Source: an uncultured Alphaproteobacteria bacterium (lineage in GTDB: Bacteria; Pseudomonadota; Alphaproteobacteria; Rs-D84). Taken from it: 64,000 nucleotides of DNA. Shown in pieces: positions 1 to 64,000 of the stretch. The position numbers and the translations under genes were made by a program. How positions within the stretch are numbered: position 1 is the first letter of the stretch; the number at the start of each line of letters is the position of its first letter. A model generated the notes under the pieces. It saw only the letters and a program-made list of their open reading frames with translations. It did no database searches and was not told the origin of the DNA. The stretch is from NCBI GenBank assembly GCA_947646585.1, contig CANSHD010000002.1:203614-267613 (forward strand), read 5' to 3'.

Positions 1-233
1 CGGCCGTTGCGCAGAATGCTGCCGGACAGGCGCGCAAACTCCAACGGCATGTTTTCAGGTGTCAATTCCACCGCGTCCGCCGGGGTGCAGTACAGGCCGT
101 CGGTGCCGCCGCGGATTCCGATAACAGACCAATCGCGCGAATCCGCCGCCGAAACCAGGCGCTGAATCACGGTGTTCAGACCACTGCAATCGCCGCCTGT
201 GGTCATGATTCCAATTCTTTTTTTATCGCTCAT
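1..233 (-). CDS. 6-phosphofructokinase family protein, N-terminal part (CDS continues past window start)
   Basis: Open-ended, so absent from the ORF track. Minus-strand ATG at 233..231 gives MSDKKRIGIMTTGGDCSGLNTVIQRLV..., which contains the GGDxxGLN motif of the PFK family. Confidence 0.7.
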   Translation of the reverse strand, partial: MSDKKRIGIMTTGGDCSGLNTVIQRLVSAADSRDWSVIGIRGGTDGLYCTPADAVELTPENMPLEFARLSGSILRNG

Positions 234-340
234 ATTCCTTTCCTCTTTTTGCCGGTAAATTATAACACAATTAAGTTGACAAACAAATATCTTTTGCAAT
301 AATTTGTCCATGGTATTTATTCATCTTCGGAGACTGCGAA

Positions 341-1462
341 ATGGCAAAGAAAAACACAAAAACCAAGATTAAACCCTCTACAGACGATTTGATTGACAAT
401 GCAATCGCTCAGCAAAACTCGTGGATGGAAAACCGTCGCGCATTTGCACAGCGATTTTTGAAAAGTTTAAACATATTTGCGCGCCCGAATCCAAAGAAGG
501 CGGATGCGGCGTCCGCCGACAAATCTGAAAACCGCGGGTGGCGCCCGTACTGGTTCCCGATATTGTGCGCATTGGTCGTAATATTTGTGGCCGTTTGGGT
601 TGCGTTCTTTCATACGACAACGCATCGCGTTATTGTCGTTCCGGCGGTTCCCGACCCGGTGGTGCGCGCCATTGACACGGAAACAAAGCCCTCTTTCGAT
701 ATTGTTCGCATCGAACGCGGCGGCCAGATTGTCGTCGCCGGACGCTGGATTCCGCATCAGAACATTTCTATTTTAATCAACGGCAAAATCGTCGCGACCG
801 AGCGCACCGATTCCCGCGGCGAGTTCGTTTATTCGCCGACCCATCCGCTGGCGGCCGGCAATTACACGATTTCCTTGCTGGGGGTAAATCCGGACGTTCG
901 CAGCGAGGACAATGTTTTTGTATACATTTCGGAACAGGGATATAAAAATTCCATTTCTTTGTTAATGACACGCGACGGCAGCACCCTGCTCCAGGCGCCG
1001 ACCATGCTGGCCGACGGCGATTTGGTCGTTTCAAAAATTGATTATTTAAGCACGGGCCGCATCGTTGTGACCGGCAACGCGATGCCGCGTTTGCGCGTGT
1101 CGCTGACGCTGGGGGACAAATACATGGGCTTTGCGCGCGTGTCCGACCATCGTCATTTTGGCCTGGGGGCGGATGTCGGCGAATTAAAACCGGGTCAGGA
1201 ATACAGTCTGGCGGTGCGCCTGCATGACGGCGACGGACGCACGATTGCGACGGTGCGTCATAATTTTGTAATGCCGGAAATGACGGGCGACGACAATACG
1301 TATTACACGGTGCGCCGCGGCGACTGTCTGTGGATTATTGCGCGCAATTTTCTGCGCCGCGGGGTTTTATTCAGCATGATTGCCGAACGCAACAATATTG
1401 AAAATCCGGATTTGATTTATCCGAAGCAGCTGCTGCAGATTCCGGTTGACGAGTCGAAATAA
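341..1462 (+). CDS. membrane-anchored LysM peptidoglycan-binding protein with Ig-like repeats
   Basis: 373-aa ORF. One TM segment (WFPILCALVVIFVAVWVAFF). C-terminal LysM-like YTVRRGDCLWIIARNF...NPDLIYPKQLLQIP. Confidence 0.8.
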   Translation: MAKKNTKTKIKPSTDDLIDNAIAQQNSWMENRRAFAQRFLKSLNIFARPNPKKADAASADKSENRGWRPYWFPILCALVVIFVAVWVAFFHTTTHRVIVVPAVPDPVVRAIDTETKPSFDIVRIERGGQIVVAGRWIPHQNISILINGKIVATERTDSRGEFVYSPTHPLAAGNYTISLLGVNPDVRSEDNVFVYISEQGYKNSISLLMTRDGSTLLQAPTMLADGDLVVSKIDYLSTGRIVVTGNAMPRLRVSLTLGDKYMGFARVSDHRHFGLGADVGELKPGQEYSLAVRLHDGDGRTIATVRHNFVMPEMTGDDNTYYTVRRGDCLWIIARNFLRRGVLFSMIAERNNIENPDLIYPKQLLQIPVDESK

Positions 1463-2050
1463 ATGGCGGACGATATCAATTTTGACGAATCCCAAGAAGA
1501 TGCGCGCAAAGAGCGCATCCGCCGTCAAAACGCCGACTATTATGCGCGGCATCGGGATGAAATAAATCAGCGTTCCAAACAATATTATCAGGATAACAAG
1601 CGGGACTTGCGTCCAAAACGCAGGGTGCACGAAAAGAAATATCGCGAAAAGCACGCGGAATATGTGCGCAAAAGAAAACACGACTGGGATGTCGAGAATG
1701 CCGAGCGTTGTGCCGAATATGCGGCGGCCCGTTATCGCCAGTGTCGTGAAATGACGGAACGCGCCAAATTTGTTTGCCCCGCGTTTATGTTTTTAACGCA
1801 TGTGCGCGCGGAAAGCGTCGCGACCTATTCCATTGCATACAAGCCCGGCGAACGCGTGGTGCCGAAAATGGCAAAGTTGTGCGATGCGTTGCGTGTGATG
1901 GATTCGGGCATTTGTCCGCTGGTGCGCCGCGGCACGCAAGACCCGGCGGAGATGGCGGCGCAATGTCCGATGCGCGGTGCGTTTCTTATTTCTGGGGCCG
2001 CACGCGAAATTGCAAAAATTGCGAAAATATTACGACAGAATCAAAAATAA
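1463..2050 (+). CDS. hypothetical protein with a very basic N-terminal half
   Basis: 195-aa ORF whose ATG directly abuts the stop of the LysM gene. I recognise no family. Confidence 0.5.
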   Translation: MADDINFDESQEDARKERIRRQNADYYARHRDEINQRSKQYYQDNKRDLRPKRRVHEKKYREKHAEYVRKRKHDWDVENAERCAEYAAARYRQCREMTERAKFVCPAFMFLTHVRAESVATYSIAYKPGERVVPKMAKLCDALRVMDSGICPLVRRGTQDPAEMAAQCPMRGAFLISGAAREIAKIAKILRQNQK

Positions 2051-2075
2051 AATTGGCGCAAGGCCAATTTAATCT

Positions 2076-2149
2076 TGGTGCGGGCGAAGGGAATCGAACC
2101 CTCGTCTTCAGCTTGGGAAGCTGACGTGCTACCATTATACCACGCCCGC
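2076..2149 (-). tRNA. tRNA-Gly (anticodon CCC)
   Basis: The reverse complement GCGGGCGTGGTATAATGGTAGCACGTCAGCTTCCCAAGCTGAAGACGAGGGTTCGATTCCCTTCGCCCGCACCA folds as a cloverleaf. Anticodon loop is TTCCCAA and CCA is encoded. Confidence 0.9.
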
Positions 2150-2208
2150 AATGTTGTGCATTTTATCTGGACGTCATTTAAAAGTCCAGCATAAAAGTAT
2201 AAAAATAT

Positions 2209-2237
2209 TTGACTTTTGACAAAAACAAATGCATAAT
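2209..2237 (+). promoter_or_regulatory. candidate sigma70 promoter upstream of rpsP
   Basis: TTGACT, 17-nt spacer, CATAAT. This would give a 5' UTR of about 320 nt before rpsP. Confidence 0.35.
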
Positions 2238-2568
2238 AAGCCCGCAAATCCCAACAGATTGCCATTATTGTAAATCCAGTATGCGGTATGCATGTGGAAC
2301 ATCAACCGGCGAGTGTTCGCTCTTGATGCGGTTTTAAGTATGTGCTTTTTGGGATTAACAAAGGTATATGGAATATGAATAAAAATATATTGGGTTTGGG
2401 GTACGAGGCGCTGTTACAGCCTGATGTTGCGCCGCGTAAAACCGAATGCAAAACCGTGGCGATAAGTGCAGAGGCTCTGCAGGTCGCAAAGATTAAGTTT
2501 TTCGGGCTGGACCGTTTGTTCCAGCTGGGGCAAAAAGTAAAATAAAACAAAAAAGCAAGGAGTAAAAA

Positions 2569-2988
2569 ATGGCAACAGTTATCAGATTGGCACGTTATGG
2601 TGCGAAAAAGCGTCCGTATTACCACGTGGTTGTGACGGATTCCCGCAATGCGCGTAATTCCGGCAATGTTTTGGAAGTCGTTGGCAAATACGACCCGATG
2701 CAGCCGCGCGACAGCGAAAAGCGCGTTATGTTGAACCTGGATTTGGTAAAGTCTTGGTTGGCAAAGGGGGCGAAACCGTCCGACCGTGTTTACAAGTTCC
2801 TGGCGAATGCGGGCCTGGTTGCGAAAAAACCGGTTCCGGCTCAGACGAAAAAGCACCTGCAGTCTGAAAAGACACAGATGAAGATTAAGGACAAGGCGGA
2901 CAAGCTGGCCAAGGCTGCGGAAGAAAAAGCAGCGGCAGAGGCGGCGGCGAAAGCGGCCGCAGAAGCCCCGGCGGAATCTGCGGAATAA
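2569..2988 (+). CDS. rpsP: 30S ribosomal protein S16 with Ala/Lys/Glu-rich C-terminal extension
   Basis: MATVIRLARYGAKKRPYYHVVVTDSRNARNSG... Good RBS (AAGGAG). Conserved rpsP-rimM-trmD-rplS order. Confidence 0.95.
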   Translation: MATVIRLARYGAKKRPYYHVVVTDSRNARNSGNVLEVVGKYDPMQPRDSEKRVMLNLDLVKSWLAKGAKPSDRVYKFLANAGLVAKKPVPAQTKKHLQSEKTQMKIKDKADKLAKAAEEKAAAEAAAKAAAEAPAESAE

Positions 2989-3037
2989 TTTAATATGCCC
3001 GGGGATTTCCCCGGGTATATTAAAATGGGAGTATTTC

Positions 3038-3229
3038 ATGTCTAAATGTCCATATAATGACTCTGTTGAATGTGATAAAGAATTTCAGCAGAAGGAATTG
3101 ACGCGTCAGATGAATTTGGCGCTGCGCACGGGGATGTATTGGTTTAATACAACCCCGCAGGGTGTTTCATGCGCGGTTAAGCATTGGCAGTGCGCGCGTT
3201 TGGTTGCCTGTAACCAGGTACAGCGATAA
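3038..3229 (+). CDS. possible small Cys-containing protein inserted between rpsP and rimM
   Basis: 63-aa ORF with a GGGAG RBS 6 nt upstream. It follows the hairpin CCCGGGGATTTCCCCGGG, and its stop abuts the rimM ATG. No recognisable family. Confidence 0.3.
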   Translation: MSKCPYNDSVECDKEFQQKELTRQMNLALRTGMYWFNTTPQGVSCAVKHWQCARLVACNQVQR

Positions 3230-3676
3230 ATGGCTCAATCCGATAAAATTTTGGTTGGTAAAATTGTCGCCCCCCAGGGAATCCGGGGCGAGGTTCGCGT
3301 TCATACATTCACAACAGCACCCGCGGATTTTAAGGTGCTGCGAATTTTGAACGTGCCGTTGCGCTTTGTGCGGGCGGCGGGCGCCGATATTGCGATATGC
3401 CGCGTCGATGGCGTGAACGACCGCAACGCCGCAGAGGCTTTGCGCGGGATGGAGCTGTTTATTTCGCGTGACGCCCTGCCCGATTTGGATAACGGCGAAT
3501 ATTACCAGGCGGATTTAATCGGATTTGAAGTTGTGCGCGACAGTGCGAAAATCGGCACGGTCGCATGCTTTCAGAATTTTGGCGCCGGTGATATAATAGA
3601 ACTTGATAACGGCGACATGGTGTCGTTTAAAGGCGCCGTGGTCGATATGAAAACAAAAAACATAGTTGTAAAATAA
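3230..3676 (+). CDS. rimM: 16S rRNA processing protein RimM
   Basis: ILVGKIVAPQGIRGEVRV motif and conserved operon position. Confidence 0.9.
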   Translation: MAQSDKILVGKIVAPQGIRGEVRVHTFTTAPADFKVLRILNVPLRFVRAAGADIAICRVDGVNDRNAAEALRGMELFISRDALPDLDNGEYYQADLIGFEVVRDSAKIGTVACFQNFGAGDIIELDNGDMVSFKGAVVDMKTKNIVVK

Positions 3677-4357
3677 ATGCATTTCAACATACTGACCATT
3701 TTTCCGGAAATGTTTCCCGGCACACTGGGCGGCGGGGTTGTCGGGCGCGCGCTGGAACGCGGCATATGGTCGTATGATGTGATAAACATACGCGATTTTG
3801 CATACAACAATTATGGCAGTGTCGATGACGAGCAATTCGGCGGTGGCAAGGGTATGGTCATGCGTCCCGACGTTTTGGGGGCGGCGCTGGATTCCATTGA
3901 AAACCGTGGGCGCGTGATATATTTTTCGCCGCGCGGTCCGCGACTGACGCAGTCGATTGTTCGCGAATTTGCCGCCGCGCCGGATGCGACATATACGCTG
4001 TTGTGCGGCCGGTACGAGGGAATCGACCAACGAATCATCGAAGAATATGATATAATGGAGCTGTCTATCGGCGATTATATACTGTCGGGGGGCGAAATTG
4101 CCGCACAGGTTTTTGTTGACAGCACGGTTCGCTTGATAGATAATGTTGTCGGTGGCGGAACTGATGCCACCGCAAATGAAAGTTTTGAAATCGGGGGGCT
4201 GGAATGGCCGTTATACACCCGCCCGTCGGCATGGCGTGGACGAAATGTCCCAGAAGTCCTGCTGTCCGGTCACCACGGCAATATCGAACGGTGGCGGAAA
4301 CAACAATCGGACGAAATAACAAAAGAGCGTCGTCCGGATTTAATAAAGGAAAAGTAA
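3677..4357 (+). CDS. trmD: tRNA (guanine37-N1)-methyltransferase
   Basis: MHFNILTIFPEMFPG... and LLCGRYEGIDQR motif. Confidence 0.95.
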   Translation: MHFNILTIFPEMFPGTLGGGVVGRALERGIWSYDVINIRDFAYNNYGSVDDEQFGGGKGMVMRPDVLGAALDSIENRGRVIYFSPRGPRLTQSIVREFAAAPDATYTLLCGRYEGIDQRIIEEYDIMELSIGDYILSGGEIAAQVFVDSTVRLIDNVVGGGTDATANESFEIGGLEWPLYTRPSAWRGRNVPEVLLSGHHGNIERWRKQQSDEITKERRPDLIKEK

Positions 4358-4360
4358 AAG

Positions 4361-4753
4361 ATGAGCATCATTAAAAAAATCGAAGAAAAACAGATTGCCA
4401 AATTAAAAGGCGACAAGAAAATCCCGGCATTCAAGGCGGGTGACACACTGAAAGTGCATGTAAAAATTAAAGATGGCGACAAATTCCGTATCCAGGTATT
4501 CGAAGGCGTTGTCATTGCGCGCGACGGCGGCAACGGAAACAATGCGTCGTTCACGGTTCGCCGCGAATCTTATGGCGTGGGCGTGGAACGCAAATTCCCG
4601 CTGTACAGCCCGGCGATTGAAAAAATTGAAAAGATTCGTATCGGTCGCGTACGTCGTGCAAAGCTGTTCTTCCTGCGCGGTTTGTCCGGCAAAAAGGCAC
4701 GTATCGTCGAAGACTTGGCGGCGGCGTCTGCGGAAAAGAACGCGAACAAATAA
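4361..4753 (+). CDS. rplS: 50S ribosomal protein L19
   Basis: 130-aa ORF with [34 protein letters not shown]. Confidence 0.95.
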
Positions 4754-4770
4754 TTTGTATTTGTTTTATG

Positions 4771-4800
4771 AAAATCCCGCCAAACGGCGGGATTTTTTTA
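4771..4800. terminator. bidirectional rho-independent terminator
   Basis: AAAATCCCGCC-AAAC-GGCGGGATTTTTTT lies between the convergent rplS and the metallophosphoesterase gene. Confidence 0.7.
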
Positions 4801-5322
4801 TCTTTGGAAAACGCGCGGTTTTAAAATATGCGGATTTATCAGCGGGACCGGGCGATAGTCTGTTTTTTCAACGCTGACATTTATACAATAATCGTGGTTT
4901 TTAAAGTCATAGTCCTGGATATGTATATGACCGTGATAGTTAACAATCGGCGGATTTGCGCCAAATTCCGGCAACGGTTCGTGCGACAACAGTATGTATA
5001 GCTGCGCATTATACACCGGGTGTTCGAACACCTGGTCGAATCCGGCGTCCATCCACCAGCTTGGGCGATGGCTGCGGTCGTGATTGCCCAGAATCAGATA
5101 CTTGCGCCCGCGCATGCGTGACAGAATTGCGCGCACGCGTTCTTTGGTGGCGCCAAACATAACGTCGCCCAGCCAATAGCAGACGTCGTTTTTTCCGACG
5201 GTCGCATTGTATCTTTCGATTAAGGTGTTGTTCATTTCGGCCACGGTTTTAAACGGCCGGTTGCCAAATTGAATAATTTTTTCAGAATAGAAATGCGGGT
5301 CCGAGTACACAAATGTCGCCAT
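4798..5322 (-). CDS. metallophosphoesterase (calcineurin-like phosphoesterase family)
   Basis: Motifs SDPHF, GDVMFG, GNHD and HGHIH in canonical order. Confidence 0.8.
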   Translation of the reverse strand: MATFVYSDPHFYSEKIIQFGNRPFKTVAEMNNTLIERYNATVGKNDVCYWLGDVMFGATKERVRAILSRMRGRKYLILGNHDRSHRPSWWMDAGFDQVFEHPVYNAQLYILLSHEPLPEFGANPPIVNYHGHIHIQDYDFKNHDYCINVSVEKTDYRPVPLINPHILKPRVFQR

Positions 5323-5326
5323 ATAT

Positions 5327-6286
5327 CTACCTCCCCTGGCCGTTGATTTTGTTGCAGCGCGCCTGCAGGGTCTCCAGTTTTGTCATAATTTCCGCCCATT
5401 GCGGCGGTACGCCCAAGAATTCCTCCCTCATCGCATCGTAATCCTGCTTGAGTTCAAGCAGGACGGCCGGCGCCGGCCGTAAAGACAGGTCTGCCGGAGA
5501 ATGTATGGCCGGGATGTTTTTTGTTGTGTAAATTTGCTGGTACAGAACCGTGTTTTGCAGCATATGCCGGGTGTCGCGCAAATTTACAAACGGCATCAAT
5601 GTCGCAACGTCATAATAGTGGCGCGACAAGAAAAATCTGTTTTTAGGTTTGCCAATCGTCGCAAAAGAATTTAATGCGAACATTTTATCCCAGAATGTTT
5701 GCTCGTACGCAACGGTCGGGATAACGCCCATCGGTTCCCTTGTGGAATACGGTGTAACGGCGCTGTAATTTATCGTATCTTTGTCATATTTTCGCGGAAT
5801 AATTTCAATGCATATATGCTGAAACATTCTGTTCAATGCCGATTGATACAGGACGTGCAACGTCGGATAAGACGTTTGCTGTTCCGGATTATGCAGTGCG
5901 CGCCATTCGCGGTCGTTCGACAGCATAAAGCGCTTGTCCTGATTTATCGCATAGTTTATGCGCGGCATCAGTACGTCAAATACAAATTCCTTGAAATTTG
6001 CCACGTGTTTTTTCAGGCGGCACTTGGACCGCGCCATCGGCAGTTCTTCAAACTCGTTCGTCGCCAGGTCGATATCGTGACTGGCGCGCTGGCATATGTT
6101 GTAAGATTTTCTAAGCGTTGCGCCGCCAGAAAACACCAGCGTGTCGAATGCCGACTTGTCTTCAAACAGTGCGTTAAGAATTTCGCATTCCATATAGTCG
6201 CACTCTGCCATAATCGGATTTGGCATGCTTTGGAAAATTTTTTGAGTTGTGGCGCTTTTTATAGACATATTTGTTTTATAGTACAT
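5327..6286 (-). CDS. AbiEii/AbiGii-like (DUF1814) nucleotidyltransferase
   Basis: FSGGATLRKSYNICQRASHDIDL resembles the GGTAL...R.S.DIDF core of AbiEii/MenT-type nucleotidyltransferases. No AbiEi-like gene lies upstream. Confidence 0.65.
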   Translation of the reverse strand: MYYKTNMSIKSATTQKIFQSMPNPIMAECDYMECEILNALFEDKSAFDTLVFSGGATLRKSYNICQRASHDIDLATNEFEELPMARSKCRLKKHVANFKEFVFDVLMPRINYAINQDKRFMLSNDREWRALHNPEQQTSYPTLHVLYQSALNRMFQHICIEIIPRKYDKDTINYSAVTPYSTREPMGVIPTVAYEQTFWDKMFALNSFATIGKPKNRFFLSRHYYDVATLMPFVNLRDTRHMLQNTVLYQQIYTTKNIPAIHSPADLSLRPAPAVLLELKQDYDAMREEFLGVPPQWAEIMTKLETLQARCNKINGQGR

Positions 6287-6361
6287 TGACGGGCTTTTGT
6301 CAAGTTTTGTTGATTTAAGAATTTGACATTACCGGCCGGCGGCGTTAATATGTAGTTCGGT

Positions 6362-6709
6362 ATGAAAAAATATATTTCTGCATTTTTTATGATTGGCGCC
6401 CTGCTGGCCGTAACGCCCGCAGACGCGTATGTTGAGCGCGATACCGCGGTTGTGCGCGTAATGAACAAGGCCGCCGGCAAGGCCCAGACAATAAAGGCGC
6501 CCGTCGGTCGCAAGGTTTCTTTTGAGAAGCTGGACTTGGTGGTGCGCACGTGCAAGCAGACGGATCCTTTTCAGGCTCAGGATTTTTTCATGTTCATAGA
6601 AATATCACAGGATTCCAAGATTTTCAGTGGCTGGATGAGCCATAACGAACCCGGCAATAATCCGTTGCAGCACCCTGATTACGACCTGTGGCTGGTGGGG
6701 TGCGAGTAA
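6362..6709 (+). CDS. DUF2155-like periplasmic protein
   Basis: Signal peptide. C-terminal ...FSGWM....NPLQHPDYDLWLVGC matches my memory of the alphaproteobacterial DUF2155 family. Confidence 0.7.
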   Translation: MKKYISAFFMIGALLAVTPADAYVERDTAVVRVMNKAAGKAQTIKAPVGRKVSFEKLDLVVRTCKQTDPFQAQDFFMFIEISQDSKIFSGWMSHNEPGNNPLQHPDYDLWLVGCE

Positions 6710-6713
6710 AGCG

Positions 6714-7115
6714 ATGGCCGATGTATATATTATAAATTTGTCCGGATTTATGCTGGGCACCGACAAAGATGTGCTGCAGCCTGGCCAGAAATGGCTGCCA
6801 TATGACACAGAGGTGTATGTCTGTCGCAACATTGATGTCGCAAAGCGTCTGTTACAGTTATCACAGCGCGGCTTTGTGGATGGGATAAACCCGGTTTGGA
6901 CGACGGTCTATCATGTCGTTGCGCCGATGGTAAAATGCACGCGCGCGGACAATGCAATGTTATGGACGCCCGACGCGTCGAAAATCGTCGTTGACCGTCT
7001 GGTGTTTCAACAAGCGCCGCACCAGTTGTCTGAGGCCGCATTGCTGGACAATGCCAAGGCGCAGATGGCGGCATTTATGGGACTAATGAATTTATCAAGG
7101 GAGAAGAAGAAATGA
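6714..7115 (+). CDS. hypothetical protein
   Basis: 133-aa ORF, tightly packed with its neighbours on the same strand. Confidence 0.5.
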   Translation: MADVYIINLSGFMLGTDKDVLQPGQKWLPYDTEVYVCRNIDVAKRLLQLSQRGFVDGINPVWTTVYHVVAPMVKCTRADNAMLWTPDASKIVVDRLVFQQAPHQLSEAALLDNAKAQMAAFMGLMNLSREKKK

Positions 7116-7417
7116 ACTTTATAAAAAAATACTTAAAGATTTTAATCGGCGCGGCGGCACTGTTGCTGGTGTTTACAATATTTGTCATGACCCAGCGTTC
7201 GGAAAATCTGGAAACGGCGGCACTGAAAAAATGGCCCGCCGCATCGATGGAGCGCAGACTGGCGGCGACCAAGATTCTGATTGGCACGGACCAGAATGCG
7301 GAACTGATTGTGCAGTGCATTGATAAAATCGCCGCATTGCCCGATTCTGGTGAAATGGCGGTGCGCGACGCGGCGTCGCTGTGCTATACAGGGGTTCAGT
7401 TAAAGGAAAATCTGTAA
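7112..7417 (+). CDS. hypothetical membrane-anchored protein
   Basis: 101-aa ORF with an N-terminal hydrophobic helix and a 4-nt overlap with the upstream ORF. Confidence 0.5.
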   Translation: MNFIKKYLKILIGAAALLLVFTIFVMTQRSENLETAALKKWPAASMERRLAATKILIGTDQNAELIVQCIDKIAALPDSGEMAVRDAASLCYTGVQLKENL

Positions 7418-7421
7418 AGAT

Positions 7422-8114
7422 ATGCGCGGATTTATATTTGCCATTTTTGCGGTTGCGGGGTGCGTTTTTTGCGCGCCCCGTAATGATATCGGGGCGCAAT
7501 ATCTGGGCGCGCGATATGTCCTTGATCCGTTGGGCGAGGCCGCCGGATACGACCCGGACCCGCTGATACGCGACGATGCGTTCGACTGTACTACATTTGT
7601 TGAAACGGCGCTGGCCGACGGCGATATGGCGCGTCTTATGAAAATCAGATACCGCGACGGCCAGGCGCGCTGGGAAAACAGAAATCACTTTATTGAGACG
7701 GACTGGCTGGCGAATAACGCCGATTTGTTACGCAATGTCAGCGCGTGCTATGGCGCCGCCGCCGTGCGTCATGTAATTGTTGACAAGCGGTCGTGGGCGC
7801 GCGTCGTGCACGGCATGGTTATTGATGTGGCGCCGGTAAATGCCGATATTGAATATCTGCCGTATGACAATGTAAAGGATATAAATAACGCCGAACCGCT
7901 GATTGTCTTATTTATCGTTGGCAATTCCGAAAAAAATGATAAAATCGCAACAGATATCGCCGTGGTGCACATGGGCTTTTTACTGCCCGGCGGTCGTGTG
8001 TTGCGGCATGCATCGGTTGGGCGTGGTGTTGTTGACGACGACTTTGCCGAATATCTGGCAATGCGGCGAAAATTAAAGAATAATATCGGTATTGCACTGG
8101 TGGAAATAAAATGA
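7422..8114 (+). CDS. DUF1460-like (amidase-like) putative lipoprotein
   Basis: Lipobox-like AVAGC. Contains DPLGE...DPDPLIRDDAFDCTTFVETALA. Confidence 0.6.
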   Translation: MRGFIFAIFAVAGCVFCAPRNDIGAQYLGARYVLDPLGEAAGYDPDPLIRDDAFDCTTFVETALADGDMARLMKIRYRDGQARWENRNHFIETDWLANNADLLRNVSACYGAAAVRHVIVDKRSWARVVHGMVIDVAPVNADIEYLPYDNVKDINNAEPLIVLFIVGNSEKNDKIATDIAVVHMGFLLPGGRVLRHASVGRGVVDDDFAEYLAMRRKLKNNIGIALVEIK

Positions 8115-9244
8115 ATACGGACGAAAACATTATCAAGATGGATATGGGAACGCTGCGCGGGGATGCGTCGGCGGCGGGCGGCCTGCTGTGCCTGGGGATA
8201 GAATCTTCGTGTGACGAAACATCCGCGGCGATTGTTGACGGCAACAGAAACATTTTGTCGCATATCATTTACTCGCAAATACCGGAACATCAGAAATACG
8301 GCGGCGTTGTGCCGGAACTGGCGGCGCGCGCGCATATATTGGCGATTGACACCGTCGTGCGCCAGACTCTGGCGGCCGCCGGAAAGGATATCCGCGATAT
8401 TGATGTTATCGCGGCGACGGCGGGCCCGGGGCTGATTGGCGGCGTGTTGATAGGCTGGATGGCGGCAACCGGAATGGCCCAGGCGACGGGCAAACCATTG
8501 GTTGCGGTAAATCATTTGGAGGGGCACGCACTGGTCCCGCGTCTGCACGCGTCGGCGGCCGACGGTACGGATTTGGCCGCGGGGGTTGAATTTCCATATC
8601 TGTTAATGCTGGCGTCCGGCGGGCACTGCCAGATATTGCTGGTGCGTGGCGTCGGGCAATATGAACAAATCGGCCAGACGCTGGACGACAGTGCCGGCGA
8701 GGCCTTTGACAAAGTCGCAAAGATGCTGGGGCTGGGGTATCCAGGCGGGCCGGTTGTTGATTCGCGCGCCCAGTCGGGGAACCCCACGCGATTTAAATTC
8801 CCGCGGCCGCTGTGCGACAAACCGGGCTGTGACTTTTCTTTCAGTGGGATAAAGACCGCGGCGCGCACCATGCTGGACAAGACGCCCGCGCCATATTGCG
8901 ATGAATTTATAAATGATTTTTGTGCATCTTTTCAGGCAGCGGTTGTGGACTGCATTGTAAATCGTCTGGGGCATGCGATGGAAGACGCGCGCGTTCGCGC
9001 CACCGCGCCGCGCACGTTGGTCGTTGCGGGCGGCGTCGCCAAGAACAGCGCCATTCGTGCCGCGATGCAGCGTCTGGCCCGGGTGAACGGCATGACGTTT
9101 GCCGCCCCGCCGCTAAATCTGTGCACGGATAACGGCGCCATGATTGCGTGGGCCGGAATTGAAAATTACCGCGCGGGCAAGATTGTGCGCACGCCGGTCG
9201 CACCGCGCCCCAGATGGCCGCTGACGGAATTGTCAAATGCGTAA
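8111..9244 (+). CDS. tsaD: tRNA N6-adenosine threonylcarbamoyltransferase
   Basis: LGIESSCDETSAAIV and GYPGGP motifs. ATGA overlap with the upstream gene. Confidence 0.95.
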   Translation: MNTDENIIKMDMGTLRGDASAAGGLLCLGIESSCDETSAAIVDGNRNILSHIIYSQIPEHQKYGGVVPELAARAHILAIDTVVRQTLAAAGKDIRDIDVIAATAGPGLIGGVLIGWMAATGMAQATGKPLVAVNHLEGHALVPRLHASAADGTDLAAGVEFPYLLMLASGGHCQILLVRGVGQYEQIGQTLDDSAGEAFDKVAKMLGLGYPGGPVVDSRAQSGNPTRFKFPRPLCDKPGCDFSFSGIKTAARTMLDKTPAPYCDEFINDFCASFQAAVVDCIVNRLGHAMEDARVRATAPRTLVVAGGVAKNSAIRAAMQRLARVNGMTFAAPPLNLCTDNGAMIAWAGIENYRAGKIVRTPVAPRPRWPLTELSNA

Positions 9245-9265
9245 TAATGTGATATAATTACCGCT

Positions 9266-9757
9266 ATGAAAGACTATGTAGCAAGTTATGATGCCGCAAC
9301 CCGGCGGGTGTTGGAGAATGCGGCCAGAATAGACAAGTTTGCGCTGCCGCAAATTGACACGCCCTATTCTTTATATGATATCGCGTCGGTTTTGCGGAAA
9401 AAGTACAAGGACCATCTTTTCCGTGACAAATATGTCGGCGACATGCAGTTCCAGGGATTCACGCCATATCCAAAGGGATTTTGTGCGTTAAGCTCCATAT
9501 GTGTATACGAACTGTATGGCGGCGCGGATATCTGGGTGCCGTCGGCCATTCATTTGGGCGACTGTGAGTATGCGCCGGTGGTGTTTCTGCGTGACAAGGA
9601 ATTCGGTATTCCGTTCGACGCAACAGGCGACCAGTTTGCGCCGTTGCGTGTGCCGTATGAATTGGGTACGCCGATAAATCGCCCGATTGGCAAAATGCGC
9701 ACGCCGAACAAAGAAACTTTTATCAAACAAATAAAGCAAGAATTGGACAGACGTTAA
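9266..9757 (+). CDS. hypothetical protein
   Basis: 163-aa ORF whose stop abuts the xseA start. Confidence 0.55.
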   Translation: MKDYVASYDAATRRVLENAARIDKFALPQIDTPYSLYDIASVLRKKYKDHLFRDKYVGDMQFQGFTPYPKGFCALSSICVYELYGGADIWVPSAIHLGDCEYAPVVFLRDKEFGIPFDATGDQFAPLRVPYELGTPINRPIGKMRTPNKETFIKQIKQELDRR

Positions 9758-10996
9758 ATGCAAAAACCGGAACCATTTGTAAAATCAGATACCGTATTCA
9801 GTGTGACCGATGCGGCCGCATTGTTAAAGGGTGTCGTTGAAACCGCGTTCCCGTGCATTCGCATTCGCGGCGAACTGTCACAGATTACGCGCGCATCGTC
9901 CGGACACATGTACATGACGATAAAAGACGCCGGTGCCGCAATATCCGCAATCATATGGCGTGGCACACCGGTTAATTTCAGACTGGAAGACGGGCTGGAG
10001 GTTATAATAACCGGCCGCCTGACAACCTATCCTGCGCGCAGCAACTATCAAATAATCGTCAATGAAATAGAAATGGCGGGCGTCGGCGCAATCTTAAAAA
10101 TGCTGGAAGAGCGCAAGCGCAAACTGGCGGCCGAGGGATTGTTTGACGCCGCGCGTAAAAAGCCCCTGCCGCGTTTTCCGCAGCGTGTGGGTGTCGTTAC
10201 CAGTCCGACAGGCGCTGCATTTCAGGATATTCAGAACCGTCTGCGCGAACGCTTTCCGGTGCATGTCGTTTTGTATCCCGCAACTGTTCAGGGCGCCACC
10301 GCCGCGGCAGAGGTTGCGGCCGGCATCGAATACTTTAACCGTGCAAAGAACGTTGATGTAATAATCGTTGCGCGCGGCGGCGGCGCGTTGGAAGACCTGT
10401 TGCCATTTTCTGAGGAAATTGTCGTACGTGCCGCCGCGGCCAGTGAAATCCCGTTGATATCCGGCGTCGGACACGAGCCGGACTGGATGCTGATTGATTT
10501 TGCCGCCGACTTTCGTGCGCCGACACCAACCGGTGCGGCGGAAACCGTCGTCCCGACCAAGCTGTCGTTGATTCAAGAACTGGATAACATGTGGCACCGC
10601 CTGTCTGGAAACTTTACAACGCGCCTGGCGAATGCGCGTGCGCGTATGGATTCCATTTCCGTAAAGAACCCGCGCCAGATGGTTATGGAACGGGCCCAGC
10701 GTCTGGACGATATCGGGCGCAGCATGGACATAATAATCGGCGCCAAGGTTCAATCCGCCCGCCAGGCGATGCAAAGCGCCGCAACATTTCCAAATATTCT
10801 GACGACCCGCATGGCCACATTGGGCCAGAATGTGGCGCACATGGGACAAATGCTGAATTCATTGAGTTATAAAAGCGTTTTGTCGCGCGGATATGCGATT
10901 GTCCGTGATGGTGACAATAACATAATCAGCAGTGCAGAAACGCAGGCTGTGCCAGTGTCCATAGAATTTACGGATGGCGTTATTCAGATGCGTTAA
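9758..10996 (+). CDS. xseA: exodeoxyribonuclease VII large subunit
   Basis: 412 aa. Contains GELSQITRASSGHMYMTIKD (OB fold) and VGVVTSPTGAAFQDI. Confidence 0.9.
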   Translation: MQKPEPFVKSDTVFSVTDAAALLKGVVETAFPCIRIRGELSQITRASSGHMYMTIKDAGAAISAIIWRGTPVNFRLEDGLEVIITGRLTTYPARSNYQIIVNEIEMAGVGAILKMLEERKRKLAAEGLFDAARKKPLPRFPQRVGVVTSPTGAAFQDIQNRLRERFPVHVVLYPATVQGATAAAEVAAGIEYFNRAKNVDVIIVARGGGALEDLLPFSEEIVVRAAAASEIPLISGVGHEPDWMLIDFAADFRAPTPTGAAETVVPTKLSLIQELDNMWHRLSGNFTTRLANARARMDSISVKNPRQMVMERAQRLDDIGRSMDIIIGAKVQSARQAMQSAATFPNILTTRMATLGQNVAHMGQMLNSLSYKSVLSRGYAIVRDGDNNIISSAETQAVPVSIEFTDGVIQMR

Positions 10997-11035
10997 ATAA
11001 GCCTTGAAAAAATACGCGCAATATGCCAGAATATA

Positions 11036-11091
11036 AGGCATATAGCCGTTGGTTTATATGCCTAATTAAATTGAACCCTTTTATTAGGCAT
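11036..11091 (+). promoter_or_regulatory. overlapping inverted repeats containing the TATGCCTAAT/ATTAGGCATA motif
   Basis: AGGCATATA (11036..11044) pairs with TATATGCCT (11054..11062). TATGCCTAAT (11056..11065) pairs with ATTAGGCATA (11082..11091). The two pairings exclude each other. The motif recurs upstream of other Cys-rich paralogs. Confidence 0.5.
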
Positions 11092-11109
11092 AACAGAAGG
11101 AATAAAAAC

Positions 11110-11751
11110 ATGCAGAAATCGGGAATTTATAAAAAATTAACATATGCCATTTTTAACGTTGGATTCCTATGCGGGATGATGAATGGGGTCCATGGTGCGA
11201 CTGTTGATTTGGCAGGCAACCCCAGCAATTCAGAACAGCCGAGCATAAATGGAGATACCGCGCAGCAATATTATAAATGCAGCAACACTATTACGCCTAC
11301 ATCTGGATGGCAATGGGCGGGGTATATGAGAATTAGCTATACGTCAATAGCTAGGAAAACCGGCAGCAGCGGTGCACCCCATATTTTGTCCGGCTGTTCT
11401 TTTGTCTCTTATCTTTGTGAGGAAGATCGCTACAAAAGTGGTAATACGTGCGCAAAATGTGCGACTTCGCCGAATACGAATAAACAACTCTATGCCGTAA
11501 GTGCGTCTGATAGAAGCAGTGGCCAAAGCTTTCATAATAATACGGCATGCAATTATTGTAGTTATAATGAGTACAAAACTGTATATAATCCTGTGCCGGG
11601 TGTTTCGCTGGATATGTGTGTTGATTGTCCGGGCGGCGGGGAAAGTGATGGTGTGGGCGCAATCACAACATGCTGCCTGCCGTCGGGCACAAAATCCAAT
11701 GATAATACCGGTGATTTTGAGATTATTGATGGAAAGTGTTGTTATAGCTAA
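11110..11751 (+). CDS. secreted cysteine-rich protein, family member P1
   Basis: Start moved to the ATG at 11110 (MQKSGIYKKLTYAIFNVGFLCGMMNGVHG signal peptide). C-terminus is ...CVDCPGGGESDGVGAITTCCLPSGTKSNDNTGDFEIIDGKCCYS. Confidence 0.75.
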   Translation: MQKSGIYKKLTYAIFNVGFLCGMMNGVHGATVDLAGNPSNSEQPSINGDTAQQYYKCSNTITPTSGWQWAGYMRISYTSIARKTGSSGAPHILSGCSFVSYLCEEDRYKSGNTCAKCATSPNTNKQLYAVSASDRSSGQSFHNNTACNYCSYNEYKTVYNPVPGVSLDMCVDCPGGGESDGVGAITTCCLPSGTKSNDNTGDFEIIDGKCCYS

Positions 11752-11752
11752 A

Positions 11753-11780
11753 ATAAAACCGGCATGTGCCGGTTTTATTT
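11753..11780. terminator. bidirectional terminator hairpin between P1 and recN
   Basis: AAAACCGGCA-TGT-GCCGGTTTTATTTT. It overlaps the recN stop codon. Confidence 0.65.
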
Positions 11781-13427
11781 TATCAATGTGCGTGCCATTG
11801 TCAGGGATTCGGGCGTTATCTCGGCGCCGCTGATAATGCGAGCAACCTCGTTTAATCGCGCCTCGCCCGATATTTCGCATACGCTGGTTGTGGTAATGTC
11901 GTTTGCGACGCTTTTGCTGATTTTAAAGTGATGGTCGGCATATCCCGCAACCTGGGCGGAGTGCGTGATTACCAATGCTTGGGCTCCGGCAGCCAGGCGG
12001 TTTAATCTGTTGCCGACGGCACTGGCGGTGGCGCCGCTGATTCCGGTGTCGATTTCGTCAAAAATGAATGTGCGCGCGTCCGCGCCACCGGCCAGCACAA
12101 CACGCAGCGCCAGCATAAATCGCGCCAATTCGCCACCGGATGCAGTTTTATGCAATGCGCCAAACGGCATGCCCGGATTGGTCTTTATCATGAATGTGAC
12201 GCCGTCAATACCGGCGGCCGACGCATCGACGGGCGCCAGTTCCGCGACAAAGTCCGCCTGCCCCAACTTTAAATCCGGCAGTTCGGCCAGTATGCGCGTG
12301 CGCAACGCATCGGCCGCGGCCGCGCGCGCATCATGCAGCGCCGCCGCGCACCGGTCAAATTCGGCGCGCTTTTGAGACATCTGTGCGGTCAGCTTTTTTA
12401 GCTCAGCATCCGAATTGTCAATCGCATTTAATTGTGCCGACATCTGCGACAGCTTTTCCGGCAATTCATCGGCCGGAATACGGTGTTTGCGCGCCACGGC
12501 GCGAATTGCAAACAGGCGCTCTTCGACCTCTTCCAGACTGGCGGTGTCCATGTCCGACGGTGTCAGCGCCCCGGCGACGTCGGATATGGTTTGCGCCGCC
12601 TCGTACAGCTTGTCGATTTGTTCCTGGTACGGGTTGGGCGTTGTTTTTATATGCTCCAAAATATGCGCAACGGAATAAACGGCCGAATCCAGCGAATTGC
12701 CACGCGGCGCGATTGCCGCCATGGCGTCGGTCAAAATCGCCGCGTCTTTTTCCGCGTTCATCATCGCCGCGCGACGCGTCGCCAGCTCCTCCTCTTCGCC
12801 GACATGCACATCCAATGACGCCAGTTCCGCAACATTGTGTTCCAAAAATTCACGCTCTATTTCCGCGCGCGACAACATTTCCGTTAACTCCGTCATGCGC
12901 TTTTGTGCATCCTGATATTCGGCGTATGCGTTTTTTGTCGCGGCGACCAAGCCGGTAAATTCGGGGTTGTTTCGCGTGGCAAAATCATCCAGCGCGCCGC
13001 GATGCGTCGCACCATCCAGCAATGCGTGGTTTGCAAACTGGCCGTGAATTTCAACCAATATGTCGCCGACGGCTTTTAAGGTCTTTACGGATACCGCACA
13101 GTCGTTTATCCATGCGCGCCCTTTGCCGTCCGGCGACAGTGTTCGGCGCAGAATCAATACGTCGTCATCGCAATCAACACCGACGTCCGTCAGAATTTGA
13201 CGAATGGCGGGCGTAACGGAATCAAACTCGGCCGTGACGGCGGCGCCGTCCGTGCCACGACGAACCAGGCCGGCATCGCCGCGCGCGCCCAGCGCCAGCG
13301 CCAATGCATCCAATAAAATACTTTTTCCGGCACCCGTTTCGCCGGTCAGAACGTTCAGCCCCGCCCCGAATTCCAGATTCAGGCGTTCAATCAATACGAT
13401 ATTCGATATATTTAAACGTGTTAACAT
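11775..13427 (-). CDS. recN: DNA repair protein RecN
   Basis: Start set at MLTRLNISNIVLIERL... Walker A is GETGAGKSILLDAL, followed by a long coiled coil. Confidence 0.95.
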   Translation of the reverse strand: MLTRLNISNIVLIERLNLEFGAGLNVLTGETGAGKSILLDALALALGARGDAGLVRRGTDGAAVTAEFDSVTPAIRQILTDVGVDCDDDVLILRRTLSPDGKGRAWINDCAVSVKTLKAVGDILVEIHGQFANHALLDGATHRGALDDFATRNNPEFTGLVAATKNAYAEYQDAQKRMTELTEMLSRAEIEREFLEHNVAELASLDVHVGEEEELATRRAAMMNAEKDAAILTDAMAAIAPRGNSLDSAVYSVAHILEHIKTTPNPYQEQIDKLYEAAQTISDVAGALTPSDMDTASLEEVEERLFAIRAVARKHRIPADELPEKLSQMSAQLNAIDNSDAELKKLTAQMSQKRAEFDRCAAALHDARAAAADALRTRILAELPDLKLGQADFVAELAPVDASAAGIDGVTFMIKTNPGMPFGALHKTASGGELARFMLALRVVLAGGADARTFIFDEIDTGISGATASAVGNRLNRLAAGAQALVITHSAQVAGYADHHFKISKSVANDITTTSVCEISGEARLNEVARIISGAEITPESLTMARTLIK

Positions 13428-13469
13428 ATGGGAATTATAGCGCCCAGCGCCGCCGTATTTCAAGGGCTT

Positions 13470-13913
13470 TTATATAACCTCAAGCGTCCAGTCGTGCGTC
13501 CACAGTATTGCGGCGGATATTGTAAATCCGGGATATATCGCGCCCAGCAAATCACGGTATTCCTGCAGCTGGATTTTGTATTTGTCACGGCGCGCGCGGC
13601 GGTCCGTGTCGGTTTTGTAATCCAAAATCTTTATTGTCTTTGCGGCGGTGTCAACAATTATGCGGTCGATGCGGCGGCTGATAAAGCGGCCGTTTATTGT
13701 ACCGGCAACGGGCACCTCTGTCCGGGCGTTCGGGCCAAAGTATTCCGCCAAGTGCGCGTTTGTTTGTATGCGCGCAATCAGTTCCGCATCGCCGCGTGCG
13801 GCGGCGCCGTCGATTGCGATTTTGCGCAGGCGTTCGTGCATGTCGGTGCCGGCGCTGGTTGCAAAACGCATGTCGCGGCCGCGGCGGATAAAATCATACG
13901 GACTGGTCGGCAT
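13470..13913 (-). CDS. AddA-type PD-(D/E)xK nuclease domain, in a different frame from the helicase body
   Basis: MPTSPYDFIRRG...GTDMHERLRKI...EVPVAGTINGRFISRRIDRIIVD...ILDYKTD...YKIQLQEY carries the AddA/RecB nuclease motifs. The ATG at 13913 overlaps the end of the 869-aa ORF by 20 nt in another frame. Confidence 0.6.
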   Translation of the reverse strand: MPTSPYDFIRRGRDMRFATSAGTDMHERLRKIAIDGAAARGDAELIARIQTNAHLAEYFGPNARTEVPVAGTINGRFISRRIDRIIVDTAAKTIKILDYKTDTDRRARRDKYKIQLQEYRDLLGAIYPGFTISAAILWTHDWTLEVI

Positions 13914-16503
13914 TTGTAATCCTTGTCGGTTCGTTTGCGTCGTTGCCGAAAACACTCCACAGGCGCGCGTGCCACGAGTCTGCATTCGGCGCCTTGTTCG
14001 ATGTGTATCCGAATATATACAGACGGTCGCGCGCACGCGTCATCGCCACATATAACAGACGGTAATATTCAGCTATCTTGTCGCGCATTGCGGCGTCGGC
14101 GGCCATGTCGCGCCGGGCGGACGGCATTGCACGCGGTACCCAAATCCATGGGCGCGGCATATCGGCGTCGGCCGCTGGTATCGGAATAAACTTTTCACCG
14201 TCCGGCATGTTCGTCGTATCGATTAAAAATACAACGGACGCCTCCAGCCCCTTGCTGCCGTGAACGGTGACGATGCGCACGCCGCTGTTTTCGTCCATGT
14301 CGCGTTTTATCTCGCTGCCGCCGGTGATAAACCATTTTAAAAAGTGACGCATTGTGCCCGGCTGTGTTCTTTCGTATGCCAGACATATCGTCAAAAATTC
14401 CTCCAGCGGGTCGATTATTTGATTGCCCAGTGCGGCAATCATTTCGCGGCGCGTGTCGTTGGAATTTAGAATTTGTGAAAAGAACGTATATGGACCACAT
14501 TTTGCCGCCCATTCCATTGCCGCACTTAATCGCAAAAAAATATCCGGGCGCATTGTCTGCAGAATATTGAATACCGTGACCGTTTTTGTGTCGTCCGCCA
14601 GGCGTTTTATCGCATCGGTGCGCGCAGTGCATAAATTTAAAATATCGCGTTCTGTCAATCTGAAAATCGGACTTTTTAATACGCAGCATAAACTGTAATC
14701 GTCGGCCGGATTAAGGCAAAAACGCGTTAGGTTCAACAGGTCGCGAACCGCGGGAAAATCCGGCAAAACGATACGGTCACTGCCAGCGACGTCAATGCCG
14801 CGACGTTTAAGTTCTGTGACCAGCGGCGGCGCCAGTGGCTTTCTTTTTTGTACCAGTATCATTATGTCGGACGCGCGACATTCGCCGGTGGAAATCATCT
14901 GTTGTATCCGGTCGGCAATCATTGATATGTATTCCGGCACGCCGGCATCTGTTTCCTTTTTTGATACAACCGGATGCAGTTCAACCGCGCCGACGGCGTC
15001 GCGGCGGAAGCATTTGTGTGCATTGTTGGAAAAGCCTGTTAACTCAACAATTTCGCGATTGCCAAAGAAAGTATCAACGAATCCGAGAATTGGCGCCGTA
15101 GAGCGAAAACTTTGCGTCAAAGGAATCTCTGATATCGTCCGCATGTTGTTGCTTATTTGGTCGGCAATTTCCTGGCGGCTGGCGGCAAAGGCATTCGGGT
15201 CCGCACCTTGGAACCCATATATCGACTGTTTGCTGTCGCCGACAACGAACAGCGAATGCGGGTCGTCCGACGTATCGCCATCCGTAAAAAAGTCGCCGGC
15301 CATCATGCGTAAAATATCCCATTGCTGGGGGCTGGTATCCTGGGCCTCGTCAACCAGTATGTGATTCAGGCCCAAATCCAGCTGCGACAATACCCACCCC
15401 ATTGTGTCGGGCTTTGAAAACAGGCGACGGGTATATAAAATTAAATCGTCAAAATCCAACAGGTTGCGAGCATGTTTTAATTCCATGTATGAACGTGCAA
15501 ATGCGGACGCTAAATCAAACATTGCGATTGAATCCCGGGCTATTTGGCTGTTTACCTCGTACTGTGCCATGGCGTAGACACGCTCCAGCTCCGTTTTGGC
15601 ATAATCCAGCTTTGCCAGGTCTTTCTTTGGTTCCAAATCCTGTTTTAGATATGTGTATTTGTATTCTTCAAAATTTATTGACGTATCAATGTACTGTTTT
15701 GTTTTATTGATAAGCTCTGTCAAATACTTTACCGGTGTTTTTCGCGAATTTTGGTCCGCTGTGGCATTTTCGATGATTTTTTGTAATAACATCGGGTCTG
15801 CCGCCGCCGGTTCGTTAAAATCGGAAAATAAAAATTTGTTAATCGTATCAATAAAGTATTCGCGATATTTATTAACGTTTTCAACTTGGAAAAACGTCTT
15901 GTACTGCCCTGTTAATTCTTTTAACAGGTCGGGCATATAATATTCCGAAACCCGTCCGACGATATGCGCAAACGCATCGGATGTTCGCGGGTCGTTTCCG
16001 GCAAATAAAATCATCCGGTCAAAGGCGTCCTGTAACAATACCTTTTGATTGGCGTCGGATACCAAAGTCCATGCCGGCGACAGGCCGGCCTCCATCGGAA
16101 AGCGATGCAGAATTTCTTCACAGAAACCGTGAATGGTTTTTATCTTTAATATATCGGGATTGTCGATGTACTTAAAGAATATTGCGCGCGCGCGTTTTAA
16201 ATCCGCGTCGGTCGGCGTCTGTGAAAAAGCAACGCCCGCCAGCATGTCGCGCAAATCATCGTCGCCCGCCATGGCCCATTTGCGCAGCATTGCCAAAATT
16301 CTGTTGCGCATTTCCCCGGCCGCCGCGTTTGTATACGTTAAGCACAATATCCCGGCCTCCGATTTCGCACGGAACAGTATGCGCAATAAACGCTGGACCA
16401 GAACACTGGTTTTGCCCGTTCCTGCATTCGCCTGAACCCATACGTTTTCAGACGGCGACGCGGCCTTGTCCTGTTCCGGTGAAAGTATCGTTTTTTTTGC
16501 CAT
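13894..16503 (-). CDS. addA: UvrD/AddA-like ATP-dependent helicase (helicase body of AddA)
   Basis: 869 aa. Motifs ANAGTGKTSVLVQR, ILVDEAQDTSPQQW, VGDSKQSIYGFQGA and LLYVAMTRARDRLYIFG. Confidence 0.85.
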   Translation of the reverse strand: MAKKTILSPEQDKAASPSENVWVQANAGTGKTSVLVQRLLRILFRAKSEAGILCLTYTNAAAGEMRNRILAMLRKWAMAGDDDLRDMLAGVAFSQTPTDADLKRARAIFFKYIDNPDILKIKTIHGFCEEILHRFPMEAGLSPAWTLVSDANQKVLLQDAFDRMILFAGNDPRTSDAFAHIVGRVSEYYMPDLLKELTGQYKTFFQVENVNKYREYFIDTINKFLFSDFNEPAAADPMLLQKIIENATADQNSRKTPVKYLTELINKTKQYIDTSINFEEYKYTYLKQDLEPKKDLAKLDYAKTELERVYAMAQYEVNSQIARDSIAMFDLASAFARSYMELKHARNLLDFDDLILYTRRLFSKPDTMGWVLSQLDLGLNHILVDEAQDTSPQQWDILRMMAGDFFTDGDTSDDPHSLFVVGDSKQSIYGFQGADPNAFAASRQEIADQISNNMRTISEIPLTQSFRSTAPILGFVDTFFGNREIVELTGFSNNAHKCFRRDAVGAVELHPVVSKKETDAGVPEYISMIADRIQQMISTGECRASDIMILVQKRKPLAPPLVTELKRRGIDVAGSDRIVLPDFPAVRDLLNLTRFCLNPADDYSLCCVLKSPIFRLTERDILNLCTARTDAIKRLADDTKTVTVFNILQTMRPDIFLRLSAAMEWAAKCGPYTFFSQILNSNDTRREMIAALGNQIIDPLEEFLTICLAYERTQPGTMRHFLKWFITGGSEIKRDMDENSGVRIVTVHGSKGLEASVVFLIDTTNMPDGEKFIPIPAADADMPRPWIWVPRAMPSARRDMAADAAMRDKIAEYYRLLYVAMTRARDRLYIFGYTSNKAPNADSWHARLWSVFGNDANEPTRITNADQSV

Positions 16504-16586
16504 TTATACCCTTGCGTTGCATTAAAGATTCTAGTATAAATTTCATAGAACTTCAAGAATGATATATTTTGCGCGGAGGGCGAAAA

Positions 16587-18533
16587 ATGGAAGCCGGTTT
16601 ATCAGTTGTTTTTGCGAATAAGATAGTATGGATTGCATGCGGCGGCATGGCGGTTATGATGCTGGCGGCAATCGGGGCGCTGTTTTTTGTGTCGCGCAAA
16701 TCGCAGAAAGTAATGGAATCTTTGCTGGGCATTATGTTACAGCCGGAGCGCGTAAAAATCCACGACGCGTCGCGTGTTCTGCGCACACTGATGGCGGACG
16801 AAATCGCAAAGATAGAGGCCGGATTCAAAACCATGTCCGACACCCTGCGCGCCCAGATTGCGGCCGCGGACAAATTGAACGAAGAACTGGGGCTGCAGAA
16901 TGAAAAACTGGTCGCGACCGCGGATGCGGCCACCAAGAAACTGGTAACGATGTCCCAGCGTCTGGACAATACCGTAACCGGACTGCACGACGTTGTAAAT
17001 TCGGATACGTGGCACGACGTTGAAACGGCGACCGCGCGCTTTAACGAGACGATATCGGAATTGCTGGCGCGCATAGACGCAACATCGCAGGAGGCCGCCG
17101 CCCGCATCGCCCACATTCAGGAACAGATTGACGCCTGGCAGGAATCGGGCCGCCAGTTGTCGGAGCGCTTAACAGCGGAATTTGAATCGAACGGCACGCA
17201 AATGAAAGACATGTCCGAACAGTCGGCCGCCCTGCGCGATCAGCTGGGGGCGCTGTCGCAGTCCGTGGCGGACGGCTTTGGCGCGGTAAAGTCCGCGGCG
17301 GCGGATTACGAGTCGGTTATGACCGGCAACGACAAGCTGCTGGGCGAGCATATATCCAAAATGGAAAACTTTAGCAAACAGTCAAAGAAACAGTTAACCG
17401 CGCAGATGAACACCCTTACCAACACAGCCAATGTTGTCGGCGGCCAGGTGCGTCTGGCGGAATCGTCCATTGACAAGCAGGTGCGCAAGTTAACGGACGC
17501 GGTTGAAACACTGATGTCGTCGGCCACCACAACGGAAAATTCCGTCCGCGGCATATCGACGGAGCTGGCGACGCTGACAAACCGCTTTAACGGCGAGATA
17601 AAGGAATTTGCGACGGGCGTCGTGTCCGAGTTAAAGACGGTGTCGGGCGTTGCGAATGTGACGCTGGAAAACACCAAGACGGCGGCGGGCGCATTCTCTG
17701 AATCCGTGCGCGCAATGGCGACCGGCGTGCGCGAAACGCTGATTGAAATGAACACGGCACACACTCAGCTGTCGGGCCAGTCGGCCGGCCTGATAAAAAT
17801 GTCGGCTGAAACAACCGCCCAGCTGCAGCCGCTGTCGGCGTTGATAGAAAAATATTATGCGGCCCTGCCCGATTTGTCGCGCGGCTCGGCCAAGACGACG
17901 GAGACGCTTGAAAAGATTGTCGGCAGTCTGAATGAAAAAATCAATTTAATGCGCGACACTGTTTCGGAATCGATGAATGCGATATCGGATTCGTCCGTAA
18001 AGCTGGAAGACTTGGCGGGACAATCGCGCCAACAGATGATAGATTTAATGGCGGATTACGCCAAGGCCGTGAACACCATGCAGACACTGAACAAACAGAT
18101 GATGGTTGCGCGCGCGTCCGCCCCGATGGATGCCATAAAGACGGCGCCGGCGGATTCATTTGCCCGCGTCAGCAGCCAGGATTTCCTGAAACAGAGCGAA
18201 AAGCTGTTTGAAAAAATGCATGAACAGTCGCTGGATTTAACGCGTGCGGCGGGTGCGGAAATACCGGACGTCGTGTGGAAGAAATATCATGCCGGCGACA
18301 AGACAATATTTTCAAAGTGGCTGGCCAAAATGATGGCGGCGGCGGATAAAAAGCGTGTTCGTGAAATGCTGAAATCCGATGCCGTGTTCCGTTCCCAGGC
18401 AACACAGTTCGTACGCAGCTTTGACAAAGTTCTGGCCGCGTCGCGCCAGGCGGACAATGCAGACAAACTGGCGGCGACACTGATAAAAACGGATTTAGGA
18501 CAGATTTATGCCGCATTAAAGGGGCATGTATAA
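16587..18533 (+). CDS. membrane-anchored long coiled-coil protein
   Basis: Start set at ATG 16587, with a GGAGGG RBS 6 nt upstream. One N-terminal TM helix, then about 600 aa of heptad-like sequence. Confidence 0.7.
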   Translation: MEAGLSVVFANKIVWIACGGMAVMMLAAIGALFFVSRKSQKVMESLLGIMLQPERVKIHDASRVLRTLMADEIAKIEAGFKTMSDTLRAQIAAADKLNEELGLQNEKLVATADAATKKLVTMSQRLDNTVTGLHDVVNSDTWHDVETATARFNETISELLARIDATSQEAAARIAHIQEQIDAWQESGRQLSERLTAEFESNGTQMKDMSEQSAALRDQLGALSQSVADGFGAVKSAAADYESVMTGNDKLLGEHISKMENFSKQSKKQLTAQMNTLTNTANVVGGQVRLAESSIDKQVRKLTDAVETLMSSATTTENSVRGISTELATLTNRFNGEIKEFATGVVSELKTVSGVANVTLENTKTAAGAFSESVRAMATGVRETLIEMNTAHTQLSGQSAGLIKMSAETTAQLQPLSALIEKYYAALPDLSRGSAKTTETLEKIVGSLNEKINLMRDTVSESMNAISDSSVKLEDLAGQSRQQMIDLMADYAKAVNTMQTLNKQMMVARASAPMDAIKTAPADSFARVSSQDFLKQSEKLFEKMHEQSLDLTRAAGAEIPDVVWKKYHAGDKTIFSKWLAKMMAAADKKRVREMLKSDAVFRSQATQFVRSFDKVLAASRQADNADKLAATLIKTDLGQIYAALKGHV

Positions 18534-18541
18534 AAACTTTC

Positions 18542-18570
18542 TTGTATTCCGCCGGCGATTGGCATATAAT
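18542..18570 (+). promoter_or_regulatory. candidate sigma70 promoter of leader A
   Basis: TTGTAT, 17-nt spacer, TATAAT. It sits immediately before the block conserved with leader B. Confidence 0.5.
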
Positions 18571-18574
18571 GCAT

Positions 18575-18816
18575 ATGCCTGCGGGTGTTCCGCAGGTGGG
18601 GCGTCAGAACCTCTGCCTTAGCGTCGGGATAAGATTCAACAGGCGCGCATTTCCGCGCCGATTTTATTATCACGGCGACAAATATACTCCTGAACAAACG
18701 GTTCAGGAGGGTTCGCGGAATATCCAATACGCGACGCAATTCTAAGGATTGTTCTGAACCTCCTGAACCACCAATGTTTGGTGGTTTTTTCATAAAACAT
18801 CAGGAGAAAAAGAACT
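18575..18816 (+). ncRNA. structured 5' leader A (candidate riboswitch or attenuator)
   Basis: About 240 nt, alignable along its length to the minus-strand leader at 22347..22585. Contains hairpin CCTGCGG-GTGTT-CCGCAGG, two hairpin-plus-T-run terminators and alternative pairings. Confidence 0.55.
18766..18790 (+). terminator. intrinsic terminator inside leader A
   Basis: AACCACCAA-TGT-TTGGTGGTTTTTT, 27 nt before the ATG at 18817. Confidence 0.65.
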
Positions 18817-19089
18817 ATGAAAAAAACTTTAGTGATTATATGTGGTGGCGTACTGTTTGCCGGTCCGGCAATGACAATGACGTGCAGCATTAGTTCGGTG
18901 CCGGCATCTTGCATAGCAAATACCGAAACTTGCAGTGGGGGATATTGTACAACCACCTATAAATATACCGCGGCCAGTCAAAAGTGCACATGCTCAGGCA
19001 ACGGATGCTGCACATGTGCATATTTATCAAATCCGTTGTGCACCCAATGCCCGACCTCGTTCAAAGGCGTGGAATGTCCATTATGCTAA
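18817..19089 (+). CDS. small secreted Cys-dense peptide (90 aa)
   Basis: AGGAG RBS and signal peptide MKKTLVIICGGVLFAGPAMT. The mature part of about 70 aa has about 15 Cys. Confidence 0.65.
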   Translation: MKKTLVIICGGVLFAGPAMTMTCSISSVPASCIANTETCSGGYCTTTYKYTAASQKCTCSGNGCCTCAYLSNPLCTQCPTSFKGVECPLC

Positions 19090-19107
19090 TCGGTTTGGGG
19101 GTATAAA

Positions 19108-19509
19108 ATGCGAAAGAATATTTTATTGGCGTGTGCGGTTGTGTCCGCAACAACAATCTCCAATGCTTTGGCGGACTGCAATCCATCGGGCACCAGCTGC
19201 AGCGCATGTACAACATACAGGTGCAATTCAGGTTATTACGGAACAGCAACATCTGGCAGTTCCGGCTGTACGGTCTGTCCGTCAAATGCAACATGCGCCG
19301 GCGGCAATGGTTCAACTTTTATATGCAACCAGGGGTATTATAAAAGCGGCTCTGCCTGTGCGCGCTGTCCGGCATCGGGCGGAGTGTACGGCACGACCAA
19401 GTCCACGGGGGCAACGTCCATAACGGCATGTTATATTCCGTCCGGAACCGCATTTACTGACACCGGTGGCAGTGGTTCGTACACAGGCGACTGTTATTAC
19501 ACCAATTAA
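19108..19509 (+). CDS. secreted cysteine-rich protein, family member P2
   Basis: Signal peptide and CxxGYY units. C-terminus is CARCPASGGVYGTTKSTGATSITACYIPSGTAFTDTGGSGSYTGDCYYTN. Confidence 0.8.
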   Translation: MRKNILLACAVVSATTISNALADCNPSGTSCSACTTYRCNSGYYGTATSGSSGCTVCPSNATCAGGNGSTFICNQGYYKSGSACARCPASGGVYGTTKSTGATSITACYIPSGTAFTDTGGSGSYTGDCYYTN

Positions 19510-19531
19510 GACAATCGCCCTTAACGGGCGA

Positions 19532-21097
19532 TTAAAAATCAAATGACAGGGATAGTGTTGCGCTGTATGACATTCCCATATTGTCATGTAGCGCCCCTAT
19601 TCCGACATAAATAATCGCATCGTCTTCCGGCAAAGAAAGTCCAATTCGTGCATCGGCCTGCAGGCCGCCGTCGTTGTCTGAAATTATTCGGGCGTCATAT
19701 GTATAATTAATGTCTGTGGTTTTATGCGTATGGCGCGCAATGACACCGGCCCTAAGATTTATATCGGTTGAATGTTGTATAACATTTGCATAACGTGCCG
19801 CCAGCCCCACAATCGGCGTTAGCGTCATGTTATCTGCTACCAGAAATTTCGGCCCGGTGTCGGCATAAAAATCAGCGGCAAAGCCCGACGGGTCGGACGC
19901 GGTTGCGGCGCCCGATTGTAATACCGGCGTGGTGAACCGGGCCGCGGTTATGGTAATGCCGGAATCGGCAAAAATATGCGGCGCGTCATACCGGACATAT
20001 GCGTCACCGCCCGCCAGTTTGGCCGAATAATCATCGATACCGTCCGTGAAATTCATATCCGCCGCATGAATTGTAACCGATGCGCGCACCGGTTTGGCTG
20101 TGCCGGTGTTCAAGCCCGCCCTGATTCCGTATGCATCAATATTTTGACCGGTGATAATAAACGGTGCGATTTGCATTGGAGCCGGCACCCCGTCATCCGT
20201 GTGCATTGCGCCGACGTGTCTGTTAAATGTCTGTATGGGGCGGGCCAATGCGCGCGTGTTGATGCGCATAGATTTGTTCATTATGCGCCCCAGCGCGGGC
20301 ATGTCTGTCGCCCGGTCCAGACGTTGCAGCAGATTGTCATCGGGATTTATCGTACGCAGGGCGTTTAAAAATTCGCCCGTCTGATTTCCCATTATTTTAT
20401 AATAATCCGTTTCACGTGCCAATTCAGCGTACAAGGCGCCGCCGCGAATCACCGTGCGCAACGCATACAGCGGATTTATATCGTCGGCATGCAGATGCAT
20501 TGTGCCGCTGCCCGTGACACGCCAGAAAATCGGCGTGTTAAAATCAATGTCTGCCATTTTTATGTGCAGCTCGTTATCGCCGACCAACTCTATCGGCACC
20601 GGCATCGCACGCGACATAAGCATTATTTCGGGCGACAGAACAATTCCGGAATCGACCAGTATGACTTTGTCCGCGGCGGACGATATGCGCCGAATATCCG
20701 TCCACTGTAAATCGGCCGCCCTGTACACGATGATATTGTAGTTGTCGGCGACATTTATGTCCGTAATGTCATCGGGCGTGCGAATAATTTGCGTTAAGCT
20801 GGCGCTTGCGCCCAATGTAATTTCGCCGTCAATCGTGCCGCTGTTTTTAATATAAACATCACGGCCGTCCGCGACAAACACGTCGCCGGACAAAACGCCA
20901 TGGTTCTGCAGGTAAGATGATGCGGTAATGTTGATTTGATTAAAGTCCAGAAAAGCTCCACCGTCAACAACAGTGCTGTCCGCAATATTCAAGATATCGC
21001 CGTACATGTTGCTGTCAAAATATTCTGCCATGGCCGGCATAGGTATCAACATAATGCACAGCATAAAACGATGCTTCACCAATCCCCCCATCTCCAA
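19532..21097 (-). CDS. autotransporter-like outer-membrane protein
   Basis: 521 aa with signal peptide ...MLIPMPAMA and a repetitive passenger region. C-terminal beta-barrel-like alternating pattern ends ...SATLSLSFDF (terminal Phe). The exact start is ambiguous. Confidence 0.7.
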   Translation of the reverse strand: MEMGGLVKHRFMLCIMLIPMPAMAEYFDSNMYGDILNIADSTVVDGGAFLDFNQINITASSYLQNHGVLSGDVFVADGRDVYIKNSGTIDGEITLGASASLTQIIRTPDDITDINVADNYNIIVYRAADLQWTDIRRISSAADKVILVDSGIVLSPEIMLMSRAMPVPIELVGDNELHIKMADIDFNTPIFWRVTGSGTMHLHADDINPLYALRTVIRGGALYAELARETDYYKIMGNQTGEFLNALRTINPDDNLLQRLDRATDMPALGRIMNKSMRINTRALARPIQTFNRHVGAMHTDDGVPAPMQIAPFIITGQNIDAYGIRAGLNTGTAKPVRASVTIHAADMNFTDGIDDYSAKLAGGDAYVRYDAPHIFADSGITITAARFTTPVLQSGAATASDPSGFAADFYADTGPKFLVADNMTLTPIVGLAARYANVIQHSTDINLRAGVIARHTHKTTDINYTYDARIISDNDGGLQADARIGLSLPEDDAIIYVGIGALHDNMGMSYSATLSLSFDF

Positions 21098-21135
21098 TGG
21101 AGGTCAGATTAGCACATAAGAATATTTTCTTAAAG

Positions 21136-21741
21136 TTAAAATTGACGTTCGCGACATATGCGCCGCAAAAAAGCCTGAAGACGCGATGATATTATGGTCT
21201 CGTCCGCGCTGCATTTTACAAGAAAATCCATGTCCAGGCCCGCGCGCAGAAAATCCAGCGGCGTGCACGTATTTGTGACACGCACACGATTGTCGTCTGG
21301 CATGTTGGCGCGGATGCGGGCGATATCAAAATTATTTTCCGGCGGGATAAAATACAGTGTCTTGAACGAATAATCACGCCCGTAACCGTTTCTCAGGAAC
21401 CAGTCGCGCAATTGTGCGGCATATTTCGGCTGAATGACGTCATAGACCAGATTCGTGTCCATGTGGTTTAGTATTTCGGATTCCGGAACACCGTATAACC
21501 ATTTGGGCTTGCCGGGCGTCCAAAAGGCCTCGTTCACCCACAGGCGGGTTGCCAGTGCTGCGGTGTCAAAATATTGTTCGTCGCGGAAATAATATTCACG
21601 ACCATCGACCTCGCCCGGGCGCATGGGGCGTGTTGTCGCCGAAACCAGCTTATGAAAATGACCCGCCGGCAGGTGATGCTCTATAAAATAGGATTTTCCA
21701 CTGCCCGACAGGCCACAGCAACACAGAACTGTCTTTTTCAT
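21136..21741 (-). CDS. guanylate-kinase-like P-loop kinase
   Basis: GLSGSGKS P-loop and SATTRPMRPGEVDGREYYF (Gmk signature TTRxxRxGExxGxxYxF). The C-terminal half is divergent. Confidence 0.65.
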   Translation of the reverse strand: MKKTVLCCCGLSGSGKSYFIEHHLPAGHFHKLVSATTRPMRPGEVDGREYYFRDEQYFDTAALATRLWVNEAFWTPGKPKWLYGVPESEILNHMDTNLVYDVIQPKYAAQLRDWFLRNGYGRDYSFKTLYFIPPENNFDIARIRANMPDDNRVRVTNTCTPLDFLRAGLDMDFLVKCSADETIISSRLQAFLRRICRERQF

Positions 21742-21803
21742 TATCGCCCCCTTATGCTTTCATATGCCTTATTGTAAATAAAAATGCATTCGGGGGCAAC
21801 GGT

Positions 21804-22346
21804 TTAGTTTTTATAATAGCAGTTTCCGGTATATTCAAACGAGCCTGTCGAATCGCTGGACTTGGTGCCCGCCGGGATATAACACTCTGTTATCGCCGTG
21901 GCGCCGGGCCCCGACGTGGTGCCTGCAACGCCACCCGATGACGGACATGCGGTGCAACCACTGCAGCTGGTTTTTAAATTGTTCAGTTTTGCCGTGCCGT
22001 AATACCCCTTTTGACAGCGCGCGGTTATATCGTATGTGCAAACATTGTTGACGCATCCTTTGCTTGCCACCTTGTCGCAACCACCGCCCATGTCGGTAAC
22101 CGTTTCGCTGTTGCATGTGGTGGGGTCACATACTATCGGATCGATTGGATCAACGACGCCTACATTGCATGGCTCGCAACAAGTGGCATCATACCTTATA
22201 CATTCGCCATATACGGGCCCGTTTACGTCCTGAGAAATCCTTCGACATTCGAAACATGTTATTGTTGGGTCGACAAAGACTGCGTATGCATTTCCAATCA
22301 ATGTCACACCTGCACCGATTGCGGATATTATTATTTTGGTTTTCAT
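21804..22346 (-). CDS. secreted cysteine-rich protein, family member P3
   Basis: Start moved to ATG 22346 (AGGAG RBS; MKTKIIISAIGAGVTLIGNAYA). C-terminus is CTACPSSGGVAGTTSGPGATAITECYIPAGTKSSDSTGSFEYTGNCYYKN. Confidence 0.8.
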   Translation of the reverse strand: MKTKIIISAIGAGVTLIGNAYAVFVDPTITCFECRRISQDVNGPVYGECIRYDATCCEPCNVGVVDPIDPIVCDPTTCNSETVTDMGGGCDKVASKGCVNNVCTYDITARCQKGYYGTAKLNNLKTSCSGCTACPSSGGVAGTTSGPGATAITECYIPAGTKSSDSTGSFEYTGNCYYKN

Positions 22347-22585
22347 TTGTTCAATCTCCTGGCTTTTTTCGAAATGAAAAACCACCAAAACATTTGGTGG
22401 TCAGGAGGTTGACTACAATCTTACGAATTGTGTGCTTATTCAATATATTCGCAGCCCTCCTGACCGGGTCAGGAGTTTATTTTTCGCCCAAATAGTAAAA
22501 ACGGCGCCAAACAGCGCGCCATATGTACATATTTCGACGCGTAAGCAGAGGTAGTCACACCCCACAAGCGGAACACCCGCCTGCA
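22347..22585 (-). ncRNA. structured 5' leader B, homolog of leader A
   Basis: The minus strand reads ATGCAGGCGGGTGTTCCGCTTGTGGGG...CTCCTGACCCGGTCAGGAGG...CCTCCTGACCACCAAATGTTTTGGTGGTTTTT, with the same element order as leader A. Confidence 0.55.
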
Positions 22586-22591
22586 TAAAAA

Positions 22592-22620
22592 ATTATATAG
22601 CGCGGCGCATTATATTTCAA
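22592..22620 (-). promoter_or_regulatory. candidate sigma70 promoter of leader B
   Basis: The minus strand reads TTGAAA, 17-nt spacer, TATAAT, then TTTTT and the conserved leader start. Confidence 0.55.
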
Positions 22621-22623
22621 TAT

Positions 22624-22650
22624 AAAAAATCCCGGCGTAATGGCCGGGAT
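22624..22650 (-). terminator. rpoD intrinsic terminator
   Basis: The minus strand reads CCCGGCC-ATTA-CGCCGGGATTTTTT directly after the rpoD stop. Confidence 0.7.
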
Positions 22651-22653
22651 ATG

Positions 22654-24735
22654 TTAATCTTCCAAGAAACTGCGCAATTTTCTGGCGCGCGTCGGGTGCT
22701 TTAACTTGTTAAGCGCCTTTTGCTCTATCTGGCGGATACGTTCACGCGTAACACCGATATATTCGCCAACCTCTTCCAGTGTGCTGGTTTTGTTGGTGCT
22801 CATACCGAAACGCTGGCGCAGAACGGTTTCCTCTTTCGGGTCCAGTTCCGACAAAATCTGTGTAACGATTTTGCGCAGGTTTTTCTGGGCCGCCGATGTG
22901 AACGGATTCTTGGCCGTTTCGTCCGCGATGATTTCAATACGGCTGCTGTCGTCTTCGGTGCCGACGGGCGCCTCCAGCGAAATCGGCTTTAAGTTGACTT
23001 TCATCGCCTTGTGTATCTTGTCCACCGGCAGATAGATAATCTTTGACAATTCTTCGGCGGTCGGATTGCGGCCGTATTTGTGCATAAACTGGCGCGACGC
23101 ACGCTGAATCTTGTGTATGTTGTCAATCATGTGCACCGGGATACGAATTGTACGCGCCTGGTCGGCGATACTGCGTGATATGCCCTGCTGAATCCAGTTG
23201 GTCGCATATGTCGAGAATTTGTTACCCAGACGATAATCAAACTTGTCAACCGCCTTCATCAAACCGATATTACCGTCCTGAACCAAGTCCGAGAAATCAA
23301 GGCCCAGACCACGGTTGCTGGATTTTTTTGCAAATTTGATAACAAGACGCAGGTTGGCTTCTATCATTTCGCGCTTTGCACGGGCGGCCTCGGTCTGGCC
23401 GCGGCGGACCAGTTCCACAACCTTTTTGTATTCCGCGGTCGGCTGGCCGGTCTCGTTGGCGATAGCGGTGATGTCGTCCTGAATCTTTAAGATATCCTTT
23501 TCGTGCTTTTTGGCAAAGTTCGCCCAGACGGCATTCTTTGATTTCGCCAGCTTTTTTACCCAGTTGCGGTTCAATTCATTGCCCGCATATTCGGCCAGGA
23601 AGTCTTCGCGCTTAATCTTGTTTGCCAGCGCCAGACGCAGCAGCTTGCCCTCAAGCCCCATCAACAACTGGTCGCGCTGTGTCAGGCGTTCCAGAATTTC
23701 GGCATTGCGGTCGTCGTTTAAGCGAATCTTGCTGACGTGTTCAAACAATTCCAGACGCATTTTGGCGTATTTCTTTTCCAGCGCCTCGTCCGGCGTATTG
23801 GAGGTCAACAGATTTTCCAGACGTTTCGCCTGCAGTTTCTGCATGCTGTTGAATGTCTTTTTAATCTTGGCGAACAGTTCCGTCACCATCGGCATTAAAG
23901 CCTCTTCCATGACAGGAATCGGAACGCCCGACGTGCCGCGCGGCGTTTCTTCTTTCTTTACGCCGTCTTCGTCATCCGCATCTTCGTCCTCGTCGTCTTC
24001 GTCCGATGCGGTGGATTCCTCCAAGTCGTCCAGTTCGTCGTCATCCAGTTCATCCACATGCTCAACGCCCTTGGATTTCAAGGCCTCTGACAATGCGGCC
24101 AGGGATTTCTGTTCGGCGTCACTGGAATACATAACCTCAAGATTCACGATATAGCGCAGGCGAATGTCCTCGTTTAACAACTGCTGATACCAATCCAGCA
24201 TTGCCTGAATTGTCATCGGGCTTTCGCACAGGCCGTATACCATCAGGCGCGACGCGGCCTCTATACGCTGGGCGATTGCAACCTCGCCCGCCGCGGTTAA
24301 CAACTGAACCGTGCCGATTTGTTTTAAATATGACTGTACGGAATCCTGAACGCCCAAAACCAGACTGCCGGTCTGGCTGCGTTCCAGCTGTTTGGCGAAA
24401 TGTTCATAATCGTCGTCGTTGACGTCAACCTGTTCGGCGTCCGCGTTTAACAGATTACGTGTCTTATCGCGCGGCTCGTCCGAGTCGTCGTCATAATATT
24501 TCCCCATGTCCTGCGGGAAATTATCCGACTCCAGGATTTCCAATCCCAAATCCTGCTGAAAGAAATCCAGGACTTCGTCCTGTTCTTCGGCCGGAATTTC
24601 GTCGGCCTCGGTTGCGGCGTCAAAGTCCATCTGGGACATATAGCCAACCTCGGCGGCGCTGGTCGCAAGTTTTTGTAAATTTTCCGGCAGAGACTCTATC
24701 AACAATCTTGTTGCGTCGTCCAGTTTTTTCGCCAT
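22654..24735 (-). CDS. rpoD: RNA polymerase sigma-70 factor RpoD
   Basis: Start set at ATG 24735 (MAKKLDD). Acidic insertion. Regions 2-4 include [18 protein letters not shown]-like [18 protein letters not shown] and [20 protein letters not shown]. Confidence 0.95.
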
Positions 24736-24769
24736 GAACAAACCCCTGAATTTCTAAGGTTATAAAGAA

Positions 24770-25288
24770 TTATTTTTTCGCCTTGGCCACAGCCTCGTGC
24801 AGGGCGGATTCGGACACCAGACCCAACACTATCGGGCTTTGAATCTGAATCAAAGAATAGGATTTGTGCGTCTTGTTCCGTACGGACGCAACCGTCGGAT
24901 TCGTGCTGCGCATCAGGCGCGCAATCTGGCCGTCGGACAATTCCGGATAATTCTTTACAATCCACAAAATGCCGCCCAGACGGTTCTGGCGGTGCAGTTT
25001 CGGCGTATAACCGACGCCCTTTTTATTCTGGGCTTTTTGTGCAACCACGATTTCTTCACGCAGTGTTAAACGCGCATTCGGGTCCGCTTCGCACTTTTCA
25101 ATGTCTTCACGTGTTACCTGGCCGTTCAAAATCGGATTCAGCCCCTGGACCTTGCATGTTTCGGCGTCGGCTATGTTCTTAACCTCCAATTCATGCATGC
25201 CGCAGAAATCTGCAATCTGTTCAAACGTCAGGGCTGTATTTTCAATCAACCAAAGTGCGGTGGATTTAGGCATATATGGATAATTCAT
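24770..25288 (-). CDS. DUF1013 (TrcR-like) protein
   Basis: Start set at MNYPYMPKSTALWLIENTALTFEQIADFCGMHELEV, matching the conserved alphaproteobacterial DUF1013 N-terminus. Confidence 0.75.
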   Translation of the reverse strand: MNYPYMPKSTALWLIENTALTFEQIADFCGMHELEVKNIADAETCKVQGLNPILNGQVTREDIEKCEADPNARLTLREEIVVAQKAQNKKGVGYTPKLHRQNRLGGILWIVKNYPELSDGQIARLMRSTNPTVASVRNKTHKSYSLIQIQSPIVLGLVSESALHEAVAKAKK

Positions 25289-25349
25289 GGATATTCCTCT
25301 TATTGCTGGGGGCAATATAGCGTAAAACAGCCCTGATTTCAAGAATAAA

Positions 25350-26777
25350 TTATGCCTTTTTGATGATTTTTGCCCCGTCTTTGGTATCAACCACACTCCA
25401 ACCGGCCGCATCTATCTGCGCACGCAGTTCGTCGGCGCGCGCCCAATCACGGGCGGCCTTGGCCGCGGCGCGGGCGTTTGCCAGTGCCAAAATGTCCGCC
25501 GGCACATCCGCGGCTTCAAGTTCCTTTAACTTTTGCGCGGCCGGAATTAAGCGCAGGCCCAACAGGCGGTCGATAAATTCAACCAAAGCGTATTTGGTAT
25601 CCGCGTCAACAGACGGGCTTTTTAACAGTTCCTGAACGGCAACCAAGGCCTCGGCCGTTTTTAAATTATCCGACACCGCCCCCAATATTTTATCATGCCA
25701 TTCGTCAAACACGGCGGAATCTATGGCATTGGATGCTTTTGTATCAATTATGTCCGCAACGCGACGGACCAGATTTTTATATCCGTTTGCGGCGGCGTCC
25801 AGCCCCTCCCACGAGAAGGCCAGCTGGGACTGGTAATGTCCCATCAGCAACATATAGCGATATGCCATCGGGTCGTATCCGCGATTTTTTAACACCGACA
25901 GGGTTAAAAACTCACCGCTGGATTTGGACATTTTTTCGCCGCTTTTATCCACCAAAAATTCAGAATGCACCCAGTATTTCACCCATGGCGCACCGGTAAT
26001 CGGTTCGCTTTGCGCGATTTCATTTGCATGATGCACGCGCGACAGGTCAACGCCGCCGGTATGAATATCGAAATGCGCCCCCAGCAGCGCCATGGACATT
26101 GCGCTGCATTCTATGTGCCAGCCGGGGAATCCGACACCCCAGGGACTTGCCCATTCCATCTGGCGCTTTTTATCCGTGGGCGAAAATTTCCACAATGCAA
26201 AGTCTGTGGGATTGCGTTTGGCATCATTGAACTCCACACGGGCGCCCGCACGGTTTCCGCCCAACGCCCCGCCGGTCAGCGCGCCGTATGCCGCAAATTT
26301 GGACGTGTCGTAATAAATACCGTCGCCCGGAATTTCATATGTATACCCCAAATCGACAAGTTTCTGCACCAGGTCAATCTGCTGCTGTATGTATTCGGTT
26401 GCACGCGGGCGCGCAGACGGTTCCAACAAATTCAAATCGGCCGAATCCCGCAGAAATTCATCCGTATAAAATTTTGCAACATCCCAGACAGACTTGTTTT
26501 CGCGGGCGGCGCCCTTTTCCATTTTGTCTTCGCCGGAATCGTCGTCGTCACTGGTTAAATGACCGACGTCCGTTATGTTCATAACATTGAACACCTCGTA
26601 TCCGTTTTCCAGAAACATGCGCTTTAACAAATCGGCCAAAACAAAACTGCGCAGGTTGCCGATATGCGTGTAATGATACACCGTCGGACCGCATGAATAA
26701 AAGCCCACATGCCCCGGTGTCAAGGGTTGAAAGTCTTCCATTTTTCGCGACATTGTATTGAAAAGTCTGATATTCAT
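25350..26777 (-). CDS. cysS: cysteine--tRNA ligase
   Basis: FYSCGPTVYHYTHIGNLR (HIGH region) and KMSKSSG (KMSKS). Confidence 0.95.
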   Translation of the reverse strand: MNIRLFNTMSRKMEDFQPLTPGHVGFYSCGPTVYHYTHIGNLRSFVLADLLKRMFLENGYEVFNVMNITDVGHLTSDDDDSGEDKMEKGAARENKSVWDVAKFYTDEFLRDSADLNLLEPSARPRATEYIQQQIDLVQKLVDLGYTYEIPGDGIYYDTSKFAAYGALTGGALGGNRAGARVEFNDAKRNPTDFALWKFSPTDKKRQMEWASPWGVGFPGWHIECSAMSMALLGAHFDIHTGGVDLSRVHHANEIAQSEPITGAPWVKYWVHSEFLVDKSGEKMSKSSGEFLTLSVLKNRGYDPMAYRYMLLMGHYQSQLAFSWEGLDAAANGYKNLVRRVADIIDTKASNAIDSAVFDEWHDKILGAVSDNLKTAEALVAVQELLKSPSVDADTKYALVEFIDRLLGLRLIPAAQKLKELEAADVPADILALANARAAAKAARDWARADELRAQIDAAGWSVVDTKDGAKIIKKA

Positions 26778-26888
26778 TATGCGTCCTTTTATGTATGTTC
26801 GGAGATATATTTGATACGAATTTTACAGCAAATCGGCCGGCCTGCACAAGCTTTTTAACAACAACAGAAAAAATCGGTATAAATTAAA

Positions 26889-26914
26889 GCCATACAAAAA
26901 GTATGGCTTATTTG
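26889..26914 (-). terminator. hairpin terminator downstream of the glycosyltransferase gene
   Basis: AGCCATAC-AAAAA-GTATGGCT with flanking T-rich sequence on the minus strand. Confidence 0.45.
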
Positions 26915-26935
26915 GCGTAGCAAGTCAATCGTTAT

Positions 26936-28045
26936 TCACTGCGCGGTCAGGCGTTCGTATACTTTTATTGTATCCGCCAGCATCCGGCGACGCGTATAGC
27001 GCATACGAAAACGCGCATATCCCGCAACCGCCATTTTGGCACGCAGTGACTTGTTTTCTATCAGGCGCATCATGGCCGCCGCGTATTCCGACGGGTTTAT
27101 CGTATGCTCAGGCCCCATGTCCACAAACAGTGCCGCATCGCCAAACATTTCAACCATTGCGCTTTCGTTCGTGGATACCACGGGCAAATTGTACGCCATG
27201 GCCTCTATGCCGGCAAAAGAACACGCCTCTGTCCGCGATGCGAACAGTGCCGCGTCCGCGTGCTCATAACACTCGCGTATTTTCGCCGCATCTGTTACCA
27301 GCCCCAGACGCACAATCGGCAGGTCTTTCAATTCATCGAACAGCGCCTCGTCCTCGCGCGCATGGCCGCCCAGAACAACCACCTCTATCTTATGTTTTTT
27401 TGCCACCATGCGTATCGCTGGTATGATTTTCGTAAAGCCCTTATGCGGCGACCATCCGTTTGCAAAAATAAATCTGAACACGCCGTCTTTTGGTTTCTTT
27501 GATTTTATCTCCGGCTTTTCCACACCGTTATAAATAACGCTCCACGGACGGCGGCAACGCCAATAATCCATATATTTGCGCCCGTTGTCGCCGACCAGTA
27601 TTATTTCATCCATGTTGAAATAAGGGTCGGCCGGAACAAAGCCCGGCGCGGTGTTCATCAAGGGCTGGCAATGCAGAACGCCGATTGTTTTACAGTAAAT
27701 GCGGCTTTTTATCATGTACGCCAGGCCTTCGCACTGCAGACAGTCGCTTTTTACAATCAGGTTCGGCATCGCGCTTAAACGTGGCGCGACATACGTAAAC
27801 ACCGCCTCAAACAGTGCCGGGAATGGATATGCCATCGGGTGATGTATCTGAAGCTCGCCCTCTGTATCGACGATACGAATCTCCTTGTATTCCGGCGCGC
27901 GATAAAAGACAATGTTGTATGTCGATATGTTTGACGGCATGCCTGCACGCAAAACATTAAAGTATGTGGCGATACCGCTTTGATAGCGTGCGTCACGCGC
28001 GTCAATTTCAACAATGTTTATTTGTTTTTTCACGGCGCCCCCCAT
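26936..28045 (-). CDS. family-1 (GT4-type) glycosyltransferase
   Basis: 369 aa. The C-terminal half has the typical GT4 pattern ...LFASRTEACSFAGIEAMAYNLPVVST... The start codon abuts the stop of P4. Confidence 0.8.
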   Translation of the reverse strand: MGGAVKKQINIVEIDARDARYQSGIATYFNVLRAGMPSNISTYNIVFYRAPEYKEIRIVDTEGELQIHHPMAYPFPALFEAVFTYVAPRLSAMPNLIVKSDCLQCEGLAYMIKSRIYCKTIGVLHCQPLMNTAPGFVPADPYFNMDEIILVGDNGRKYMDYWRCRRPWSVIYNGVEKPEIKSKKPKDGVFRFIFANGWSPHKGFTKIIPAIRMVAKKHKIEVVVLGGHAREDEALFDELKDLPIVRLGLVTDAAKIRECYEHADAALFASRTEACSFAGIEAMAYNLPVVSTNESAMVEMFGDAALFVDMGPEHTINPSEYAAAMMRLIENKSLRAKMAVAGYARFRMRYTRRRMLADTIKVYERLTAQ

Positions 28046-28882
28046 TTATGCCTTATAAGGACAGCCGCCCGTTATGCTGTATGTGCCGACCCCGTCGTTA
28101 TATTCTGTTCTGGGTGGAAATGCGATGCAGCTGGTTATACCGTATCCGGTGGGCGAATACCAAGAGTAACCGCCGCTGGAATTTGTCGGCAAATTATGCG
28201 TGTATGTGGTCGCGGTCGCCGTGCCGGAATTAAAATCTTTCATGCCGGGGCATGCCGCGCAGCACGAGGTTAACTGGCCGGTCGACGATACGTTGCTGGT
28301 TCCATTGCATACCGCGGTATTCGCCGTTAAGTACCATCCGGAAACACAGCCGGCCGCCTTGTATGATTGAGATGTATACGCCCCATCCCATGTTCCCGTT
28401 GATGCCGTCAGGCCGTATTTTGCAAATACGCCGGTGGATTCGCAGAACATACCCGTTTCGTTGCACGTGCCGGCGCCGTTACAGCCGGGCACGGCGTTGG
28501 CACCGTTGTCAAACATGCACTTGTACCATGTGCAATACAGCGTATCCAGGCCACTTATCACGCTTTCAGACGGACCGGAACCTGTTCCCGTGCCGGTGCC
28601 GCCGCCAACGGACGTTCTGTCATAACATTCGGTCGGGTCAAAAACACAGCCTGTAATCCCCGTATCTGTTCTGACACAGCCCGGAAGCGATAAGTTTGCC
28701 CACAAATTTCTGTTTTCAAATCCTGTGTATCGCGGGTATGTGACGGTGCCTGTATAATTTGTATATCCCGCTTTCCCGCTTACTGAACCTGTTATTATTT
28801 GCTTTGCCGCCATTGCATGTTGGGCAAAGCAGGCCACCCCGGCAATCCCGACCCCGCAAGCCCTGATTAACGCTCTTTTCAT
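28046..28882 (-). CDS. secreted cysteine-rich protein, family member P4
   Basis: Signal peptide MKRALIRACGVGIAGVACFAQHAMA. C-terminus is ...CCAACPG...GYGITSCIAFPPRTEYNDGVGTYSITGGCPYKA. Confidence 0.75.
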   Translation of the reverse strand: MKRALIRACGVGIAGVACFAQHAMAAKQIITGSVSGKAGYTNYTGTVTYPRYTGFENRNLWANLSLPGCVRTDTGITGCVFDPTECYDRTSVGGGTGTGTGSGPSESVISGLDTLYCTWYKCMFDNGANAVPGCNGAGTCNETGMFCESTGVFAKYGLTASTGTWDGAYTSQSYKAAGCVSGWYLTANTAVCNGTSNVSSTGQLTSCCAACPGMKDFNSGTATATTYTHNLPTNSSGGYSWYSPTGYGITSCIAFPPRTEYNDGVGTYSITGGCPYKA

Positions 28883-29049
28883 GATTTCCCCCGTATCCGA
28901 ACAAAACCACCGTTTGAATTAGGCATAAAACGAGAATAAAAAGTCTTAAGTTTTAGGGCTTTTTGAAAATAAAAAATACCGTCAGGAAAACGGTCCTTTT
29001 TATTAGGCATAAAAACACAGACATTTACACCCGGAAAAGATGTAAATTC

Positions 29050-29139
29050 TGGCGGAGCGTATAGGACTCGAACCTATGGACCGCTAATGTCACGGTCACG
29101 GATTAGCAATCCGCTGCATTACCACTCTGCCAACGCTCC
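29050..29139 (-). tRNA. tRNA-Ser (anticodon GCU)
   Basis: The reverse complement GGAGCGTTGGCAGAGTGG...GCGGATTGCTAATCCGT...long variable arm GACCG/CGGTC...GGTTCGAGTCC...ACGCTCCGCCA is a class II cloverleaf. Confidence 0.9.
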
Positions 29140-29185
29140 GCTGCGGAGGTCATTATACAGAATACAAAGAATAAAAGCAAGCGGG

Positions 29186-29214
29186 AAAATAAAAAATCCC
29201 CCGTAGGGGGGATT
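29186..29214 (-). terminator. intrinsic terminator after accDA
   Basis: The minus strand reads AATCCCCCC-TAC-GGGGGATTTTTTATTTT. Confidence 0.65.
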
Positions 29215-30936
29215 TTATTCGGTCACACTTTCAATGTCGCGCGTCATTTTCAAGAATTTATCAGCGCGCGCCTTTGGCAGTTTTTCCGGCTTTTGCTGTT
29301 GCAGCTCTTTTATCTGCGCCGCAACCGCAGACGACAGGTATTCCATCGTTGTCTGCCAATCGGTGTGCGCACCGCCCGCCGGTTCCGGGATGATTTGGTC
29401 GATTACCTTCATATCGGCCATGTCACGCGCCGTTAATTTCATCGCCTGGGCGGCGTCGGCCTTGAACTTGTTATCCTTCCACAAAATGCTGGCACAGGAT
29501 TCCGGTGCGATAACGGAATAAATCGCGTTTTCCATCATCAGCACACGATCGCCCGTTCCGATTGCAATCGCCCCGCCGGAGCCGCCCTGGCCCACGTTGA
29601 CCGCGACATATGGCGTTTTCACAGACAGACCCGTCGCAATCGACGACGCAACCGCCTGGGACTGGCCGCGCTCTTCCCCTTCGCGGCCGGCAAAGGCGCC
29701 CGCCGTGTCAAACAGCGATATTATCGGCAGATTAAACTTCTCGGCCAGACGCATCATACGCTGAGCCTTGCGATAACCGTCGGGATTCGCCATACCAAAG
29801 CGATGCTTTTGACGTGTTTCAATGTCACGGCCCTGTTCCTGGCCGATGATTACGGCCGGGATGCCGTGCCAGAAACCGATACCGCTGCCCATGGCCGCGT
29901 CTTCGGCGAACGAGCGGTCACCCGCCAAATATGTCCAATCTTCGACAATTCCGTTTATATAGTCCAGGAAATGCGGACGGTTTTCATTACGCGCCAGCAG
30001 CACCTTGTCATATGCCGCGGTTTCGCCCATACCACGCGCGGGCTTGTTCGCCGCCGCGGGTGTCGCGACATTTATTTCCTTTGGCGTGCGCGACTGCTGG
30101 GTTAAAACCGCCAAAATCTTGGCTATCTTATCATGCAGCTCCGCACGTGGCACAACCATATCGACCATGCCGTGTTCATACAGATAATCCGCCGTTTGAA
30201 AATTTGACGGCAGCTTTTCCCGTATGTTTTGTTCTATAACGCGACGTCCCGCAAATCCTATGCGCGCGCCCTGCTCTGCGATATGAATATCGCCCAGCAT
30301 GGCGAACGACGCCGTCACGCCGCCATATGTCGGATCGGTCAACAGCACGATATAAGGAATGCTGTTTTCATGCAGACGGTTAACCGCAACGGTTGTGCGC
30401 GCCATCTGCATTAAGGACAAAATGTTTTCCTGCATGCGGGCGCCGCCACTGCACGCAACCATTATAAACGGGCGACGCTGTTCGATTGCATGATCTATGC
30501 TGGCGATAATGCCGTCGCCGGCCGCACGCCCCATGGACCCCATCATAAAGTCGCCGTTTAACACGCACACCGTTGACGGAATGCCGCCGATTGTGCCGTC
30601 GGCGGTTGTTATCGCATCGTTGCATCCCGTATCCTTGCGCGCTTTGACCAAGCGTTCCGCATAAGGCATGCGGTCCGTAAAGTGCAGCGGGTCGTCGGTG
30701 ACCGTCGGCAGTGCGATTTTTTCCCACGTCATGTCGTCGAACAGCAAATCAAAACGCTGTTTCGGCGTCATGATAAACGCACGGCCGCACATCGGGCAGA
30801 TATAATGGTTATCCTTGTAATCTTTGTAATAAACCAGTTTCCCGCAGGATTCGCATTTAATCCACATCAGGCGGCGAACGCGGTCATAGCGCTCGCGGTT
30901 TCTGTTTTTTATACCGGATTTCTTGCCAAACAACAT
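29215..30936 (-). CDS. accD/accA: acetyl-CoA carboxylase carboxyltransferase, fused beta (AccD) and alpha (AccA) subunits
   Basis: 573 aa. The N-terminal half has the AccD zinc ribbon CESCGKLVYY...CPMCG and SGGARMQE. The C-terminal half has AccA motifs GMANPDGYRKAQRMMRLAEKFNLPIISLFDTAGA and GQGGSGGAIAIG. Confidence 0.85.
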   Translation of the reverse strand: MLFGKKSGIKNRNRERYDRVRRLMWIKCESCGKLVYYKDYKDNHYICPMCGRAFIMTPKQRFDLLFDDMTWEKIALPTVTDDPLHFTDRMPYAERLVKARKDTGCNDAITTADGTIGGIPSTVCVLNGDFMMGSMGRAAGDGIIASIDHAIEQRRPFIMVACSGGARMQENILSLMQMARTTVAVNRLHENSIPYIVLLTDPTYGGVTASFAMLGDIHIAEQGARIGFAGRRVIEQNIREKLPSNFQTADYLYEHGMVDMVVPRAELHDKIAKILAVLTQQSRTPKEINVATPAAANKPARGMGETAAYDKVLLARNENRPHFLDYINGIVEDWTYLAGDRSFAEDAAMGSGIGFWHGIPAVIIGQEQGRDIETRQKHRFGMANPDGYRKAQRMMRLAEKFNLPIISLFDTAGAFAGREGEERGQSQAVASSIATGLSVKTPYVAVNVGQGGSGGAIAIGTGDRVLMMENAIYSVIAPESCASILWKDNKFKADAAQAMKLTARDMADMKVIDQIIPEPAGGAHTDWQTTMEYLSSAVAAQIKELQQQKPEKLPKARADKFLKMTRDIESVTE

Positions 30937-30939
30937 TGT

Positions 30940-31218
30940 TTATCCATTCATTTTTTTAGTCAATTCACGACTGGGCTTGAAAAGTATTGTTGTGCCCGCG
31001 TCAAGATGCATCGGCTGGCCGGTGCAGGGATTATACCCTATTTTAGTCGCACGGGCGCGCGGCTGAAAAGTACCGAATCCGCGAACCTCTATGCGGTCGC
31101 CGGCGGCGACAACCTCTATCATATGATTGGCAACCGCGTCCAATATTGCGGCCGCATCCGCCATGCGCATATGCTTAAACTGAACCTGTATCGAGCGAAC
31201 AATGTCAGAACGTTTCAT
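30940..31218 (-). CDS. ihfB: integration host factor beta subunit
   Basis: 92 aa of the HU/IHF family. DRIEVRGFGTF and FKPSRELTKKMN match the IHF-beta pattern. Confidence 0.8.
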   Translation of the reverse strand: MKRSDIVRSIQVQFKHMRMADAAAILDAVANHMIEVVAAGDRIEVRGFGTFQPRARATKIGYNPCTGQPMHLDAGTTILFKPSRELTKKMNG

Positions 31219-31372
31219 CTTTTTCCCCTAAATTGATTGCCTCATATTATTTATATCTTAGCATATTTTATCAAGAGTAAAGTTTTTTCTTGCGCGGATA
31301 AGGTTCCTGCGGCCCGGCGGCGGCACGAGTGATAGTCTGAACACATGCATAAACTAAAAAAAGGAGGACAAA

Positions 31373-32158
31373 ATGCATGACTTGTTCGAAGTGTGTCCAT
31401 GCGAAGAGTGCAATCAGGGCGATACGCCGACAATGCCGCTGATTGGCGACCGGGCCCCGGAATTTACCGCGCATACGACAAACGGCGTTGTGAACTTTCC
31501 CGGCGATTATGCGGGACAATGGGTGGTGCTGTTTTCACACCCGGCCGATTTTACACCTGTATGCACGTCCGAATTCATGGCGTTTCAGGCGCTGCAGGAA
31601 GAGCTGGCGGAAATAAACACGGCCTTAATCGGCCTGTCCGTCGGCAGCATATCGTCGCATCTGGCGTGGATAGACGCAATACGCCATATAAAGTGGCGCG
31701 ATTGGGAAAATCTGGAGATTACATTTCCGGTAATTGACGATTCAAATATGAAAATCGCAAAAATGTACGGCATGATTCATCCCAACGCGTCCGACACACA
31801 CGCCGTGCGCGCGGTGTTTATAATAGACCCCGCGGGAATTATCCGTGCCATACTGTATTATCCAGCGTCAACCGGACGCAATTTCGATGAAATAAAGCGG
31901 ATGGTTATCGCCCTGCAAACCACGGATGCGTTCAAGGTATCGACGCCGGCGGACTGGGTTCCGGGCGAAGAGATTTTGGTCGGCGCGCCGTCAACAGCCG
32001 CAGATATGCGCCGCACGATGCAGTCCATGGGCAACCCCGACCGAAAAAGAGATGTTCAGGCATGGTTTTTAACGTTCAAGCCGCTGGCGGCGGACGAAAT
32101 AGAATCACGCCTGCGCAAGCGCTCGGCACCGAAAAAGAAACCCAAAAGCATCGCATAA
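31373..32158 (+). CDS. 1-Cys/Prx6-type peroxiredoxin with N- and C-terminal extensions
   Basis: FSHPADFTPVCTSEF active site. A strong AGGAGG RBS precedes ATG 31373, which adds a 20-aa N-terminus containing CPCEEC. Confidence 0.85.
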   Translation: MHDLFEVCPCEECNQGDTPTMPLIGDRAPEFTAHTTNGVVNFPGDYAGQWVVLFSHPADFTPVCTSEFMAFQALQEELAEINTALIGLSVGSISSHLAWIDAIRHIKWRDWENLEITFPVIDDSNMKIAKMYGMIHPNASDTHAVRAVFIIDPAGIIRAILYYPASTGRNFDEIKRMVIALQTTDAFKVSTPADWVPGEEILVGAPSTAADMRRTMQSMGNPDRKRDVQAWFLTFKPLAADEIESRLRKRSAPKKKPKSIA

Positions 32159-32188
32159 AACAACGGGGCCGCGGCCCCGTTTTCATGT

Positions 32189-32533
32189 TTAAAACACCAA
32201 TGGCAAATCCCGAATATCCATCGGCATGCCGTCGCGGTCCGGGTCCCACTGATATTCCTCCATCACGACCTTTTTTTCTTTTGTGAATTTTACGCCTTCG
32301 GCCCGCAGGGCCTTGTACTGTTGCTCGAAAAATCCGGCGCCGCACAGACTGCCGTCCTTGAACACGACGCGGTGCCACGGCAGATGCCACGACGCCTTGT
32401 TGTTGGACGCATATCCGACAAAGCGCGCCATGCGCGGACGACCAATCATACGCGCAATCTGGCCGAATGTGGCGACGCGGCCCGCAGGTATTTTCGCAAC
32501 AATATCATAAACCTGTTCGTTAAATGTTTTCAT
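32189..32533 (-). CDS. alkyltransferase-like (ATL) protein, MGMT family without the catalytic Cys
   Basis: VYDIVAKIPAGRVATFGQIARMIG... The motif is LPWHRVV instead of PCHRV, as in E. coli YbaZ/Atl. Confidence 0.75.
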   Translation of the reverse strand: MKTFNEQVYDIVAKIPAGRVATFGQIARMIGRPRMARFVGYASNNKASWHLPWHRVVFKDGSLCGAGFFEQQYKALRAEGVKFTKEKKVVMEEYQWDPDRDGMPMDIRDLPLVF

Positions 32534-33251
32534 TTTGTGTCTTTTCCGTCAAAGTAAATTCCGTGTTCCCTGTTATCGGTGCCAGCGGGAATATCCGGGC
32601 GGCCGGCGATTCCGGCGACAGGGAATATATTTTCACATTAAACTTATCCATGTATTGTTTTATTATATCCCATTGAAAGTCGGTCGGATGATAAGATTTT
32701 ATCCACTGCAAGTCCGCATCCGACGTCTTGGCCGCAGAGTACGCATACCGCGGACCGCTTTCATAATCACAGTCGATTCCGGCGATATATATTTCCCGGA
32801 ACCCCTCCAGTATCGCCCGCACAATCGCGGCAACACCGCTGAACAAATGCCGGTCATGGGTGTCGCGGGCATGTGCAATCACGGGCCATATGCCGACGTG
32901 AAGCGCGGAATCCAAAAGTTCTATCTCTGCAAAATGATTTTTTGCGTTTGGCATCGGCATTGCTGTGAAAAAATTATCAAAGTTAATATCATATATGCCC
33001 GCGTCCGCCAATTTTTGCATAACATCCCGCCGCGCCGATATTTCATCGCGATTACCACCGTTGAACACAGCGTCAACGTGACGCCCCAGATAGTATTTCT
33101 GTTCTTTAAAAAAGTTATTTATACGCCATACGGCAATGTTGCCCACGGGATAGCGACGATAGTCTATCCGCGACAAGCTGGGGCCGGAACCGCCAATAAT
33201 GACACGCTCCACTTTCGGGACATTACAAAAATGTTTTGATACAGGGGACAT
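32520..33251 (-). CDS. GT42-like (Cst-type) sialyltransferase homolog
   Basis: IIGGSGPSLSRIDYRRYPVGNIAVWRINNFFKEQKYYLGRHVDAVF parallels Campylobacter CstII IIAGNGPSLKEIDYSRLPNDFDVFRCNQFYFEDKYYLGKKCKAVF. Also FREIYIAGIDCDY...YAY versus YKEIYLSGIDFYQ...YAF. Confidence 0.7.
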   Translation of the reverse strand: MSPVSKHFCNVPKVERVIIGGSGPSLSRIDYRRYPVGNIAVWRINNFFKEQKYYLGRHVDAVFNGGNRDEISARRDVMQKLADAGIYDINFDNFFTAMPMPNAKNHFAEIELLDSALHVGIWPVIAHARDTHDRHLFSGVAAIVRAILEGFREIYIAGIDCDYESGPRYAYSAAKTSDADLQWIKSYHPTDFQWDIIKQYMDKFNVKIYSLSPESPAARIFPLAPITGNTEFTLTEKTQNENI

Positions 33252-33265
33252 GGCGCTTTAAATTC

Positions 33266-33286
33266 TGGCGGAGAAGAAGGGATTCG
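33266..33286 (-). repeat. 21-nt duplicate of the tRNA-Ser(CGA) 3' end (att-like scar)
   Basis: TGGCGGAGAAGAAGGGATTCG is identical to 33415..33435. No matching 5' acceptor strand follows, so it is not a second tRNA. Confidence 0.7.
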
Positions 33287-33414
33287 CTTGGCTGCGCCTG
33301 CGCGGCACTCGTTTCCGCTCGCCTGATGGCTTGCGGACTCGTAGTCGAACCCTGGGTTCTCTTACCTTATTTTGCCGCAAAAATAAAAAACACCCTTCGG
33401 GTAATTTTTATTTT

Positions 33415-33504
33415 TGGCGGAGAAGAAGGGATTCGAACCCTTGATACGGTTGCCCGTATACACGATTTCGAGTCGCGCGCATTCGACCACTCTGCCACTT
33501 CTCC
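33415..33504 (-). tRNA. tRNA-Ser (anticodon CGA)
   Basis: The reverse complement GGAGAAGTGGCAGAGTGGTCGAATGC...CGCGACTCGAAATCGTG...long variable arm...GGTTCGAATCCCTTCTTCTCCGCCA. Confidence 0.9.
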
Positions 33505-33562
33505 GCGAGGGGTATTATACAGACTTTGTTTTCTTTTGCAAGGTTTAAAATCGGACCGTTTG

Positions 33563-34720
33563 TTATACGTCGAAATTATATTTCTTTATCGACTTTAAAA
33601 TCGCGTTCGCCAGCTTGTTCTGGTGCGAATCCGATTTCAATAATTTTTCTTCGGCCGCGTTTGACAGATGCCCCAATTCAACCAAAGCCCCCGGCACGGT
33701 CGAACGCAACACCGCAAACGGCGCATGACGCACGTTTGCACCGGGCTGCTGCTCTATGCCGCTGCCACGGAATGTTTTGGCGCAACCCATGGCGTATTCC
33801 TCGCTAAGCTCGGCCACGGCATGCTGCTGCAGTGCGGACAATGCAATACGTATATCCTTGGAAAATTCGGAAAATCCGCTGACGTCGATTTTGTCCGCCG
33901 CGTTTTCCGCATCGGCAAGCTTTTGCGCTTCTTCGTCGGACGCTTTTTCAGACAGCGTGTAAACGGAGAAACCTTTCATTGCGCGGCTGGGGTTTGCGTT
34001 TGCATGCAGCGATATGAACAGGTCGCCTTTGCGCTTTTCGGCGATGGCCGCGCGCTCCGCCAATTTTAAATATGTATCGTCGCTGCGCGTCAAATATGTT
34101 TTGAAACCGGCCGCATCCAGCTTTGCCTTCAGCTTTTTGGCAACAGACAAAACGACGACTTTTTCTTTTGTGCCGCCCTTACCTATACAGCCCGGGTCCT
34201 TGCCGCCATGGCCGGCATCAATAACAATCGTATATTTTTTTGCGGGGGTGGCCGCCGCAATCTGTTGCGCCGCCGCCTGATTTGATTGCGAGGCCGCGGT
34301 TCCGGCGGCAAAATCCAGAACCAGACGATAATCCGTATCGCCGTTCGGCGACAAAATCATTATCTGATTTTTCGGAATTTCAGAAACCGGTTTGCGCAAC
34401 GCCGCACGAATTTCCAGCGTGTCGCCACTTTGCACCTGGGTAATCCCGGATATCAATGTTCCAGATGCCATGGTCGGCGCCATCGACGCATTTGCCGCGG
34501 TGTTCGCCAGGCGGACAATCAGCTGATTTTCGCCATAAGCCAAAGTATAGGACGGCCGCGACGCGGTTTCGATTACCAGTCGGGTTTTATTGCCGGGCTG
34601 TACCCCCGTCCGCAACGAGCGTAAAGAATTGCGCGCCGCAAAAGCCACCCGTGGCGCCATCGCAACCGCCAAAGTGCCGATTCCCGTTATTTTTAAAAGA
34701 CTTCTTCTGGATATTTTCAT
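33563..34720 (-). CDS. amiC: N-acetylmuramoyl-L-alanine amidase (AmiC-like, Tat-exported)
   Basis: Start set at MKISRRSLLKITGIGTLAVAMAPRVAFA (twin-arginine signal). Amidase_3 motif IVIDAGHGGKDPG. Confidence 0.85.
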   Translation of the reverse strand: MKISRRSLLKITGIGTLAVAMAPRVAFAARNSLRSLRTGVQPGNKTRLVIETASRPSYTLAYGENQLIVRLANTAANASMAPTMASGTLISGITQVQSGDTLEIRAALRKPVSEIPKNQIMILSPNGDTDYRLVLDFAAGTAASQSNQAAAQQIAAATPAKKYTIVIDAGHGGKDPGCIGKGGTKEKVVVLSVAKKLKAKLDAAGFKTYLTRSDDTYLKLAERAAIAEKRKGDLFISLHANANPSRAMKGFSVYTLSEKASDEEAQKLADAENAADKIDVSGFSEFSKDIRIALSALQQHAVAELSEEYAMGCAKTFRGSGIEQQPGANVRHAPFAVLRSTVPGALVELGHLSNAAEEKLLKSDSHQNKLANAILKSIKKYNFDV

Positions 34721-34763
34721 GTCAAAAATTATATCAAAAAATGCCGATACTGGCAAGTGATAA

Positions 34764-34797
34764 TAAAAAAACAGCCGCCATTTGGCGGCCTGTTTTT
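34764..34797 (-). terminator. intrinsic terminator after the 34796..36040 gene
   Basis: The minus strand reads ACAGGCCGCC-AAA-TGGCGGCTGTTTTTTT. Confidence 0.65.
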
Positions 34798-36040
34798 ACT
34801 GATTTCGACAGCTGGCGAATGTCTGGGCCATCAATGACGACTCTTGTGTCGTCAGCGGCTGTACCGGAATCGTATAGCAGCGCGCGCCGTCCTCGATAAC
34901 GAATACTTTTGTCCCCAGTTTATACGCGTTTTGCATACTGTCCATCTGGGCGGATGTTAAAAACGCATTCTGGGTCATTGCGGAATTTGTCAGCGCCGCA
35001 TTCACAACTTGTTTTGCGGTGTTGTAATCGTCCAGACGCGACAAAGACTGAACCTGCATGTACAAGCTTTGGTTCTGATACGGGTTGTCCACTTTCGCGC
35101 CGCCCGCGTTCGGGAATGCGACACCGCTTATCAGTGCGGCGGCGGTTTGCAGTGTCGTCGGCTGTGACGATGAGCCGGCCGAATAATCCGCCGTGTTTAT
35201 CTGCAGATTTTCCCCGCACGCCAGATTCATGCGATTTGTATATCCGGCCAGAACGGAATCAACCGCCGCCTGCCAGTCGGCACCCTTGTTGTTCATGTCC
35301 AGGCTGACAATTTTTTCAGCCCAGCCCCAAATATTCGCACCGACATTGCCGGCATTGGCAAAGCGTGTAACCATTTCCGTACTGCCCCCCGGGACGCCGG
35401 CGCCGCAGTAATCCGTCAACTGTGCGTTCAGCTTGCTGGCGGTTTCGTTGCCGTACGCCATCGCAATGGAATGACAGGCCATTGCCGCCTCCAGCTCCTG
35501 GCGGCGCTGAAGACACAAATCGGAATGGGATTTCGACAGCTGGTCGGACATGCTGGCCATGGCCAGATATGACATAACCTCCTGCTGGACATAGGACGGG
35601 CACAGTCGGGCCGCCGTGTTCATGCCGGCGTTCATTGTTCCGGTTGCATACTGCGGCAACAATACCGACGTATCCTTTTGCAGGCACAGCATGGCGTAAT
35701 TATACAATTCGCTTTCCGATGAATACTGGCAACGACCGGACCGCTGGCCCGGGACGGCGGTAACATCGCCGCAATAATCCGACAGGCACTTATATATACG
35801 CTCGCGGCATGCCGTATCGACGTCGGGCTGGGTCACCATATAGTATGTGTTGCGCTGATTTGCCTTGTACGCATTGGCCAACTGTTGCTTGCCACGAAAG
35901 CCACCGCTTGTCTGGGTGTAGTTTCCGGCCACGCCACTGCGCGCGGCGGCGGCACCAACAGTCCCGGCAGATGCGCCATACGACGCGCCGCCCCAGCAGA
36001 CAAAGGCGCCCAAACAGAATATCAGCGTAAAATTCTTCAT
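34796..36040 (-). CDS. secreted hypothetical protein (about 414 aa, about 14 Cys)
   Basis: Start set at MKNFTLIFCLGAFVCWGGASYG (signal peptide). No family recognised. Confidence 0.6.
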   Translation of the reverse strand: MKNFTLIFCLGAFVCWGGASYGASAGTVGAAAARSGVAGNYTQTSGGFRGKQQLANAYKANQRNTYYMVTQPDVDTACRERIYKCLSDYCGDVTAVPGQRSGRCQYSSESELYNYAMLCLQKDTSVLLPQYATGTMNAGMNTAARLCPSYVQQEVMSYLAMASMSDQLSKSHSDLCLQRRQELEAAMACHSIAMAYGNETASKLNAQLTDYCGAGVPGGSTEMVTRFANAGNVGANIWGWAEKIVSLDMNNKGADWQAAVDSVLAGYTNRMNLACGENLQINTADYSAGSSSQPTTLQTAAALISGVAFPNAGGAKVDNPYQNQSLYMQVQSLSRLDDYNTAKQVVNAALTNSAMTQNAFLTSAQMDSMQNAYKLGTKVFVIEDGARCYTIPVQPLTTQESSLMAQTFASCRNQ

Positions 36041-36141
36041 AGAAATCCCTCTCGTTAATGGAAATTTTAACATATCGGTCTTTAAAAGGCAAACATTCAT
36101 TTTAGGTTGATTTGCATTTTATAACTGTTAATATCTCCAGC

Positions 36142-37213
36142 ATGATTATGCCCAACGAAGTTTTATCACAAATTCACGACGACATTACCGCCGTAAGGGG
36201 GTTTCTTTGACCCCGAAAAACTGCAATCTGATATAAATGAGCTGAACAAGTCGGCTGAAAACCCGGAATTATGGTCTAATCCGGACGCGGCGCGCGCCAT
36301 TTTGCAAAAAAAATCGGCATTGGAAAAATCATTGGCCGAGTTAAACAGCCTGGAAACCGAGTACCATACATTGGCCGAACTGTACCAGATTGCGCCGGAC
36401 GACGCGGACGTAATCGCGGGCATAGAAAAATTAAGCGACGACGCCCATCGGGCAAAGTTTATCACCCTGTTCCGCGACCCGGCCGACAACAACGGCGCAT
36501 TTCTGTTCATTCAGGCCGGCGCCGGCGGGACCGAGGCTCAGGACTGGGCCCAGATGCTTAGCCGAATGTACGCCCGGTGGGCCGAGCGGCACGGATTTTC
36601 CATCGATATCATAGAAGAGCACGAAGGCGACACGGCCGGCATAAAAAACATTACATACAGAATAAACGGCACGCGCGCATACGGGTGGCTGAAAAACGAA
36701 ATCGGCGTTCATCGCCTGGTTCGCATTTCGCCGTTCAACGCCAACGGCAAGCGCCAGACCAGCTTTGCCTCGGTTGACGTATGGCCCGACGTTGATGACA
36801 CAATTGAAATCGAAATAAACGACAAAGACCTGCGCATCGACACATATCGCGCATCGGGTGCCGGCGGCCAGCATGTTAACAAAACCGACAGCGCGGTGCG
36901 TATAACCCACATTCCGACAAACACAGTCGTCACATGCCAGAACGAGCGCAGCCAGATTCAAAACAAAGAAATGGCGATGAAAATGCTGCGTTCGCGCCTG
37001 TACGAGCTGGAAATGCAAAAACGCGCCGCGGAACAGGACGCCGCAAAAGCAGCCCAAAAGAAAATCGAATGGGGCAGCCAGATACGAAACTATGTCCTGT
37101 ATCCGTACCAGCTGGTAAAAGACGTGCGCACGGGCGTTGAAAAAACGGATTCCGACGCGGTTCTGGACGGCGATTTGGACGATTTTATGCTGGCGCTGTT
37201 GCAACGCGGATAA
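36142..37213 (+). CDS. prfB: peptide chain release factor 2, programmed +1 frameshift (36142..36207 joined to 36209..37213)
   Basis: Frame 1 is MIMPNEVLSQIHDDITAVRGFL-TGA. After a +1 shift it reads DPEKLQSDINELNK... and runs into the 303-aa ORF with SPF and GGQHVNKTDSAVR motifs. Confidence 0.9.
36196..36211 (+). promoter_or_regulatory. RF2 autoregulatory +1 frameshift site
   Basis: AGGGGG TTT CTT TGA C: an internal SD-like element, the slippery CTT, and an in-frame TGA followed by C. Confidence 0.9.
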
Positions 37214-37291
37214 AAAAGAAATTTAGCCGCTTGACTTTCATAATATTGACTATAAAATAATTTCGACAACTTGAATTTCGAGGTTAAACTG

Positions 37292-38104
37292 ATGACGGAC
37301 AAAATCCCAGATTTTTATAAACAGGCTGTCTACCACGCATTCCACGGGGTCATCGACATTCGCTATCCCAATATGCGCGGTGCGCACAATAATGTGCTTT
37401 TTGTGAAAACAAACGAAGGCGATTATACAACAAAGTTTATAAGCCACGACATGGCGCTTAAAAACAGTGCGGCGGCCCGACTGATGTCCGCACACGGAAT
37501 TCCGGTGCCGGAAACCCGTATTTTCAACTGTAACGGCACATGGATTGAGCGCTATCCGTTGATTCCCGGAAAAACATTGCATGAACAGATACGCATCGGC
37601 ATGCCAGAGGAGCAAATACGTCGTGCATACGAAGATATACTAACCCACTTTGTCGCCATGGAAAACATTCCGATAAGCCGGTTTGTTGTCGCCGCCAAAA
37701 CCCGCGAAGTTCACAACATGGCATATGAAAACGTCAAAGCGACAAACGGCACGGTTATGGCAACCGTTATGCGACCGCTGGCATATTTGGCAAATTGCGG
37801 ACGCAGCCGCAACACGGCCCTGTTGCACAGCGACATAACCCCCAAAAATGTTATCGTTGATGAAAACGGGCGCCTGGTATCGTTTTTGGATTTGGACGGC
37901 GTCACTCTGTGCAACCGCAGCTATGCGTTTGCGGTTATGGCCGACAAATGGCGCGAACTGGGCTTTAACCCGACAGAGCTGTATGACAAATATGAAATAA
38001 TGGCGGGCAAGCCGTTAAACCGCGGCCGTATAAACGCAATGCTGAACGCGGTACACTTCATGAAAACCATGATGTACCACACCAGCAAGCTGCGCGGGAA
38101 ATAA
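37292..38104 (+). CDS. aminoglycoside/choline-kinase-like phosphotransferase (APH family)
   Basis: Start set at ATG 37292 (GAGG RBS). Catalytic LLHSDITPKNVIVDENGRLVSFLDLDG (HxDxxxxN...D). Confidence 0.7.
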   Translation: MTDKIPDFYKQAVYHAFHGVIDIRYPNMRGAHNNVLFVKTNEGDYTTKFISHDMALKNSAAARLMSAHGIPVPETRIFNCNGTWIERYPLIPGKTLHEQIRIGMPEEQIRRAYEDILTHFVAMENIPISRFVVAAKTREVHNMAYENVKATNGTVMATVMRPLAYLANCGRSRNTALLHSDITPKNVIVDENGRLVSFLDLDGVTLCNRSYAFAVMADKWRELGFNPTELYDKYEIMAGKPLNRGRINAMLNAVHFMKTMMYHTSKLRGK

Positions 38105-38119
38105 GCGAATAATCATAAG

Positions 38120-38147
38120 TTGATTTTATTAAAAAAAGCGATATAAT
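38120..38147 (+). promoter_or_regulatory. promoter of the disrupted chromosomal tRNA-Arg gene
   Basis: TTGATT, 16-nt spacer, TATAAT, 16 nt before the tRNA 5' end. The architecture matches the element-borne tRNA promoter at 45759..45786. Confidence 0.55.
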
Positions 38148-38163
38148 CACTGGCGTCAAAAAA

Positions 38164-38202
38164 GCACCCATAGCACAACTGGATAATGCGCCGCCCTCCG
38201 AA
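38164..38202 (+). pseudogene. 5' half of a tRNA-Arg(CCG) gene interrupted in the anticodon loop
   Basis: GCACCCA-TA-GCAC-AACTGGATA-ATGC-G-CCGCC-CTCCGAA, followed by non-tRNA sequence. It pairs perfectly with the 3' half at 46019..46063. Confidence 0.85.
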
Positions 38203-38322
38203 TTTCGTAAGTCATTGTTTCCACTTGTTTCTTTTTGTTTGATTTTGCTGTATTTTTTCAGTTGCGTTCTATTCTGCACCGAGGTATAACGCTGTACGTA
38301 GTAGGCGGGAATTGTATAACGC

Positions 38323-38347
38323 AGGTTAGCCATAGGTTGGCCACCCC
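38323..38347 (+). repeat. 25-nt direct repeat, left copy (candidate arm-type integrase site)
   Basis: AGGTTAGCCATAGGTTGGCCACCCC is identical to 45913..45937. A degenerate third copy GGTTAGCCAGGCGTGGC follows at about 38355..38371. Confidence 0.85.
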
Positions 38348-38398
38348 AAATGCGGGTTAGCCAGGCGTGGCAGACCACGGAAGCAAAGGAAAACAAGC

Positions 38399-39631
38399 AT
38401 GCCCGCACAATTAAACGAGCGAAAATTCAATTTCACAGAAGCCAGTGTCGCCGCACTGCCGTTTGCCCCAAATGGCAAGCGTATCGTGTACTATGATAGC
38501 TATGTTCAAAATTTGGCGCTGCGCGTCAGTTCGGCGAACAAAATATATTATCTAGTCAAAAAAATAGCTGGACAAACTGTGTTCTCTAAAATCGGTGACA
38601 GCCGGAATACTGCGCTGAAAGACGCCCGAAAACAAGTGTATGAGCTTATGAATCATGCAAATCGTGGTGAAAATCCCAACGACGACAAACGCAGAATCCG
38701 GGAATCTATCACAGTTCAGGAATTTTTTGACGAGTACTATTTTCCAGACCACAGCCTTTTGCGCAAACAGGTGGCATCATGCAAAATGGATAATGTGAGT
38801 ATGCGGCTGTATATCCCGGCTGATATAAAACACCGTAAATTACTCAGCCTTTCCCGAGCCGATATGGAACGCATGCACAACAGCATTTGGAAACGCACCA
38901 ACAGTGTCTATTCTGCAAATCGCGGTTTGAAGCTGATGCGCCAAATGTTCAACAAAGCCATTGACTGGGGTATGCAATGTCATAATCCGGCGGCCAGAAT
39001 CAAACTATTCCCAGAAGCAAAACGCGACCGCTTTTTACAGCCTGACGAACTGCCACGGTTATTTGCGGCACTGGCGCAAGACCCAGACATGCACTTTCGT
39101 GCATTCATTTTATTGTGTATTCTGGTCGGCCAACGCCGACGCAACATGCAGTCTTTACGCTGGTCGGATATAAGTTTTGAACGCCGCGCTTTATATATAA
39201 AGAAAACCAAAAACGGCGACCCGCAAGCGGTGCCGTTGCCCGAACAGGCGCTTGTTATACTGCGCGAACTGGAAACATTTAAGACCAGTGAATGGGTATT
39301 CCCAAGCAAGCAATCTCGCAGTGGCCATCTTGAAAATCCACAAGTCCGCTGGCGCTCCTTGCTGAAACGTGCGGGTATTGAAAACATGCGCCTGCATGAC
39401 CTGCGTCGGACGTTTGCCAGCTATCAGGCAATCAATGGCGCATCAAATGAAATTATCGGCAAGGCTCTGGGCGACAAATCACCTGCCGTGATACCGATTT
39501 ATGCGCGCCTGACCGAGGCGCCTGTACGCCAAAGTATTCAAAACGCTGCCAACAGTATTTTACCAATGGCGAACCTGTTGCCTGCCGACCCCCGAAAAAA
39601 CCGAACAAGACCCAAAGGAAGGAACAAATGA
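38399..39631 (+). CDS. int: P4-type tyrosine integrase
   Basis: 410 aa with a DUF4102-like N-terminus. Catalytic region has GQRRRNMQSLRW, HDLRRTFAS and IPIYARL (R..HxxR..Y). Confidence 0.9.
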   Translation: MPAQLNERKFNFTEASVAALPFAPNGKRIVYYDSYVQNLALRVSSANKIYYLVKKIAGQTVFSKIGDSRNTALKDARKQVYELMNHANRGENPNDDKRRIRESITVQEFFDEYYFPDHSLLRKQVASCKMDNVSMRLYIPADIKHRKLLSLSRADMERMHNSIWKRTNSVYSANRGLKLMRQMFNKAIDWGMQCHNPAARIKLFPEAKRDRFLQPDELPRLFAALAQDPDMHFRAFILLCILVGQRRRNMQSLRWSDISFERRALYIKKTKNGDPQAVPLPEQALVILRELETFKTSEWVFPSKQSRSGHLENPQVRWRSLLKRAGIENMRLHDLRRTFASYQAINGASNEIIGKALGDKSPAVIPIYARLTEAPVRQSIQNAANSILPMANLLPADPRKNRTRPKGRNK

Positions 39632-40248
39632 CCTGTACTCTATATGAAGCACTGACATGGGTGGCATTTGGCGCGTTTGACGTGCCATTTGCCGAACGAA
39701 ATAAAAATCAGGAAACACTGGACAAAGCGAAACAACTTTTGCGCCGTGCATTTATCGCTGGGCACGTACATATAGGGTCCGGCAAAGAGGTGTTGCATAT
39801 GACGGAAAATATTGCGCTTGACTGGGATACAAACAGCATTGTGTTATGCACATATCCCGGGCAATATATATCTGAACAAATGCTGATAAAGAATATTCAG
39901 GTTATTACCGAAGATTTGAAACGTGAATTTCCAAAGCCTGTGCATGAACACCAACCGCTTATTGAAAAAGAAAGTTCAAAACGACCGGGTGCAAGCATCC
40001 TGCATGACATCGCATATTATCTGTGGGAAAAAGAACAAAATCTTTCCGCCAAAGAGATATACCATATCGTCAATGCCGTCATGGGCACTTATCCAAGGTA
40101 TAAAGACCGCACGGTGGTCCAACTGAGCAGTGTTGAAAAATGGCTGACGGGGTTCCGCAATGGCACATATAAGCCAGCGAACGAAAAACACATATTGATA
40201 AAACAATTCCCTGGTCTGTTTGATAAAATGCGCAAAGCGCACAGATGA
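39628..40248 (+). CDS. hypothetical protein (element-encoded)
   Basis: 206-aa ORF with a 4-nt overlap with int. Confidence 0.55.
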   Translation: MTCTLYEALTWVAFGAFDVPFAERNKNQETLDKAKQLLRRAFIAGHVHIGSGKEVLHMTENIALDWDTNSIVLCTYPGQYISEQMLIKNIQVITEDLKREFPKPVHEHQPLIEKESSKRPGASILHDIAYYLWEKEQNLSAKEIYHIVNAVMGTYPRYKDRTVVQLSSVEKWLTGFRNGTYKPANEKHILIKQFPGLFDKMRKAHR

Positions 40249-40259
40249 CGATTCGTGAA

Positions 40260-40298
40260 TTGGAATCTGACACGAATCCAACTGGAATCCAACACGAA
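40260..40298 (+). repeat. two 17-nt direct repeats spaced 22 nt (operator or iteron candidates)
   Basis: TGGAATCTGACACGAAT (40260..40276) and TGGAATCCAACACGAAT (40282..40298). An inverted ATTCGTG lies at 40250..40256. Confidence 0.5.
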
Positions 40299-40325
40299 TT
40301 TAAGACATTTTATTTTGCTCTGACA

Positions 40326-40350
40326 CGCCCGTAAATCGGGCGATTTTTTT
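40326..40350 (+). terminator. intrinsic terminator
   Basis: CGCCCG-TAAAT-CGGGCGATTTTTTT. Confidence 0.6.
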
Positions 40351-40462
40351 ATTCTCACTCTTATATTCATTTTTTAGTGGTCTGATTATTTTTTCGCCAT
40401 TGCTAGTTTCCCAGTGTCGCGCTGGCAATGGTGCCGGGCGTCCAAAATCAAGGGAGTTAAAA

Positions 40463-40672
40463 ATGATTTTGAAACAACAATATTTCAGTACTGACGAACT
40501 CGCCGAGTTATTGCGGGTGCGTAAAAATACAGTGGAAAAGTGGCGCAACAGCCGTTCGTGTCCTTTCAGCTGGACAAAGGTCTGTGGCCGGATTTTATTT
40601 GACCGCGACGAAGTACTGAAATATCTAGAATCCAACAAACGTCAATCAATACATACAACCACAGGAATATAA
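40463..40672 (+). CDS. AlpA/excisionase-like helix-turn-helix protein
   Basis: Start set at ATG 40463 (GGGAG RBS). MILKQQYFSTDELAELLRVRKNTVEKWRN... resembles the MerR/Xis-type HTH typical of islands. Confidence 0.6.
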   Translation: MILKQQYFSTDELAELLRVRKNTVEKWRNSRSCPFSWTKVCGRILFDRDEVLKYLESNKRQSIHTTTGI

Positions 40673-40673
40673 A

Positions 40674-42512
40674 ATGAAAAATTTTTTAATTGAAAAACTA
40701 CAAACTGCGGGCATTGAATTGCCGCGTGATATAAAGGCTGACGGCTTCACACGCTGGGGGCATAACAACAAGTACTGGTTGACACCGGTCGCGGACGGCT
40801 ACGCGTTCGGCGATTGGTCAAGTGGTGAAAAGCATTTCGCTTTTCCGAACGACGTCAATCTGTTGTCGCCAGCCGAACAAGCGGAAATAAACCGCAAAAT
40901 TGCTGCTGAACGCGCAAAATACCATGCCGAGCAACAGGAACAACAAAATAAGGTTGCGGAAACAGCCGCGGCACAGTTTGCAAAAATGGACGACGCACCG
41001 GCGGAACATCCGTATTTGGCGCGCAAGCAAATCACGGCCAACGCCGCAAAGTACAACCCGGGCACACAATCATTGGTGGTGCCCTTGTATGATACCAACG
41101 GCAAACTGTGGTCGTTGCAATATATCGGTCCAAACGGCGAAAAGCGCTTCATACCAGGCGGTCGTAAAAAGGGTTGTTTCTGCCCATTCGGCGACGAAAC
41201 AGATACAATTATTATCTGTGAAGGATTCGCCACTGCGGCGACCATTCATGCCGCCACTGGTCTGCACACTATTGCCGCAATGGACGCTGGTAATCTGTCG
41301 CCTGTGGCGCAGTCAATCCGCTCAAAATATCCAACCGCAAAAATGATTATTGCGGCGGATAATGACTGGGAATCTGAAATCAATACCGGTGTAAATGCTG
41401 CTGCCGTGGCTGCGGACACAGTCTGTGCCACCCTGTGCGTGCCGACAATAGATACACACGGCATGTCGGATTTTAACGACATAGCGGTCAGCCAAGGTTT
41501 AGCACAGGTAAAACAACAACTGAACGCGGCCATTGCGGTTGCAATGCGTCCATTAAACGGGGGATTCCGTGTTATAAGCGCGGCGGAATTTCTGGGACAA
41601 GAACTGCCACCGATTGAGTTCCTGTTGTATCCGCTGATACCACAAAACGGATTATCGTTGTTGTATTCTGAAAGAGGCGCAGGCAAAACATTCATGGCCA
41701 TGGCTATTGCAATCGCGGCCGCCAGCGGCTTTGATTTCTTGAATTTCAAGGCGGAAAAACCGCGCCGTGTTCTTTACATTGATGGTGAAATGGACGCACG
41801 TGAAATGCAGGACAGATTTAACCTGCTTATTGCCGGGTTTGAGTCAGAAGGCAAAGAGGTAATCCGTGACAATATAACCTTGTTCTTGTCGGGTTTGCAA
41901 GACAATGCAACCATGCCAGACCTTGCGACACCAATCGGCCAGCGTCAGGTGGAACTGTACGCCAAAAATGCTGACCTGATTATAGTGGACAATATCTTTT
42001 CACTATACACCGCAGGACGTGAAAATGACGCGGACAGTTGGGTAAAATACAACGAATGGTCGCGTAAAATGCGCGCAATGGGGAAGTCCATATTGTGGCT
42101 GCACCACACCGGCAAAGATAAGACCCGGGGACCGCGTGGCTCGTCCGCGATAGAAGCGATATTGAACACGTCTATTGCGTTGGAGGTGTCAAGCAACCAC
42201 AAAGCCAACGACGGCGCCGAAGTTCTGGCGGAGTATCACAAATCCCGCGGGGTCAGTGGCGACGATGTCCGTCCGTTTGCGGCTAAACTGGTATCCATTC
42301 GTGACAACGACGGCAAGATAATCGCCCTTAAATGGGCAATAATGGATACGCCACAAGACGCGCAGCGCAACGAAATTACCGAATTGCATGCAGCCGGTAA
42401 AACCATAGCGGAAATATCCGAAGAAACCGGCATTAAAAAATCAACGGTTCACCGCCGCCTGAAAGCCTGGGGCCTGACCGGCAGGACAACCGCCCCGGCA
42501 AATCAGCCGTAA
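40674..42512 (+). CDS. primase (Toprim) fused to a RepA-like AAA/RecA-type helicase, with C-terminal HTH
   Basis: Toprim IIICEGFATAATIH...IIAADNDWE. P-loop SERGAGKTF. Walker B-like LIIVDN. C-terminal TIAEISEETGIKKSTVHRRL. Confidence 0.8.
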   Translation: MKNFLIEKLQTAGIELPRDIKADGFTRWGHNNKYWLTPVADGYAFGDWSSGEKHFAFPNDVNLLSPAEQAEINRKIAAERAKYHAEQQEQQNKVAETAAAQFAKMDDAPAEHPYLARKQITANAAKYNPGTQSLVVPLYDTNGKLWSLQYIGPNGEKRFIPGGRKKGCFCPFGDETDTIIICEGFATAATIHAATGLHTIAAMDAGNLSPVAQSIRSKYPTAKMIIAADNDWESEINTGVNAAAVAADTVCATLCVPTIDTHGMSDFNDIAVSQGLAQVKQQLNAAIAVAMRPLNGGFRVISAAEFLGQELPPIEFLLYPLIPQNGLSLLYSERGAGKTFMAMAIAIAAASGFDFLNFKAEKPRRVLYIDGEMDAREMQDRFNLLIAGFESEGKEVIRDNITLFLSGLQDNATMPDLATPIGQRQVELYAKNADLIIVDNIFSLYTAGRENDADSWVKYNEWSRKMRAMGKSILWLHHTGKDKTRGPRGSSAIEAILNTSIALEVSSNHKANDGAEVLAEYHKSRGVSGDDVRPFAAKLVSIRDNDGKIIALKWAIMDTPQDAQRNEITELHAAGKTIAEISEETGIKKSTVHRRLKAWGLTGRTTAPANQP

Positions 42513-42522
42513 TGCGCCCATA

Positions 42523-42569
42523 AATCCCATTTTCCCACACACTATATAGACGGAAAATGGGATTTTTTA
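42523..42569. terminator. bidirectional terminator hairpin
   Basis: ATCCCATTTTCC...GGAAAATGGGATTTTTT lies between the convergent primase-helicase and Slam-like genes. Confidence 0.6.
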
Positions 42570-42581
42570 TTGTTCCGAATA

Positions 42582-43916
42582 CTAAAACCGCCGCATGATT
42601 TCAATTTCCACGCGGTGTTTATCAAATTCGCTTGTTGGAACATTGGAATCTCGCCGGGTGTATGTATATGACACCGCTGGAATCAGATTGCACCAGTTTA
42701 ATTTATTGTTTGACACGCGAACATATGCCGACCATACCGTGTCATGACGTGTTTTCTGTTCAAAGGCATTGTCTATAACAAAATACCGCGACGCGTGATA
42801 TTTTGTGCTTGTTAAATCCAACCGCGCCAGCACCGCGAACCCATAACGAAATTCCCCGAAATACCCGACTGAATATGTCATGCTGTCGTTCCCGTATGCC
42901 CGAACGTGCGTATTTTCCTGACCGAACCGCAGACCGGCTAAAACAAAACTCTTGTTGTTCAAATAATACCGGGGTTGCAGTGACACACTCCAATCATACC
43001 CACGCAAGGCATCGTTTATATAATCCGTATGATACTGGTTGCGGTACAGACTTGCACCACCACCCAGCAACCAACGCCGCCCAAGCTGCCAGTTTGTATC
43101 CAAACGCAACCCGTATGAATAGTTGTAAAAATCCCCCGCATACCACCGCGCAACCGTTACGGGTTGCAGGCTTATCTCGCCACTGTCAAACACGTATCGC
43201 GGCCCGGTTGCAAGATACAGCGAATAATCGTCAAAATCACCGCCCGGAAAATCCAACACATTCACGCCGGCTGTTGTACGAATCCCCAGTCGTCGGCTTA
43301 GCCGTAAATAATAATCTCCGTCGGCGTTCAAACGAACCCCAACACCGTGTTTGCGCGTTTCCAGTGGCCGGCACAGCGGGCCGAATATTGTATTTATACA
43401 TTCTTCATTTTCCGTGCCTGCATTGTTGATATTTGAATCCGGCACAATGCCAAAACCGAAATCCAAAGACCAATTTTTGCGCATGCGTATCAGGGTCAAA
43501 TATCTGTCTATATTCTCGCGCACTGCGGCGGGCAAACCCGACGTTGCACGCACAAATTCAAAATGGAACTGCGCCGCTTGAAAATCGCCGTTCATAAAAT
43601 AAGCACGCGCCAGTTCTAGGCGCACCCGTGACAGGTTCGGATTTGCGTCCACAATCGCACGATATGCGCCAATCGCAGCACTGTAATCCCCACGCGCCAT
43701 TGCGATATTGCCCAGTTGGAATTGTGATTCTGTGCGCATATCTGCGCTTGCACTATGCGATATGGCAGAATATATCGGTTGCGCAGCGTCTAAATCACCA
43801 TGCGCCGCCATATTATCGGCCACAGCCAACAGTTCTGATTCCGTCAGGTGTTGTTCAGCCCCTGCTGAGGTGGCGGCCAATAATACCGCAACCCCAGCAT
43901 ACAATACCACGCGCAT
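42582..43916 (-). CDS. Slam-like (DUF560) outer-membrane protein: N-terminal TPR plus C-terminal beta-barrel
   Basis: Signal peptide and TPR-like repeats (GDYSAAIGAYRAIVDANPN...ARAYFMNGDF). The barrel region starts with WSLDFGFGIVPDSNINNA. The protein ends ...VEIEIMRRF. Confidence 0.65.
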   Translation of the reverse strand: MRVVLYAGVAVLLAATSAGAEQHLTESELLAVADNMAAHGDLDAAQPIYSAISHSASADMRTESQFQLGNIAMARGDYSAAIGAYRAIVDANPNLSRVRLELARAYFMNGDFQAAQFHFEFVRATSGLPAAVRENIDRYLTLIRMRKNWSLDFGFGIVPDSNINNAGTENEECINTIFGPLCRPLETRKHGVGVRLNADGDYYLRLSRRLGIRTTAGVNVLDFPGGDFDDYSLYLATGPRYVFDSGEISLQPVTVARWYAGDFYNYSYGLRLDTNWQLGRRWLLGGGASLYRNQYHTDYINDALRGYDWSVSLQPRYYLNNKSFVLAGLRFGQENTHVRAYGNDSMTYSVGYFGEFRYGFAVLARLDLTSTKYHASRYFVIDNAFEQKTRHDTVWSAYVRVSNNKLNWCNLIPAVSYTYTRRDSNVPTSEFDKHRVEIEIMRRF

Positions 43917-43919
43917 TTA

Positions 43920-45197
43920 TCAGTCCTTTACCGCCCCAAAGGAGAAATTTATATCACGATAATAACCGTCCTGCATTTGCACATTACTTGTTCCAACTGT
44001 GCCAACTGTTTCTGTGGCTGGCAGAAAAGCATCGGGGCCATAATATTGTATATCTTTGGTGTAGATACTTTTGGGATTCTCAACTTTGAATTTTGGGTCT
44101 GTTGTGGGGTTGCCGACATATACCAATTCATTGTCTTTTGTATACACCTTGTACCACCCAGCATCTGTAAAATCCATGACCAAGTTCTCTGTACCGTTAT
44201 CAGCATTAAAAGATAACTTGACCGTGCCGTCTGCTGTGAATCCTGGCATGTCGTCAATTTCTATAAACTCATAACCTGAACTTGAGCCGACTTTATTTGT
44301 TTTCCCTGTTGATATTCCAACAAATGCCTTGCCAGAATAAGTGTGATTCCCCGTAATTACTCCAATGTCCGCCAATGTGTGCATATCAACCGCACGCGCC
44401 GGGTCGCCAGATTTCCAGCCCGCAAAGGTATAAACAGAATAAGGGTGTCCATAGGCTGTTTTGGGGATAATACGCTCCCAGTACCCAAAATCTGAAAATC
44501 GTAGCGGAACATTTGAATTCTTACTCCCTACTGTGAACTCTGCTCGCCCGGCATTGCCGTTATAGGAAAATTCTTTTACAAACTTGCCGTCCGTAGAGTT
44601 TTTTAGGTCAAAAATTATTTCTGGCTCTGAATCATTTTCCAACAAACAACCGTTTATATCCCTACATATAACAGTTATTTCTTTACCTTGGTCTGCATGC
44701 GATGCACAGCCACCAGGCAAATCACATTGAGACCTATACCATTCTTGTTTCCCTGATGCGTAATTAGTAAATTTATAATAATATTCCCCATAATTATATG
44801 ACAAATCACAACCGGATTCTTCTTGACATGTACTGGTATATGTATATTGGTATGGTCGCAATCGTTGGATTCGTAGTTCCTCATTTTCTTTATCAAAAAC
44901 ACCGGCAATACGATATGGCTCATTTGTACTCGTAGAAAAAGTCCCCATTGATACAGTTAGTTTTTTACTGTCCGGAACATTCGGGTATTTTATATTATCA
45001 CTTGGCTGTTGAGTGTTATCGCCGGGCTTTTCTGTGGTATTATCGCCACCGGGCTGTTCTCCAGGTTTTGTTGTGGTGCCGCCACTGATTCCGGCACTGC
45101 TTCCTATATTATATTTTGCACCACCGCCCCCATGGCCGCCGCCATTGTTGCATGCGCACAACGATACCAACATCGCCATAAAAACATATTTACGCAT
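43920..45197 (-). CDS. surface lipoprotein candidate with TbpB/fHbp-like C-terminal barrel
   Basis: Lipobox MAMLVSLCAC followed by a Gly-rich linker. The C-terminus ...GTVKLSFNADNG...YYGPDAFLPATETVGTVG...INFSFGAVKD resembles TbpB-type lobes. It lies immediately upstream of the Slam-like gene. Confidence 0.6.
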   Translation of the reverse strand: MRKYVFMAMLVSLCACNNGGGHGGGGAKYNIGSSAGISGGTTTKPGEQPGGDNTTEKPGDNTQQPSDNIKYPNVPDSKKLTVSMGTFSTSTNEPYRIAGVFDKENEELRIQRLRPYQYTYTSTCQEESGCDLSYNYGEYYYKFTNYASGKQEWYRSQCDLPGGCASHADQGKEITVICRDINGCLLENDSEPEIIFDLKNSTDGKFVKEFSYNGNAGRAEFTVGSKNSNVPLRFSDFGYWERIIPKTAYGHPYSVYTFAGWKSGDPARAVDMHTLADIGVITGNHTYSGKAFVGISTGKTNKVGSSSGYEFIEIDDMPGFTADGTVKLSFNADNGTENLVMDFTDAGWYKVYTKDNELVYVGNPTTDPKFKVENPKSIYTKDIQYYGPDAFLPATETVGTVGTSNVQMQDGYYRDINFSFGAVKD

Positions 45198-45417
45198 CTC
45201 TCTCCCCCTTTTTGTTGTTTTGTTTACTATTTATGCTTTGAAAAACTAGCCAGCCAAACACAATGCCACCAAACAACAATATGATTTGGAAACATTCCTG
45301 TGCGTCACTCCATTGACTGATTGAAAAACACAACGCCGCAAGGGTAATCATGTACGCCATGTTTTCTTTACTTATTTTGGGCGCCACTGTACTTCTGGGT
45401 GACTGATTATCTGACAT
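45190..45417 (-). CDS. small membrane protein (75 aa)
   Basis: ATG 45417 is preceded by AAGGAG. Two hydrophobic segments. It overlaps the lipoprotein start by 8 nt. Confidence 0.45.
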   Translation of the reverse strand: MSDNQSPRSTVAPKISKENMAYMITLAALCFSISQWSDAQECFQIILLFGGIVFGWLVFQSINSKQNNKKGERDA

Positions 45418-45758
45418 TTGTATCTCCTTATTGCAAAACAAAAACCGCCAAAGGAATGGCGGTCGGGCGTTTTCAAAATCATACGATAAATGACCCTGTT
45501 GCTTTCGGTCAGGCCTATTATATAACAACAGACACCCGACCTTGCGGCCAGGCATAATCGGATTACGACGCAACACACGCCGTATCGTATGGGTTTTGAA
45601 AGACCCCGAACCCAATTCCCATTGGATTCATTTGCATTATATCAGGAATTTTGCCCGTTGTAAATACCGACGGACCAAACAAAAGGTACTCATACGGATT
45701 TTGTGGGGGGATACGGTGTACGTTGTGTATATTTTATGATTTTTTTAGTAATTCATGT

Positions 45759-45786
45759 TTGATTTTACCGGAAATCACTGTATAAT
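45759..45786 (+). promoter_or_regulatory. promoter of the element-borne tRNA-Arg
   Basis: TTGATT, 16-nt spacer, TATAAT, 17 nt before the tRNA 5' end. Confidence 0.55.
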
Positions 45787-45803
45787 TACATGCAAATCAG
45801 ATT

Positions 45804-45880
45804 GCACCCGTGGCCTAACTGGATATGGCACGTCCCTCCGAAGGACGGGGTTGCAGGTTCGAATCCTGCCGGGTGCGCCA
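45804..45880 (+). tRNA. tRNA-Arg (anticodon CCG), carried inside the element
   Basis: GCACCCG-TG-GCCT-AACTGGATA-TGGC-A-CGTCC-CTCCGAA-GGACG-GGGTT-GCAGG-TTCGAAT-CCTGC-CGGGTGC-G-CCA. Confidence 0.9.
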
Positions 45881-45912
45881 AGTTTTGTTGCGTCGGAATG
45901 CGCTGCATAAAA

Positions 45913-45937
45913 AGGTTAGCCATAGGTTGGCCACCCC
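45913..45937 (+). repeat. 25-nt direct repeat, right copy
   Basis: AGGTTAGCCATAGGTTGGCCACCCC is identical to 38323..38347. Confidence 0.85.
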
Positions 45938-46018
45938 GACAGCGGCAAAAATAAGCGCCCGCTGAAGCGTGCAGAAAACAAGGAAAAATTAGCGACTCAA
46001 ACCCGGCAAGTCCTGAAA

Positions 46019-46063
46019 CTCCGAAGGCGGAGATTACAGGTTCGAGTCCTGTTGGGTGCGCCA
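46019..46063 (+). pseudogene. 3' half of the interrupted tRNA-Arg(CCG) gene
   Basis: CTCCGAA-GGCGG-AGATT-ACAGG-TTCGAGT-CCTGT-TGGGTGC-G-CCA. GGCGG pairs with CCGCC, and TGGGTGC pairs with GCACCCA of the 5' half. Confidence 0.85.
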
Positions 46064-46067
46064 GAAT

Positions 46068-46100
46068 CAAAAAAGCCGACTTGTTGTCGGCTTTCTTTTT
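46068..46100. terminator. bidirectional intrinsic terminator
   Basis: AAAAAGCCGAC-TTGTT-GTCGGCTTTCTTTTT lies between the tRNA 3' half and the convergent ABC transporter gene. Confidence 0.7.
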
Positions 46101-47871
46101 ATTGCTTTTTAAACTGCATGTCATGCAGGGCACGATACGCCCCGCCCTCGATGGCCAGCAGCTCTTCATGAGTGCCGCATTCGACGATTTCGCCATGATT
46201 TATTACGGCAATCTTGGTCGCGTTGCGTATTGTGGACAGGCGGTGCGCAATGACGAACACCGTTTTGTCCTCCATCAGGTTTTCAATGGCTTTTTGCACG
46301 ACCGCCTCCGCCTTGTTGTCAAGGGCGGAGGTGGCCTCGTCCAGAACCAATATAGGCGCATTTTTCAAGAATGCGCGTGCGATTGCGACACGCTGTTTCT
46401 GGCCGCCGGACAACAGAATGCCGCGCTCGCCAATCTGGGTGTCGACACCGTTCGCCAATGTGGCGACAAAGTCGTCCAGGTACGCCATTTTTATTGCGCG
46501 CCACATATCCTCTTCGGTTGCATTTTCATTGCCCAGCATAATATTCTCGCGGATGGTGCCGGCGAACAGGAAATTATCCTGGAAAACGACCGCGATATTG
46601 CGACGCAATGACTTTAACGTAAAGTCGCGGATATCCGTGCCGTCAATCTTTATCGCACCGGCGGTCGGGTCATAGAAACGCGGCAGCAGGCTGACCAGCG
46701 TTGATTTGCCGCCGCCGGAATTGCCGACCAGCGCGATTGTATCCCCGCGGTTTGCGGTTAAATTTATATTCTTTAACACCGGCACGCGCGGAACATATTC
46801 GAAACACAGGTCGCAAAATTCAATCTTTTCCAATTTGCCGTCAAATTCACGGGCATTCGGACGATCTTTTATCCGCGGTTCGGCGTTCAATATGTCAAAC
46901 ACGCGGTCAATCGCCATGAACGACATAACCATCGAATTAAAGTTGCCGCCCAAGCTTTTCAGCGGCGTGTACAGCATGATAAGCGCGGTAAGGAATGAAA
47001 CAAAGCTGCCGCTGGTGATTTGGCCCGTCAAAATAAGATAAGAACCGAACCATATCGCCAGACCGATTCCGACAGACATAATCATGTGCATCAGGGGCGA
47101 GACCCAGCTGGTGCGCTGAATCATCTTGATGCGCAGCCAGAAAATATTGTCCAAAACCTTGGAAAACTTGTTCGTCTGGCACTGTTCCAGGTTGTACGAG
47201 ATAATTGTTTTGTTGCCGGCGTAAGACTCGTTATAAGCCGTTAAAATCGCCGCGTCGGCCGATATGGACTTTTTAATTACGGAATTGATTCTTTTCTTGA
47301 TGCGCGTCGCGGGCAAAAACGCAAAGACCAATATTGCGACGCAGACCAGCGCCAGCTGCCATGAATTATAGAACATAACGGCGATTAGGGATATCGAAGA
47401 GAACAAACGCTGAACGAACGTCTTTAGGTTCTTTAACAGCCCCGCGCACGCCATGTCGGCATTATTGTTAAACATAAAGATGACATCGCCGGAATTCTTG
47501 GTATTAAAGAAATTCGTGTCGAATTTCAGCATCTTTTTATACAGGTCGAATTTCAGACGGTTCGTTATTTTTGAGCCGGTCCATGTATTCAGATACGACG
47601 AGATATAGCCCAAACCGCCCTGCAAAGTGGTAAATGCGATGATAACCAACGGTATGTGCCACGATGCCTGAATGGATTTTTCAACCATGACCAAATCCAT
47701 GTACGGCTTTAACGACAATGCGATAACCGCATCCAAGGAACCGATTGGAATTGTAATCAATATCGCCAGCAGCGCGCGGAACCAATATGGCTTAACATAC
47801 GGCCACATGCGCCGATAATTAAAAACAAACGGATTATTAACTATTTTGTTTAAGCAGTCTTTGGCTGTCAT
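46099..47871 (-). CDS. ABC exporter, fused permease/ATPase (MsbA-like)
   Basis: 590 aa with six N-terminal TM helices. Walker A GNSGGGKST, signature LSGGQKQR, Walker B ILVLDEATSALD. Confidence 0.9.
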   Translation of the reverse strand: MTAKDCLNKIVNNPFVFNYRRMWPYVKPYWFRALLAILITIPIGSLDAVIALSLKPYMDLVMVEKSIQASWHIPLVIIAFTTLQGGLGYISSYLNTWTGSKITNRLKFDLYKKMLKFDTNFFNTKNSGDVIFMFNNNADMACAGLLKNLKTFVQRLFSSISLIAVMFYNSWQLALVCVAILVFAFLPATRIKKRINSVIKKSISADAAILTAYNESYAGNKTIISYNLEQCQTNKFSKVLDNIFWLRIKMIQRTSWVSPLMHMIMSVGIGLAIWFGSYLILTGQITSGSFVSFLTALIMLYTPLKSLGGNFNSMVMSFMAIDRVFDILNAEPRIKDRPNAREFDGKLEKIEFCDLCFEYVPRVPVLKNINLTANRGDTIALVGNSGGGKSTLVSLLPRFYDPTAGAIKIDGTDIRDFTLKSLRRNIAVVFQDNFLFAGTIRENIMLGNENATEEDMWRAIKMAYLDDFVATLANGVDTQIGERGILLSGGQKQRVAIARAFLKNAPILVLDEATSALDNKAEAVVQKAIENLMEDKTVFVIAHRLSTIRNATKIAVINHGEIVECGTHEELLAIEGGAYRALHDMQFKKQ

Positions 47872-47996
47872 TATATTCCCTTGTCAACAGGGACTACCAT
47901 AATCCAAGCATCAGGAATTGGCAAGTATTAAATGCTTGTTTTAAGCGGCCTGTTTGGTGTACAATAAAAGCCTCACACGACAGGGATACGATTATC

Positions 47997-48470
47997 ATGC
48001 GAAACACAATCTTTTTAACGGCGGCCGCAATATTTCTGGCCGGCTGCAACAGTATATATGTGAAACCCGGCACAATGACACCGGCCGAGACCGTATATGC
48101 CGACCGCGGCGGATATACAATGCGGCGCAGCATCAAAATAGAGCTGGAACGCCGCGGATACAACGTCGTTGTCGGCAAGGCGATAAGCAACCGGAATTGG
48201 TCCGACGGTGGCGATGATTTGGAAATTGAAACCAGCAAGGTTCCAAATCAGGCACGTTATTACATAAAGGTCAACGAGCGCAGCGAAAAGTTCCGGCCGA
48301 TTTGGTGCGCACTGAACGGCGTGTGGTGGTGGAACTTTAACGTTTCAATCGCCGACCAGAGTACCGGCAAAGAGCTGATGACGTGGCGCGGTCGCGGTTG
48401 TGCGGACAGTTCCATGCGTCTGTTGCGGCGAACACTGGACAAAATGGAGAGACAGAATGAACAACAATGA
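47997..48470 (+). CDS. hypothetical lipoprotein
   Basis: MRNTIFLTAAAIFLAGCNS has a lipobox. Confidence 0.6.
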   Translation: MRNTIFLTAAAIFLAGCNSIYVKPGTMTPAETVYADRGGYTMRRSIKIELERRGYNVVVGKAISNRNWSDGGDDLEIETSKVPNQARYYIKVNERSEKFRPIWCALNGVWWWNFNVSIADQSTGKELMTWRGRGCADSSMRLLRRTLDKMERQNEQQ

Positions 48471-48876
48471 CGCCGCCCCTATTCTGGCGGTAATAAACGC
48501 ATGCGAGGCGGTTATACTGGCCACATGCGACGGCAAACACCCCGATATGCGCCACGTCACAAATGCGATGAATATCGGCACGACAGAACTTAATTTGTTC
48601 TTTATGACATCGCGCGACACACCAAAATACGGGCAAATTCGCAACAATTCCGAATGCACATTATACTATTTTGACGACAAGACGCGGCATGCCGTGCGCC
48701 TGTACGGGAAAATTGAATTTGTCGAGGACGCGGATGTACGACGCGTACACTGGCGGCCGGAGTTTTCAAAATTCGGCTATGGCGGGCCGGAAAGCCTGGA
48801 TTTTATACTGATGCGCTTTGTGCCGGAACGCTATAAATATTATATCGGACCGGAAATAAAAACCGGAAAAATATAA
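48457..48876 (+). CDS. pyridoxamine 5'-phosphate oxidase-like FMN-binding protein
   Basis: Start set at ATG 48457 (GGAGAG RBS). The pattern ...ILATCDGKHPDMRHV...LFFMTSRDTPKYGQIRNNSECTLYYFD... is PNPOx-split-barrel-like. Confidence 0.65.
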   Translation: MNNNDAAPILAVINACEAVILATCDGKHPDMRHVTNAMNIGTTELNLFFMTSRDTPKYGQIRNNSECTLYYFDDKTRHAVRLYGKIEFVEDADVRRVHWRPEFSKFGYGGPESLDFILMRFVPERYKYYIGPEIKTGKI

Positions 48877-48877
48877 G

Positions 48878-48901
48878 AATCCCCGCAAGGGGATTTTTTT
48901 A
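48878..48901 (+). terminator. intrinsic terminator
   Basis: AATCCCC-GCAA-GGGGATTTTTTT. Confidence 0.75.
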
Positions 48902-48977
48902 TGGCAAGGCAAATAGAATTAAATACCCAGAAAATACTATATTTAAAGTAATTTCAAATAAATAAGGAGTAAATTCA

Positions 48978-49098
48978 TATGCCTAATTGAATTGAACGTT
49001 TTCATTAGAGACATTCTTTGAGAAAATTTTAGCCCAGAAATCCGCCCCATGTCAACAGCAAAATCTGCCTAATCCAAACGTTCCTTTTCATTAGGCAG
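48978..49098 (+). promoter_or_regulatory. two copies of the TGCCTAAT...ATTAGGCA-type element upstream of P5
   Basis: TATGCCTAATTGAATTGAACGTTTTCATTAG (48978..) is near-identical to the P1 upstream element. CTGCCTAAT-N16-ATTAGGCAG forms a 9-bp inverted repeat at 49065..49098. Confidence 0.5.
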
Positions 49099-49116
49099 AG
49101 TGTATTGGGGGAAAAT

Positions 49117-49797
49117 ATGAAAAAATGCCTAATTTCAACACTGGTAATATTTGGCGGATTATACGCATCGCCTTGTAATGCCGCATTATCTTTACAGATG
49201 TGTCCTGGAACTTCAATCTCCGTTGGAACAAAATGCTCTGCAATCCCAGACATGTTAAACTATTTTATCATAATGCCCGACTGTATGGATCGGCCAACTG
49301 GTCAAATGAAAAATACTTGTAAAACTTATTTATGTGATGGTCATTGCGAATGCAGAACGACACCATGTACAACTTTAATCGATCCAGACCCTATTCTCTT
49401 ATGTGATGCAAGTTGCTTTACCAATATAACATGGGAAACCTCTGCTTTTTCCGGGGTTCAAACAGGCACCCCAACAATTTCTGTAAGCAGCAATTGTACT
49501 AACTGCCCCGACAAATTGTACAGATGTCGCAGCGGATATTATACAACCGACGTATTTGCCACACTGGGGGTGCCGGACGGAACGACAAGCAGCTCAAAAC
49601 TTACTTGCACAGAGTGTCCGGCGGCCGCCGATGAAAAGACAGACGACGACGGTCCGATCATTATCGGCGCCCCGTCATATGTTGCATCCGCTGCGGGTTT
49701 GCCTTCTTTGACCGATTGCTATATCAAATCCGGCGCATCTATTACAAATGATGTCGGAACATATGAATATACCGCGGATTGCAAGTACACGAACTGA
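49117..49797 (+). CDS. secreted cysteine-rich protein, family member P5
   Basis: Start set at ATG 49117 (MKKCLISTLVIFGGLYASPCNA). C-terminus is CTECPAAADEK...LPSLTDCYIKSGASITNDVGTYEYTADCKYTN. Confidence 0.75.
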   Translation: MKKCLISTLVIFGGLYASPCNAALSLQMCPGTSISVGTKCSAIPDMLNYFIIMPDCMDRPTGQMKNTCKTYLCDGHCECRTTPCTTLIDPDPILLCDASCFTNITWETSAFSGVQTGTPTISVSSNCTNCPDKLYRCRSGYYTTDVFATLGVPDGTTSSSKLTCTECPAAADEKTDDDGPIIIGAPSYVASAAGLPSLTDCYIKSGASITNDVGTYEYTADCKYTN

Positions 49798-49812
49798 GTT
49801 CCCCCAAGAAAA

Positions 49813-49846
49813 AACACCGCCGGAAAATTCCGGCGGTGTTTTTTTA
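49813..49846. terminator. bidirectional intrinsic terminator
   Basis: AACACCGCCGG-AAAATT-CCGGCGGTGTTTTTTT. Confidence 0.75.
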
Positions 49847-49855
49847 TTCCCATTA

Positions 49856-50479
49856 TTAGTCTTTGTTTGTGTATTCGCAGAAACCTTCGCTGGTGTCGCA
49901 ACGGGATACGATGCCTTCGCTGATGAAATAGCCCTGCGGATGCAGACATGCGGGACATACCTGCGGAGCCTCGGTTCCAATATGCCAATTGCCACAGTTT
50001 GTGCAGCGCCACATGACAATTTTATCAGATTTGAACAATGTGCCGTTTTCTATGGCCTCCGCCAATGCGCGGAAACGGGATTCGTGATAACGTTCGGCAT
50101 AGCCGATGTTTTTCAAAACCTCTGCAATTGCAGGGAAACCTTCCTGGGCCGCAATCTGGGCGAATTTCGGATACATATCGGTGTTTTCTTCGTGTTCACC
50201 GTATGCCGCCGCCTTTAAATTTTCCAGCGTGTCGCCAATTTTACCGGCCGGGAAAGACGCCGTTATTTCCAAATCGCCGCCCTCCAAGAATTTGAACAGA
50301 CGAGACGCGTGTTCCTTTTCCTGGTCCGCGGTTTCCAGAAAGATTTTCGAAATTGCCTGAAAACCTTCATTCTTTGCCTTGGACGCAAAGAATGTATAAC
50401 GATTGCGCGCCTGGGATTCGCCGGCAAATGCAATCATCAGATTCTTTTCGGTTTGTGTTCCTTTTAAGGATACTGTCAT
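49856..50479 (-). CDS. rbr: rubrerythrin
   Basis: GTQTEKNLMIAFAGESQARNRY diiron domain and C-terminal rubredoxin-like CTNCG...CPAC. Confidence 0.9.
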   Translation of the reverse strand: MTVSLKGTQTEKNLMIAFAGESQARNRYTFFASKAKNEGFQAISKIFLETADQEKEHASRLFKFLEGGDLEITASFPAGKIGDTLENLKAAAYGEHEENTDMYPKFAQIAAQEGFPAIAEVLKNIGYAERYHESRFRALAEAIENGTLFKSDKIVMWRCTNCGNWHIGTEAPQVCPACLHPQGYFISEGIVSRCDTSEGFCEYTNKD

Positions 50480-50545
50480 GATTTTTCTCCTTTGTGGTTA
50501 TTAACTGCAAAAATACTAGCAGAGGCGCACAGAAAAATCAAAAAT

Positions 50546-52430
<1,885 letters not shown>

Positions 52431-52463
52431 TTTGTTTATAATTAACGTAGAAAAGGCAAAAAA

Positions 52464-52694
52464 ATGTTTGGAAAAGTAAAAAAAGTATTCTTTACGGGTA
52501 TATTCGGTATTTTGTATGTATCTTTTGTGGCACAGCTGGTTTACGTGCTGGGCTGGGTTCCGGGGATTGAAGGCAAATTGAGCTGGCTGGGGGCGCTGTC
52601 CCTGGAATGGCTGGTCCTGATTGCGGCCCGCTATCTGTCAAAGCGCAGCAGCACCGGCGCACAGTACAACGGTTACAACAATCGTCGCCGTTAA
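52464..52694 (+). CDS. small hydrophobic protein (76 aa)
   Basis: Two predicted TM helices, followed by a hairpin plus T-run at about 52721..52746. The RBS is weak. Confidence 0.4.
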   Translation: MFGKVKKVFFTGIFGILYVSFVAQLVYVLGWVPGIEGKLSWLGALSLEWLVLIAARYLSKRSSTGAQYNGYNNRRR

Positions 52695-52779
52695 TAAAAT
52701 CCGATGATGCAACCGTTGAAAATCCTCCCATGAGGGGGATTTTTTATTGCCTTGAAAAATTATAAAAAAACTTTATATT

Positions 52780-54546
52780 ATGAACACCATGAAAGAATAT
52801 ATACTTCCGTTTAGAGATTTGGTTGTTCATCCGGGCCTGACAGTGCCCGTTTATATCGACAATCCGATGTCGGTCGCATGCATAGAGGCGGCAATGGAAT
52901 CCAACCGCCGCCTGGTTCTGGCGGCCCAGCACAGCTGGGGGTATCCGACGACGGCCGGCGACCTGTTTGACATCGGCACCATTGGCGATATCGCCCAGGT
53001 TCTGCGCATGCCGGACGGGGCGATTCACGCGATAATCCGCACCACCGACGCGGTCGAATTGCACGACATAACCGTGACGGACAATCTGTTCACGGCCGAG
53101 GTGACACCGATTGAACATATTAACGACGCCGAATCCGAGCAGACAATCGCCCTGCGCGACAGAATCGCGGAAAACCTGCAGGCGCTGGCGTCACGCTTTA
53201 AACTCAAAATAGACAAACTGCGCAACATTATTCAAAATTATCCGCTGCCGGCGTTTGTCGACGCGGTGATTCAGATGGCGGATATTGAAACGGACGCTGC
53301 CGTCGCCATCCTGCGCGCCGCATCGTGGCGGGACAAACTGGTGCTGTTGCTGGAACAGGTTAATCTGATGGCGGAAACCGCAAAGATAGAAGACTCCATC
53401 AACCGCCGCATTCATCAGCAGATGGAATCCGGCCGTCGCGAGGCGATTTTACAGGAAAAGATGCGCGCCATTCAAAAGGAAATGGGCGACGATGCCGAAG
53501 AGATGGACGCCGAAAACATGCGGCGCCGGATTGAGAAATCCCCACTGCCGGCCGAGGCGCGCGAAAAGGCGATGTCCGAATGGCGCAGAATGCGCTCCAT
53601 GGCACCGATGTCAAACGACGGCGCACTGTTAAAGGCGTATCTGGACGAACTGCTGGCGATGCCGTGGGCAAAGACGCCGCCGGCAAAAATCGACCTGAAT
53701 GCGGCGCGTGAAACCCTGAACGCCCAGCATTCCGGCATGACGCCCATCAAAGAACGCATACTGGAACACATTGCCGTTATGAAAAAGACCGGCAGCAACC
53801 GCGGCAGCATATTGTGCTTTGTCGGCGCGCCGGGTGTTGGCAAAACGTCGCTGTGCAAATCCATTGCGGACGCCCTGGGGCGCAAGTATCAGCGCATTTC
53901 ACTGGGCGGCATTTCGGACGAGGCGCATTTCCGCGGCCACCGCAAGACATATATCGGCGCACAGCCCGGGCGCATTATGGACGCGTTAAAGCGCAGCCAT
54001 ACAAACAATCCGGTAATCGTTCTGGACGAGATTGACAAAATGGGCCGCGACTGGCGCGGCGACCCGGAGGCGGCGCTGCTGGAAATAATGGACCCGGAAC
54101 AGAACAAGACTTTCCGCGACCATTATCTGGAGGTTGACTTCGACCTGTCGAACGTTTTGTTTATCGCAACGGCAAACAGCTTAAACATGTCGGGCGCATT
54201 AAAAGACCGAATGGAAATAATCGAAATTCCCGGATACGACGAGGCGGACAAGGTTCGCATTGCGCGCGAGCATCTGATAAAGCGCGCCGCGGCCGACACC
54301 GGATGGGACACGGAAAACATTATAATCGACGACGATGCCGTGCGCCACATTATACAAAACTATACGTCCGAGCAAGGCGTGCGCCAGCTGCAGCGTGAAT
54401 TAACCGCGATGCTGCGCCGCGCGCTGTTGGAAAATGACGGCGACGACGTGCGCACCGAATTTACATCGGAAAAGATTGACAAGCTGCTGTCGATACGCAA
54501 GGCGGCCGGCATGTCAAAACGCATCGGCTTTGGCGCCGCGGCATAA
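52780..54546 (+). CDS. Lon-like protein: LON N-domain plus AAA+ module, no S16 protease domain
   Basis: N-terminus is ILPFRDLVVHPGLTVPVYI. AAA+ region has GAPGVGKTSLCKSIA, VIVLDEIDKM and DRMEIIEIPGY. The ORF stops at 588 aa, where canonical Lon continues into the Ser-Lys protease domain. Confidence 0.8.
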   Translation: MNTMKEYILPFRDLVVHPGLTVPVYIDNPMSVACIEAAMESNRRLVLAAQHSWGYPTTAGDLFDIGTIGDIAQVLRMPDGAIHAIIRTTDAVELHDITVTDNLFTAEVTPIEHINDAESEQTIALRDRIAENLQALASRFKLKIDKLRNIIQNYPLPAFVDAVIQMADIETDAAVAILRAASWRDKLVLLLEQVNLMAETAKIEDSINRRIHQQMESGRREAILQEKMRAIQKEMGDDAEEMDAENMRRRIEKSPLPAEAREKAMSEWRRMRSMAPMSNDGALLKAYLDELLAMPWAKTPPAKIDLNAARETLNAQHSGMTPIKERILEHIAVMKKTGSNRGSILCFVGAPGVGKTSLCKSIADALGRKYQRISLGGISDEAHFRGHRKTYIGAQPGRIMDALKRSHTNNPVIVLDEIDKMGRDWRGDPEAALLEIMDPEQNKTFRDHYLEVDFDLSNVLFIATANSLNMSGALKDRMEIIEIPGYDEADKVRIAREHLIKRAAADTGWDTENIIIDDDAVRHIIQNYTSEQGVRQLQRELTAMLRRALLENDGDDVRTEFTSEKIDKLLSIRKAAGMSKRIGFGAAA

Positions 54547-54566
54547 CCCAAACAAAGAGACAAAAA

Positions 54567-54842
54567 ATGAATATTCTGCAGACATACAAGTTTTTCCAAG
54601 AAATCAAAAACGCCACCGCCAGCCCCTCTTTTAACGTCGGCCCGCTTCATGAAAGCTATACTTTGGAAACGACAGGGTATACGTTTGTAACAGAGGCGTC
54701 ATATCCCCATTACCACATGGAAAAGCCAACCCAGTATGATTTTACCGCCTATAACAAATCAACAAACCATACATTGCATCGCGGCGGAATGCTGGCGAAA
54801 ATTATTTTCATGCAAATGTCCAAGAAAGCCCAACAAAAATAA
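54567..54842 (+). CDS. hypothetical protein
   Basis: 91-aa ORF between the lon-like gene and tsaB. Weak RBS and no family recognised. Confidence 0.35.
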   Translation: MNILQTYKFFQEIKNATASPSFNVGPLHESYTLETTGYTFVTEASYPHYHMEKPTQYDFTAYNKSTNHTLHRGGMLAKIIFMQMSKKAQQK

Positions 54843-54853
54843 AGTCTGCGAAA

Positions 54854-55405
54854 ATGATTCTTGTAATAAACACATCCGGGGCGGGAATTGAATTCGCACT
54901 TGACGGGCGGCACAAAAGCGTGCCGACGGAAAAGCAATCGGTCGCCCTGCCGGCGGAATGTGAAAAATTCCTGGCCGAATGCGGCGCAAAATGGAGCGAT
55001 TTAAGTGCAATCGGCGTTGTCGTCGGCCCGGGCAGTTTTACGGGCGTGCGCCTGGGCATCGCATATGCAAAGGGGCTGGGCCTGGGGCTGAATATACCGG
55101 TTGTGGGAATAAACGCGTTTGAACTGTATCTGGCCGCGACGCCCGACGCATTTGTCGCAATTGAATCCGGACGCGGCGATTTCTTTGTCGCATCGCCCAT
55201 AACGGCGCCCCAGACAATGTCCATAGACGAATTGGAAACGCGCCAGATGGAATGCCCGCGGACCGTCGGGCACATGCCGTTTGACATAACGCTGGGAGCG
55301 AAAATAGTCCGCGCAAAATTGGACGCGGGCGATACAGCGCCCGCGGTGCCGATGTATCTGCGCCCCAGCTATGCCGAAGAGAATAAAAAATGCTGCAACA
55401 ACTAG
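54854..55405 (+). CDS. tsaB: tRNA threonylcarbamoyladenosine biosynthesis protein TsaB
   Basis: MILVINTSG... and GPGSFTGVRLGIAYAKGL. Confidence 0.85.
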   Translation: MILVINTSGAGIEFALDGRHKSVPTEKQSVALPAECEKFLAECGAKWSDLSAIGVVVGPGSFTGVRLGIAYAKGLGLGLNIPVVGINAFELYLAATPDAFVAIESGRGDFFVASPITAPQTMSIDELETRQMECPRTVGHMPFDITLGAKIVRAKLDAGDTAPAVPMYLRPSYAEENKKCCNN

Positions 55406-55776
55406 AAAGGCTGCATGCGGCATGCTTTCCGCATAAACCGTGGTCGGCGTCCGATTTTATGGATTTAAAAAAATCCGGGTGCGACATTATCGCCAGTGAA
55501 AACGGATTTATCGTATATCGCGTTGTCGCGGACGAGGCCGAGATTATCACAATCGGCGTCGCGCCGGACGCACGGCGCGGCGGGGTTGCGGCGGCAATGC
55601 TGGCGATTGCGGAGCAGGATGCCAAAAAACGCGGCGCCGCAAAAATGTTTTTAGAGGTGGCCACCGACAACACCGCGGCACGCGCGCTGTACTGCTCTGC
55701 GGGATATGCAGAGGTTGGCGTACGCCCCAAATATTATGACGGCGTTGACGCAATCCTGATGGCACGACAATTATAA
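55390..55776 (+). CDS. rimI: ribosomal-protein-alanine N-acetyltransferase (GNAT)
   Basis: GVAPDARRGGVAAAML GNAT motif A, with conserved tsaB-rimI adjacency. Confidence 0.8.
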   Translation: MLQQLERLHAACFPHKPWSASDFMDLKKSGCDIIASENGFIVYRVVADEAEIITIGVAPDARRGGVAAAMLAIAEQDAKKRGAAKMFLEVATDNTAARALYCSAGYAEVGVRPKYYDGVDAILMARQL

Positions 55777-56525
55777 TGAACAAGAAAACGGTGGCATCTG
55801 ACAATAACTTTCACAGCGGGCACCGCGAACGGTTGCGCCAGAAGTTTTTGGACGACAAAATCACAGATTACGAATTTTTGGAGTTGCTGCTGTCGTTTGT
55901 AATTCCGCGGCGCGACGTGCGCCCGATGGCACGCGGGCTGATTCAGAAATACAGCGGCCTGCACCAGATTTGCAGTCTGCCGATTGAAACACTGATGGAA
56001 TATCCGGGATTGGGCCGAAATACGGCGATATTTTTAAAGGCTTTGCGCCATGCAATGCTGACCGAATATCGCGAGCATTTGGACAAGCGCCAGGTATTTC
56101 GAACATTGCCGGTGCTGACGAATTACTGTCTGACGCTGCTGGGCGGGAAAGACATTGAAGAATTTCATGTACTGTATCTGGACCATGAACACAAATTGCT
56201 GTTGGACGAGACGCACAGTGTCGGCACAATCGACTGGTCGGCGGTTTATCCGCGCGAAATCGCACGACAGGCGCTGAATATAAACGCGCGCAGCATCATA
56301 ATGCTGCACAATCATCCGACGGCCGGCGTGCCGTTTTCCAGCCAGGATATCGCCATAACAACATTGACACAGGACATGCTGGAACCGTTGGGGATAGAGC
56401 TGTTCGACCATTTTCTGGTTACCGGCGGCCAGGTTTTATCCGCCCGCAACAGCCAGCTGTTAAACCGCAGCCAGACTAGCCGCGGACAGAATTCACAAAA
56501 TCAAGAACACGCGGGTCAAAAATAA
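55776..56525 (+). CDS. radC: RadC-family JAB-domain protein
   Basis: GHRERLRQKF N-terminus and the JAMM motif HNHPTAG. Confidence 0.85.
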   Translation: MNKKTVASDNNFHSGHRERLRQKFLDDKITDYEFLELLLSFVIPRRDVRPMARGLIQKYSGLHQICSLPIETLMEYPGLGRNTAIFLKALRHAMLTEYREHLDKRQVFRTLPVLTNYCLTLLGGKDIEEFHVLYLDHEHKLLLDETHSVGTIDWSAVYPREIARQALNINARSIIMLHNHPTAGVPFSSQDIAITTLTQDMLEPLGIELFDHFLVTGGQVLSARNSQLLNRSQTSRGQNSQNQEHAGQK

Positions 56526-57753
56526 CGTCCCGCGGCCGCAGCGGTGCGGCAATATGCATATCGACGGCGCGACGCGTACGCGACAGCGCGACATACGCCT
56601 GGCCGTGTGCGAACGCACCGCGCGAAATATCCACGACAACCGCATCCAGCGTTTTGCCCTGGGCCTTGTGTATCGTCATGGCATAGCCCAGACTTAACGG
56701 AAACTGGCGGTACGCCCCTATTTCATTTTCCACCAGGCGGTCGTTTTCATCACGCGTATATTCAATCTTTTCCCATTTTTCCGGCCGCACGGATACGGTT
56801 TCGCGGTTATCGGACAATAATTGAACGACTATTTCGCGCGCGCCCAGACTGCGCACGATTCCCATGGAGCCGTTATGCCATTTGTCGCCGTTCTTTACAA
56901 AGACGACCAATGCGCCGACCTTTAACACCAGACTTAACGGCGCGGGAACGTCGCGCTCGGAAAAATTCCCAGTAAGTTCGCCGTTATACGCGACCTCCGG
57001 CGCCGATATCTGGGCCAGGCGGGCGGCGTTTATACGCTCGGCCACGGCACGGAACGGCGTAATCAGAACCGCATTTTCACGACGCGACGCATCGTCGATG
57101 CGGCATGCGTTAAAGAATTCCAATGCGGACACGTCGCCCGTACGCAGGCGCGTTAAACTTTCCAACAGCGCCATGTCGTTTTGACGATACACCAAATCAA
57201 AATCATAGGTTATAAAATCGGCGCGCTTATAAACATTACTGTCAAAGAAATACGCATTTTCATGCCCGTAATTCTGTGCGTACAGCGCCGCCGCATCACG
57301 GGTTATAACAGGTGGCAGCTGAAACAAATCGCCGATTGCCAAAACCTGCAGGCCGCCGAACGGCGCATTGTTGCGCCGCGCCTGGCGGGCAAGAATGTCC
57401 ATCGCGTCCAGCAGATCGGGCGCAACCATCGAAATCTCGTCTATTATCAAAACGTCGGCGCCGGTCAAGACATTGCGTGTTTTCGCCTTTAGCTTTAAAA
57501 ATTCAGGCATGATGAAATCACGCGGCTGAATCTGAAACATGGAATGAATTGTCTGGCCCGAAATGTTCAGGGCGGACACCGCCGTCGGACATGCGCAAAT
57601 TATTCTTTTTTTGGACGCACTGCGCAGATAATTTACAAACGTCGATTTTCCCGTGCCGGCCTGGCCCATGATAAGAATGTTTGAATACGTGTTTTCCAGC
57701 GCGTTCATCGCCGCGGTCTGGGTTGCGTTCAATATCGGGACAATTTCAGACAT
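56476..57753 (-). CDS. Pif1/RecD-like SF1 DNA helicase
   Basis: Start set at MSEIVPILN... Walker A GQAGTGKST, Walker B LIIDEISMV, plus GDLFQLPPV and the C-terminal TIHKAQGKTLD. Confidence 0.8.
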   Translation of the reverse strand: MSEIVPILNATQTAAMNALENTYSNILIMGQAGTGKSTFVNYLRSASKKRIICACPTAVSALNISGQTIHSMFQIQPRDFIMPEFLKLKAKTRNVLTGADVLIIDEISMVAPDLLDAMDILARQARRNNAPFGGLQVLAIGDLFQLPPVITRDAAALYAQNYGHENAYFFDSNVYKRADFITYDFDLVYRQNDMALLESLTRLRTGDVSALEFFNACRIDDASRRENAVLITPFRAVAERINAARLAQISAPEVAYNGELTGNFSERDVPAPLSLVLKVGALVVFVKNGDKWHNGSMGIVRSLGAREIVVQLLSDNRETVSVRPEKWEKIEYTRDENDRLVENEIGAYRQFPLSLGYAMTIHKAQGKTLDAVVVDISRGAFAHGQAYVALSRTRRAVDMHIAAPLRPRDVIFDPRVLDFVNSVRG

Positions 57754-57842
57754 ATGCGCATGTTGGCACAACACACAGAAAAAAGCAACAGCGATAAAAT
57801 TTATCTTGCAACAAAATCGAAATCATATATAATGTGCGCCGT

Positions 57843-57919
57843 GGGTTAGTAGCTCAGTTGGTTAGAGCGGAGCGCTCATAACGCTTTGGTCGTGGGTTCA
57901 AGTCCTACCTAACCCACCA
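57843..57919 (+). tRNA. tRNA with CAU anticodon (elongator Met or lysidine-modified Ile2)
   Basis: GGGTTAGTAGCTCAGTTGGTTAGAGC...GAGCGCTCATAACGCTT...GGTTCAAGTCC...CTAACCCACCA. It lacks the initiator features (C1:A72 mismatch, three G:C pairs in the anticodon stem). Confidence 0.85.
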
Positions 57920-57926
57920 ACTTATT

Positions 57927-57947
57927 TCCGCCGACGGCGGATTTTTT
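57927..57947 (+). terminator. intrinsic terminator after the tRNA
   Basis: TCCGCC-GAC-GGCGGATTTTTT. Confidence 0.75.
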
Positions 57948-58040
57948 ATTTGATTTGGTACGTCATATAAAAAATGTATATTTTTCTCTTGCGCTGTATG
58001 GCGCTTTTTTTCTACCATAATTTACAAAAGAGAGGAAGTT

Positions 58041-61000
58041 ATGGAAAAAAAGCGCAGTTTCCTTGGGTTTTTGGCATCTTTATTCATTGTCTTTTTCACG
58101 GCAAATGCATTTGCCGCGGGTTATACCTGCGATAAATTAAAGAAATACACGTCGTGTAATGCGAACTATTATTTAAATGGCACGGACGTTGGAAACGCCT
58201 GTGTTGCATGCGCGACGGGTTATACAAAAGCCGCTGATTCCAATGTCGGGGCGCAGTATTGTACCCAAAGCTGCACCGTTAATTGTAAGCAACAGACATG
58301 TCCCGCCAACGCGACATGTACCCACGGAACTAAAACCGCTACCGGAACCAGAAATCAAACACAGGCGGCAGGCGTGTGTAGCGCGACACAACCAACCTGC
58401 TCCATCACGATAAGCTGTAACGCGTCTTACTATAAGACAAGCAGCAATACCTGTCAGGCTTGCGGCACCGGGCAGTACAGCGCAAAAGGCGCAACCAGCT
58501 GTAGTTCTTGTACAAACAAACCTGCAAACTCTTATTATACAGGCAACGCATCATCTAACGCATGTCCGTGGGCATGTAATAGCGGCTATCATAAAAACGC
58601 AGCCGGCACAGCATGTTATCCGAACACAAAATATGTTACCTGCTCTGGCGGATACTATATTGCCAAGGGTGCAACCGCATGTTCTACGGAGTGCCCGGCC
58701 AACAAATGGTGCGCAGGCGGTACATTTACCATATCATCTGCAGGTGCGGCGGCCGATACCGGAATAACCGGCAGCTGTCCGAGTAATTATACATCACCCA
58801 AAAAGAGTTCCTCTTACACGGCGTGCAGCACAAGTTGTACTGTTAACTGTTCCGGTAATGCAACATGTACATACGCTAATGCGACATGTACATATGATAC
58901 AACAAAAACATATACTGGGACAAAAACATGCCAGAACGTTGCGTGCAGCACACAAAGTTCTTGCAGCGCCAGTGGTACGTGCCCTGTCAACGGATTTAAT
59001 TGTAATTCATGCTATGTAAAGAATTCTGGCGGAACGGCATGTATTGGCGCCACATATACGATAACATATGCAAATGGCGGCGGCACCGGTAGCAGCCAGA
59101 CGCAATCTGTCAAATATAAGGGTTCATTTACAACGAAAGCCGCGAGTACATTCAGTCGTCCGGGCTATACGTTTAGCAGTTGGGGTGGCAATTATCCAAA
59201 TGCCAACAGCTCCTATACATATAATACGTGCGGCAACACAACGTTAACAGCAAGCTGGAATGCATGTACTGCAAACACCGGCGCCGCCGGCACATGCGGA
59301 TGCGGTTCAACCCAATATCCGAACGGGAGTGGCTGTTCGAACTGTAGCGTATCTTGTAGCGGAGTCACAGGTTTCACGCTTGGTACATACAATGTCTGCA
59401 ATGCCCAAACGAACAACATTTGTTATCGCAACTGTACGACTGCGGACGTTGCAAATTCCAAGACCGTGTCCGGAACCGTTACAAAAGGCGGAACCAGCAC
59501 ATGTAAGGCGACCGCATGTAAAGACGGATATTACTATAAAGACGGCGTCTGCAACGTATGTCCGGCAAATGCGGAATGTGACCCGAACCCGGGCAGCAAT
59601 CCGATTACCTGTGATGACGGTTATACGCTGAATGACGCCGGAACGGGCTGTACCGCGAACAAATATAATGTAACGTATTCCTGCGCCCCGGGCACAGGCA
59701 CAGTCGCGGGGAATACGGCGACATATAACCTGTCCTATTCGCCAAAGAGCAGCTCTTGTACGGCACCGTCAAAGCACAAGTTTGTCGGATGGACAATATC
59801 CGGCACAAGCACCGTGGTAACACCTGGCGCAAGCTTTACTTGGAAATATTTGGAAAACAAGACGTTTACGGCAAAATACGAGGCCACTTCCTGTGACAGC
59901 GGCCAGTATTTGAGCGGTGGCGCCTGTGTATCATGCCCCAGCGGATATACCGCCAGCGACCTGAACGCGACCAGCAATACGCAGTGCTATAAAGCATGCT
60001 CACAAAACTGTGTCTCGCCCAGCTGTCCGGCGAACTCAACCGAGTGCACGTTTGACACAACCGCAAAGTGGACCGGAAAGCAGTATTACAATTCATCCAC
60101 ATGCCAGATAAACGACGGCCAAAAAAGCGACTGTCCGATTGCGACACTGAATTGTAAGCGCACATATTATACAAACGGCTCTGTCTGCTCGTCCTGTTCC
60201 AGCTTGGGCGACGGCAGCTATACTCAGTCGCTGTCAACGAACAACAGTTCGCCATACGGCTGCTATGCAATGTGCACAATCCCATGTACACAGCAGGCGT
60301 GCCCGGCACATGCAACATGTACACATGGAACAGAAAAATCGGCCGGAGGCATCTATTATCCAAGCGAAGACTGTACTGCACCGGGGATTAGCTGTACCAT
60401 AAATATCACATGTGATAGCGGCTATGCGCTGGACGCAGGCTCGGCTACCTGTAATCCGGTTGTCACGCCGGTTGTATTGAACCGCAATTACAACAGCACG
60501 GATTCAGCGACGCTTGCGACGATATATCAGAAGTATGAAACAGGCTGGTATTCCAATTCGGCGGCGACAACCACGCTTTCCAAAGCGACGGTGCCGACAC
60601 GTGCAAATTATAATTTCTTGGGCTACTACACCGCAAGAACGGGTGGAAGTCAGGTAATCAAAGCGGACGGCACCCTGCCGATGAACACGACATATGAAAC
60701 GGCAACCTCTGTCACATTGTATGCCCAGTGGAGTCTGAACAACACAGATTGCCAAGCAGGGAAATACTACAACGGTAGCTCTCATGTGACATGTCCGGCC
60801 GGCAAATACTGCCCGGGCACGGGGAGCACGCCGATTGGAACGGCCGGATGCGCGGTAAACTGTCCGGCGGACGCGGCGGGCGGCACGGTGACATCCGATG
60901 CGGGCTCCAGCGTGGCGACGGCCTGCCGCACGGTTCGCACCAATCAGAATCTTAGCGACAATAGCGGTCGCGGCGACCAGACATGCTATTACAACACGCA

Positions 61001-64000
61001 AACCGCGAATTATTCCACAGGATGCACCATTAAAATTACGGCGTGTAATGCGGGATACTATCGCGAACAGGAGAACAGCACGACCTGCTCTTCCACGGAT
61101 ATCGGGGAATACAGCCCGGCAAACGACTTGGAAAAGTATCTGTGTAAGAACTTAAGCGGGGCGGCAACCGACGTGACAACGGCGGCTAAAAACTCCGGCG
61201 CGGCGACATTGTGCTATAACCCGTGCGGAAACGTGACGATTACAAACGGTACCCGCGTGCCTGTTAATGAAAAAGAGTTCTATGACGGCGCCAAGATACC
61301 GGCGTGTACATATACCACGAACTGTAACACCGGTTACCAGGCCAGCGGCACGACATGCGTTGCAAAAGTGCTGACAATCACGCTGAACCACAACAACGGA
61401 ACCGCCAACAGCACCATTTACTTAAAGTATGCGGACGGCTGGTATTCCAACTCCAACGCGTCGGCGTCATCAAAAATAACCACGGTAACGGTACCGTCAA
61501 AGGGCGACGGCATGGCATTCGAGGGTTATGTATCAACGAACAACGATGTTGTTGTCGGATCCGACGGCAAGCTGACAACCAACTATACTGTATTTAGCGC
61601 GAACGCCATAATTACGGCGCAATATGGTAATCGTACGGCGATACACTGTGATGCCGGAAAGTACTATGAAGGCGGCAGCAAGACCACATGCACGACATGT
61701 CCGGCGGGCAGCTATTGCCCGGGTGTGGACACGTTCGTCGGCGTTGACAGTCCGCGCGGTATAAACACCTGTGCGTCACTGGGCGGCACATACACCCATG
61801 CGGACGGCGCGGCGGCCACAACGGTCAGCTCGGCCGCGGGCGCGACGGGTCCGGCCGGATGCTATGCGACGAACGTTTCATACACGTCGTCCACGAACAA
61901 GGCGACCGGCAGCCAGACCTGCTATTTCAACGAATCAACAACGTCTTATACCGACAGTTGCAAGGACAAGGTCGTGTTAAGCTGCGTCGGCGGATACTGG
62001 CGCGCGAACGCGGCGGATACGGACTGCGTCGCGGTCGGCATCGGTTACTACAGCGCAGACAAGGCGACAACTCGCACGGCCTGCCCGAACCTTTCAACAA
62101 CGACGGGCGTCAAGACGTTCACGGAAACATCTGAAACGGTGACACAGTGCTATCTGGGCAACATATGGTACCAGGGACAGCACAGCGGTCACAGACGCAG
62201 CTGCTATCATACGGCGGACGCCACTGATACAAATGTGTCCAGCGGATACAGCTATAACTGCGACGTGTCCGTAATCGTGACATGCGATGCCGGATACTAT
62301 GACGACGGAAATTATACCTTTACAAACAGCAAGGGCGAAAGAGAACGCGACTGCGTGGCCGTGACAGATAAAAACTCTTACAGCCCGGCCCAATCGTTCT
62401 TCACATCCGAAGAGGCTCAACCGAATCAGGAAACACCGGGTAGCTCGACCAAGCTGCACAACTGTCCGGAGACCAAGTCCATTGCGAACGGTACGGCGCG
62501 CCGCGTGTTCAACGCCACATGGACAGCATCGGATTACGCGGTATGCGAATACAAGGCCGCAACATGTGACGCGGGGTATCGCGCGATTACAAGTGGTGCC
62601 ATTGCAAAGTGCGTATGGGACGACCCGGATGCGTGTCCGGAAGGGTTCTATTGCCCGGACGGCGGCGAGGAGCCGATAGAATGTCCGAAAGACAAAGCCG
62701 GACGCGACGGCACGACGGAAGTCGGTGCAAAGTCAATCGAACAGTGCTTTATTGCATACGACCCCTATTCCGCATTCAAAAACGGTACGGGTTCCGCAAT
62801 ATGCAACTATTCGGGCGACTCGAAAGACTATACGCGTTGCCATGACATTACCGCGAAATCTTGTAACGCCGGTTATTATTATCGCGATGCGGGAAGTGCG
62901 ACCTGTGTCGAGGTTGTAAGCGGGAACTATAGCCCGGCCGGAAACATCCAGCAGATTTCGTGCCCGAGCGGCGGAAACGGTTCCAACCAATTCGCGGCGA
63001 ACTGGGATGCATGTTACAAGAACTGTGAAATAACGGTTGCGCATTCTTCCACGGTTGCGGCCAAAGACAACACAGTGTTTGGTATAAGCGCCAACGGTTA
63101 TGCGGCATGCTCGTTCCATGTGACATGCCAGACAGGTTATTCGCCCAACAATAACGACACGGCGGCCCCGACATGCGATGCAAACCGCTATACGGTGACG
63201 CTGGATAAAAACGGCGGCGACGGGAATGTCGCGGCCAGCATAGAGTGCACGTTTGACAGCGGCGCATGCGCGTTGCCGGCGACGACCGGTCTGACACGCG
63301 CCGGATACAGCGTGGGCGCCAAATGGTGCACCGAGAAAGACGGTACGGGCACATGCTATAACGGCGGAACAACCGTGACGACCAACATATCGGCAAACGG
63401 AACCGCGACAACGCTGTACGCGATTTGGACGCCCAATGTGTATCAGATTACACTGAAACACGCGGACGCCACGGTTGCCGGCGCACCCGCCACGGCATAT
63501 CTGAAATATGCGACAGGCTGGTTCGCAGACAACAGCGCGACATTACCGCTGAGCCAGATGAGCAAGACACCTGAAAAGACAGGATATGAATTTGCAGGAT
63601 ACAAGGCGGCCAACAACACCGTCATTGTGGATACAAACGGCATGTTCCAGACAACACAGGCGGCCCTGACCTTTACAACCGCGGCGGCAGACGTAACAGT
63701 TGTATGGAGTGCGGGCAACACAAAGTGCGCGGCCGGTACATATTACCAGGGCACGGGCGCGACGTGCCTGCCATGTACGGACAACCATTATTGTCCTGGC
63801 GGCAGCTTTGCCACCGACGGCGGCCAGGCGGGTCTGAACGAATGCCGCGACAACGGTAAGACCGCGGCGGACGCCCATGCATCGTCGGAAACGCAGTGCT
63901 TTAAAGAAGACCTGCCGACATATGTGGCGGCGCACGGCAAGGGAACGCAGAAGTGCTATTTTGACACGGAAAACCTGACCTATTCCACGGAATGCACGGA
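58041..64000 (+). CDS. giant secreted cysteine-rich repeat protein (more than 1986 aa; continues past window end)
   Basis: Absent from the ORF track because no stop occurs. I translated the frame from ATG 58041 (RBS AGAGGAAG) to 64000 and found no stop. Signal peptide is MEKKRSFLGFLASLFIVFFTANAFA. CxxGYY / CxxCPxGxYCPG Cys-rich units alternate with six Listeria-Bacteroides (InlB B-repeat/Flg_new)-like modules. Confidence 0.85.
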   Translation, partial: MEKKRSFLGFLASLFIVFFTANAFAAGYTCDKLKKYTSCNANYYLNGTDVGNACVACATGYTKAADSNVGAQYCTQSCTVNCKQQTCPANATCTHGTKTATGTRNQTQAAGVCSATQPTCSITISCNASYYKTSSNTCQACGTGQYSAKGATSCSSCTNKPANSYYTGNASSNACPWACNSGYHKNAAGTACYPNTKYVTCSGGYYIAKGATACSTECPANKWCAGGTFTISSAGAAADTGITGSCPSNYTSPKKSSSYTACSTSCTVNCSGNATCTYANATCTYDTTKTYTGTKTCQNVACSTQSSCSASGTCPVNGFNCNSCYVKNSGGTACIGATYTITYANGGGTGSSQTQSVKYKGSFTTKAASTFSRPGYTFSSWGGNYPNANSSYTYNTCGNTTLTASWNACTANTGAAGTCGCGSTQYPNGSGCSNCSVSCSGVTGFTLGTYNVCNAQTNNICYRNCTTADVANSKTVSGTVTKGGTSTCKATACKDGYYYKDGVCNVCPANAECDPNPGSNPITCDDGYTLNDAGTGCTANKYNVTYSCAPGTGTVAGNTATYNLSYSPKSSSCTAPSKHKFVGWTISGTSTVVTPGASFTWKYLENKTFTAKYEATSCDSGQYLSGGACVSCPSGYTASDLNATSNTQCYKACSQNCVSPSCPANSTECTFDTTAKWTGKQYYNSSTCQINDGQKSDCPIATLNCKRTYYTNGSVCSSCSSLGDGSYTQSLSTNNSSPYGCYAMCTIPCTQQACPAHATCTHGTEKSAGGIYYPSEDCTAPGISCTINITCDSGYALDAGSATCNPVVTPVVLNRNYNSTDSATLATIYQKYETGWYSNSAATTTLSKATVPTRANYNFLGYYTARTGGSQVIKADGTLPMNTTYETATSVTLYAQWSLNNTDCQAGKYYNGSSHVTCPAGKYCPGTGSTPIGTAGCAVNCPADAAGGTVTSDAGSSVATACRTVRTNQNLSDNSGRGDQTCYYNTQTANYSTGCTIKITACNAGYYREQENSTTCSSTDIGEYSPANDLEKYLCKNLSGAATDVTTAAKNSGAATLCYNPCGNVTITNGTRVPVNEKEFYDGAKIPACTYTTNCNTGYQASGTTCVAKVLTITLNHNNGTANSTIYLKYADGWYSNSNASASSKITTVTVPSKGDGMAFEGYVSTNNDVVVGSDGKLTTNYTVFSANAIITAQYGNRTAIHCDAGKYYEGGSKTTCTTCPAGSYCPGVDTFVGVDSPRGINTCASLGGTYTHADGAAATTVSSAAGATGPAGCYATNVSYTSSTNKATGSQTCYFNESTTSYTDSCKDKVVLSCVGGYWRANAADTDCVAVGIGYYSADKATTRTACPNLSTTTGVKTFTETSETVTQCYLGNIWYQGQHSGHRRSCYHTADATDTNVSSGYSYNCDVSVIVTCDAGYYDDGNYTFTNSKGERERDCVAVTDKNSYSPAQSFFTSEEAQPNQETPGSSTKLHNCPETKSIANGTARRVFNATWTASDYAVCEYKAATCDAGYRAITSGAIAKCVWDDPDACPEGFYCPDGGEEPIECPKDKAGRDGTTEVGAKSIEQCFIAYDPYSAFKNGTGSAICNYSGDSKDYTRCHDITAKSCNAGYYYRDAGSATCVEVVSGNYSPAGNIQQISCPSGGNGSNQFAANWDACYKNCEITVAHSSTVAAKDNTVFGISANGYAACSFHVTCQTGYSPNNNDTAAPTCDANRYTVTLDKNGGDGNVAASIECTFDSGACALPATTGLTRAGYSVGAKWCTEKDGTGTCYNGGTTVTTNISANGTATTLYAIWTPNVYQITLKHADATVAGAPATAYLKYATGWFADNSATLPLSQMSKTPEKTGYEFAGYKAANNTVIVDTNGMFQTTQAALTFTTAAADVTVVWSAGNTKCAAGTYYQGTGATCLPCTDNHYCPGGSFATDGGQAGLNECRDNGKTAADAHASSETQCFKEDLPTYVAAHGKGTQKCYFDTENLTYSTECT

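Follow-up and report, generated by a model that had tools for sequence, protein, structure and literature searches.

Do two homologous leaders that face each other across a Gmk-like gene and an autotransporter gene mark one co-regulated module, or do they belong to the cysteine-rich exported proteins directly behind them? In the window (the whole stretch of 64,000 nucleotides that was analysed), leader A on the plus strand and leader B on the minus strand flank the gene of a Gmk-like kinase and that of a type Va autotransporter (Table 1). The initial annotation had described this layout well: the two facing leaders are homologous (81% column identity in the alignment; 76% over 219 nt by BLASTN, E 6e-31), the 90-aa Cys-dense gene and P2 lie behind leader A and P3 behind leader B, where it had placed them, and the Gmk-like P-loop protein followed by the 521-aa autotransporter behind P3 is borne out by hhalign, AF2 and Foldseek. 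Its description of the leaders as twins fits these two close copies and misses a third, divergent copy elsewhere in the window. We favor, with a probability of about 0.72, a composite locus in which a new family of leader RNAs would act as a default-OFF switch of Cys-rich exported proteins.

Table 1. Coordinates of the leaders, their elements and the genes of the locus, with related features elsewhere in the window.
Feature	Positions	Strand	Remark
Leader A	18561-18816	+	covariance model R1, 223.9 bits, E 1e-75
Leader A, -10 TATAAT	18565-18570	+	
Leader A, P1	18577-18597	+	
Leader A, helix a with a'	18604-18610, 18751-18757	+	
Leader A, helix b with b'	18616-18621, 18742-18747	+	
Leader A, helix P3	18622-18677	+	
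Leader A, helix P4	18687-18709	+	
Leader A, helix P5	18713-18734	+	
Leader A, anti-RBS CCUCCUGA	18759-18766	+	
Leader A, terminator	18767-18790	+	
Leader A, RBS	18800-18807	+	
90-aa exported protein, 14 Cys	18817-19089	+	first gene behind leader A
P2, 133-aa exported Cys-rich protein	19108-19509	+	second gene of the leader A operon; family C-terminal domain
Hairpin terminator	19512-19534		common to the converging P2 and autotransporter genes
Type Va autotransporter, 516-521 aa	19532-21097	-	conserved backbone, not cassette
Gmk-like NMP kinase, 201 aa	21136-21741	-	divergent guanylate-kinase fold; conserved backbone
Promoter-like site TTGCCC-17-TACAAT	21771-21799	-	inside the 62-nt P3-Gmk spacer
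P3, 180-aa exported Cys-rich protein, 17 Cys	21804-22346	-	gene behind leader B; family C-terminal domain
Leader B	22347-22600	-	R1, 269.5 bits, E 2e-91
Leader B, -10 TATAAT	22597-22592	-	
Leader B, P1	22584-22564	-	
Leader B, helix a with a'	22557-22551, 22416-22410	-	
Leader B, helix b with b'	22545-22540, 22425-22420	-	
Leader B, helix P3	22539-22485	-	
Leader B, helix P4	22475-22457	-	
Leader B, helix P5	22453-22433	-	
Leader B, anti-RBS	22408-22401	-	
Leader B, terminator	22401-22377	-	
Leader B, RBS	22362-22355	-	
rpoD terminator	22629-22650	-	parts rpoD from the leader B promoter
Third leader, divergent class II variant	45393-45645	-	R1, 45 bits, E 4e-14; nhmmer class II profile, 2e-24
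Fourth window member of the Cys-rich C-terminal-domain family	49117-49797	+	leaderless

Behind leader A, P2 starts 18 nt after the 90-aa gene and its C-terminal domain reads CPASGG...CYIPSG...D.GG..YTGDCYY; the 90-aa protein does not have this family domain, and sequence comparison detected no homology between it and P2 or P3. P2 and P3, taken for paralogs in the initial annotation, are paralogous in their C-terminal ~70 aa (51% identity, E 3e-18) and not beyond that region. The real start of P3 is ATG 22346 (180 aa); the alternative 194-aa frame from a TTG would cross the leader terminator. The third leader is followed by genes for a 75-aa membrane protein and a 425-aa probable lipoprotein.

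The Gmk-like protein carries the Gmk fold over residues 1-137 of 201 (hhalign probability 97.4%), with the P-loop GLSGSGKS and a GMP-binding motif (ATTRPMRPGEVDGREYYF) that conforms to TTRxxRxGExxGxxYxF. It resembles guanylate kinase (PF00625/TIGR03263) in these two motifs and in the profile match of residues 1-137, and it differs in its C-terminal third (LID region and last helices), which is not alignable; it scores 27.7 bits against PF00625 (cut-off 25.2) over residues 8-55 only, and its 40.9 bits against TIGR03263 stay below the equivalog cut-off of 160. Within the 64 kb window and the fetched locus fragments, this gene is the only gmk found. The protein has 463 homologue clusters, all of them at least 55% identical among the 120 listed, and its conservation is far above that of the autotransporter and P3.

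Judged from its structural model, the 516-521-aa protein (GTG 21082 is the more likely start) is a true type Va autotransporter. The AF2 model consists of a beta-rich passenger (30-205), helices (232-297) and 12 strands (308-519; barrel pLDDT mostly 75-90), and the top Foldseek matches in the PDB are all autotransporters (EstA, Hbp, NalP, EspP, BrkA and AIDA-I, E 1e-8 to 1e-6). By eye, the N-terminus (...MLCIMLIPMPAMA/EY...) is a Sec signal peptide and the end (...LSLSFDF) shows the terminal aromatic residue. The protein thus resembles known type Va autotransporters in its signal peptide, beta-rich passenger, helical linker and 12-strand barrel ending in Phe, and differs from them by its short passenger (~200 aa) and a very low sequence similarity: it stays below the cut-off of PF03797 (21.4 bits against 26), word search returned only 5 homologue clusters, and a sequence search of the PDB was uninformative, with chance catalase matches only. 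One homologue, P0030, bears the NCBI name 'autotransporter domain-containing protein'. The cargo of a type Va autotransporter is its own passenger domain and not another protein.

The order P3, Gmk-like gene, autotransporter, (reverse) P2 and small Cys-rich gene is kept in L001, L005 and L011. Conservation of the neighborhood therefore holds for these close relatives and fails in the distant L058, L059 and L060, which have cysS-trcR-rpoD-terminator-Gmk-like with no leader or P3 between rpoD and the Gmk-like gene; an autotransporter homologue of ~520 aa (30% identity) comes next in L058 and L060 and is absent from L059. The closest relative of P3 outside the conserved-synteny genomes (P0014 of L003, 51% identity) is an isolated gene with its leader, flanked by rpiB and leuS, and of ~75 other leader-preceded genes at unrelated loci none has a Gmk or autotransporter gene beside it. 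Regarding transcription, the check for independent promoters found the promoter-like site in front of the Gmk-like gene and no terminator in the 62-nt spacer after P3 (a spacer also present in L001), so read-through from leader B could add to the transcription of the Gmk-like and autotransporter genes. Such read-through, together with the gene order kept in the close relatives, speaks for the co-regulated module of the initial annotation, in which the autotransporter would serve the Cys-rich proteins and the Gmk-like kinase would be accessory. This module is very unlikely, because its supposed parts fail to co-occur in either direction, the Gmk-like gene has its own promoter-like site, and the autotransporter is expected to secrete its own passenger rather than foreign proteins. 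The same evidence (leaderless backbones, lone cassettes, the conserved kinase with its own promoter-like site, and the established export mode of type Va autotransporters) leads to the reading of the locus as two insertions of dispersed cassettes around a conserved backbone. The backbone comprises rpoD, the Gmk-like kinase, the type Va autotransporter, the (reverse) coiled-coil gene and addA; the cassette consists of its own sigma-70 promoter, a leader of ~245 nt and one or two signal-peptide Cys-rich genes. The Gmk-like protein was also considered as a functional partner of the leader through a guanine-nucleotide link and was rejected, synteny showing the adjacency to be secondary. For annotation, the "autotransporter + kinase + Cys-rich" neighborhood should not spread as a system.

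That the proteins behind the leaders are exported and Cys-rich, as first described, is supported: nearly all ORFs behind ~75 leaders encode a signal peptide and 9-24 Cys, and a few leaders stand before proteins that are not Cys-rich. The family counts 1148 representative clusters (E<=1e-3) of proteins of 80-320 aa without a transmembrane anchor and with a distinct conserved C-terminal domain of ~50 aa. P3 has no Pfam match, P2 reaches only VSP below threshold (15.6 bits, cut-off 31.4), and the window's own proteins do not match PF07699 (Ephrin_rec_like / GCC2_GCC3); among 19 family members, PF07699 is matched by 4 (best E 4e-10), TNFR-like domains by 4 and VSP by 2. Foldseek found no significant PDB match for the P3 AF2 model (best E 0.43 for the confident C-terminal part), and a PDB sequence search with the family was uninformative (laminin EGF at E 0.05). 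These genes change fast next to conserved leaders: the 90-aa protein is 47-48% identical to its counterpart in L005 and L011, the leader ahead of it is 98% identical in L005, and nucleotide identity between the window and L011 runs at 95% through leader A, vanishes across the first gene and returns at 86%. In public MAGs, several gene calls start inside the leader (for example P0018, 285 aa, L010; P0014, 179 aa, L003).

The leader is a previously undescribed structured cis-regulatory RNA family of ~245-250 nt. Neither leader reaches the gathering score of any family in an Rfam 15 covariance scan of the whole window, and at E<=10 the leaders gave nothing but terminator-like noise in 18400-22800. 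The 64 kb window contains exactly two copies of a 21-nt core motif (0.04 expected), the folding energies are -96.7 kcal/mol for leader A (z -5.5 against shuffles) and -88.1 kcal/mol for leader B (z -4.8), and the promoter-like site of leader B, TTGAAA-17-TATAAT, matches at 11 of 12 positions. Among loci fetched via the protein C-terminal domain, nhmmer placed the leader directly upstream of the gene in ~45 of 47, and a second (class II) profile raised the set to ~75 non-redundant leaders beside genes of the protein family. A leader-first scan of metagenomes, selected by a DNA pattern and not via the protein, yielded 120 loci, of which 92 had nhmmer leader matches; in these 92 the covariance model matched 98 times, with scores reaching 269 bits. 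The ORFs downstream were Cys-rich in 61 cases, other (mostly exported) in 14 and truncated in 9. One related MAG holds at least 15 leaders. The hosts are probably reduced-genome gut Alphaproteobacteria (Ca. Enterousia and relatives), likely of the order Rs-D84, to which we infer that the window organism also belongs from a Ca. Enterousia MAG with the same leader (L019) and from published work (PMC12306168). Rs-D84 and Ca. Enterousia are common uncultured gut bacteria predicted to live off other cells as obligate symbionts or parasites, with Rs-D84 genomes of <1 Mb and roughly 800-1,000 genes per genome in the lineage of the related MAG (PMC12306168). No report of cysteine-rich proteins or a riboswitch was found in the literature on Rs-D84 or RF32.

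The predicted fold has nine helices (helices P2 and P3 are distinct from the proteins of these names). A 5' hairpin (P1) is followed by a long-range helix (a:a' and b:b') that closes a four-way junction of P3, P4 and P5; 3' of the junction come the element (A)ACCUCCUGA, an intrinsic terminator and the RBS. Over 43 distinct leaders, 92.2% of the cells are paired (at most 48% in slid controls), 41 of the 58 pairs show compensatory changes, and the covariation score is 0.467 against 0.186 for shuffled sequences; in helix a:a' the paired share is 100%, and single positions show as many as four pair types. The 88 distinct metagenome leaders, which were left out of covariance model building, are 95.8% paired with compensatory changes in 48 of 58 pairs, so that the 5' UTR covaries as a structured domain in two sequence sets; a consensus fold was also computed for class II leaders. 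The -10 box and a GGUUUU tract are nearly invariant, ~60 conserved nucleotides are concentrated at the multi-helix junction, and the loop of P5 (GAAUAUAnnGAAUAA) has two conserved half-sites, GAAUA/AAUAA, between which some leaders (L020, L031, L013) carry an inserted hairpin in place of the usual middle part. Three further ideas about the fold were dropped: an "address code" for each paralog, carried by the hypervariable a/b helices, because the same a sequence can be found more than once in a genome (CAGAAC in L011-A and L054; GACUAC in L011-B and L025); a pseudoknot of the P1 loop (GNNUU) with the conserved CACAAUU, for which no covariation was seen by eye; and a kissing contact of the P5 loop with UUAUU of helix P3, which several subclasses do not possess.

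The same covariation bears on whether the conserved sequence acts as DNA, either terminating a mobile element or anchoring recombination for cassette swapping (antigenic variation). The dispersal of the cassettes and the identity cliff after leader A between the window and L011 would be expected then, but dozens of compensatory changes keep RNA helices of one strand, every copy has its own -10 box and a fixed orientation and distance to the RBS and ATG, and no flanking repeats were seen, which makes a role as DNA highly improbable as the explanation of the leader. A recombination-anchor role could exist in addition to the RNA role rather than as an alternative to it.

Several pairings of the leader are mutually exclusive. 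The local hairpins P2 and P6 cannot coexist with the long-range helix, and the 3' element is complementary both to the RBS and to the 3' strand of P4 (UCAGGAGG). For P2, P6 and the P4-3'/CCUCC helix, pairability is 86-95%, and all three covary (P2 AU17/GC14/GU12; P6 AU31/UA12; antiterminator CG31/UA10). A three-way covariation changes CUCCUGA/UCAGGAGG/CCUCCUGA into CUCCAAC/GUUGGAGG/CCUCCAAC, and class II leaders have the set CCCGA/GUCGGGGAG/CUCCCCGAC with the RBS AGGGGA. Leaders of the CUCCAAC subclass have a 3' element whose AAC fits the P4 strand and does not fit the RBS, an argument for selection on the P4-3'/CCUCC helix as such. Exclusive pairings over the terminator and/or the RBS, as in an expression platform, were thus found in silico, and they suggest that the leader is a default-OFF attenuator or riboswitch-like switch for Cys-rich envelope proteins, the ON and OFF states being assigned by thermodynamic folding alone. 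In the default OFF fold, P4 and the terminator would be formed and the RBS masked. A signal at the 5' junction domain would shift the pairing, the P4 3' strand, or a 5' GRGG run, would capture the CCUCC element, and the base of the terminator stem would be lost with the RBS unmasked and the exported protein switched on. The proteins so controlled would form a large and rapidly evolving group of disulfide-rich proteins, secreted or in the envelope, that probably serve contact with a partner or host cell. The leaderless family member in the window (no R1 covariance-model match upstream) and the few leaders ahead of proteins other than Cys-rich ones speak against this reading.

Could the leader instead be a constitutive structured 5' UTR (for stability, translation efficiency or export coupling), whose alternative pairings are by-products of repeated SD and anti-SD-like sequences? 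The MFE fold includes P4 in 44 of 44 leaders, and forcing the antiterminator costs +7.2 +/- 3.9 kcal/mol (44 leaders), both of which support OFF as the default state. The covariation of the alternative helices comes mostly from one or two subclass switches, hence from few independent events, and is weak in the pattern-selected metagenome set. Against the switch itself, the antiterminator takes away only 3 of ~9 terminator base pairs, and release of the RBS is not guaranteed, since the freed P4 5' strand can pair with it. Although the uniform fold and the few covariation events fit a constitutive leader, a strong intrinsic terminator with a masked RBS would simply silence the gene, and pairing with the RBS does not explain why, in CUCCAAC leaders, the 3' element and the 3' strand of P4 match as AAC/GUU; such a leader is therefore considered unlikely. 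Ribosome-mediated attenuation through a leader peptide might draw on an AUG or GUG after P1 in 35 of 43 leaders and on the SD-like UCAGGAGG within the leader. This codon is ACG or UCG in 5 leaders, however, its U belongs to the last base pair of P1, the ORF ranges from 3 to 80 codons, and no SD-preceded internal ORF is conserved; this mechanism was ruled out because neither start codon nor ORF is conserved, and we give it next to no weight.

What would the default-OFF switch respond to? A diffusible ligand, which would make the leader a riboswitch, appears slightly more likely than a dedicated RNA-binding protein. Attenuation that depends on a protein or sRNA, with an RNA-binding factor at the P5 or P1 loop running the regulon, is a possible though clearly minority explanation: many copies per small genome, a homogeneous envelope-protein regulon and the P5 half-sites with a replaceable middle, a pattern typical of a recognition surface, all suit it, but no candidate protein or sRNA was identified, and the ~60 conserved junction nucleotides are equally typical of ligand aptamers. 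On the ligand side, the gene context suggests no candidate molecule, and it would be unusual for a metabolite riboswitch to occur at least 15 times in one MAG and to govern structural proteins. We tentatively consider a new riboswitch class that uses one global signal to control a hypervariable repertoire of disulfide-rich surface proteins in obligate symbionts, with the leader serving also as homology anchor for the exchange of the coding cassettes behind it. If this were true, the system would be a bacterial analogue of variant-surface-protein systems with control at the RNA level, and its global signal might be, for example, a metabolite taken from the host or partner cell, or else a second messenger. 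A switch over fast-evolving Cys-rich proteins with eukaryote-like repeats that is present at least 15 times in one related MAG would point to an interaction machinery with a single regulatory input. For RNA biology, the leader is an orphan class of more than 170 members whose covariation is exceptionally strong and whose SD/anti-SD strands are triplicated, and it offers a clearly delimited object for the search for a ligand or protein partner.

Compared with known systems, the exported proteins resemble eukaryote-type Cys-rich repeats (PF07699, TNFR-like, Giardia VSP PF03302) in their CxxC-rich, GYY-containing repeats, and Giardia VSPs also in that both are variable, exported Cys-rich proteins encoded by large multigene families; they differ in being small and bacterial, in the absence of a transmembrane anchor and in their own C-terminal domain. 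The leader shares with T-box leaders the many copies per genome, the long structured RNA and the choice between terminator and antiterminator, whereas it has no specifier loop, no T-box bulge and no cmscan match, and the genes behind it are not aminoacyl-tRNA or amino-acid genes. With riboswitch and attenuator leaders in general it has in common a 5' multi-helix sensor, exclusive alternative pairing, an intrinsic terminator and SD sequestration. Unlike known riboswitch leaders, it belongs to no Rfam family, has essentially one protein superfamily as regulon, and combines a 5' hairpin, a long-range helix, a four-way junction and triplicated SD/anti-SD strands. The c-di-GMP-I (GEMM-I) riboswitch is found in multiple copies per genome ahead of genes for surface and secreted proteins, and in these many copies and targets it is the closest to the present leader in lifestyle.

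The region is real and unusual, but its boundary was drawn wrongly in the initial annotation: the Gmk-like (guanylate-kinase-like P-loop) protein and the autotransporter are bystanders, and the novelty lies not in their neighbourhood but in an abundant leader-RNA family tied to a hypervariable family of disulfide-rich exported proteins, in gut Alphaproteobacteria predicted to be obligate symbionts. The two homologous RNAs said to face each other, leaders A and B, indeed do so: they share 81% identical alignment columns (BLASTN E 6e-31), a 21-nt core motif of the leaders has exactly two occurrences in the window (0.04 expected), and both fold far better than shuffled sequence (z -5.5 for leader A and -4.8 for leader B). 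The gene layout described behind them was also recovered (table below). The Cys-rich exported proteins P2 and P3 had been called paralogs, which holds for the C-terminal domain (51% identity over 70 aa, E 3e-18) but not elsewhere, only this domain being common to both, and no relatedness of the 90-aa Cys-rich protein to P2 or P3 was detectable.

Features of the locus and related elements elsewhere in the window
Feature	Position	Strand	Context
addA	13894-16503	-	flanks the region
654-aa coiled-coil protein	16569-18533	+	
Leader A	~18561-18816	+	
90-aa protein, 14 Cys	18817-19089	+	directly behind leader A
P2	19108-19509	+	after the 90-aa Cys protein
Hairpin	19512-19534		bidirectional terminator common to the converging P2 and autotransporter genes
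Outer-membrane protein, 516-521 aa	19532-21097	-	converges on leader A genes
Gmk-like protein, 201 aa	21136-21741	-	converges on leader A genes
P3	21804-22346	-	behind leader B; converges on leader A genes
Leader B	~22347-22600	-	
rpoD	22654-24741	-	flanks the region
425-aa probable lipoprotein	43920-45197	-	behind class II leader
75-aa membrane protein	45190-45417	-	behind class II leader
Third leader copy, class II, divergent	45393-45645	-	upstream of the two preceding genes
Fourth member of the Cys-rich C-terminal-domain family, 226 aa	49117-49797	+	
Two-piece alphaproteobacterial tmRNA	52072-52429	+	Rfam alpha_tmRNA, 167 bits

Conservation of the neighbourhood is seen in close relatives (loci L001, L005/L006 and L011), where the complete gene arrangement is preserved, but three more distant genomes show the order cysS-trcR-rpoD-terminator-Gmk-like with an empty rpoD/Gmk-like interval, that is, without a cassette (a leader with one or two Cys-rich genes). 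In L058 and L060 the Gmk-like gene is followed by that of a ~520-aa protein 30% identical to the window's autotransporter, and L059 and L060 continue with the coiled-coil gene and addA. The nearest relative of P3 beyond the conserved-synteny genomes, P0014 of L003 (51% identity), is solitary between rpiB and leuS and retains its leader. Both arrangements speak against the single co-regulated surface or secretion module that had been proposed. We conclude that two leader-plus-gene cassettes were inserted, one on each side of an older, conserved backbone of Gmk-like and autotransporter genes, probably of a housekeeping nature. The 62-nt spacer between P3 and the Gmk-like gene contains a promoter-like site and no terminator. 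The coiled-coil gene, whose product has weak SMC-like and Baculo_PEP_C matches, adjoins addA throughout these genomes and is 91-98% identical in the closest relatives.

The outer-membrane protein, annotated as a 521-aa autotransporter-like protein, gave an AlphaFold model from six homologues (mean pLDDT 69.9, barrel mostly 75-90) with a beta-rich N-terminal part, helices at residues 232-297 and twelve strands at 308-519, and the best PDB matches of this model (EstA, Hbp, NalP, EspP, BrkA and AIDA-I, E 1e-8 to 1e-6) are all autotransporter translocators. The Pfam PF03797 score is slightly under cut-off; the predicted structure bears out a type Va autotransporter. Its start, placed by the ORF finder at the TTG at 21097, is likelier the GTG at 21082, which stands after GGAGATGGGGGG and gives 516 aa as in the homologues. 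The kinase assignment stood in part: the Gmk P-loop and GMP-binding motif are present, residues 1-137 align to Gmk (hhalign 97.4%) and the PDB profile matches are guanylate kinases and three GK-domain proteins, but the C-terminal third is divergent and the score falls short of the equivalog cut-off. The Gmk-like protein has 463 homologue clusters, with at least 55% identity in all 120 matches listed, and the autotransporter only five in a word-based search. As Rs-D84 genomes are without nucleotide biosynthesis (PMC12306168), we would expect a salvage kinase.

The proteins controlled by the leaders carry Sec-type signal peptides and 9-24 Cys in 75-270 aa, and a conserved domain of ~50 aa (C..CPSSGG.xGTT...GAT.IT.CYIPxG...D.TG...YT..CYY) forms the C-terminal end of most. 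A profile search of this domain against 1.84 billion representative proteins retrieved 1148 clusters at E<=1e-3, of which 376 reach E<=1e-10, and among the matches listed it lies at the C-terminus or a few residues from it. Eukaryote-type models (Ephrin_rec_like, TNFR-like or Giardia VSP) are matched by some family members; P2 and P3 of the window stay below threshold for them. The part of P3 modelled with confidence (residues 70-180, pLDDT ~90) has no significant neighbour in the PDB. The fourth family member in the window, ending ...CYIKSGASITNDVGTYEYTADCKYTN, has no leader upstream, where the region is AT-rich. Identity between the window and MAG CAMWON, a relative, is 98% for the coiled-coil protein, 94% for the Gmk-like protein, 86% for the autotransporter, 67% for P3 and 47% for the small Cys-rich protein; judged from such sequence comparison, the Cys-rich genes are fast-evolving. 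Nucleotide similarity to CAMWON ends ~15 nt or less from the end of leader A and restarts inside P2. Against L011, nucleotide identity is 95% across the coiled-coil gene and leader A, and at 18831-19188 similarity is nil over the first gene behind the leader and 86% afterwards, which suggests cassette replacement or extreme diversification right behind a conserved leader.

A protein-first search with the C-terminal Cys domain against GTDB species genomes yielded 47 loci, all in MAGs of uncultured gut Alphaproteobacteria, one of them a Ca. Enterousia sp., with mouse, deer and yak among the sources. The leader lies directly 5' of the gene in ~45 of the 47 (nhmmer), with further copies in the flanks; adding a second profile, for the divergent class II leaders, gave ~75 non-redundant instances, and at least 15 leaders lie within the ~90 kb sampled of CAMWON. 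To avoid protein-first bias, metagenomes were scanned with a leader-only DNA pattern: nhmmer leader matches were found in 92 of the 120 loci, which gave 98 covariance-model matches, and the downstream ORFs were Cys-rich (>=8 Cys) in 61 cases, other in 14 (mostly signal-peptide proteins) and truncated in nine. The membrane protein and probable lipoprotein behind the third leader of the window indicate that control by the superfamily extends to envelope proteins not rich in Cys. Leaders at L013 5851-6128 (-), L022 4057-4224 (-) and L101 1795-2029 (-) precede ~180-220-aa proteins with 0-1 Cys ending ...KFKLF or ...LSTEF, the signature of small outer-membrane beta-barrels. The public calls of P0018 (L010 6001-6858, 285 aa) and P0014 (L003 7001-7540, 179 aa) begin within the leader, so that the N-termini predicted for them are leader RNA read as protein; the true starts lie at ~L010 6221 and ~L003 7055. 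The tmRNA of the window confirms its class-level taxonomy.

The leader opens with a nearly invariant -10 TATAAT and hairpin P1 (loop GNNUU), followed by AUGRGG, strand a, CCYC, strand b, P3 with an inner GGCGCGC hairpin that some subclasses lack, an A-rich linker, P4 (ACUCCUGA...UCAGGAGGG), P5 with its conserved loop GAAUAUAnnGAAUAA, CACAAUU-b'-GAUUGU, a', AACCUCCUGA, a terminator hairpin with U tract, the RBS (CAGGAGA) and ATG; pairing of a:a' and b:b' closes a four-way junction. Among 43 distinct leaders, 92.2% of cells are paired and 41 of 58 pairs show compensatory changes (covariation score 0.467 vs 0.186 in shuffles), and shifting the partner 1 to 3 columns lowers pairing to <=48%. No sequence leaves helix a:a' unpaired, and its positions have as many as four pair types each. 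A further 88 distinct metagenome leaders, aligned with the covariance model R1, gave 95.8% and 48 of 58. Class II leaders (L007, L013, L017, L018, L021-L023, L025, L033, L035, L040, L044 and L049) have the same fold plan, with compensatory changes in 22 of 43 RNAalifold pairs. In these, a predicted helix joins the 5' G-run to the 3' CCCC element, one pair covarying (GC13/AU2), which hints at an equivalent GRGG:CCUC contact in class I. No conserved ORF was found within the leader.

Three extra helices compete for nucleotides of a:a', b:b' and P4: P2 (GRGG with CCYC), P6 (CAAUU with GAUUG) and a 10-bp antiterminator, formed by the P4 3' strand with the 3' CCUCCUGA(CC) and sharing the terminator stem's first bases. 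Covariation is seen in all three, with 86-95% pairability (P2 AU17/GC14/GU12; P6 AU31/UA12; antiterminator CG31/UA10); most of the variation goes back to one or two changes between subclasses, and in the pattern-selected metagenome set it is small. The P4 5' strand, P4 3' strand, 3' element and RBS covary across subclasses, being CUCCUGA/UCAGGAGG/CCUCCUGA/CAGGAG in one, CUCCAAC/GUUGGAGG/CCUCCAAC/AGGAGG in a second and CCCGA/GUCGGGGAG/CUCCCCGAC/AGGGGA in class II. The 3' element of the CUCCAAC subclass has an AAC that fits the P4 strand and not the RBS, which argues that the antiterminator helix is itself under selection. The leader is a promoter-proximal, covariation-supported RNA upstream of envelope-protein genes, and combines a terminator and an RBS-complementary element with competing pairings.

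All 44 leaders tested have a minimum-energy fold in which P4 and the terminator are formed and the RBS is masked, and forcing the antiterminator costs 7.2 +/- 3.9 kcal/mol. The leader would be a default-OFF attenuator in which the P1/junction domain senses an input and the SD-like and anti-SD-like strands re-pair; capture of the CCUCC element by the P4 3' strand or the 5' GRGG run would weaken the terminator and free the RBS. A diffusible ligand is the leading candidate for this input (probability roughly 0.35-0.4), and a protein or sRNA factor appears somewhat less probable. The switch model has two weak points, since the antiterminator takes away only ~3 terminator base pairs and the P4 5' strand, once freed, could mask the RBS again; the remaining probability goes to a non-switching UTR or something else. 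The leader matches nothing in Rfam 15, and the sparse literature mentioning Rs-D84 describes neither the leader RNA nor the Cys-rich proteins. With respect to known systems, we infer that the leader behaves like a putative terminator/RBS riboswitch, one that lies outside any described family.

Follow-up and report, generated by a model that had tools for sequence, protein, structure and literature searches.

The 64-kb stretch of DNA analysed here (the window) contains three copies of a folded leader RNA of ~210 bases, each preceding a surface-protein operon. Leader A (18577-18790, plus strand) lies in front of operon A, which encodes a 90-aa Cys-rich protein with a signal peptide (18817-19089) and a 133-aa Cys-rich protein (19108-19509). 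Its paralog, leader B (22584-22377, minus strand), precedes operon B (19532-22346, minus strand), containing genes for a Cys-rich protein of 180 aa (~22346-21804), a guanylate-kinase-like P-loop protein (21741-21136) and an autotransporter beta-domain protein (21097-19532), in an order which recurs at the homologous loci L119-L124. The third, divergent copy, leader C (~45437-45643, minus strand; R1 match 28.2 bits), which had been missed in the preliminary description, is followed on the same strand by operon C, whose three genes encode a membrane protein of 75 aa (45417-45190), a lipoprotein of 425 aa (45197-43920) and Slam, a surface lipoprotein assembly modifier (43916-42582; PF04575 SlipAM, E = 3e-34). 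The link with Cys-rich secreted proteins proposed earlier holds for operons A and B but not in general, and we rejected it as a family-wide feature, since the exported and surface proteins downstream are varied and many contain only 0-2 cysteines. In gut Alphaproteobacteria, whose uncultured members carry several copies of the leader per genome, these genes include autotransporters, YadA-type adhesins and Slam-dependent lipoproteins as well as Cys-rich secreted proteins.

Leaders A and B are 80% identical over ~300 nt, from their common promoter onward. In leader A this predicted promoter consists of a -35 box TTGTAT (18542-18547) and a -10 box TATAAT (18565-18570) separated by a 17-nt spacer; the corresponding boxes are at 22620-22615 and 22597-22592 in leader B, and the -10 box of leader C is at 45643-45636. 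Across ~30 homologs conservation extends to both boxes, whose distance from the first helix, P1, is fixed. Between terminator and start codon there are 26-30 nt in leaders A and B, and most members of the family have an ORF with a signal peptide and a Shine-Dalgarno sequence ~17-50 nt past the terminator, although a few metagenome copies are without a close downstream ORF. No promoter was found between the terminator and the same-strand ORF in A, B, C and most homologs. Transcripts starting downstream of the terminators had been named as the observation that would speak against a leader; the predicted promoter is instead conserved upstream, which, together with the short distance to the start codon, argues that the region is a leader.

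Three mutually complementary segments are found in leader A. Segment 1, CTCCTGAAC (CUCCUGAAC in RNA; 18687-18695), is the 5' arm of hairpin P4, the putative anti-antiterminator. Segment 2, GGTTCAGGAGG (GGUUCAGGAGG; 18700-18710), can either close P4 as its 3' arm or supply the 5' arm of the antiterminator, whose 3' arm is segment 3, CCTCCTGAACC (CCUCCUGAACC; 18759-18769). The final four bases of segment 3 begin the stem of an intrinsic terminator at 18766-18790 (AACCACCAA-TGT-TTGGTGGTTTTTT, or AACCACCAA-UGU-UUGGUGGUU followed by a U-run in RNA), and the three helices are mutually exclusive. All four elements listed in the preliminary description are thus present in the sequence, with its coordinates exact for segments 2 and 3 and one base off for segment 1 (given as 18688-18696) and the terminator start (given as 18767); they cover only the 3' third of the ~210-nt RNA. 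Leader B has the same layout within the minus-strand ranges indicated before, with segments 1 to 3 reading CTCCTGAC (22475-22468), GGTCAGGAGG (22465-22456) and CCTCCTGACC (22408-22399) and the terminator at 22402-22377, and the reported single-base difference (GAAC to GAC) is indeed mirrored in all three segments. The three-way complementarity is also found in leader C (segment 1, 45552-45546; segment 2, 45541-45533; segment 3, 45469-45461, reading CGCCCGACC; terminator, 45464-45440). The motif CTCCTGA or its complement occurs seven times in the window against 1.63 expected (0 of 100 shuffles reach seven), and all the copies are within leaders A and B, the seventh being TCAGGAG (18800-18806) in the Shine-Dalgarno sequence of gene A (18800-18807), a complementarity that had not been noted earlier.

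The whole element comprises the conserved promoter, six helices and two strongly covarying long-range helices, the latter absent from the preliminary description. In leader A the P1 hairpin (GCCUGCGG / CCGCAGGU, 18577-18597) is followed by P2 (18598-18613; stem GGGG 18598-18601 / CCUC 18610-18613), which carries in its loop strand a (UCAGAAC, 18604-18610), then by strand b (CCUUAG, 18616-18621), the 5' strand of helix b:b', and by P3 (18621-18679), a stem of variable length with a terminator-like GC hairpin and U-run at its tip (18642-18668). Beyond P3 and P4 are P5 (UCGCG / CGCGA, 18713-18734), with an A/U-rich loop conserved in the family, and P6 (CAAUU / GAUUG, 18737-18751), the loop of which holds b' (CUAAGG, 18742-18747), while strand a' (GUUCUGA, 18751-18757) forms a pseudoknot with the P2 loop. 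The same parts are found in leader B (P1, 22584-22564; a, 22557-22551; b, 22545-22540; P3, 22540-22485; P5, 22453-22433; P6, 22430-22416; a', 22416-22410) and in leader C (P1, 45628-45609; a, 45601-45595; b, 45590-45583; P5, 45531-45496; P6, 45493-45479; a', 45477-45471). Compared to shuffled sequences, leaders A and B fold with z = -6.0 and -4.7, respectively, and the minimum free energy (MFE) structure of leader C has the same architecture, with z = -6.2.

A loss of the three-way complementarity in further homologs had been named in the preliminary description as a refuting observation; in the ~35 homologous leaders recovered from metagenomes and MAGs, the complementarity is kept through at least eight sequence versions. 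Among the 33 distinct leaders aligned, the P4 hairpin (segments 1 and 2) shows 97.8% pairing and double-sided changes in 5 of its 7 pairs, the antiterminator (segments 2 and 3) 96.3% and 6 of 10, and the terminator stem 90.5% and 7 of 9, as counted on alignments fitted by covariance models, which favour the structure fitted. The covariation values were reached in none of 500 shuffles, and sliding the partners against each other left pairing of only 22-54%. When segment 3 was swapped between leaders, the mean duplex of segments 2 and 3 weakened from -21.3 to -18.4 kcal/mol, and 0 of 5000 permutations matched the real assignment. The segment 2 bases which are unpaired in P4 and partnered by segment 3 alone are conserved as well (columns 28, 29 and 37 are GC in 25, 31 and 32 of the 33 leaders). 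Most homologs were retrieved with a pattern fixing AACCTCCTG and the P6 arms, so the conservation of these bases is partly due to selection by the pattern, and only the leaders recovered via the downstream protein, without any selection on segment 3, are free of this bias. These keep the three-way match with very different triples, such as CUCCAAC/GUUGGAG/CCUCCAACC and CCCUGA/GGUCGGGGAG/CUCCCCGACC. The GAAC to GAC change extends into a series among the homologs (GAAC, GAC, GC). In L130, L143 and L141, where segment 2 is changed at GGAGG, segment 1 compensates and no compensation was found in segment 3. Taken together, the homolog covariation, the swap permutations and the protein-route triples suggest that the alternative helices are functional, as was first surmised from leaders A and B. 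A separate scan of genome contigs with GGGTGTTCCGCNNGTGGGG gave 118 loci, almost all of them chance matches in GC-rich genomes; the only real one, L097, is 97% identical to leader A.

The rest of the fold is supported in the same way. All of 30 leaders keep the a:a' pseudoknot fully (100%) paired, and 5 of its 6 pairs covary, while b:b' is a perfect helix of 6-7 bp in all 30 despite 19 distinct 3' strands; here cognate strands pair with -6.7 kcal/mol versus -1.0 kcal/mol for swapped ones (0 of 3000 permutations). P6 is 99.4% paired, its stem becoming CUAU/AUAG, GAUA/UAUC or UCAU/AUGA in divergent leaders, and in P1 90.8% of cells are paired, while 7 of its 8 pairs show double-sided changes. 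At the P2 stem pair in columns 25-38 we count GC19 GU6 AU3 UA2 and zero mismatches. An extension of the long-range helix, in which GGGG (18598-18601) pairs with CCUC of segment 3 as in the MFE structure, was given up for the local P2 stem, because GAGG and GUGG variants are compensated locally but mismatch segment 3 in five sequences. We likewise discarded the hairpin and U-run at 18642-18668 as a first terminator common to the family, since this tip of a variable stem is missing in several members, with P3 shortened to a small hairpin without U-run in L131, L140, L151 and L158. An ops/RfaH-like GGCGGTAG in the L126 clade was also rejected, as it falls in the P5 stem, which covaries, and lacks conservation outside this clade. 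A riboswitch would fit the complex fold and the unpaired bases, both of which are conserved; the genes downstream across all contexts (varied surface and exported proteins, phage antirepressors and symE) are mutually unrelated and point to no particular metabolite.

The leaders have the features expected of attenuators, namely a GC-rich hairpin with a U-run shortly before the start codon and bases shared between terminator, antiterminator and anti-antiterminator, with the latter two both under selection. The duplex of segments 2 and 3 is stronger than that of segments 1 and 2 in 27 of 27 distinct triples. The MFE structure is the terminator state in 26 of 30 members, including A and B, and in 3 more this state is within 1 kcal/mol. 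Over the full leader, the nearest-neighbour margin in favour of the P4/terminator state averages 12 kcal/mol; at the decision point the mean is 6.6 kcal/mol (range -3 to +12). Since the energies favour this state, the antiterminator may be only transient or may depend on a factor.

Each copy is probably a cis-acting leader with a conditional terminator that is off by default, and a distant, extended relative of sRNA-Xcc1. The ~210-nt leader would be transcribed from its own sigma-70-type promoter and would set whether RNA polymerase halts at the intrinsic terminator, which precedes the start codon by 26-30 nt. P4 lies within a multi-helix core closed by a:a' and b:b', where a in the P2 loop pairs with a' immediately 5' of segment 3, and b, just 3' of P2, with b' in the P6 loop. 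With the core docked and P4 intact, segment 3 would be free at its 3' end to provide the 5' base of the terminator, which would form and leave the operon off, as in the predicted ground state. If docking or P4 were lost, segment 3 could oust segment 1 from segment 2, blocking the terminator and allowing read-through. As for the input, we favour RNA alone or a general factor (for example self-titration by the 5' module, or transcription speed) over a small molecule or ion, and these over a dedicated protein; the first is preferred since phages and integrons carry this design as well.

sRNA-Xcc1 (RF02221) was first described as an 88-nt sRNA in a Xanthomonas campestris integron cassette and has been annotated in Stx phages, APSE phages and Xylella. 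Against the gathering score of 53 bits of the Rfam model, leader C scores 38.9 bits (E = 1e-5) and the homolog L163 37.5 bits (E ~1e-5), while L170, at 79.8 bits, is a true member. Leaders A and B stay below this score too: A has no match at E <= 10, and both are absent from the whole-window Rfam scan. The alphaproteobacterial family model used in reverse found phage copies weakly. The sRNA-Xcc1 fold, a closing helix of ~9 bp around two hairpins and then a linker of 6-7 nt, is seen in A, B, C and the whole family, where segments 2 and 3 enclose P5 and P6, followed by a'; each part of the Rfam consensus, which was curated independently (closing helix, two hairpins, 6-nt linker, tail), has a single counterpart here, in the segment 2:3 helix, P5, P6, a' and the beginning of the terminator. 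In true sRNA-Xcc1 members the 5' domain is present too, with a:a' and b:b' covarying and with a copy of segment 3 that resembles segment 1; they are found directly upstream of a same-strand gene, like the leaders here. The Rfam model, typed 'Gene; sRNA', covers only ~87 nt, without the 5' domain, the long-range helices, segment 1 and the switch, and the conserved promoter is ~125 nt upstream of the start of the closing helix, where the ~88-nt sRNA-Xcc1 is taken to begin. There are differences as well: the E. coli prophage copy lacks a U-run after segment 3 while alphaproteobacterial copies have a canonical terminator, and the genes downstream are surface proteins in Alphaproteobacteria but antirepressors or symE for sRNA-Xcc1. 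We found no description of the extended structure (5' domain, long-range helices and switch) in the literature searched, and the Rfam sRNA-Xcc1 consensus gave no match against plasmids. The EDL933 coordinates for sRNA-Xcc1 in PMC5331693 fall on the hok/sok locus in the RefSeq assembly, as the assemblies differ.

The Rfam sRNA-Xcc1 family thus seems to cover the antiterminator half of a ~200-nt cis-regulatory leader, found also before Shiga-toxin phage antirepressor genes. This would provide a structural and mechanistic frame for an RNA annotated in many genomes and phages and linked to virulence regulators. Leaders A and B represent a large, strongly covarying RNA undetected by Rfam 15, and, if the switch holds, such a leader would gate much of the cell surface in gut Alphaproteobacteria. 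The predicted helices are short and easily mutated, which makes the model directly testable. More tentatively, and as an extension that we regard as possible but not the likelier course, sRNA-Xcc1 could, instead of being a free-standing sRNA, be a 3' fragment, the whole being a modular and self-addressed riboregulator of wide occurrence in which the 5' module reads its own 3' switch via paralog-specific a:a' and b:b', so that each copy autoregulates its own operon. The targets would then be surface operons of gut Alphaproteobacteria, antirepressor genes of Stx and other phages, and the integron symE.

Could the conserved parts instead serve a different mechanism? A self-addressed antisense RNA of the P1 C4 or Gifsy-1 IsrK type, in which a released 5' module (P1, P2 with loop a, strand b, and P3 with its hairpin and U-run) uses a:a' and b:b' to act, in cis or trans, on the read-through transcripts made from its locus and so set termination, would give autoregulation without a metabolite. 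The P3-tip GC hairpin with its U-run, which A and B share with most of the main family and with the phage copies, would suit such a release, and the paralogs of one genome (A, B and C in the window; L168 a, b and c) differ in a/a' and b/b', which form orthogonal pairs, with cognate duplexes of -5 to -11 kcal/mol and non-cognate ones mostly above -4. That the design precedes phage antirepressor genes, the genetic position of C4 and IsrK, and travels on phages and integrons also favours a self-contained regulator. However, the U-run is missing in L131, L140, L151, L158, L160, L168a and leader C, and where present it is paired within the lower P3 stem; P1 varies in its stem no less than a and b do, so that hypervariability may reflect neutral drift; there is no match to the Rfam C4 or IsrK models; and a module in the same transcript would dock constitutively unless processed off. 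We thus regard this mechanism as unlikely on balance, though the most serious competitor. Less probable still is a stand-alone trans-acting sRNA gene, with a constitutive terminator, segments 2 and 3 forming the native closing helix, and downstream genes being incidental. Besides the Rfam type of RF02221, it draws on the Xanthomonas RNA, which accumulates at ~88 nt (~100 nt on Northern blots; PMC2996969), and on the abundant 89-nt sRNA-Xcc1 entry in EHEC, with high reads and little ribosome coverage (PMC5331693); both fit a stable sRNA product, counting against a pure leader. The single-stranded CCUCCUG between a' and the terminator could be an anti-Shine-Dalgarno-like seed, and some metagenome copies have no ORF close downstream. 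Yet this seed is not conserved (compare CGCCCGACC in leader C), in A, B, C and most homologs a same-strand ORF that has a Shine-Dalgarno sequence starts ~17-50 nt past the terminator, and the RNA is directly upstream of a co-oriented gene in phage, integron and alphaproteobacterial contexts alike (bioRxiv 10.1101/2025.06.18.660453). Moreover, it leaves unexplained why segment 1 tracks segment 2 and why segment 3 overlaps the terminator stem.

Mainly translational control, with segment 3 (CCUCCUG) pairing with the Shine-Dalgarno sequence and segment 2 acting as anti-anti-Shine-Dalgarno, is very improbable. TCAGGAG of leader A (18800-18806) does complement segments 1 and 3 perfectly, and the MFE structure of leader B pairs segment 3 with CCAGGAG around the terminator hairpin. 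However, the Shine-Dalgarno sequences vary (AAGGAAGG, GGGGG, GGAGA) and match CCUCC only generically, CGCCCGACC of leader C has no complement in AAGGAGA, and the terminator and its U-run are conserved and covarying; a conserved fourth partner of segment 3 at this site was rejected for the same generic matches and the misfit of leader C. Finally, the 1:2, 2:3, 3:4 topology is that of classical attenuators, and A and B are paralogs with 80% identity, which could suggest trp-type attenuation by a leader peptide or chance complementarity from a recent duplication. The ORFs over segment 1 are, however, in different frames in A and B, similar only through shared DNA; P4 loops of 3, 4, 5, 8, 9 and 13 nt and indels of 1-2 nt, not multiples of three, leave no conserved coding frame, for which we rejected the leader peptide; and the complementarity persists in leaders of very different sequence. 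The chances of either are negligible.

The conditional terminator that we favour follows the same three-helix competition logic as the S-box/SAM-I riboswitch and the PyrR-controlled pyr leaders of Bacillus. In those, as would be the case here, the anti-antiterminator is within a larger folded sensor domain, and there as here the antiterminator is intrinsically stronger than the anti-antiterminator. In contrast to them, two loop-to-strand long-range helices close the core here, the genes downstream are non-metabolic and there is no sequence or Rfam similarity; the T-box model (RF00230) also gave no Rfam match, even at E <= 10. C4 of phages P1/P7 and IsrK of Gifsy-1 are RNAs embedded in leaders and controlling antirepressor or anti-Q genes. 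As in these, two short elements, one in a hairpin loop and one in an adjacent strand, pair with downstream sites (a' and b'), there is an internal terminator-like hairpin, and the sRNA-Xcc1 relatives are also upstream of phage ant genes, the genetic position of C4 and IsrK (PMC4825925). The C4 (RF01695) and IsrK (RF01394) models gave no match, and, unlike in C4 and IsrK, the pairing here encloses a terminator switch and not a masked ribosome-binding site. The pairing of the 5' module with a' and b' is supported by covariation, while its hairpin and U-run are found in part of the family.

All four segments attributed to leader A (18577–18790, +) in the preliminary description are found in the window sequence, with seg1 and the terminator each displaced by one base: seg1 (CTCCTGAAC) lies at 18687–18695, seg2 (GGTTCAGGAGG) at 18700–18710, seg3 (CCTCCTGAACC) at 18759–18769 and the terminator at 18766–18790 (all +). 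In leader B (22584–22377, −) the corresponding segments are at 22475–22468, 22465–22456 and 22408–22399, with a terminator ending at 22377 (all −), and the one-base GAAC/GAC difference between the two leaders is seen in all three segments, confirming the original observation. Seven copies of CTCCTGA or its complement are present in the window where 1.63 are expected, and no shuffle had as many; all seven are inside leaders A and B, one of them being the Shine-Dalgarno sequence of gene A, the first gene after leader A. The leaders are 80% identical across ~300 nt, from a shared promoter onward, and fold far better than shuffled sequence (z = −6.0 for A and −4.7 for B). Searched against Rfam 15 with a cutoff as lenient as E ≤ 10, leader A had no match, and the whole-window scan reported neither A nor B. 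The locus is flanked by the housekeeping genes cysS (25350–26777, −) and rpoD (22654–24741, −); leader B begins directly after the rpoD terminator, and the rpoD-leader-gene order is also kept in contig L123.

Homologous leaders were collected by several routes. The pattern of a first genome scan was too loose and its sole real locus was L097, while a search with the gene B protein, followed by inspection of the encoding contigs, led to leaders in L123/L124, L125 and L120. A metagenome scan with the pattern CAATTC-N6-ATTG-N5-AACCTCCTG gave 34 loci, 28 with a leader and ~25 distinct. Since this pattern fixes the P6 arms and part of seg3, the conservation of those bases partly reflects how the loci were selected; leaders free of selection on seg3 came from distant protein homologs (L160, L163 and three in L168). 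The L168 leaders lie inside 9.6 kb, at 2947–3132 (+), 5984–6196 (+) and 9255–9440 (−), each preceding a small exported protein, and since gene call P0018 (6001–6858) begins within a leader, its annotated start is probably wrong. In the Logan contigs L119 and L120–L122 the assembly breaks within the leader, 47–96 nt before the gene, as would fit a multi-copy repeat. Homologs conserve the promoter (−35 and −10), whose spacing to the first hairpin is constant.

Covariation across these homologs supports the proposed three-way pairing, in which seg2 pairs either with seg1 (P4, the anti-antiterminator) or with seg3 (the antiterminator), whose 3' end is also the 5' base of the terminator stem. In swap tests on 27 distinct triples, whose statistics ignore kinship among leaders, the cognate seg2:seg3 duplex has a mean of −21.3 kcal/mol compared to −18.4 after exchange of seg3, the cognate value being reached in 0 of 5000 permutations, with the same outcome for seg1:seg2 (−15.5 cognate, −12.8 swapped); the diagonal dominates the seg2 × seg3 cross-matrix. 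A variable position tracks through seg1/seg2/seg3 as A/U/A to G/C/G, or G/U/G with a wobble pair, as does the indel series GAAC, GAC, GC. Leaders not chosen on seg3 carry the triples CUCCAAC / GUUGGAG / CCUCCAACC (L160, L168a), CCCUGA / GGUCGGGGAG / CUCCCCGACC (L163), CUCCACC / GGUUGGAG / CUCCAACC (L168c) and CCUGGCC / GGUCGGGUG / CGCCCGACC (leader C in the window). Pairs were also counted on alignments made with a separate covariance model of the 3' half for each of the two states; these alignments are biased toward the fitted structure, whereas the swap tests are independent of any alignment. Paired cells amount to 96.3% for the antiterminator (6 of 10 pairs changed on both sides), 97.8% for P4 (5/7), 90.5% for the terminator (7/9) and 99.4% for P6 (2/5); on these model-fitted alignments the observed pairing and covariation were matched by none of 500 shuffles, and sliding the partners by 1–3 columns lowers pairing to 22–54%. 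The seg2 bases left unpaired by P4 are conserved and have only seg3 as a partner, and of the two duplexes formed by seg2, the one with seg3 is the stronger in every one of the 27 triples. Against the antiterminator, seg2 changes in GGAGG (L130, L143, L141) are compensated by seg1 and not by seg3.

The RNA element is much larger than the stretch originally flagged, with the order P1, P2, strand b, P3, P4, P5, P6, a', AA, seg3 and terminator from 5' to 3'. P1 is a hairpin in which 7 of 8 pairs covary. P2 is a short hairpin with a GGGG/CCNC stem, backed by GAGG/CCUC and GUGG/CCAC variants, and with strand a in its loop; an alternative pairing of GGGG with seg3 is unsupported by the variants. P3 is a stem of variable length, its tip being the 'first terminator' of leaders A and B; in four main-family members it shrinks to a small hairpin that lacks a U-run. 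P5 is a hairpin with a conserved A/U-rich loop. P6, also a hairpin, holds strand b' in its loop, and its stem becomes CUAU/AUAG, GAUA/UAUC and UCAU/AUGA in divergent members. The a:a' helix forms free of mismatches in 30/30 leaders and covaries at five positions, and b:b' forms a perfect 6–7 bp helix in every leader from 19 distinct sequences (−6.7 kcal/mol cognate, −1.0 swapped; 0/3000 permutations). As each long-range helix uses a hairpin loop, the core would be doubly pseudoknotted provided that the stems of P2 and P6 stay formed.

The antiterminator-state model also found leader C (~45437–45643, −), with the architecture of A and B and an MFE z of −6.2, followed by a small membrane protein, a 425-aa lipoprotein and a Slam surface-lipoprotein translocon (PF04575). 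This copy links the family to Rfam sRNA-Xcc1 (RF02221), with 38.9 bits for leader C and 37.5 for L163, below the gathering score of 53 (E ~1e-5). The closing helix, two hairpins and linker of the Rfam consensus correspond to seg2:seg3, P5, P6 and a', and therefore Rfam's independently curated structure is the antiterminator of the preliminary description. In an E. coli prophage, a true member (79.8 bits) precedes a BRO-N gene; it has relatives in Stx phages, Aaphi23 and Pmp3, and an antirepressor (ant) gene is directly downstream in all six phage records examined. The phage copies share the 5' domain, with covarying a:a' (CUCAAAA/UUUUGAG as the counterpart of CUCCAAAA; UGAACA/UGUUCA; UCGAAA/UUUCGA) and b:b' (UGCAAAG/CUUUGCA; GCAAGUAG/CUACUUGC; CAAACAG/CUGUUUG; CCAAAAA/UUUUUGG; CUUCAAAG/CUUUGAAG), and have a seg1-like copy of seg3; the main-family model matches them weakly. 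Phage Lyz12581Vzw has a second leader-like element (L173, 1316–1438, +) in tandem with the first, before the next antirepressor gene, with its own set CCCCGA / UGUCGGGAGGG / GCCUCCCGGCA. In the E. coli prophage with the true member, the sRNA-Xcc1-type leader is immediately preceded by a sub-threshold ohsC_RNA match (L170, 1272–1347, +; 44.5 bits, gathering score 50). In Xanthomonas sRNA-Xcc1 is an 88-nt RNA on Northern blots (PMC2996969), integron cassettes have it ahead of symE (bioRxiv 10.1101/2025.06.18.660453), and an 89-nt EHEC entry is abundant and hardly ribosome-covered (PMC5331693). In our literature search, where the published record is thin, we did not find a larger structure or switch described for it.

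The minimum free energy structure combines P4, both long-range helices and the terminator in 26 of 30 members, and is within 1 kcal/mol of this in three more. Compared with the best antiterminator state, the terminator state is more stable by 12 kcal/mol on average in the 30 members, and by 6.6 (range −3 to +12) in transcripts ending just past seg3, margins which assume that the antiterminator excludes the long-range helices, as is true for nested structures only; were the two compatible, the balance at the decision point would favour the antiterminator. From the modelled energies we infer that the default state is probably 'off'. The evidence best supports a cis-acting conditional terminator of the anti-antiterminator/antiterminator/terminator type, which would be built into the pseudoknotted core. 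What would control it? A metabolite input common to all copies is hard to picture, since one design is used with surface-protein operons, with phage antirepressors and with an integron toxin. A self-contained RNA mechanism like that of C4 or IsrK is attractive; here the 5' module of a leader would control that leader's 3' switch. The a and b sequences of paralogs in one genome are indeed orthogonal, but the P1 stem is equally variable, and only part of the family has the hairpin plus U-run through which a short RNA could be released. The conditional terminator has better support than a free-standing sRNA, leader-peptide attenuation or a switch that is purely translational. This kind of switch is already known; the RNA is a new, extended variant and is related to a known family of obscure mechanism.

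Within ~17–50 nt downstream of most copies begins an ORF that has a Shine-Dalgarno sequence and encodes a signal-peptide-like N-terminus. The products are diverse, including Cys-rich proteins, one with a YadA anchor and ones with a SKAYVD motif, and many have 0–2 cysteines. Operon B (19532–22346, −) has a conserved gene order, also present in L119–L124: a Cys-rich secreted protein, then a P-loop protein resembling guanylate kinase and a ~520-aa protein that weakly matches an autotransporter beta-domain. In distant homologs, the Cys-rich C-terminal domain shows a relationship to PF07699 (Ephrin_rec_like). Elsewhere in the window, which this RNA assigns to an uncultured member of the Alphaproteobacteria, the Rfam scan identified an alphaproteobacterial two-piece (permuted) tmRNA at 52072–52429 (+; 167 bits).

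Follow-up and report, generated by a model that had tools for sequence, protein, structure and literature searches.

The window, i.e. the whole stretch of 64,000 nt analyzed here from an uncultured Alphaproteobacteria bacterium (contig CANSHD010000002.1), carries two related leaders, A and B, each located upstream of a gene for a secreted Cys-rich protein. Leader A on the forward strand precedes the gene for a 90-aa protein (18817-19089), with the ribosome-binding site TCAGGAG at 18800-18806 and the start codon ATG at 18817; a gene for a 133-aa paralogue follows (19108-19509). Leader B has the same architecture, lies on the reverse strand (22398..22620, matching the covariance model with 188.3 bits) and precedes the gene for a 180-aa protein of the same secreted, Cys-rich kind (22346-21804), with the ribosome-binding site CCAGGAG and the start codon ATG at 22346-22344. 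Apart from A and B, no further leader copies were detected in the window using nhmmer and the covariance model, and the core GCGGGTGTTCCGCNNGTGGGG (19 specified bases) occurred exactly twice, compared with 0.04 expected occurrences. In the following, all coordinates of leader A refer to the forward strand and those of leader B to the reverse strand.

A promoter could be read directly from the sequence ahead of leader A (18542..18570), consisting of a −35 box TTGTAT (18542-18547), a 17-nt spacer, and a −10 box TATAAT (18565-18570). Judged from these boxes, transcription of leader A would start at about 18575-18577. The corresponding promoter of leader B (22620-22592) comprises TTGAAA, 17 nt, and TATAAT. 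In both leaders, the conserved sequence begins 6-7 nt after the TATAAT box, in line with the sequence-only reading, which had placed its start directly after the predicted −10 boxes. The same arrangement was found among the homologues: a −10 box (at least 5 of 6 positions matching) was located 0-18 nt upstream of the first hairpin, P1, in 92 of 95 leaders, but in only 11 of 84 control windows, and its end lay 6-7 nt ahead of P1 in 77 of the 95. The leader has a promoter of its own, and its transcript begins at P1 (+1).

The sequence-only reading had described a conserved block of about 95 nt (18575-18668) that ends in a terminator of its own, and had proposed it as a novel aptamer or small RNA. 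We find that this block is the 5′ half of one previously undescribed structured leader RNA of ~195 nt (~245 nt with terminator and ribosome-binding site). Conservation does not stop at 18668, but extends up to the start codon; the 3′ part is even slightly more conserved between A and B (79.1% identity) than the block (75.5%), with 77.7% identity over the whole leaders. Outside the leaders, identity dropped to 54.8% in the 210 nt upstream and 50.2% in the first 273 nt of coding sequence, both within the range of shuffled controls. A segmental duplication as the origin of A and B was rejected because of this background identity of the flanks. Folded alone, the blocks were barely above shuffled sequences (z = −2.0 and −1.8); folds of the whole leaders reached z = −6.0 and −4.9. 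The earlier proposal therefore holds in that the block belongs to a conserved, non-coding, structured 5′ RNA of no known class, but not in that it is a self-contained unit of about 95 nt.

Approximately 100 distinct homologues were recovered from gut, rumen, and termite metagenomes and metagenome-assembled genomes, each genome carrying 3 to 7 or more copies. The refutation tests set in the sequence-only reading turned out in its favor: no Rfam family matched (see below), more than 100 homologues occur in addition to the two copies, and the flanks of A and B are not conserved. Most homologues were collected by a pattern forcing GGAGGG, AATA, GATWGT, and RCCTCC, with only 11 model matches outside it; the conservation of these four motifs is hence partly by construction. 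In the alignment of 109 matches, 92.6% of the cells were paired, compared with 69.3% after shuffling and 35-48% with the partners slid, and compensatory changes occurred in 50 of 51 pairs; the alignment behind these counts was fitted to the model, and the counts carry no correction for phylogeny. Independently, RNAalifold on a sequence-only MAFFT alignment recovered P1, the helices a:a′, b:b′, and c:c′, the terminator-like tip T1, and the hairpin d:d′. Searching species-representative genomes, a collection too sparse for this leader family, with the 5′-block pattern gave one true relative (L009) and 14 chance matches in high-GC genomes. The window and L009 are 98.3% identical in the leader and 61.5% in the downstream coding sequence. 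A phage origin was rejected based on zero matches in viral contigs and on the housekeeping neighborhood of the copies with a short arm (see below), which adjoin MnmE, RuvA, RuvC, and YebC. Taken together, a new RNA family with very strong covariation in uncultured, host-associated Alphaproteobacteria is well supported.

None of the 4227 models of Rfam 15 matched either leader, or 14 loci with diverse members, at the gathering score. For the two leaders, hits at E-values up to 10 were restricted to unrelated families at chance level, mostly on the terminator hairpins; the earlier statement that the block could not be matched to a known riboswitch class stands. No description of the leader family was found in the literature searched, which covered the text of one catalogue paper and, of its 408 supplementary files, the first 200; the catalogue might thus still list the family without a name. 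A short reading frame starting at +1 had also been considered and disfavored as coding. In agreement with this, the triplet at its start is ATG, TTG, CTG, ACG, TCG, or CCG in the homologues, and the peptides diverge. A leader-peptide attenuator was rejected as well: the homologues do not keep the ATG at +1, the A and B peptides resemble each other over about 20 residues only, and the changes in P1 are paired.

The leader RNA is composed of (i) the hairpin P1; (ii) two probable pseudoknots; (iii) a three- or four-way junction; (iv) a highly conserved A/U-rich loop; and (v) a three-part platform (d, d′, and d′′) at its 3′ end. To this fold, the block contributes P1, a purine tract (GRGG), the 5′ strands of the helices a, b, and c, and an optional arm, P3. 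The strands b′, a′, and c′ of the 3′ half pair with those of the block and close the junction, which encloses the hairpins d:d′ and e. The partners of the single-stranded stretches of the block are located 130-150 nt downstream (18604-18610 with 18751-18757 and 18616-18621 with 18742-18747).

P1 forms the 5′ end of the transcript (18577..18597 in A, 22584-22564 in B). As noted earlier, its loop GTGTT is constant and its stem differs: GCCTGCGG-GTGTT-CCGCAGGT in A corresponds to the stem strands GCAGGCGG and CCGCTTGT in B. In the model-based alignment, 98.7% of the P1 cells were paired, with compensatory changes in 7 of 8 pairs, and the hairpin was also predicted on the sequence-only alignment. 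The long-range helices showed the same signature, with up to five pair types per position among the ~100 homologues and with a:a′, b:b′, and c:c′ paired in 91-99% of cells with abundant compensatory change. Helix a pairs TCAGAAC (18604-18610; 22557-22551 in B) with GTTCTGA (a′, 18751-18757; 22416-22410). According to our own script, a and a′ were complementary over 7 of 7 positions in ~95 of 100 unique leaders, despite more than 25 different sequences; in the model-based alignment, the helix was 99.1% paired, and 90 of 96 members contained it when their minimum-energy folds were computed from single sequences. Helix b pairs CCTTAG (18616-18621; 22545-22540 in B) with CTAAGG (b′, 18742-18747; 22425-22420) and was 99% paired, with four pair types per position. 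Leaders A and B show six differences in helices a and b, three of them in helix b, and every one is compensated. Helix c pairs CGTCG (18622-18626; 22539-22535 in B) with CGGCG (c′, 18673..18677; 22489-22485) and closes the arm P3. Its first four pairs were nearly always paired, and in the L009 orthologue, a G-to-A exchange in c′ converts a U-G pair to U-A.

Two short stems probably turn helices a and b into interlocked pseudoknots, as judged from pairing patterns with fewer covarying pairs than in the long helices. In stem S1, the purine tract GGGG (18598-18601; 22563-22560 in B) probably pairs with C-CTC, whose CTC (18611-18613) is the last part of the segment 18598..18613, leaving strand a in the loop. 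For the S1 columns 37 and 51, A was found opposite U in 23 of 23 cases and G opposite C or U (Fisher p = 8.5 × 10−7). Hairpin f consists of CAAT (18737-18740) and ATTG (18748-18751) and holds b′ in its loop; besides CAAU/AUUG (73) and CUAU/AUAG (23), the variants CUAC/GUAG and GCAU/AUGU were observed. Essentially one covarying pair stands behind each of S1 (GRGG:CCY) and f, and RNAalifold offered CCUC of d′′ as an alternative partner of GRGG.

The arm P3 (18628..18671) consists of a middle helix, GATAA/TTATC (18628-18632 with 18667-18671), and a tip, T1. In leader A, T1 is GGCGCG-CATTTC-CGCGCC (18642-18659), followed by GATTTTATT, with GATTTTA at 18660-18666; in leader B, T1 (22520-22503) is followed by GTTTTT (U-run at 22501-22497). 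The GC hairpins with T-run that had been seen at the end of both blocks, and the second terminator-like hairpin further down in each leader, are therefore real. T1 has the sequence of an intrinsic terminator, i.e. a GC-rich hairpin followed by a U-tract, with 2 nt between the stem and UUUU in leader A. It is, however, the tip of an arm rather than the end of the conserved RNA. Of 99 unique members, 60 had a long arm and 29 a short one, whereas 10 had no arm. The GC hairpin with a run of at least four U was present in 56 of the 60 long arms (four lacked the U-run), and T1 was missing in 43 of the 99 members. Short-arm members carry a natural tetraloop in place of the P3 tip.

The U-run of T1 was at least 90% conserved, the opposite strand being variable. 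Since hairpin and U-run are kept in nearly all long arms, some premature termination or pausing at T1 is possible. Most likely, the long-arm subclass has gained in T1 a further checkpoint for pausing or partial termination, and T1 would not be the end of an independent RNA. No competitor structure for T1 was visible; strand c (GCGUC) and T1 (GGCGC) could form 5 bp only.

The 3′ half of the leader holds the putative expression platform. Hairpin d:d′ (18687..18711; d at 22475-22467 and d′ at 22465-22455 in B) is formed by CTCCTGAAC and GTTCAGGAG, then GG, and d′ resembles a ribosome-binding site (GGAGG). It was 94.4% paired, had at least 7 contiguous bp in 95 of 100 members, and was part of the predicted minimum-energy structure in 89-92 of 96 members. 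The adjacent hairpin e (TCGCG/CGCGA, 18713..18734) carries the conserved A/U-rich loop of 12-15 nt (GAAUAU..AAUA), which was also conserved in the 11 model matches outside the search pattern. Its stem occurred in 53 distinct sequences and, in a scan of our own, had at least 4 contiguous bp in 79 of 102 cases; the low value of 60.6% paired cells in the model alignment is due to two alignment registers. Further downstream, d′′ (CCTCCTGAACC, 18759-18769; 22408-22398 in B) is a near-copy of d and complementary to the ribosome-binding site as well as to d′. Part of d′′ lies within the final terminator T2, AACCACCAA-TGT-TTGGTGGTT (18766-18786, with TTTT to 18790; 22402-22380 plus U-run in B).

These elements were kept together throughout the family. 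At least 9 contiguous bp between d′ and d′′ were possible in 98 of 100 members, T2 was present in 98 of 100, and 5-6 nt of d′′ lay within the 5′ strand of T2 in 93 of 98. Complementarity of d′′ to the ribosome-binding site over at least 6 nt was found in 74 of 98, and in the minimum-energy fold of leader A, d′′ is paired with the ribosome-binding site across T2. Where copies have diverged, d′, d′′, and the ribosome-binding site have changed in step (GGGGAG/CUCCCC/AAGGGGA in L026; GGGAG/CUCCC in L083). By sequence, the platform thus follows the 1:2, 2:3, 3:4 scheme of an attenuator, and it may function as one: d (segment 1) is a pyrimidine strand nearly identical to d′′ (3), the purine strand d′ (2) is complementary to each of them, and d′′ shares 5-6 nt with the 5′ strand of T2 (3:4). 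T2 and d′:d′′ overlap only in part, so both could coexist in shortened form. Forcing the downstream pairing of d′ costs 7.1 kcal/mol on average (5.3 and 4.8 kcal/mol for the two window copies). As d:d′ is local and wins thermodynamically, the sequence gives no hint as to how d′ gets released; a search for an upstream partner that sequesters strand d, e.g. the GRGG tract, gave no convincing candidate.

In most copies, an open reading frame with a ribosome-binding site follows on the same strand ~45-55 nt past the model end, and nearly all copies have such a frame behind the terminator. Of 98 downstream proteins, 60 fall into a single superfamily of secreted, Cys-rich proteins; the remainder consists of secreted proteins without assigned function or small HTH_31/HTH_3 proteins, with small HTH regulators found in the short-arm class. 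No enzymes or transporters were found among these 98 proteins, so that no shared metabolite or ion is indicated. The leader appears to control the most variable secreted proteins of these bacteria.

We consider the leader a new orphan attenuator or riboswitch-like RNA, knotted and with a terminated (OFF) ground state, and assign this reading a probability of about 0.6. It probably switches the genes of fast-evolving, Cys-rich secreted proteins on and off by controlling the terminator. In the predicted ground state, d′ would be held in d:d′ within the folded domain, T2 would form, and d′′ could mask the ribosome-binding site, leaving the gene OFF. Binding of a small molecule or of a protein to the folded domain would be the signal that moves d′ onto d′′; the base of T2 would then be stripped, the ribosome-binding site freed, and read-through allowed. 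The opposite polarity is possible as well, with a ligand that keeps the longer d′:d′′ duplex from kinetically invading d:d′. T1 enters this account as a counterargument for the long-arm members, because an efficient T1 would end transcription ahead of the 3′ half.

The proposed platform resembles classical attenuators (trp leader, T-box logic) in that three mutually complementary segments are followed by a terminator and segment 3 is common to antiterminator and terminator; as in T-box leaders, the terminator form is the more stable one. In contrast to the trp leader, there is no conserved leader peptide. Unlike T-box leaders, the RNA has neither T-box sequence nor specifier loop, it gave no match to the Rfam T-box model even at E-values up to 10, and its downstream genes are unrelated to amino acids. 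Moreover, the 1:2 segment sits in a large folded junction and is not read by a ribosome or a tRNA.

Tentatively, the RNA may represent a new class of riboswitch with an unusual fold, in which S1 and f would lock the junction, the loop of each hairpin being paired with the 3′ tail of the other. Such a riboswitch would sense a signaling molecule or ion and, via one or two successive terminators, jointly gate a multi-gene family of hypervariable Cys-rich secreted proteins and small HTH regulators in uncultured Alphaproteobacteria of gut, rumen, and termite. Consistent with this possibility, the covarying structured domain lies in the 5′ UTR on the same strand as the gene. The leader also shares several features with the orphan riboswitch candidates and transcription-terminating riboswitches of the Breaker and Weinberg collections: (i) the 5′-UTR position from +1; (ii) a covarying multi-helix domain with pseudoknots and highly conserved unpaired nucleotides; and (iii) a 3′-adjacent intrinsic terminator whose 5′ strand overlaps an alternative pairing. 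It differs from both in its non-metabolic downstream genes, in a predicted ligand-free ground state that is already terminated, and in the extra terminator-like hairpin that 56 of 99 members carry within the sensing domain. The c-di-GMP-I and -II riboswitches of Clostridioides and Vibrio occur in many genomic copies before genes for surface, adhesin, and secreted proteins and for regulators, and not before enzymes. This gene pattern is the closest analogue to that of the leader; the respective Rfam models gave no match, however, and the fold with P1, two loop-to-tail pseudoknots, and an A/U-rich loop is unrelated.

Less probable is a leader that depends on a protein for antitermination, either as the site of a dedicated RNA-binding regulator (of BglG/SacY, ANTAR, or PyrR type) or as a processive antitermination device (as HK022 put or Bacillus EAR). 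This equals our preferred reading with the sensor specified as a protein, a factor that lets RNA polymerase pass T1 and T2. The terminated ground state would fit a required activator, the long-arm class has two successive terminator-like hairpins, the multiple copies per genome before coherent, non-metabolic genes resemble a regulon, and the large conserved loops of e and P1 are plausible sites of protein contact. On the other hand, no candidate protein was linked to the loci, whose neighboring genes vary among genomes, there was no Rfam match to EAR or other known protein-binding leaders, and the RNA is complete only after a′ and cannot protect the polymerase at T1.

It is improbable that the block acts as an autonomous unit of ~95 nt, i.e. 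as an aptamer with its own terminator as the first of a tandem pair, or as a trans-acting small RNA ending at T1. The GC-only hairpin of T1 followed by 4-8 U in the long arms and the conservation of the U-run despite a variable opposite strand would agree with such a unit, as would the presence of an own promoter and an own terminator-like end in both window copies and in the 56 long-arm members. The order of 5′ hairpin, single-stranded stretch, and terminator hairpin also resembles a typical bacterial small RNA, and T1 of the window copies, with a GC hairpin of 6-7 bp and UUUU(U) within 1-2 nt, looks like an ordinary intrinsic terminator. In contrast to terminator-ended small RNAs, however, T1 sits inside a dispensable helical arm, flanked by c:c′ and the middle helix; the sequence just past the U-run pairs with an A-rich 5′ strand, and the sequences on the two sides of T1 pair together. 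Furthermore, the single strands of the block have their partners in cis, in the 3′ half, and covary with them almost perfectly, and the paralogues within one genome each have their own a/a′ and b/b′ (A and B; five different ones in the ORMR01 assembly), which prevents cross-talk in trans. The 39 of 99 members without a long arm and the four long arms without a U-run, the marginal folding of the block alone, and the lack of stand-alone 5′ halves among the model matches, apart from those cut by contig ends, also argue against this possibility.

Conservation mainly at the DNA level appears very unlikely. Promoter and leader would then form a repeated expression-site cassette at which hypervariable surface-protein genes are exchanged by recombination, and the RNA structure would be incidental. 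The near-identical leaders in front of diverged genes in the window and L009, the several copies per genome, frequent assembly breaks inside the leader, and one contig with mismatched a and a′ that looks chimeric or recombinant (L097) could be explained in this way. However, the differences between paralogous leaders are double changes that compensate each other and leave the pairing intact, as expected under selection on RNA structure and not on DNA identity, copies within a genome are only ~78% identical and thus poor substrates for homologous recombination, and short-arm copies precede conserved HTH genes in housekeeping neighborhoods. Equally remote is an RNA thermometer or other physical sensor in which d′′ covers the ribosome-binding site until host temperature melts this pairing, without a ligand: this would suit the host-associated organisms and the complementarity of d′′ to the ribosome-binding site in most copies, but CCUCC complementarity to any strong ribosome-binding site is expected anyway, and known thermometers are simple hairpins, whereas here a domain of ~195 nt with long-range helices, loops, and a terminator is under selection.

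For sequence scans, the leader illustrates that a conserved block with a terminator at its end may be one half of a larger fold. The proposed interlocked pseudoknots and the terminator-like hairpin within the sensing domain are unusual in design and of structural and mechanistic interest. The biology of the hosts of this RNA is almost unknown; an identified signal would show when these gut bacteria display or secrete their repertoire of variable, Cys-rich proteins.

The window holds two divergently placed copies of a leader RNA of about 195 nt, leader A on the plus strand (promoter 18542-18570, start codon 18817) and leader B on the minus strand (promoter 22620-22592, start codon 22346). The sequence-only reading had singled out the 5′ half of leader A (18575-18668) as a self-contained conserved block of about 95 nt. 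Its description was accurate: in both copies, the block begins 6-7 nt past a TATAAT box, its first hairpin (P1) keeps the loop GTGTT on a variable stem, and it ends in a GC hairpin followed by a T-run (A, 18642-18659 and then GATTTTATT; B, 22520-22503 and then GTTTTT). A 19-base core pattern occurred exactly twice in the window, compared with 0.04 expected occurrences. The boundary at 18668 was not upheld, however, as conservation continues and the sequence is alignable throughout from +1 to the start codon. Leaders A and B were 77.7% identical (block, 75.5%; 3′ part, 79.1%). Recent segmental duplication was ruled out because identity lay within the range of shuffled controls both ahead of the promoters (54.8%) and in the coding sequences (50.2%).

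Scanning species-representative genomes for the 5′-block pattern returned one true relative, in an uncultured Alphaproteobacteria MAG (contig L009); its remaining matches were due to chance. Homologues of the downstream Cys-rich protein comprised 27 proteins (40-88% identity; named, where names were present, as "Alphaproteobacteria bacterium" MAGs), whose contigs carry the leader upstream, also in other genomic contexts (contigs L022, L025, and L027). With a degenerate pattern for the 3′ half derived from these contigs, a metagenome scan detected 96 loci in human gut, rumen, termite gut, and other samples. The collection came to 100 unique leaders in total, most gathered by a pattern fixing four short motifs, and several assemblies contained 3 to 7 or more copies. 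When 776 kb were searched with a covariance model of 31 long-arm sequences, 109 matches were obtained, 11 of which do not fit the degenerate pattern. Viral contigs contained no leader matches. No Rfam family matched any leader tested; for leaders A and B, the Rfam search proposed along with the block (Rfam 15) gave zero matches at the gathering score and none relevant at E up to 10. Hosts were assigned to the Alphaproteobacteria from the MAG names and from a permuted, two-piece tmRNA of alpha type at 52072-52429 in the window (167 bits); this tmRNA and five tRNAs at other places in the window favour such a host.

The block pairs with the 3′ half of the leader rather than forming an autonomous unit. 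Folded alone, it was barely more stable than shuffled sequences (z of −2.0 and −1.8), compared with −6.0 and −4.9 for whole leaders, whose minimum-energy folds connect the two halves. In leader A (plus strand), helix a joins TCAGAAC (18604-18610) to GTTCTGA (18751-18757) and helix b joins CCTTAG (18616-18621) to CTAAGG (18742-18747); leader B (minus strand) has TGACTAC/GTAGTCA and CTTACG/CGTAAG at the same positions, so that all six A/B differences in these helices are compensated. A structure-blind script found a and a′ complementary at 7/7 positions in about 95 of the 100 leaders, with more than 25 different sequences. In the alignment of the 109 matches, 92.6% of cells were paired, compared with 69.3% after column shuffling and 35-48% when partners were slid by 1-3 columns, and 50 of 51 pairs showed compensatory change, phylogeny not being accounted for. 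Pairing reached 98.7% for P1, 99.1% for a:a′, 99% for b:b′, 94% for d:d′, 91% for c and the middle helix of arm P3, and 96% for the arm tip, T1, where present. As this alignment was fitted to the covariance model, two further checks were made: RNAalifold recovered the same helices from a sequence-only MAFFT alignment, and a:a′ was present in the individual minimum-energy folds of 90/96 members. Hairpin e was paired in just 60.6% of cells owing to two alignment registers; by direct scan, a stem of at least 4 bp occurred in 79/102, with 53 different stem sequences and an A/U-rich loop of 12-15 nt (GAAUAU..GAAUAA) that was also conserved in matches free of pattern bias. Two short pairings probably turn helices a and b into pseudoknots, a grading that reflects that each depends mainly on one covarying pair: (i) S1, GRGG with the CCY directly 3′ of strand a, where A stands opposite U in 23/23 cases and G opposite C or U (Fisher p = 8.5e-7); and (ii) f, CAAU with AUUG (variants CUAU/AUAG in 23, CUAC/GUAG, and GCAU/AUGU), whose loop is b′. 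RNAalifold offered CCUC of d″ as an alternative partner for GRGG.

Arm P3, closed by c:c′ and a short A/U helix, carries T1 at its tip; the arm was long in 60, short in 29, and absent in 10 of 99 unique full-length members. A GC hairpin and a run of 4-8 U, the terminator ascribed to the block, are found in 56 of the 60 long arms; since the other 39 members have a short arm or none, T1 does not define the RNA and the block is no unit ending at T1. The U-run is at least 90% conserved and the opposite strand variable, and in the long-arm subclass the terminator-like shape is itself under selection. T1 may terminate transcription, pause the polymerase, or bind something. A 654-aa ORF ends at 18533, with no terminator-like hairpin ahead of promoter A, so T1 (18642-18665), as the first such hairpin downstream, might also halt read-through from that gene. 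Upstream of leader B, in contrast, rpoD has its own terminator (22650-22629).

The 3′ part carries a three-part expression platform. In leader A (plus strand), the near-identical pyrimidine strands d (18687-18695) and d″ (18759-18769) are both complementary to d′ (18701-18711), a GGAGG that resembles a ribosome-binding site. Pairing of d:d′ over at least 7 bp was found in 95/100 members and of d′:d″ over at least 9 bp in 98/100. The final terminator, T2, follows in 98/100, and in 93 of these 98 the base of its 5′ strand consists of 5-6 nt of d″. The real ribosome-binding site is also complementary to d″, and both are paired in the fold of leader A. These elements change together in divergent members: d′, d″, and the ribosome-binding site read GGGGAG/CUCCCC/AAGGGGA on contig L026, and platform elements read GGGAG/CUCCC on L083. 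Their arrangement matches the 1:2 / 2:3 / 3:4 logic of classical attenuators. The terminated form is predicted to win thermodynamically: d:d′ was present in the minimum-energy folds of 89-92 of 96 members, and forcing d′ into the downstream pairing cost 7.1 kcal/mol on average (A, 5.3; B, 4.8).

The block therefore makes up the 5′ half of a longer leader RNA, strongly conserved and probably pseudoknotted, with a terminator and a masked ribosome-binding site at its end. We infer that it acts in cis as a switch whose folded domain sets the partner of d′. Retention of d′ by d would allow T2 to form (OFF); a shift of d′ to d″, the putative antiterminator, would permit read-through and open the ribosome-binding site. 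With a ground state that would be OFF, the switch is most simply read as responding to an activating signal. Its polarity may be the opposite if d′:d″, the longer duplex, dominates kinetically and a ligand locks d:d′. A protein effector, a variant of the same switch, is a less probable form of it. That the block works as an autonomous module is improbable, and a purely DNA-level cassette or a thermometer is highly implausible.

A −10 box (at least 5/6 matches) precedes 92/95 leaders, compared with 11/84 control windows, and in 77 its end lies 6-7 nt from P1. Downstream, most ORFs have a ribosome-binding site and begin about 45-55 nt beyond the end of the model. One superfamily, with a signal peptide, 7-15% cysteine, and a common C-terminal domain matching Pfam Ephrin_rec_like in some members, accounts for 60/98 distinct downstream proteins; the other secreted proteins gave no informative Pfam match. 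Where arm P3 is short or absent, the gene behind the leader mostly encodes a small HTH_31/HTH_3 protein and lies in an ordinary chromosomal neighbourhood. Such XRE-type genes, rather than secreted-protein genes, were seen on contigs L039 (leaders at 4219-4350 and 8661-8793), L046, L048, L091, and L056. Both leader types occur in one assembly, ORMR01, so that arm length tracks gene class within a genome.

Evolution is very fast in the genes for Cys-rich secreted proteins that follow the window leaders (18817-19089 and 19108-19509; 21804-22346, minus strand): DNA identity between the window and L009 (from 4585) was 98.3% for the leader and 95.8% for the upstream housekeeping-type gene, but 61.5% for secreted-protein gene 1. 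The 133-aa protein weakly matched a Giardia variant-specific surface protein in Pfam (E = 0.0077), and these genes may form a repertoire of variable surface or secreted proteins. The minus strand between the two operons under leader control encodes an autotransporter-like 521-aa protein (19532-21097; weak Pfam beta-domain match) and a P-loop protein of 201 aa similar to guanylate kinase (21136-21741). This four-gene arrangement is kept on contigs L016, L017, L020, and L026.

Several individual loci deserve mention. Tandem leaders occur on contigs L126 (4689-4819 and 4874-5022), L051 (~8598-8900), L083, and L118; the first copy is complete, with its own promoter and T2 and no ORF behind it, and is directly followed by a second promoter, leader, and gene. 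The copy that lacks an ORF may be an independent RNA or a decoy. On contig L073 (1284-1356 and 1573-1719), a small ORF called behind the leader overlaps an opposite-strand tRNA gene, which may reflect an integration-site remnant or an ORF-calling artefact. Contigs L016, L017, L018, and L019 begin inside a leader, as expected because multi-copy repeats confuse assemblers. On contig L097 (4008-4198, minus strand), strand a (TGAAGAC) mismatches its own a′ (GTCGTTA), which fits the TAACGAC of other copies; an assembly chimera or a recombinant of paralogous leaders is possible. A far more divergent relative on L026 (9366-9686), overlooked by the covariance model, precedes a 102-aa gene and a 112-aa Ephrin_rec_like gene. 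It keeps the element order (S1/a/b ... b′/a′/d″/T2) and a T1-like hairpin, with a longer hairpin replacing e; the family is therefore wider than the sample here.

The searchable literature yielded no description of this RNA, which may be an unnamed entry among the thousands of computational candidates that human microbiomes have yielded (PMC8040213, part of the supplement searched). It would work like a terminator-controlling riboswitch or attenuator, yet matches no described family; it contains no leader peptide and no T-box features. The downstream gene set gives no clue to a ligand and is more like the regulons of second-messenger riboswitches or protein antiterminators than those of metabolite riboswitches. 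We class the RNA as a structured cis-regulatory leader and an orphan riboswitch candidate.
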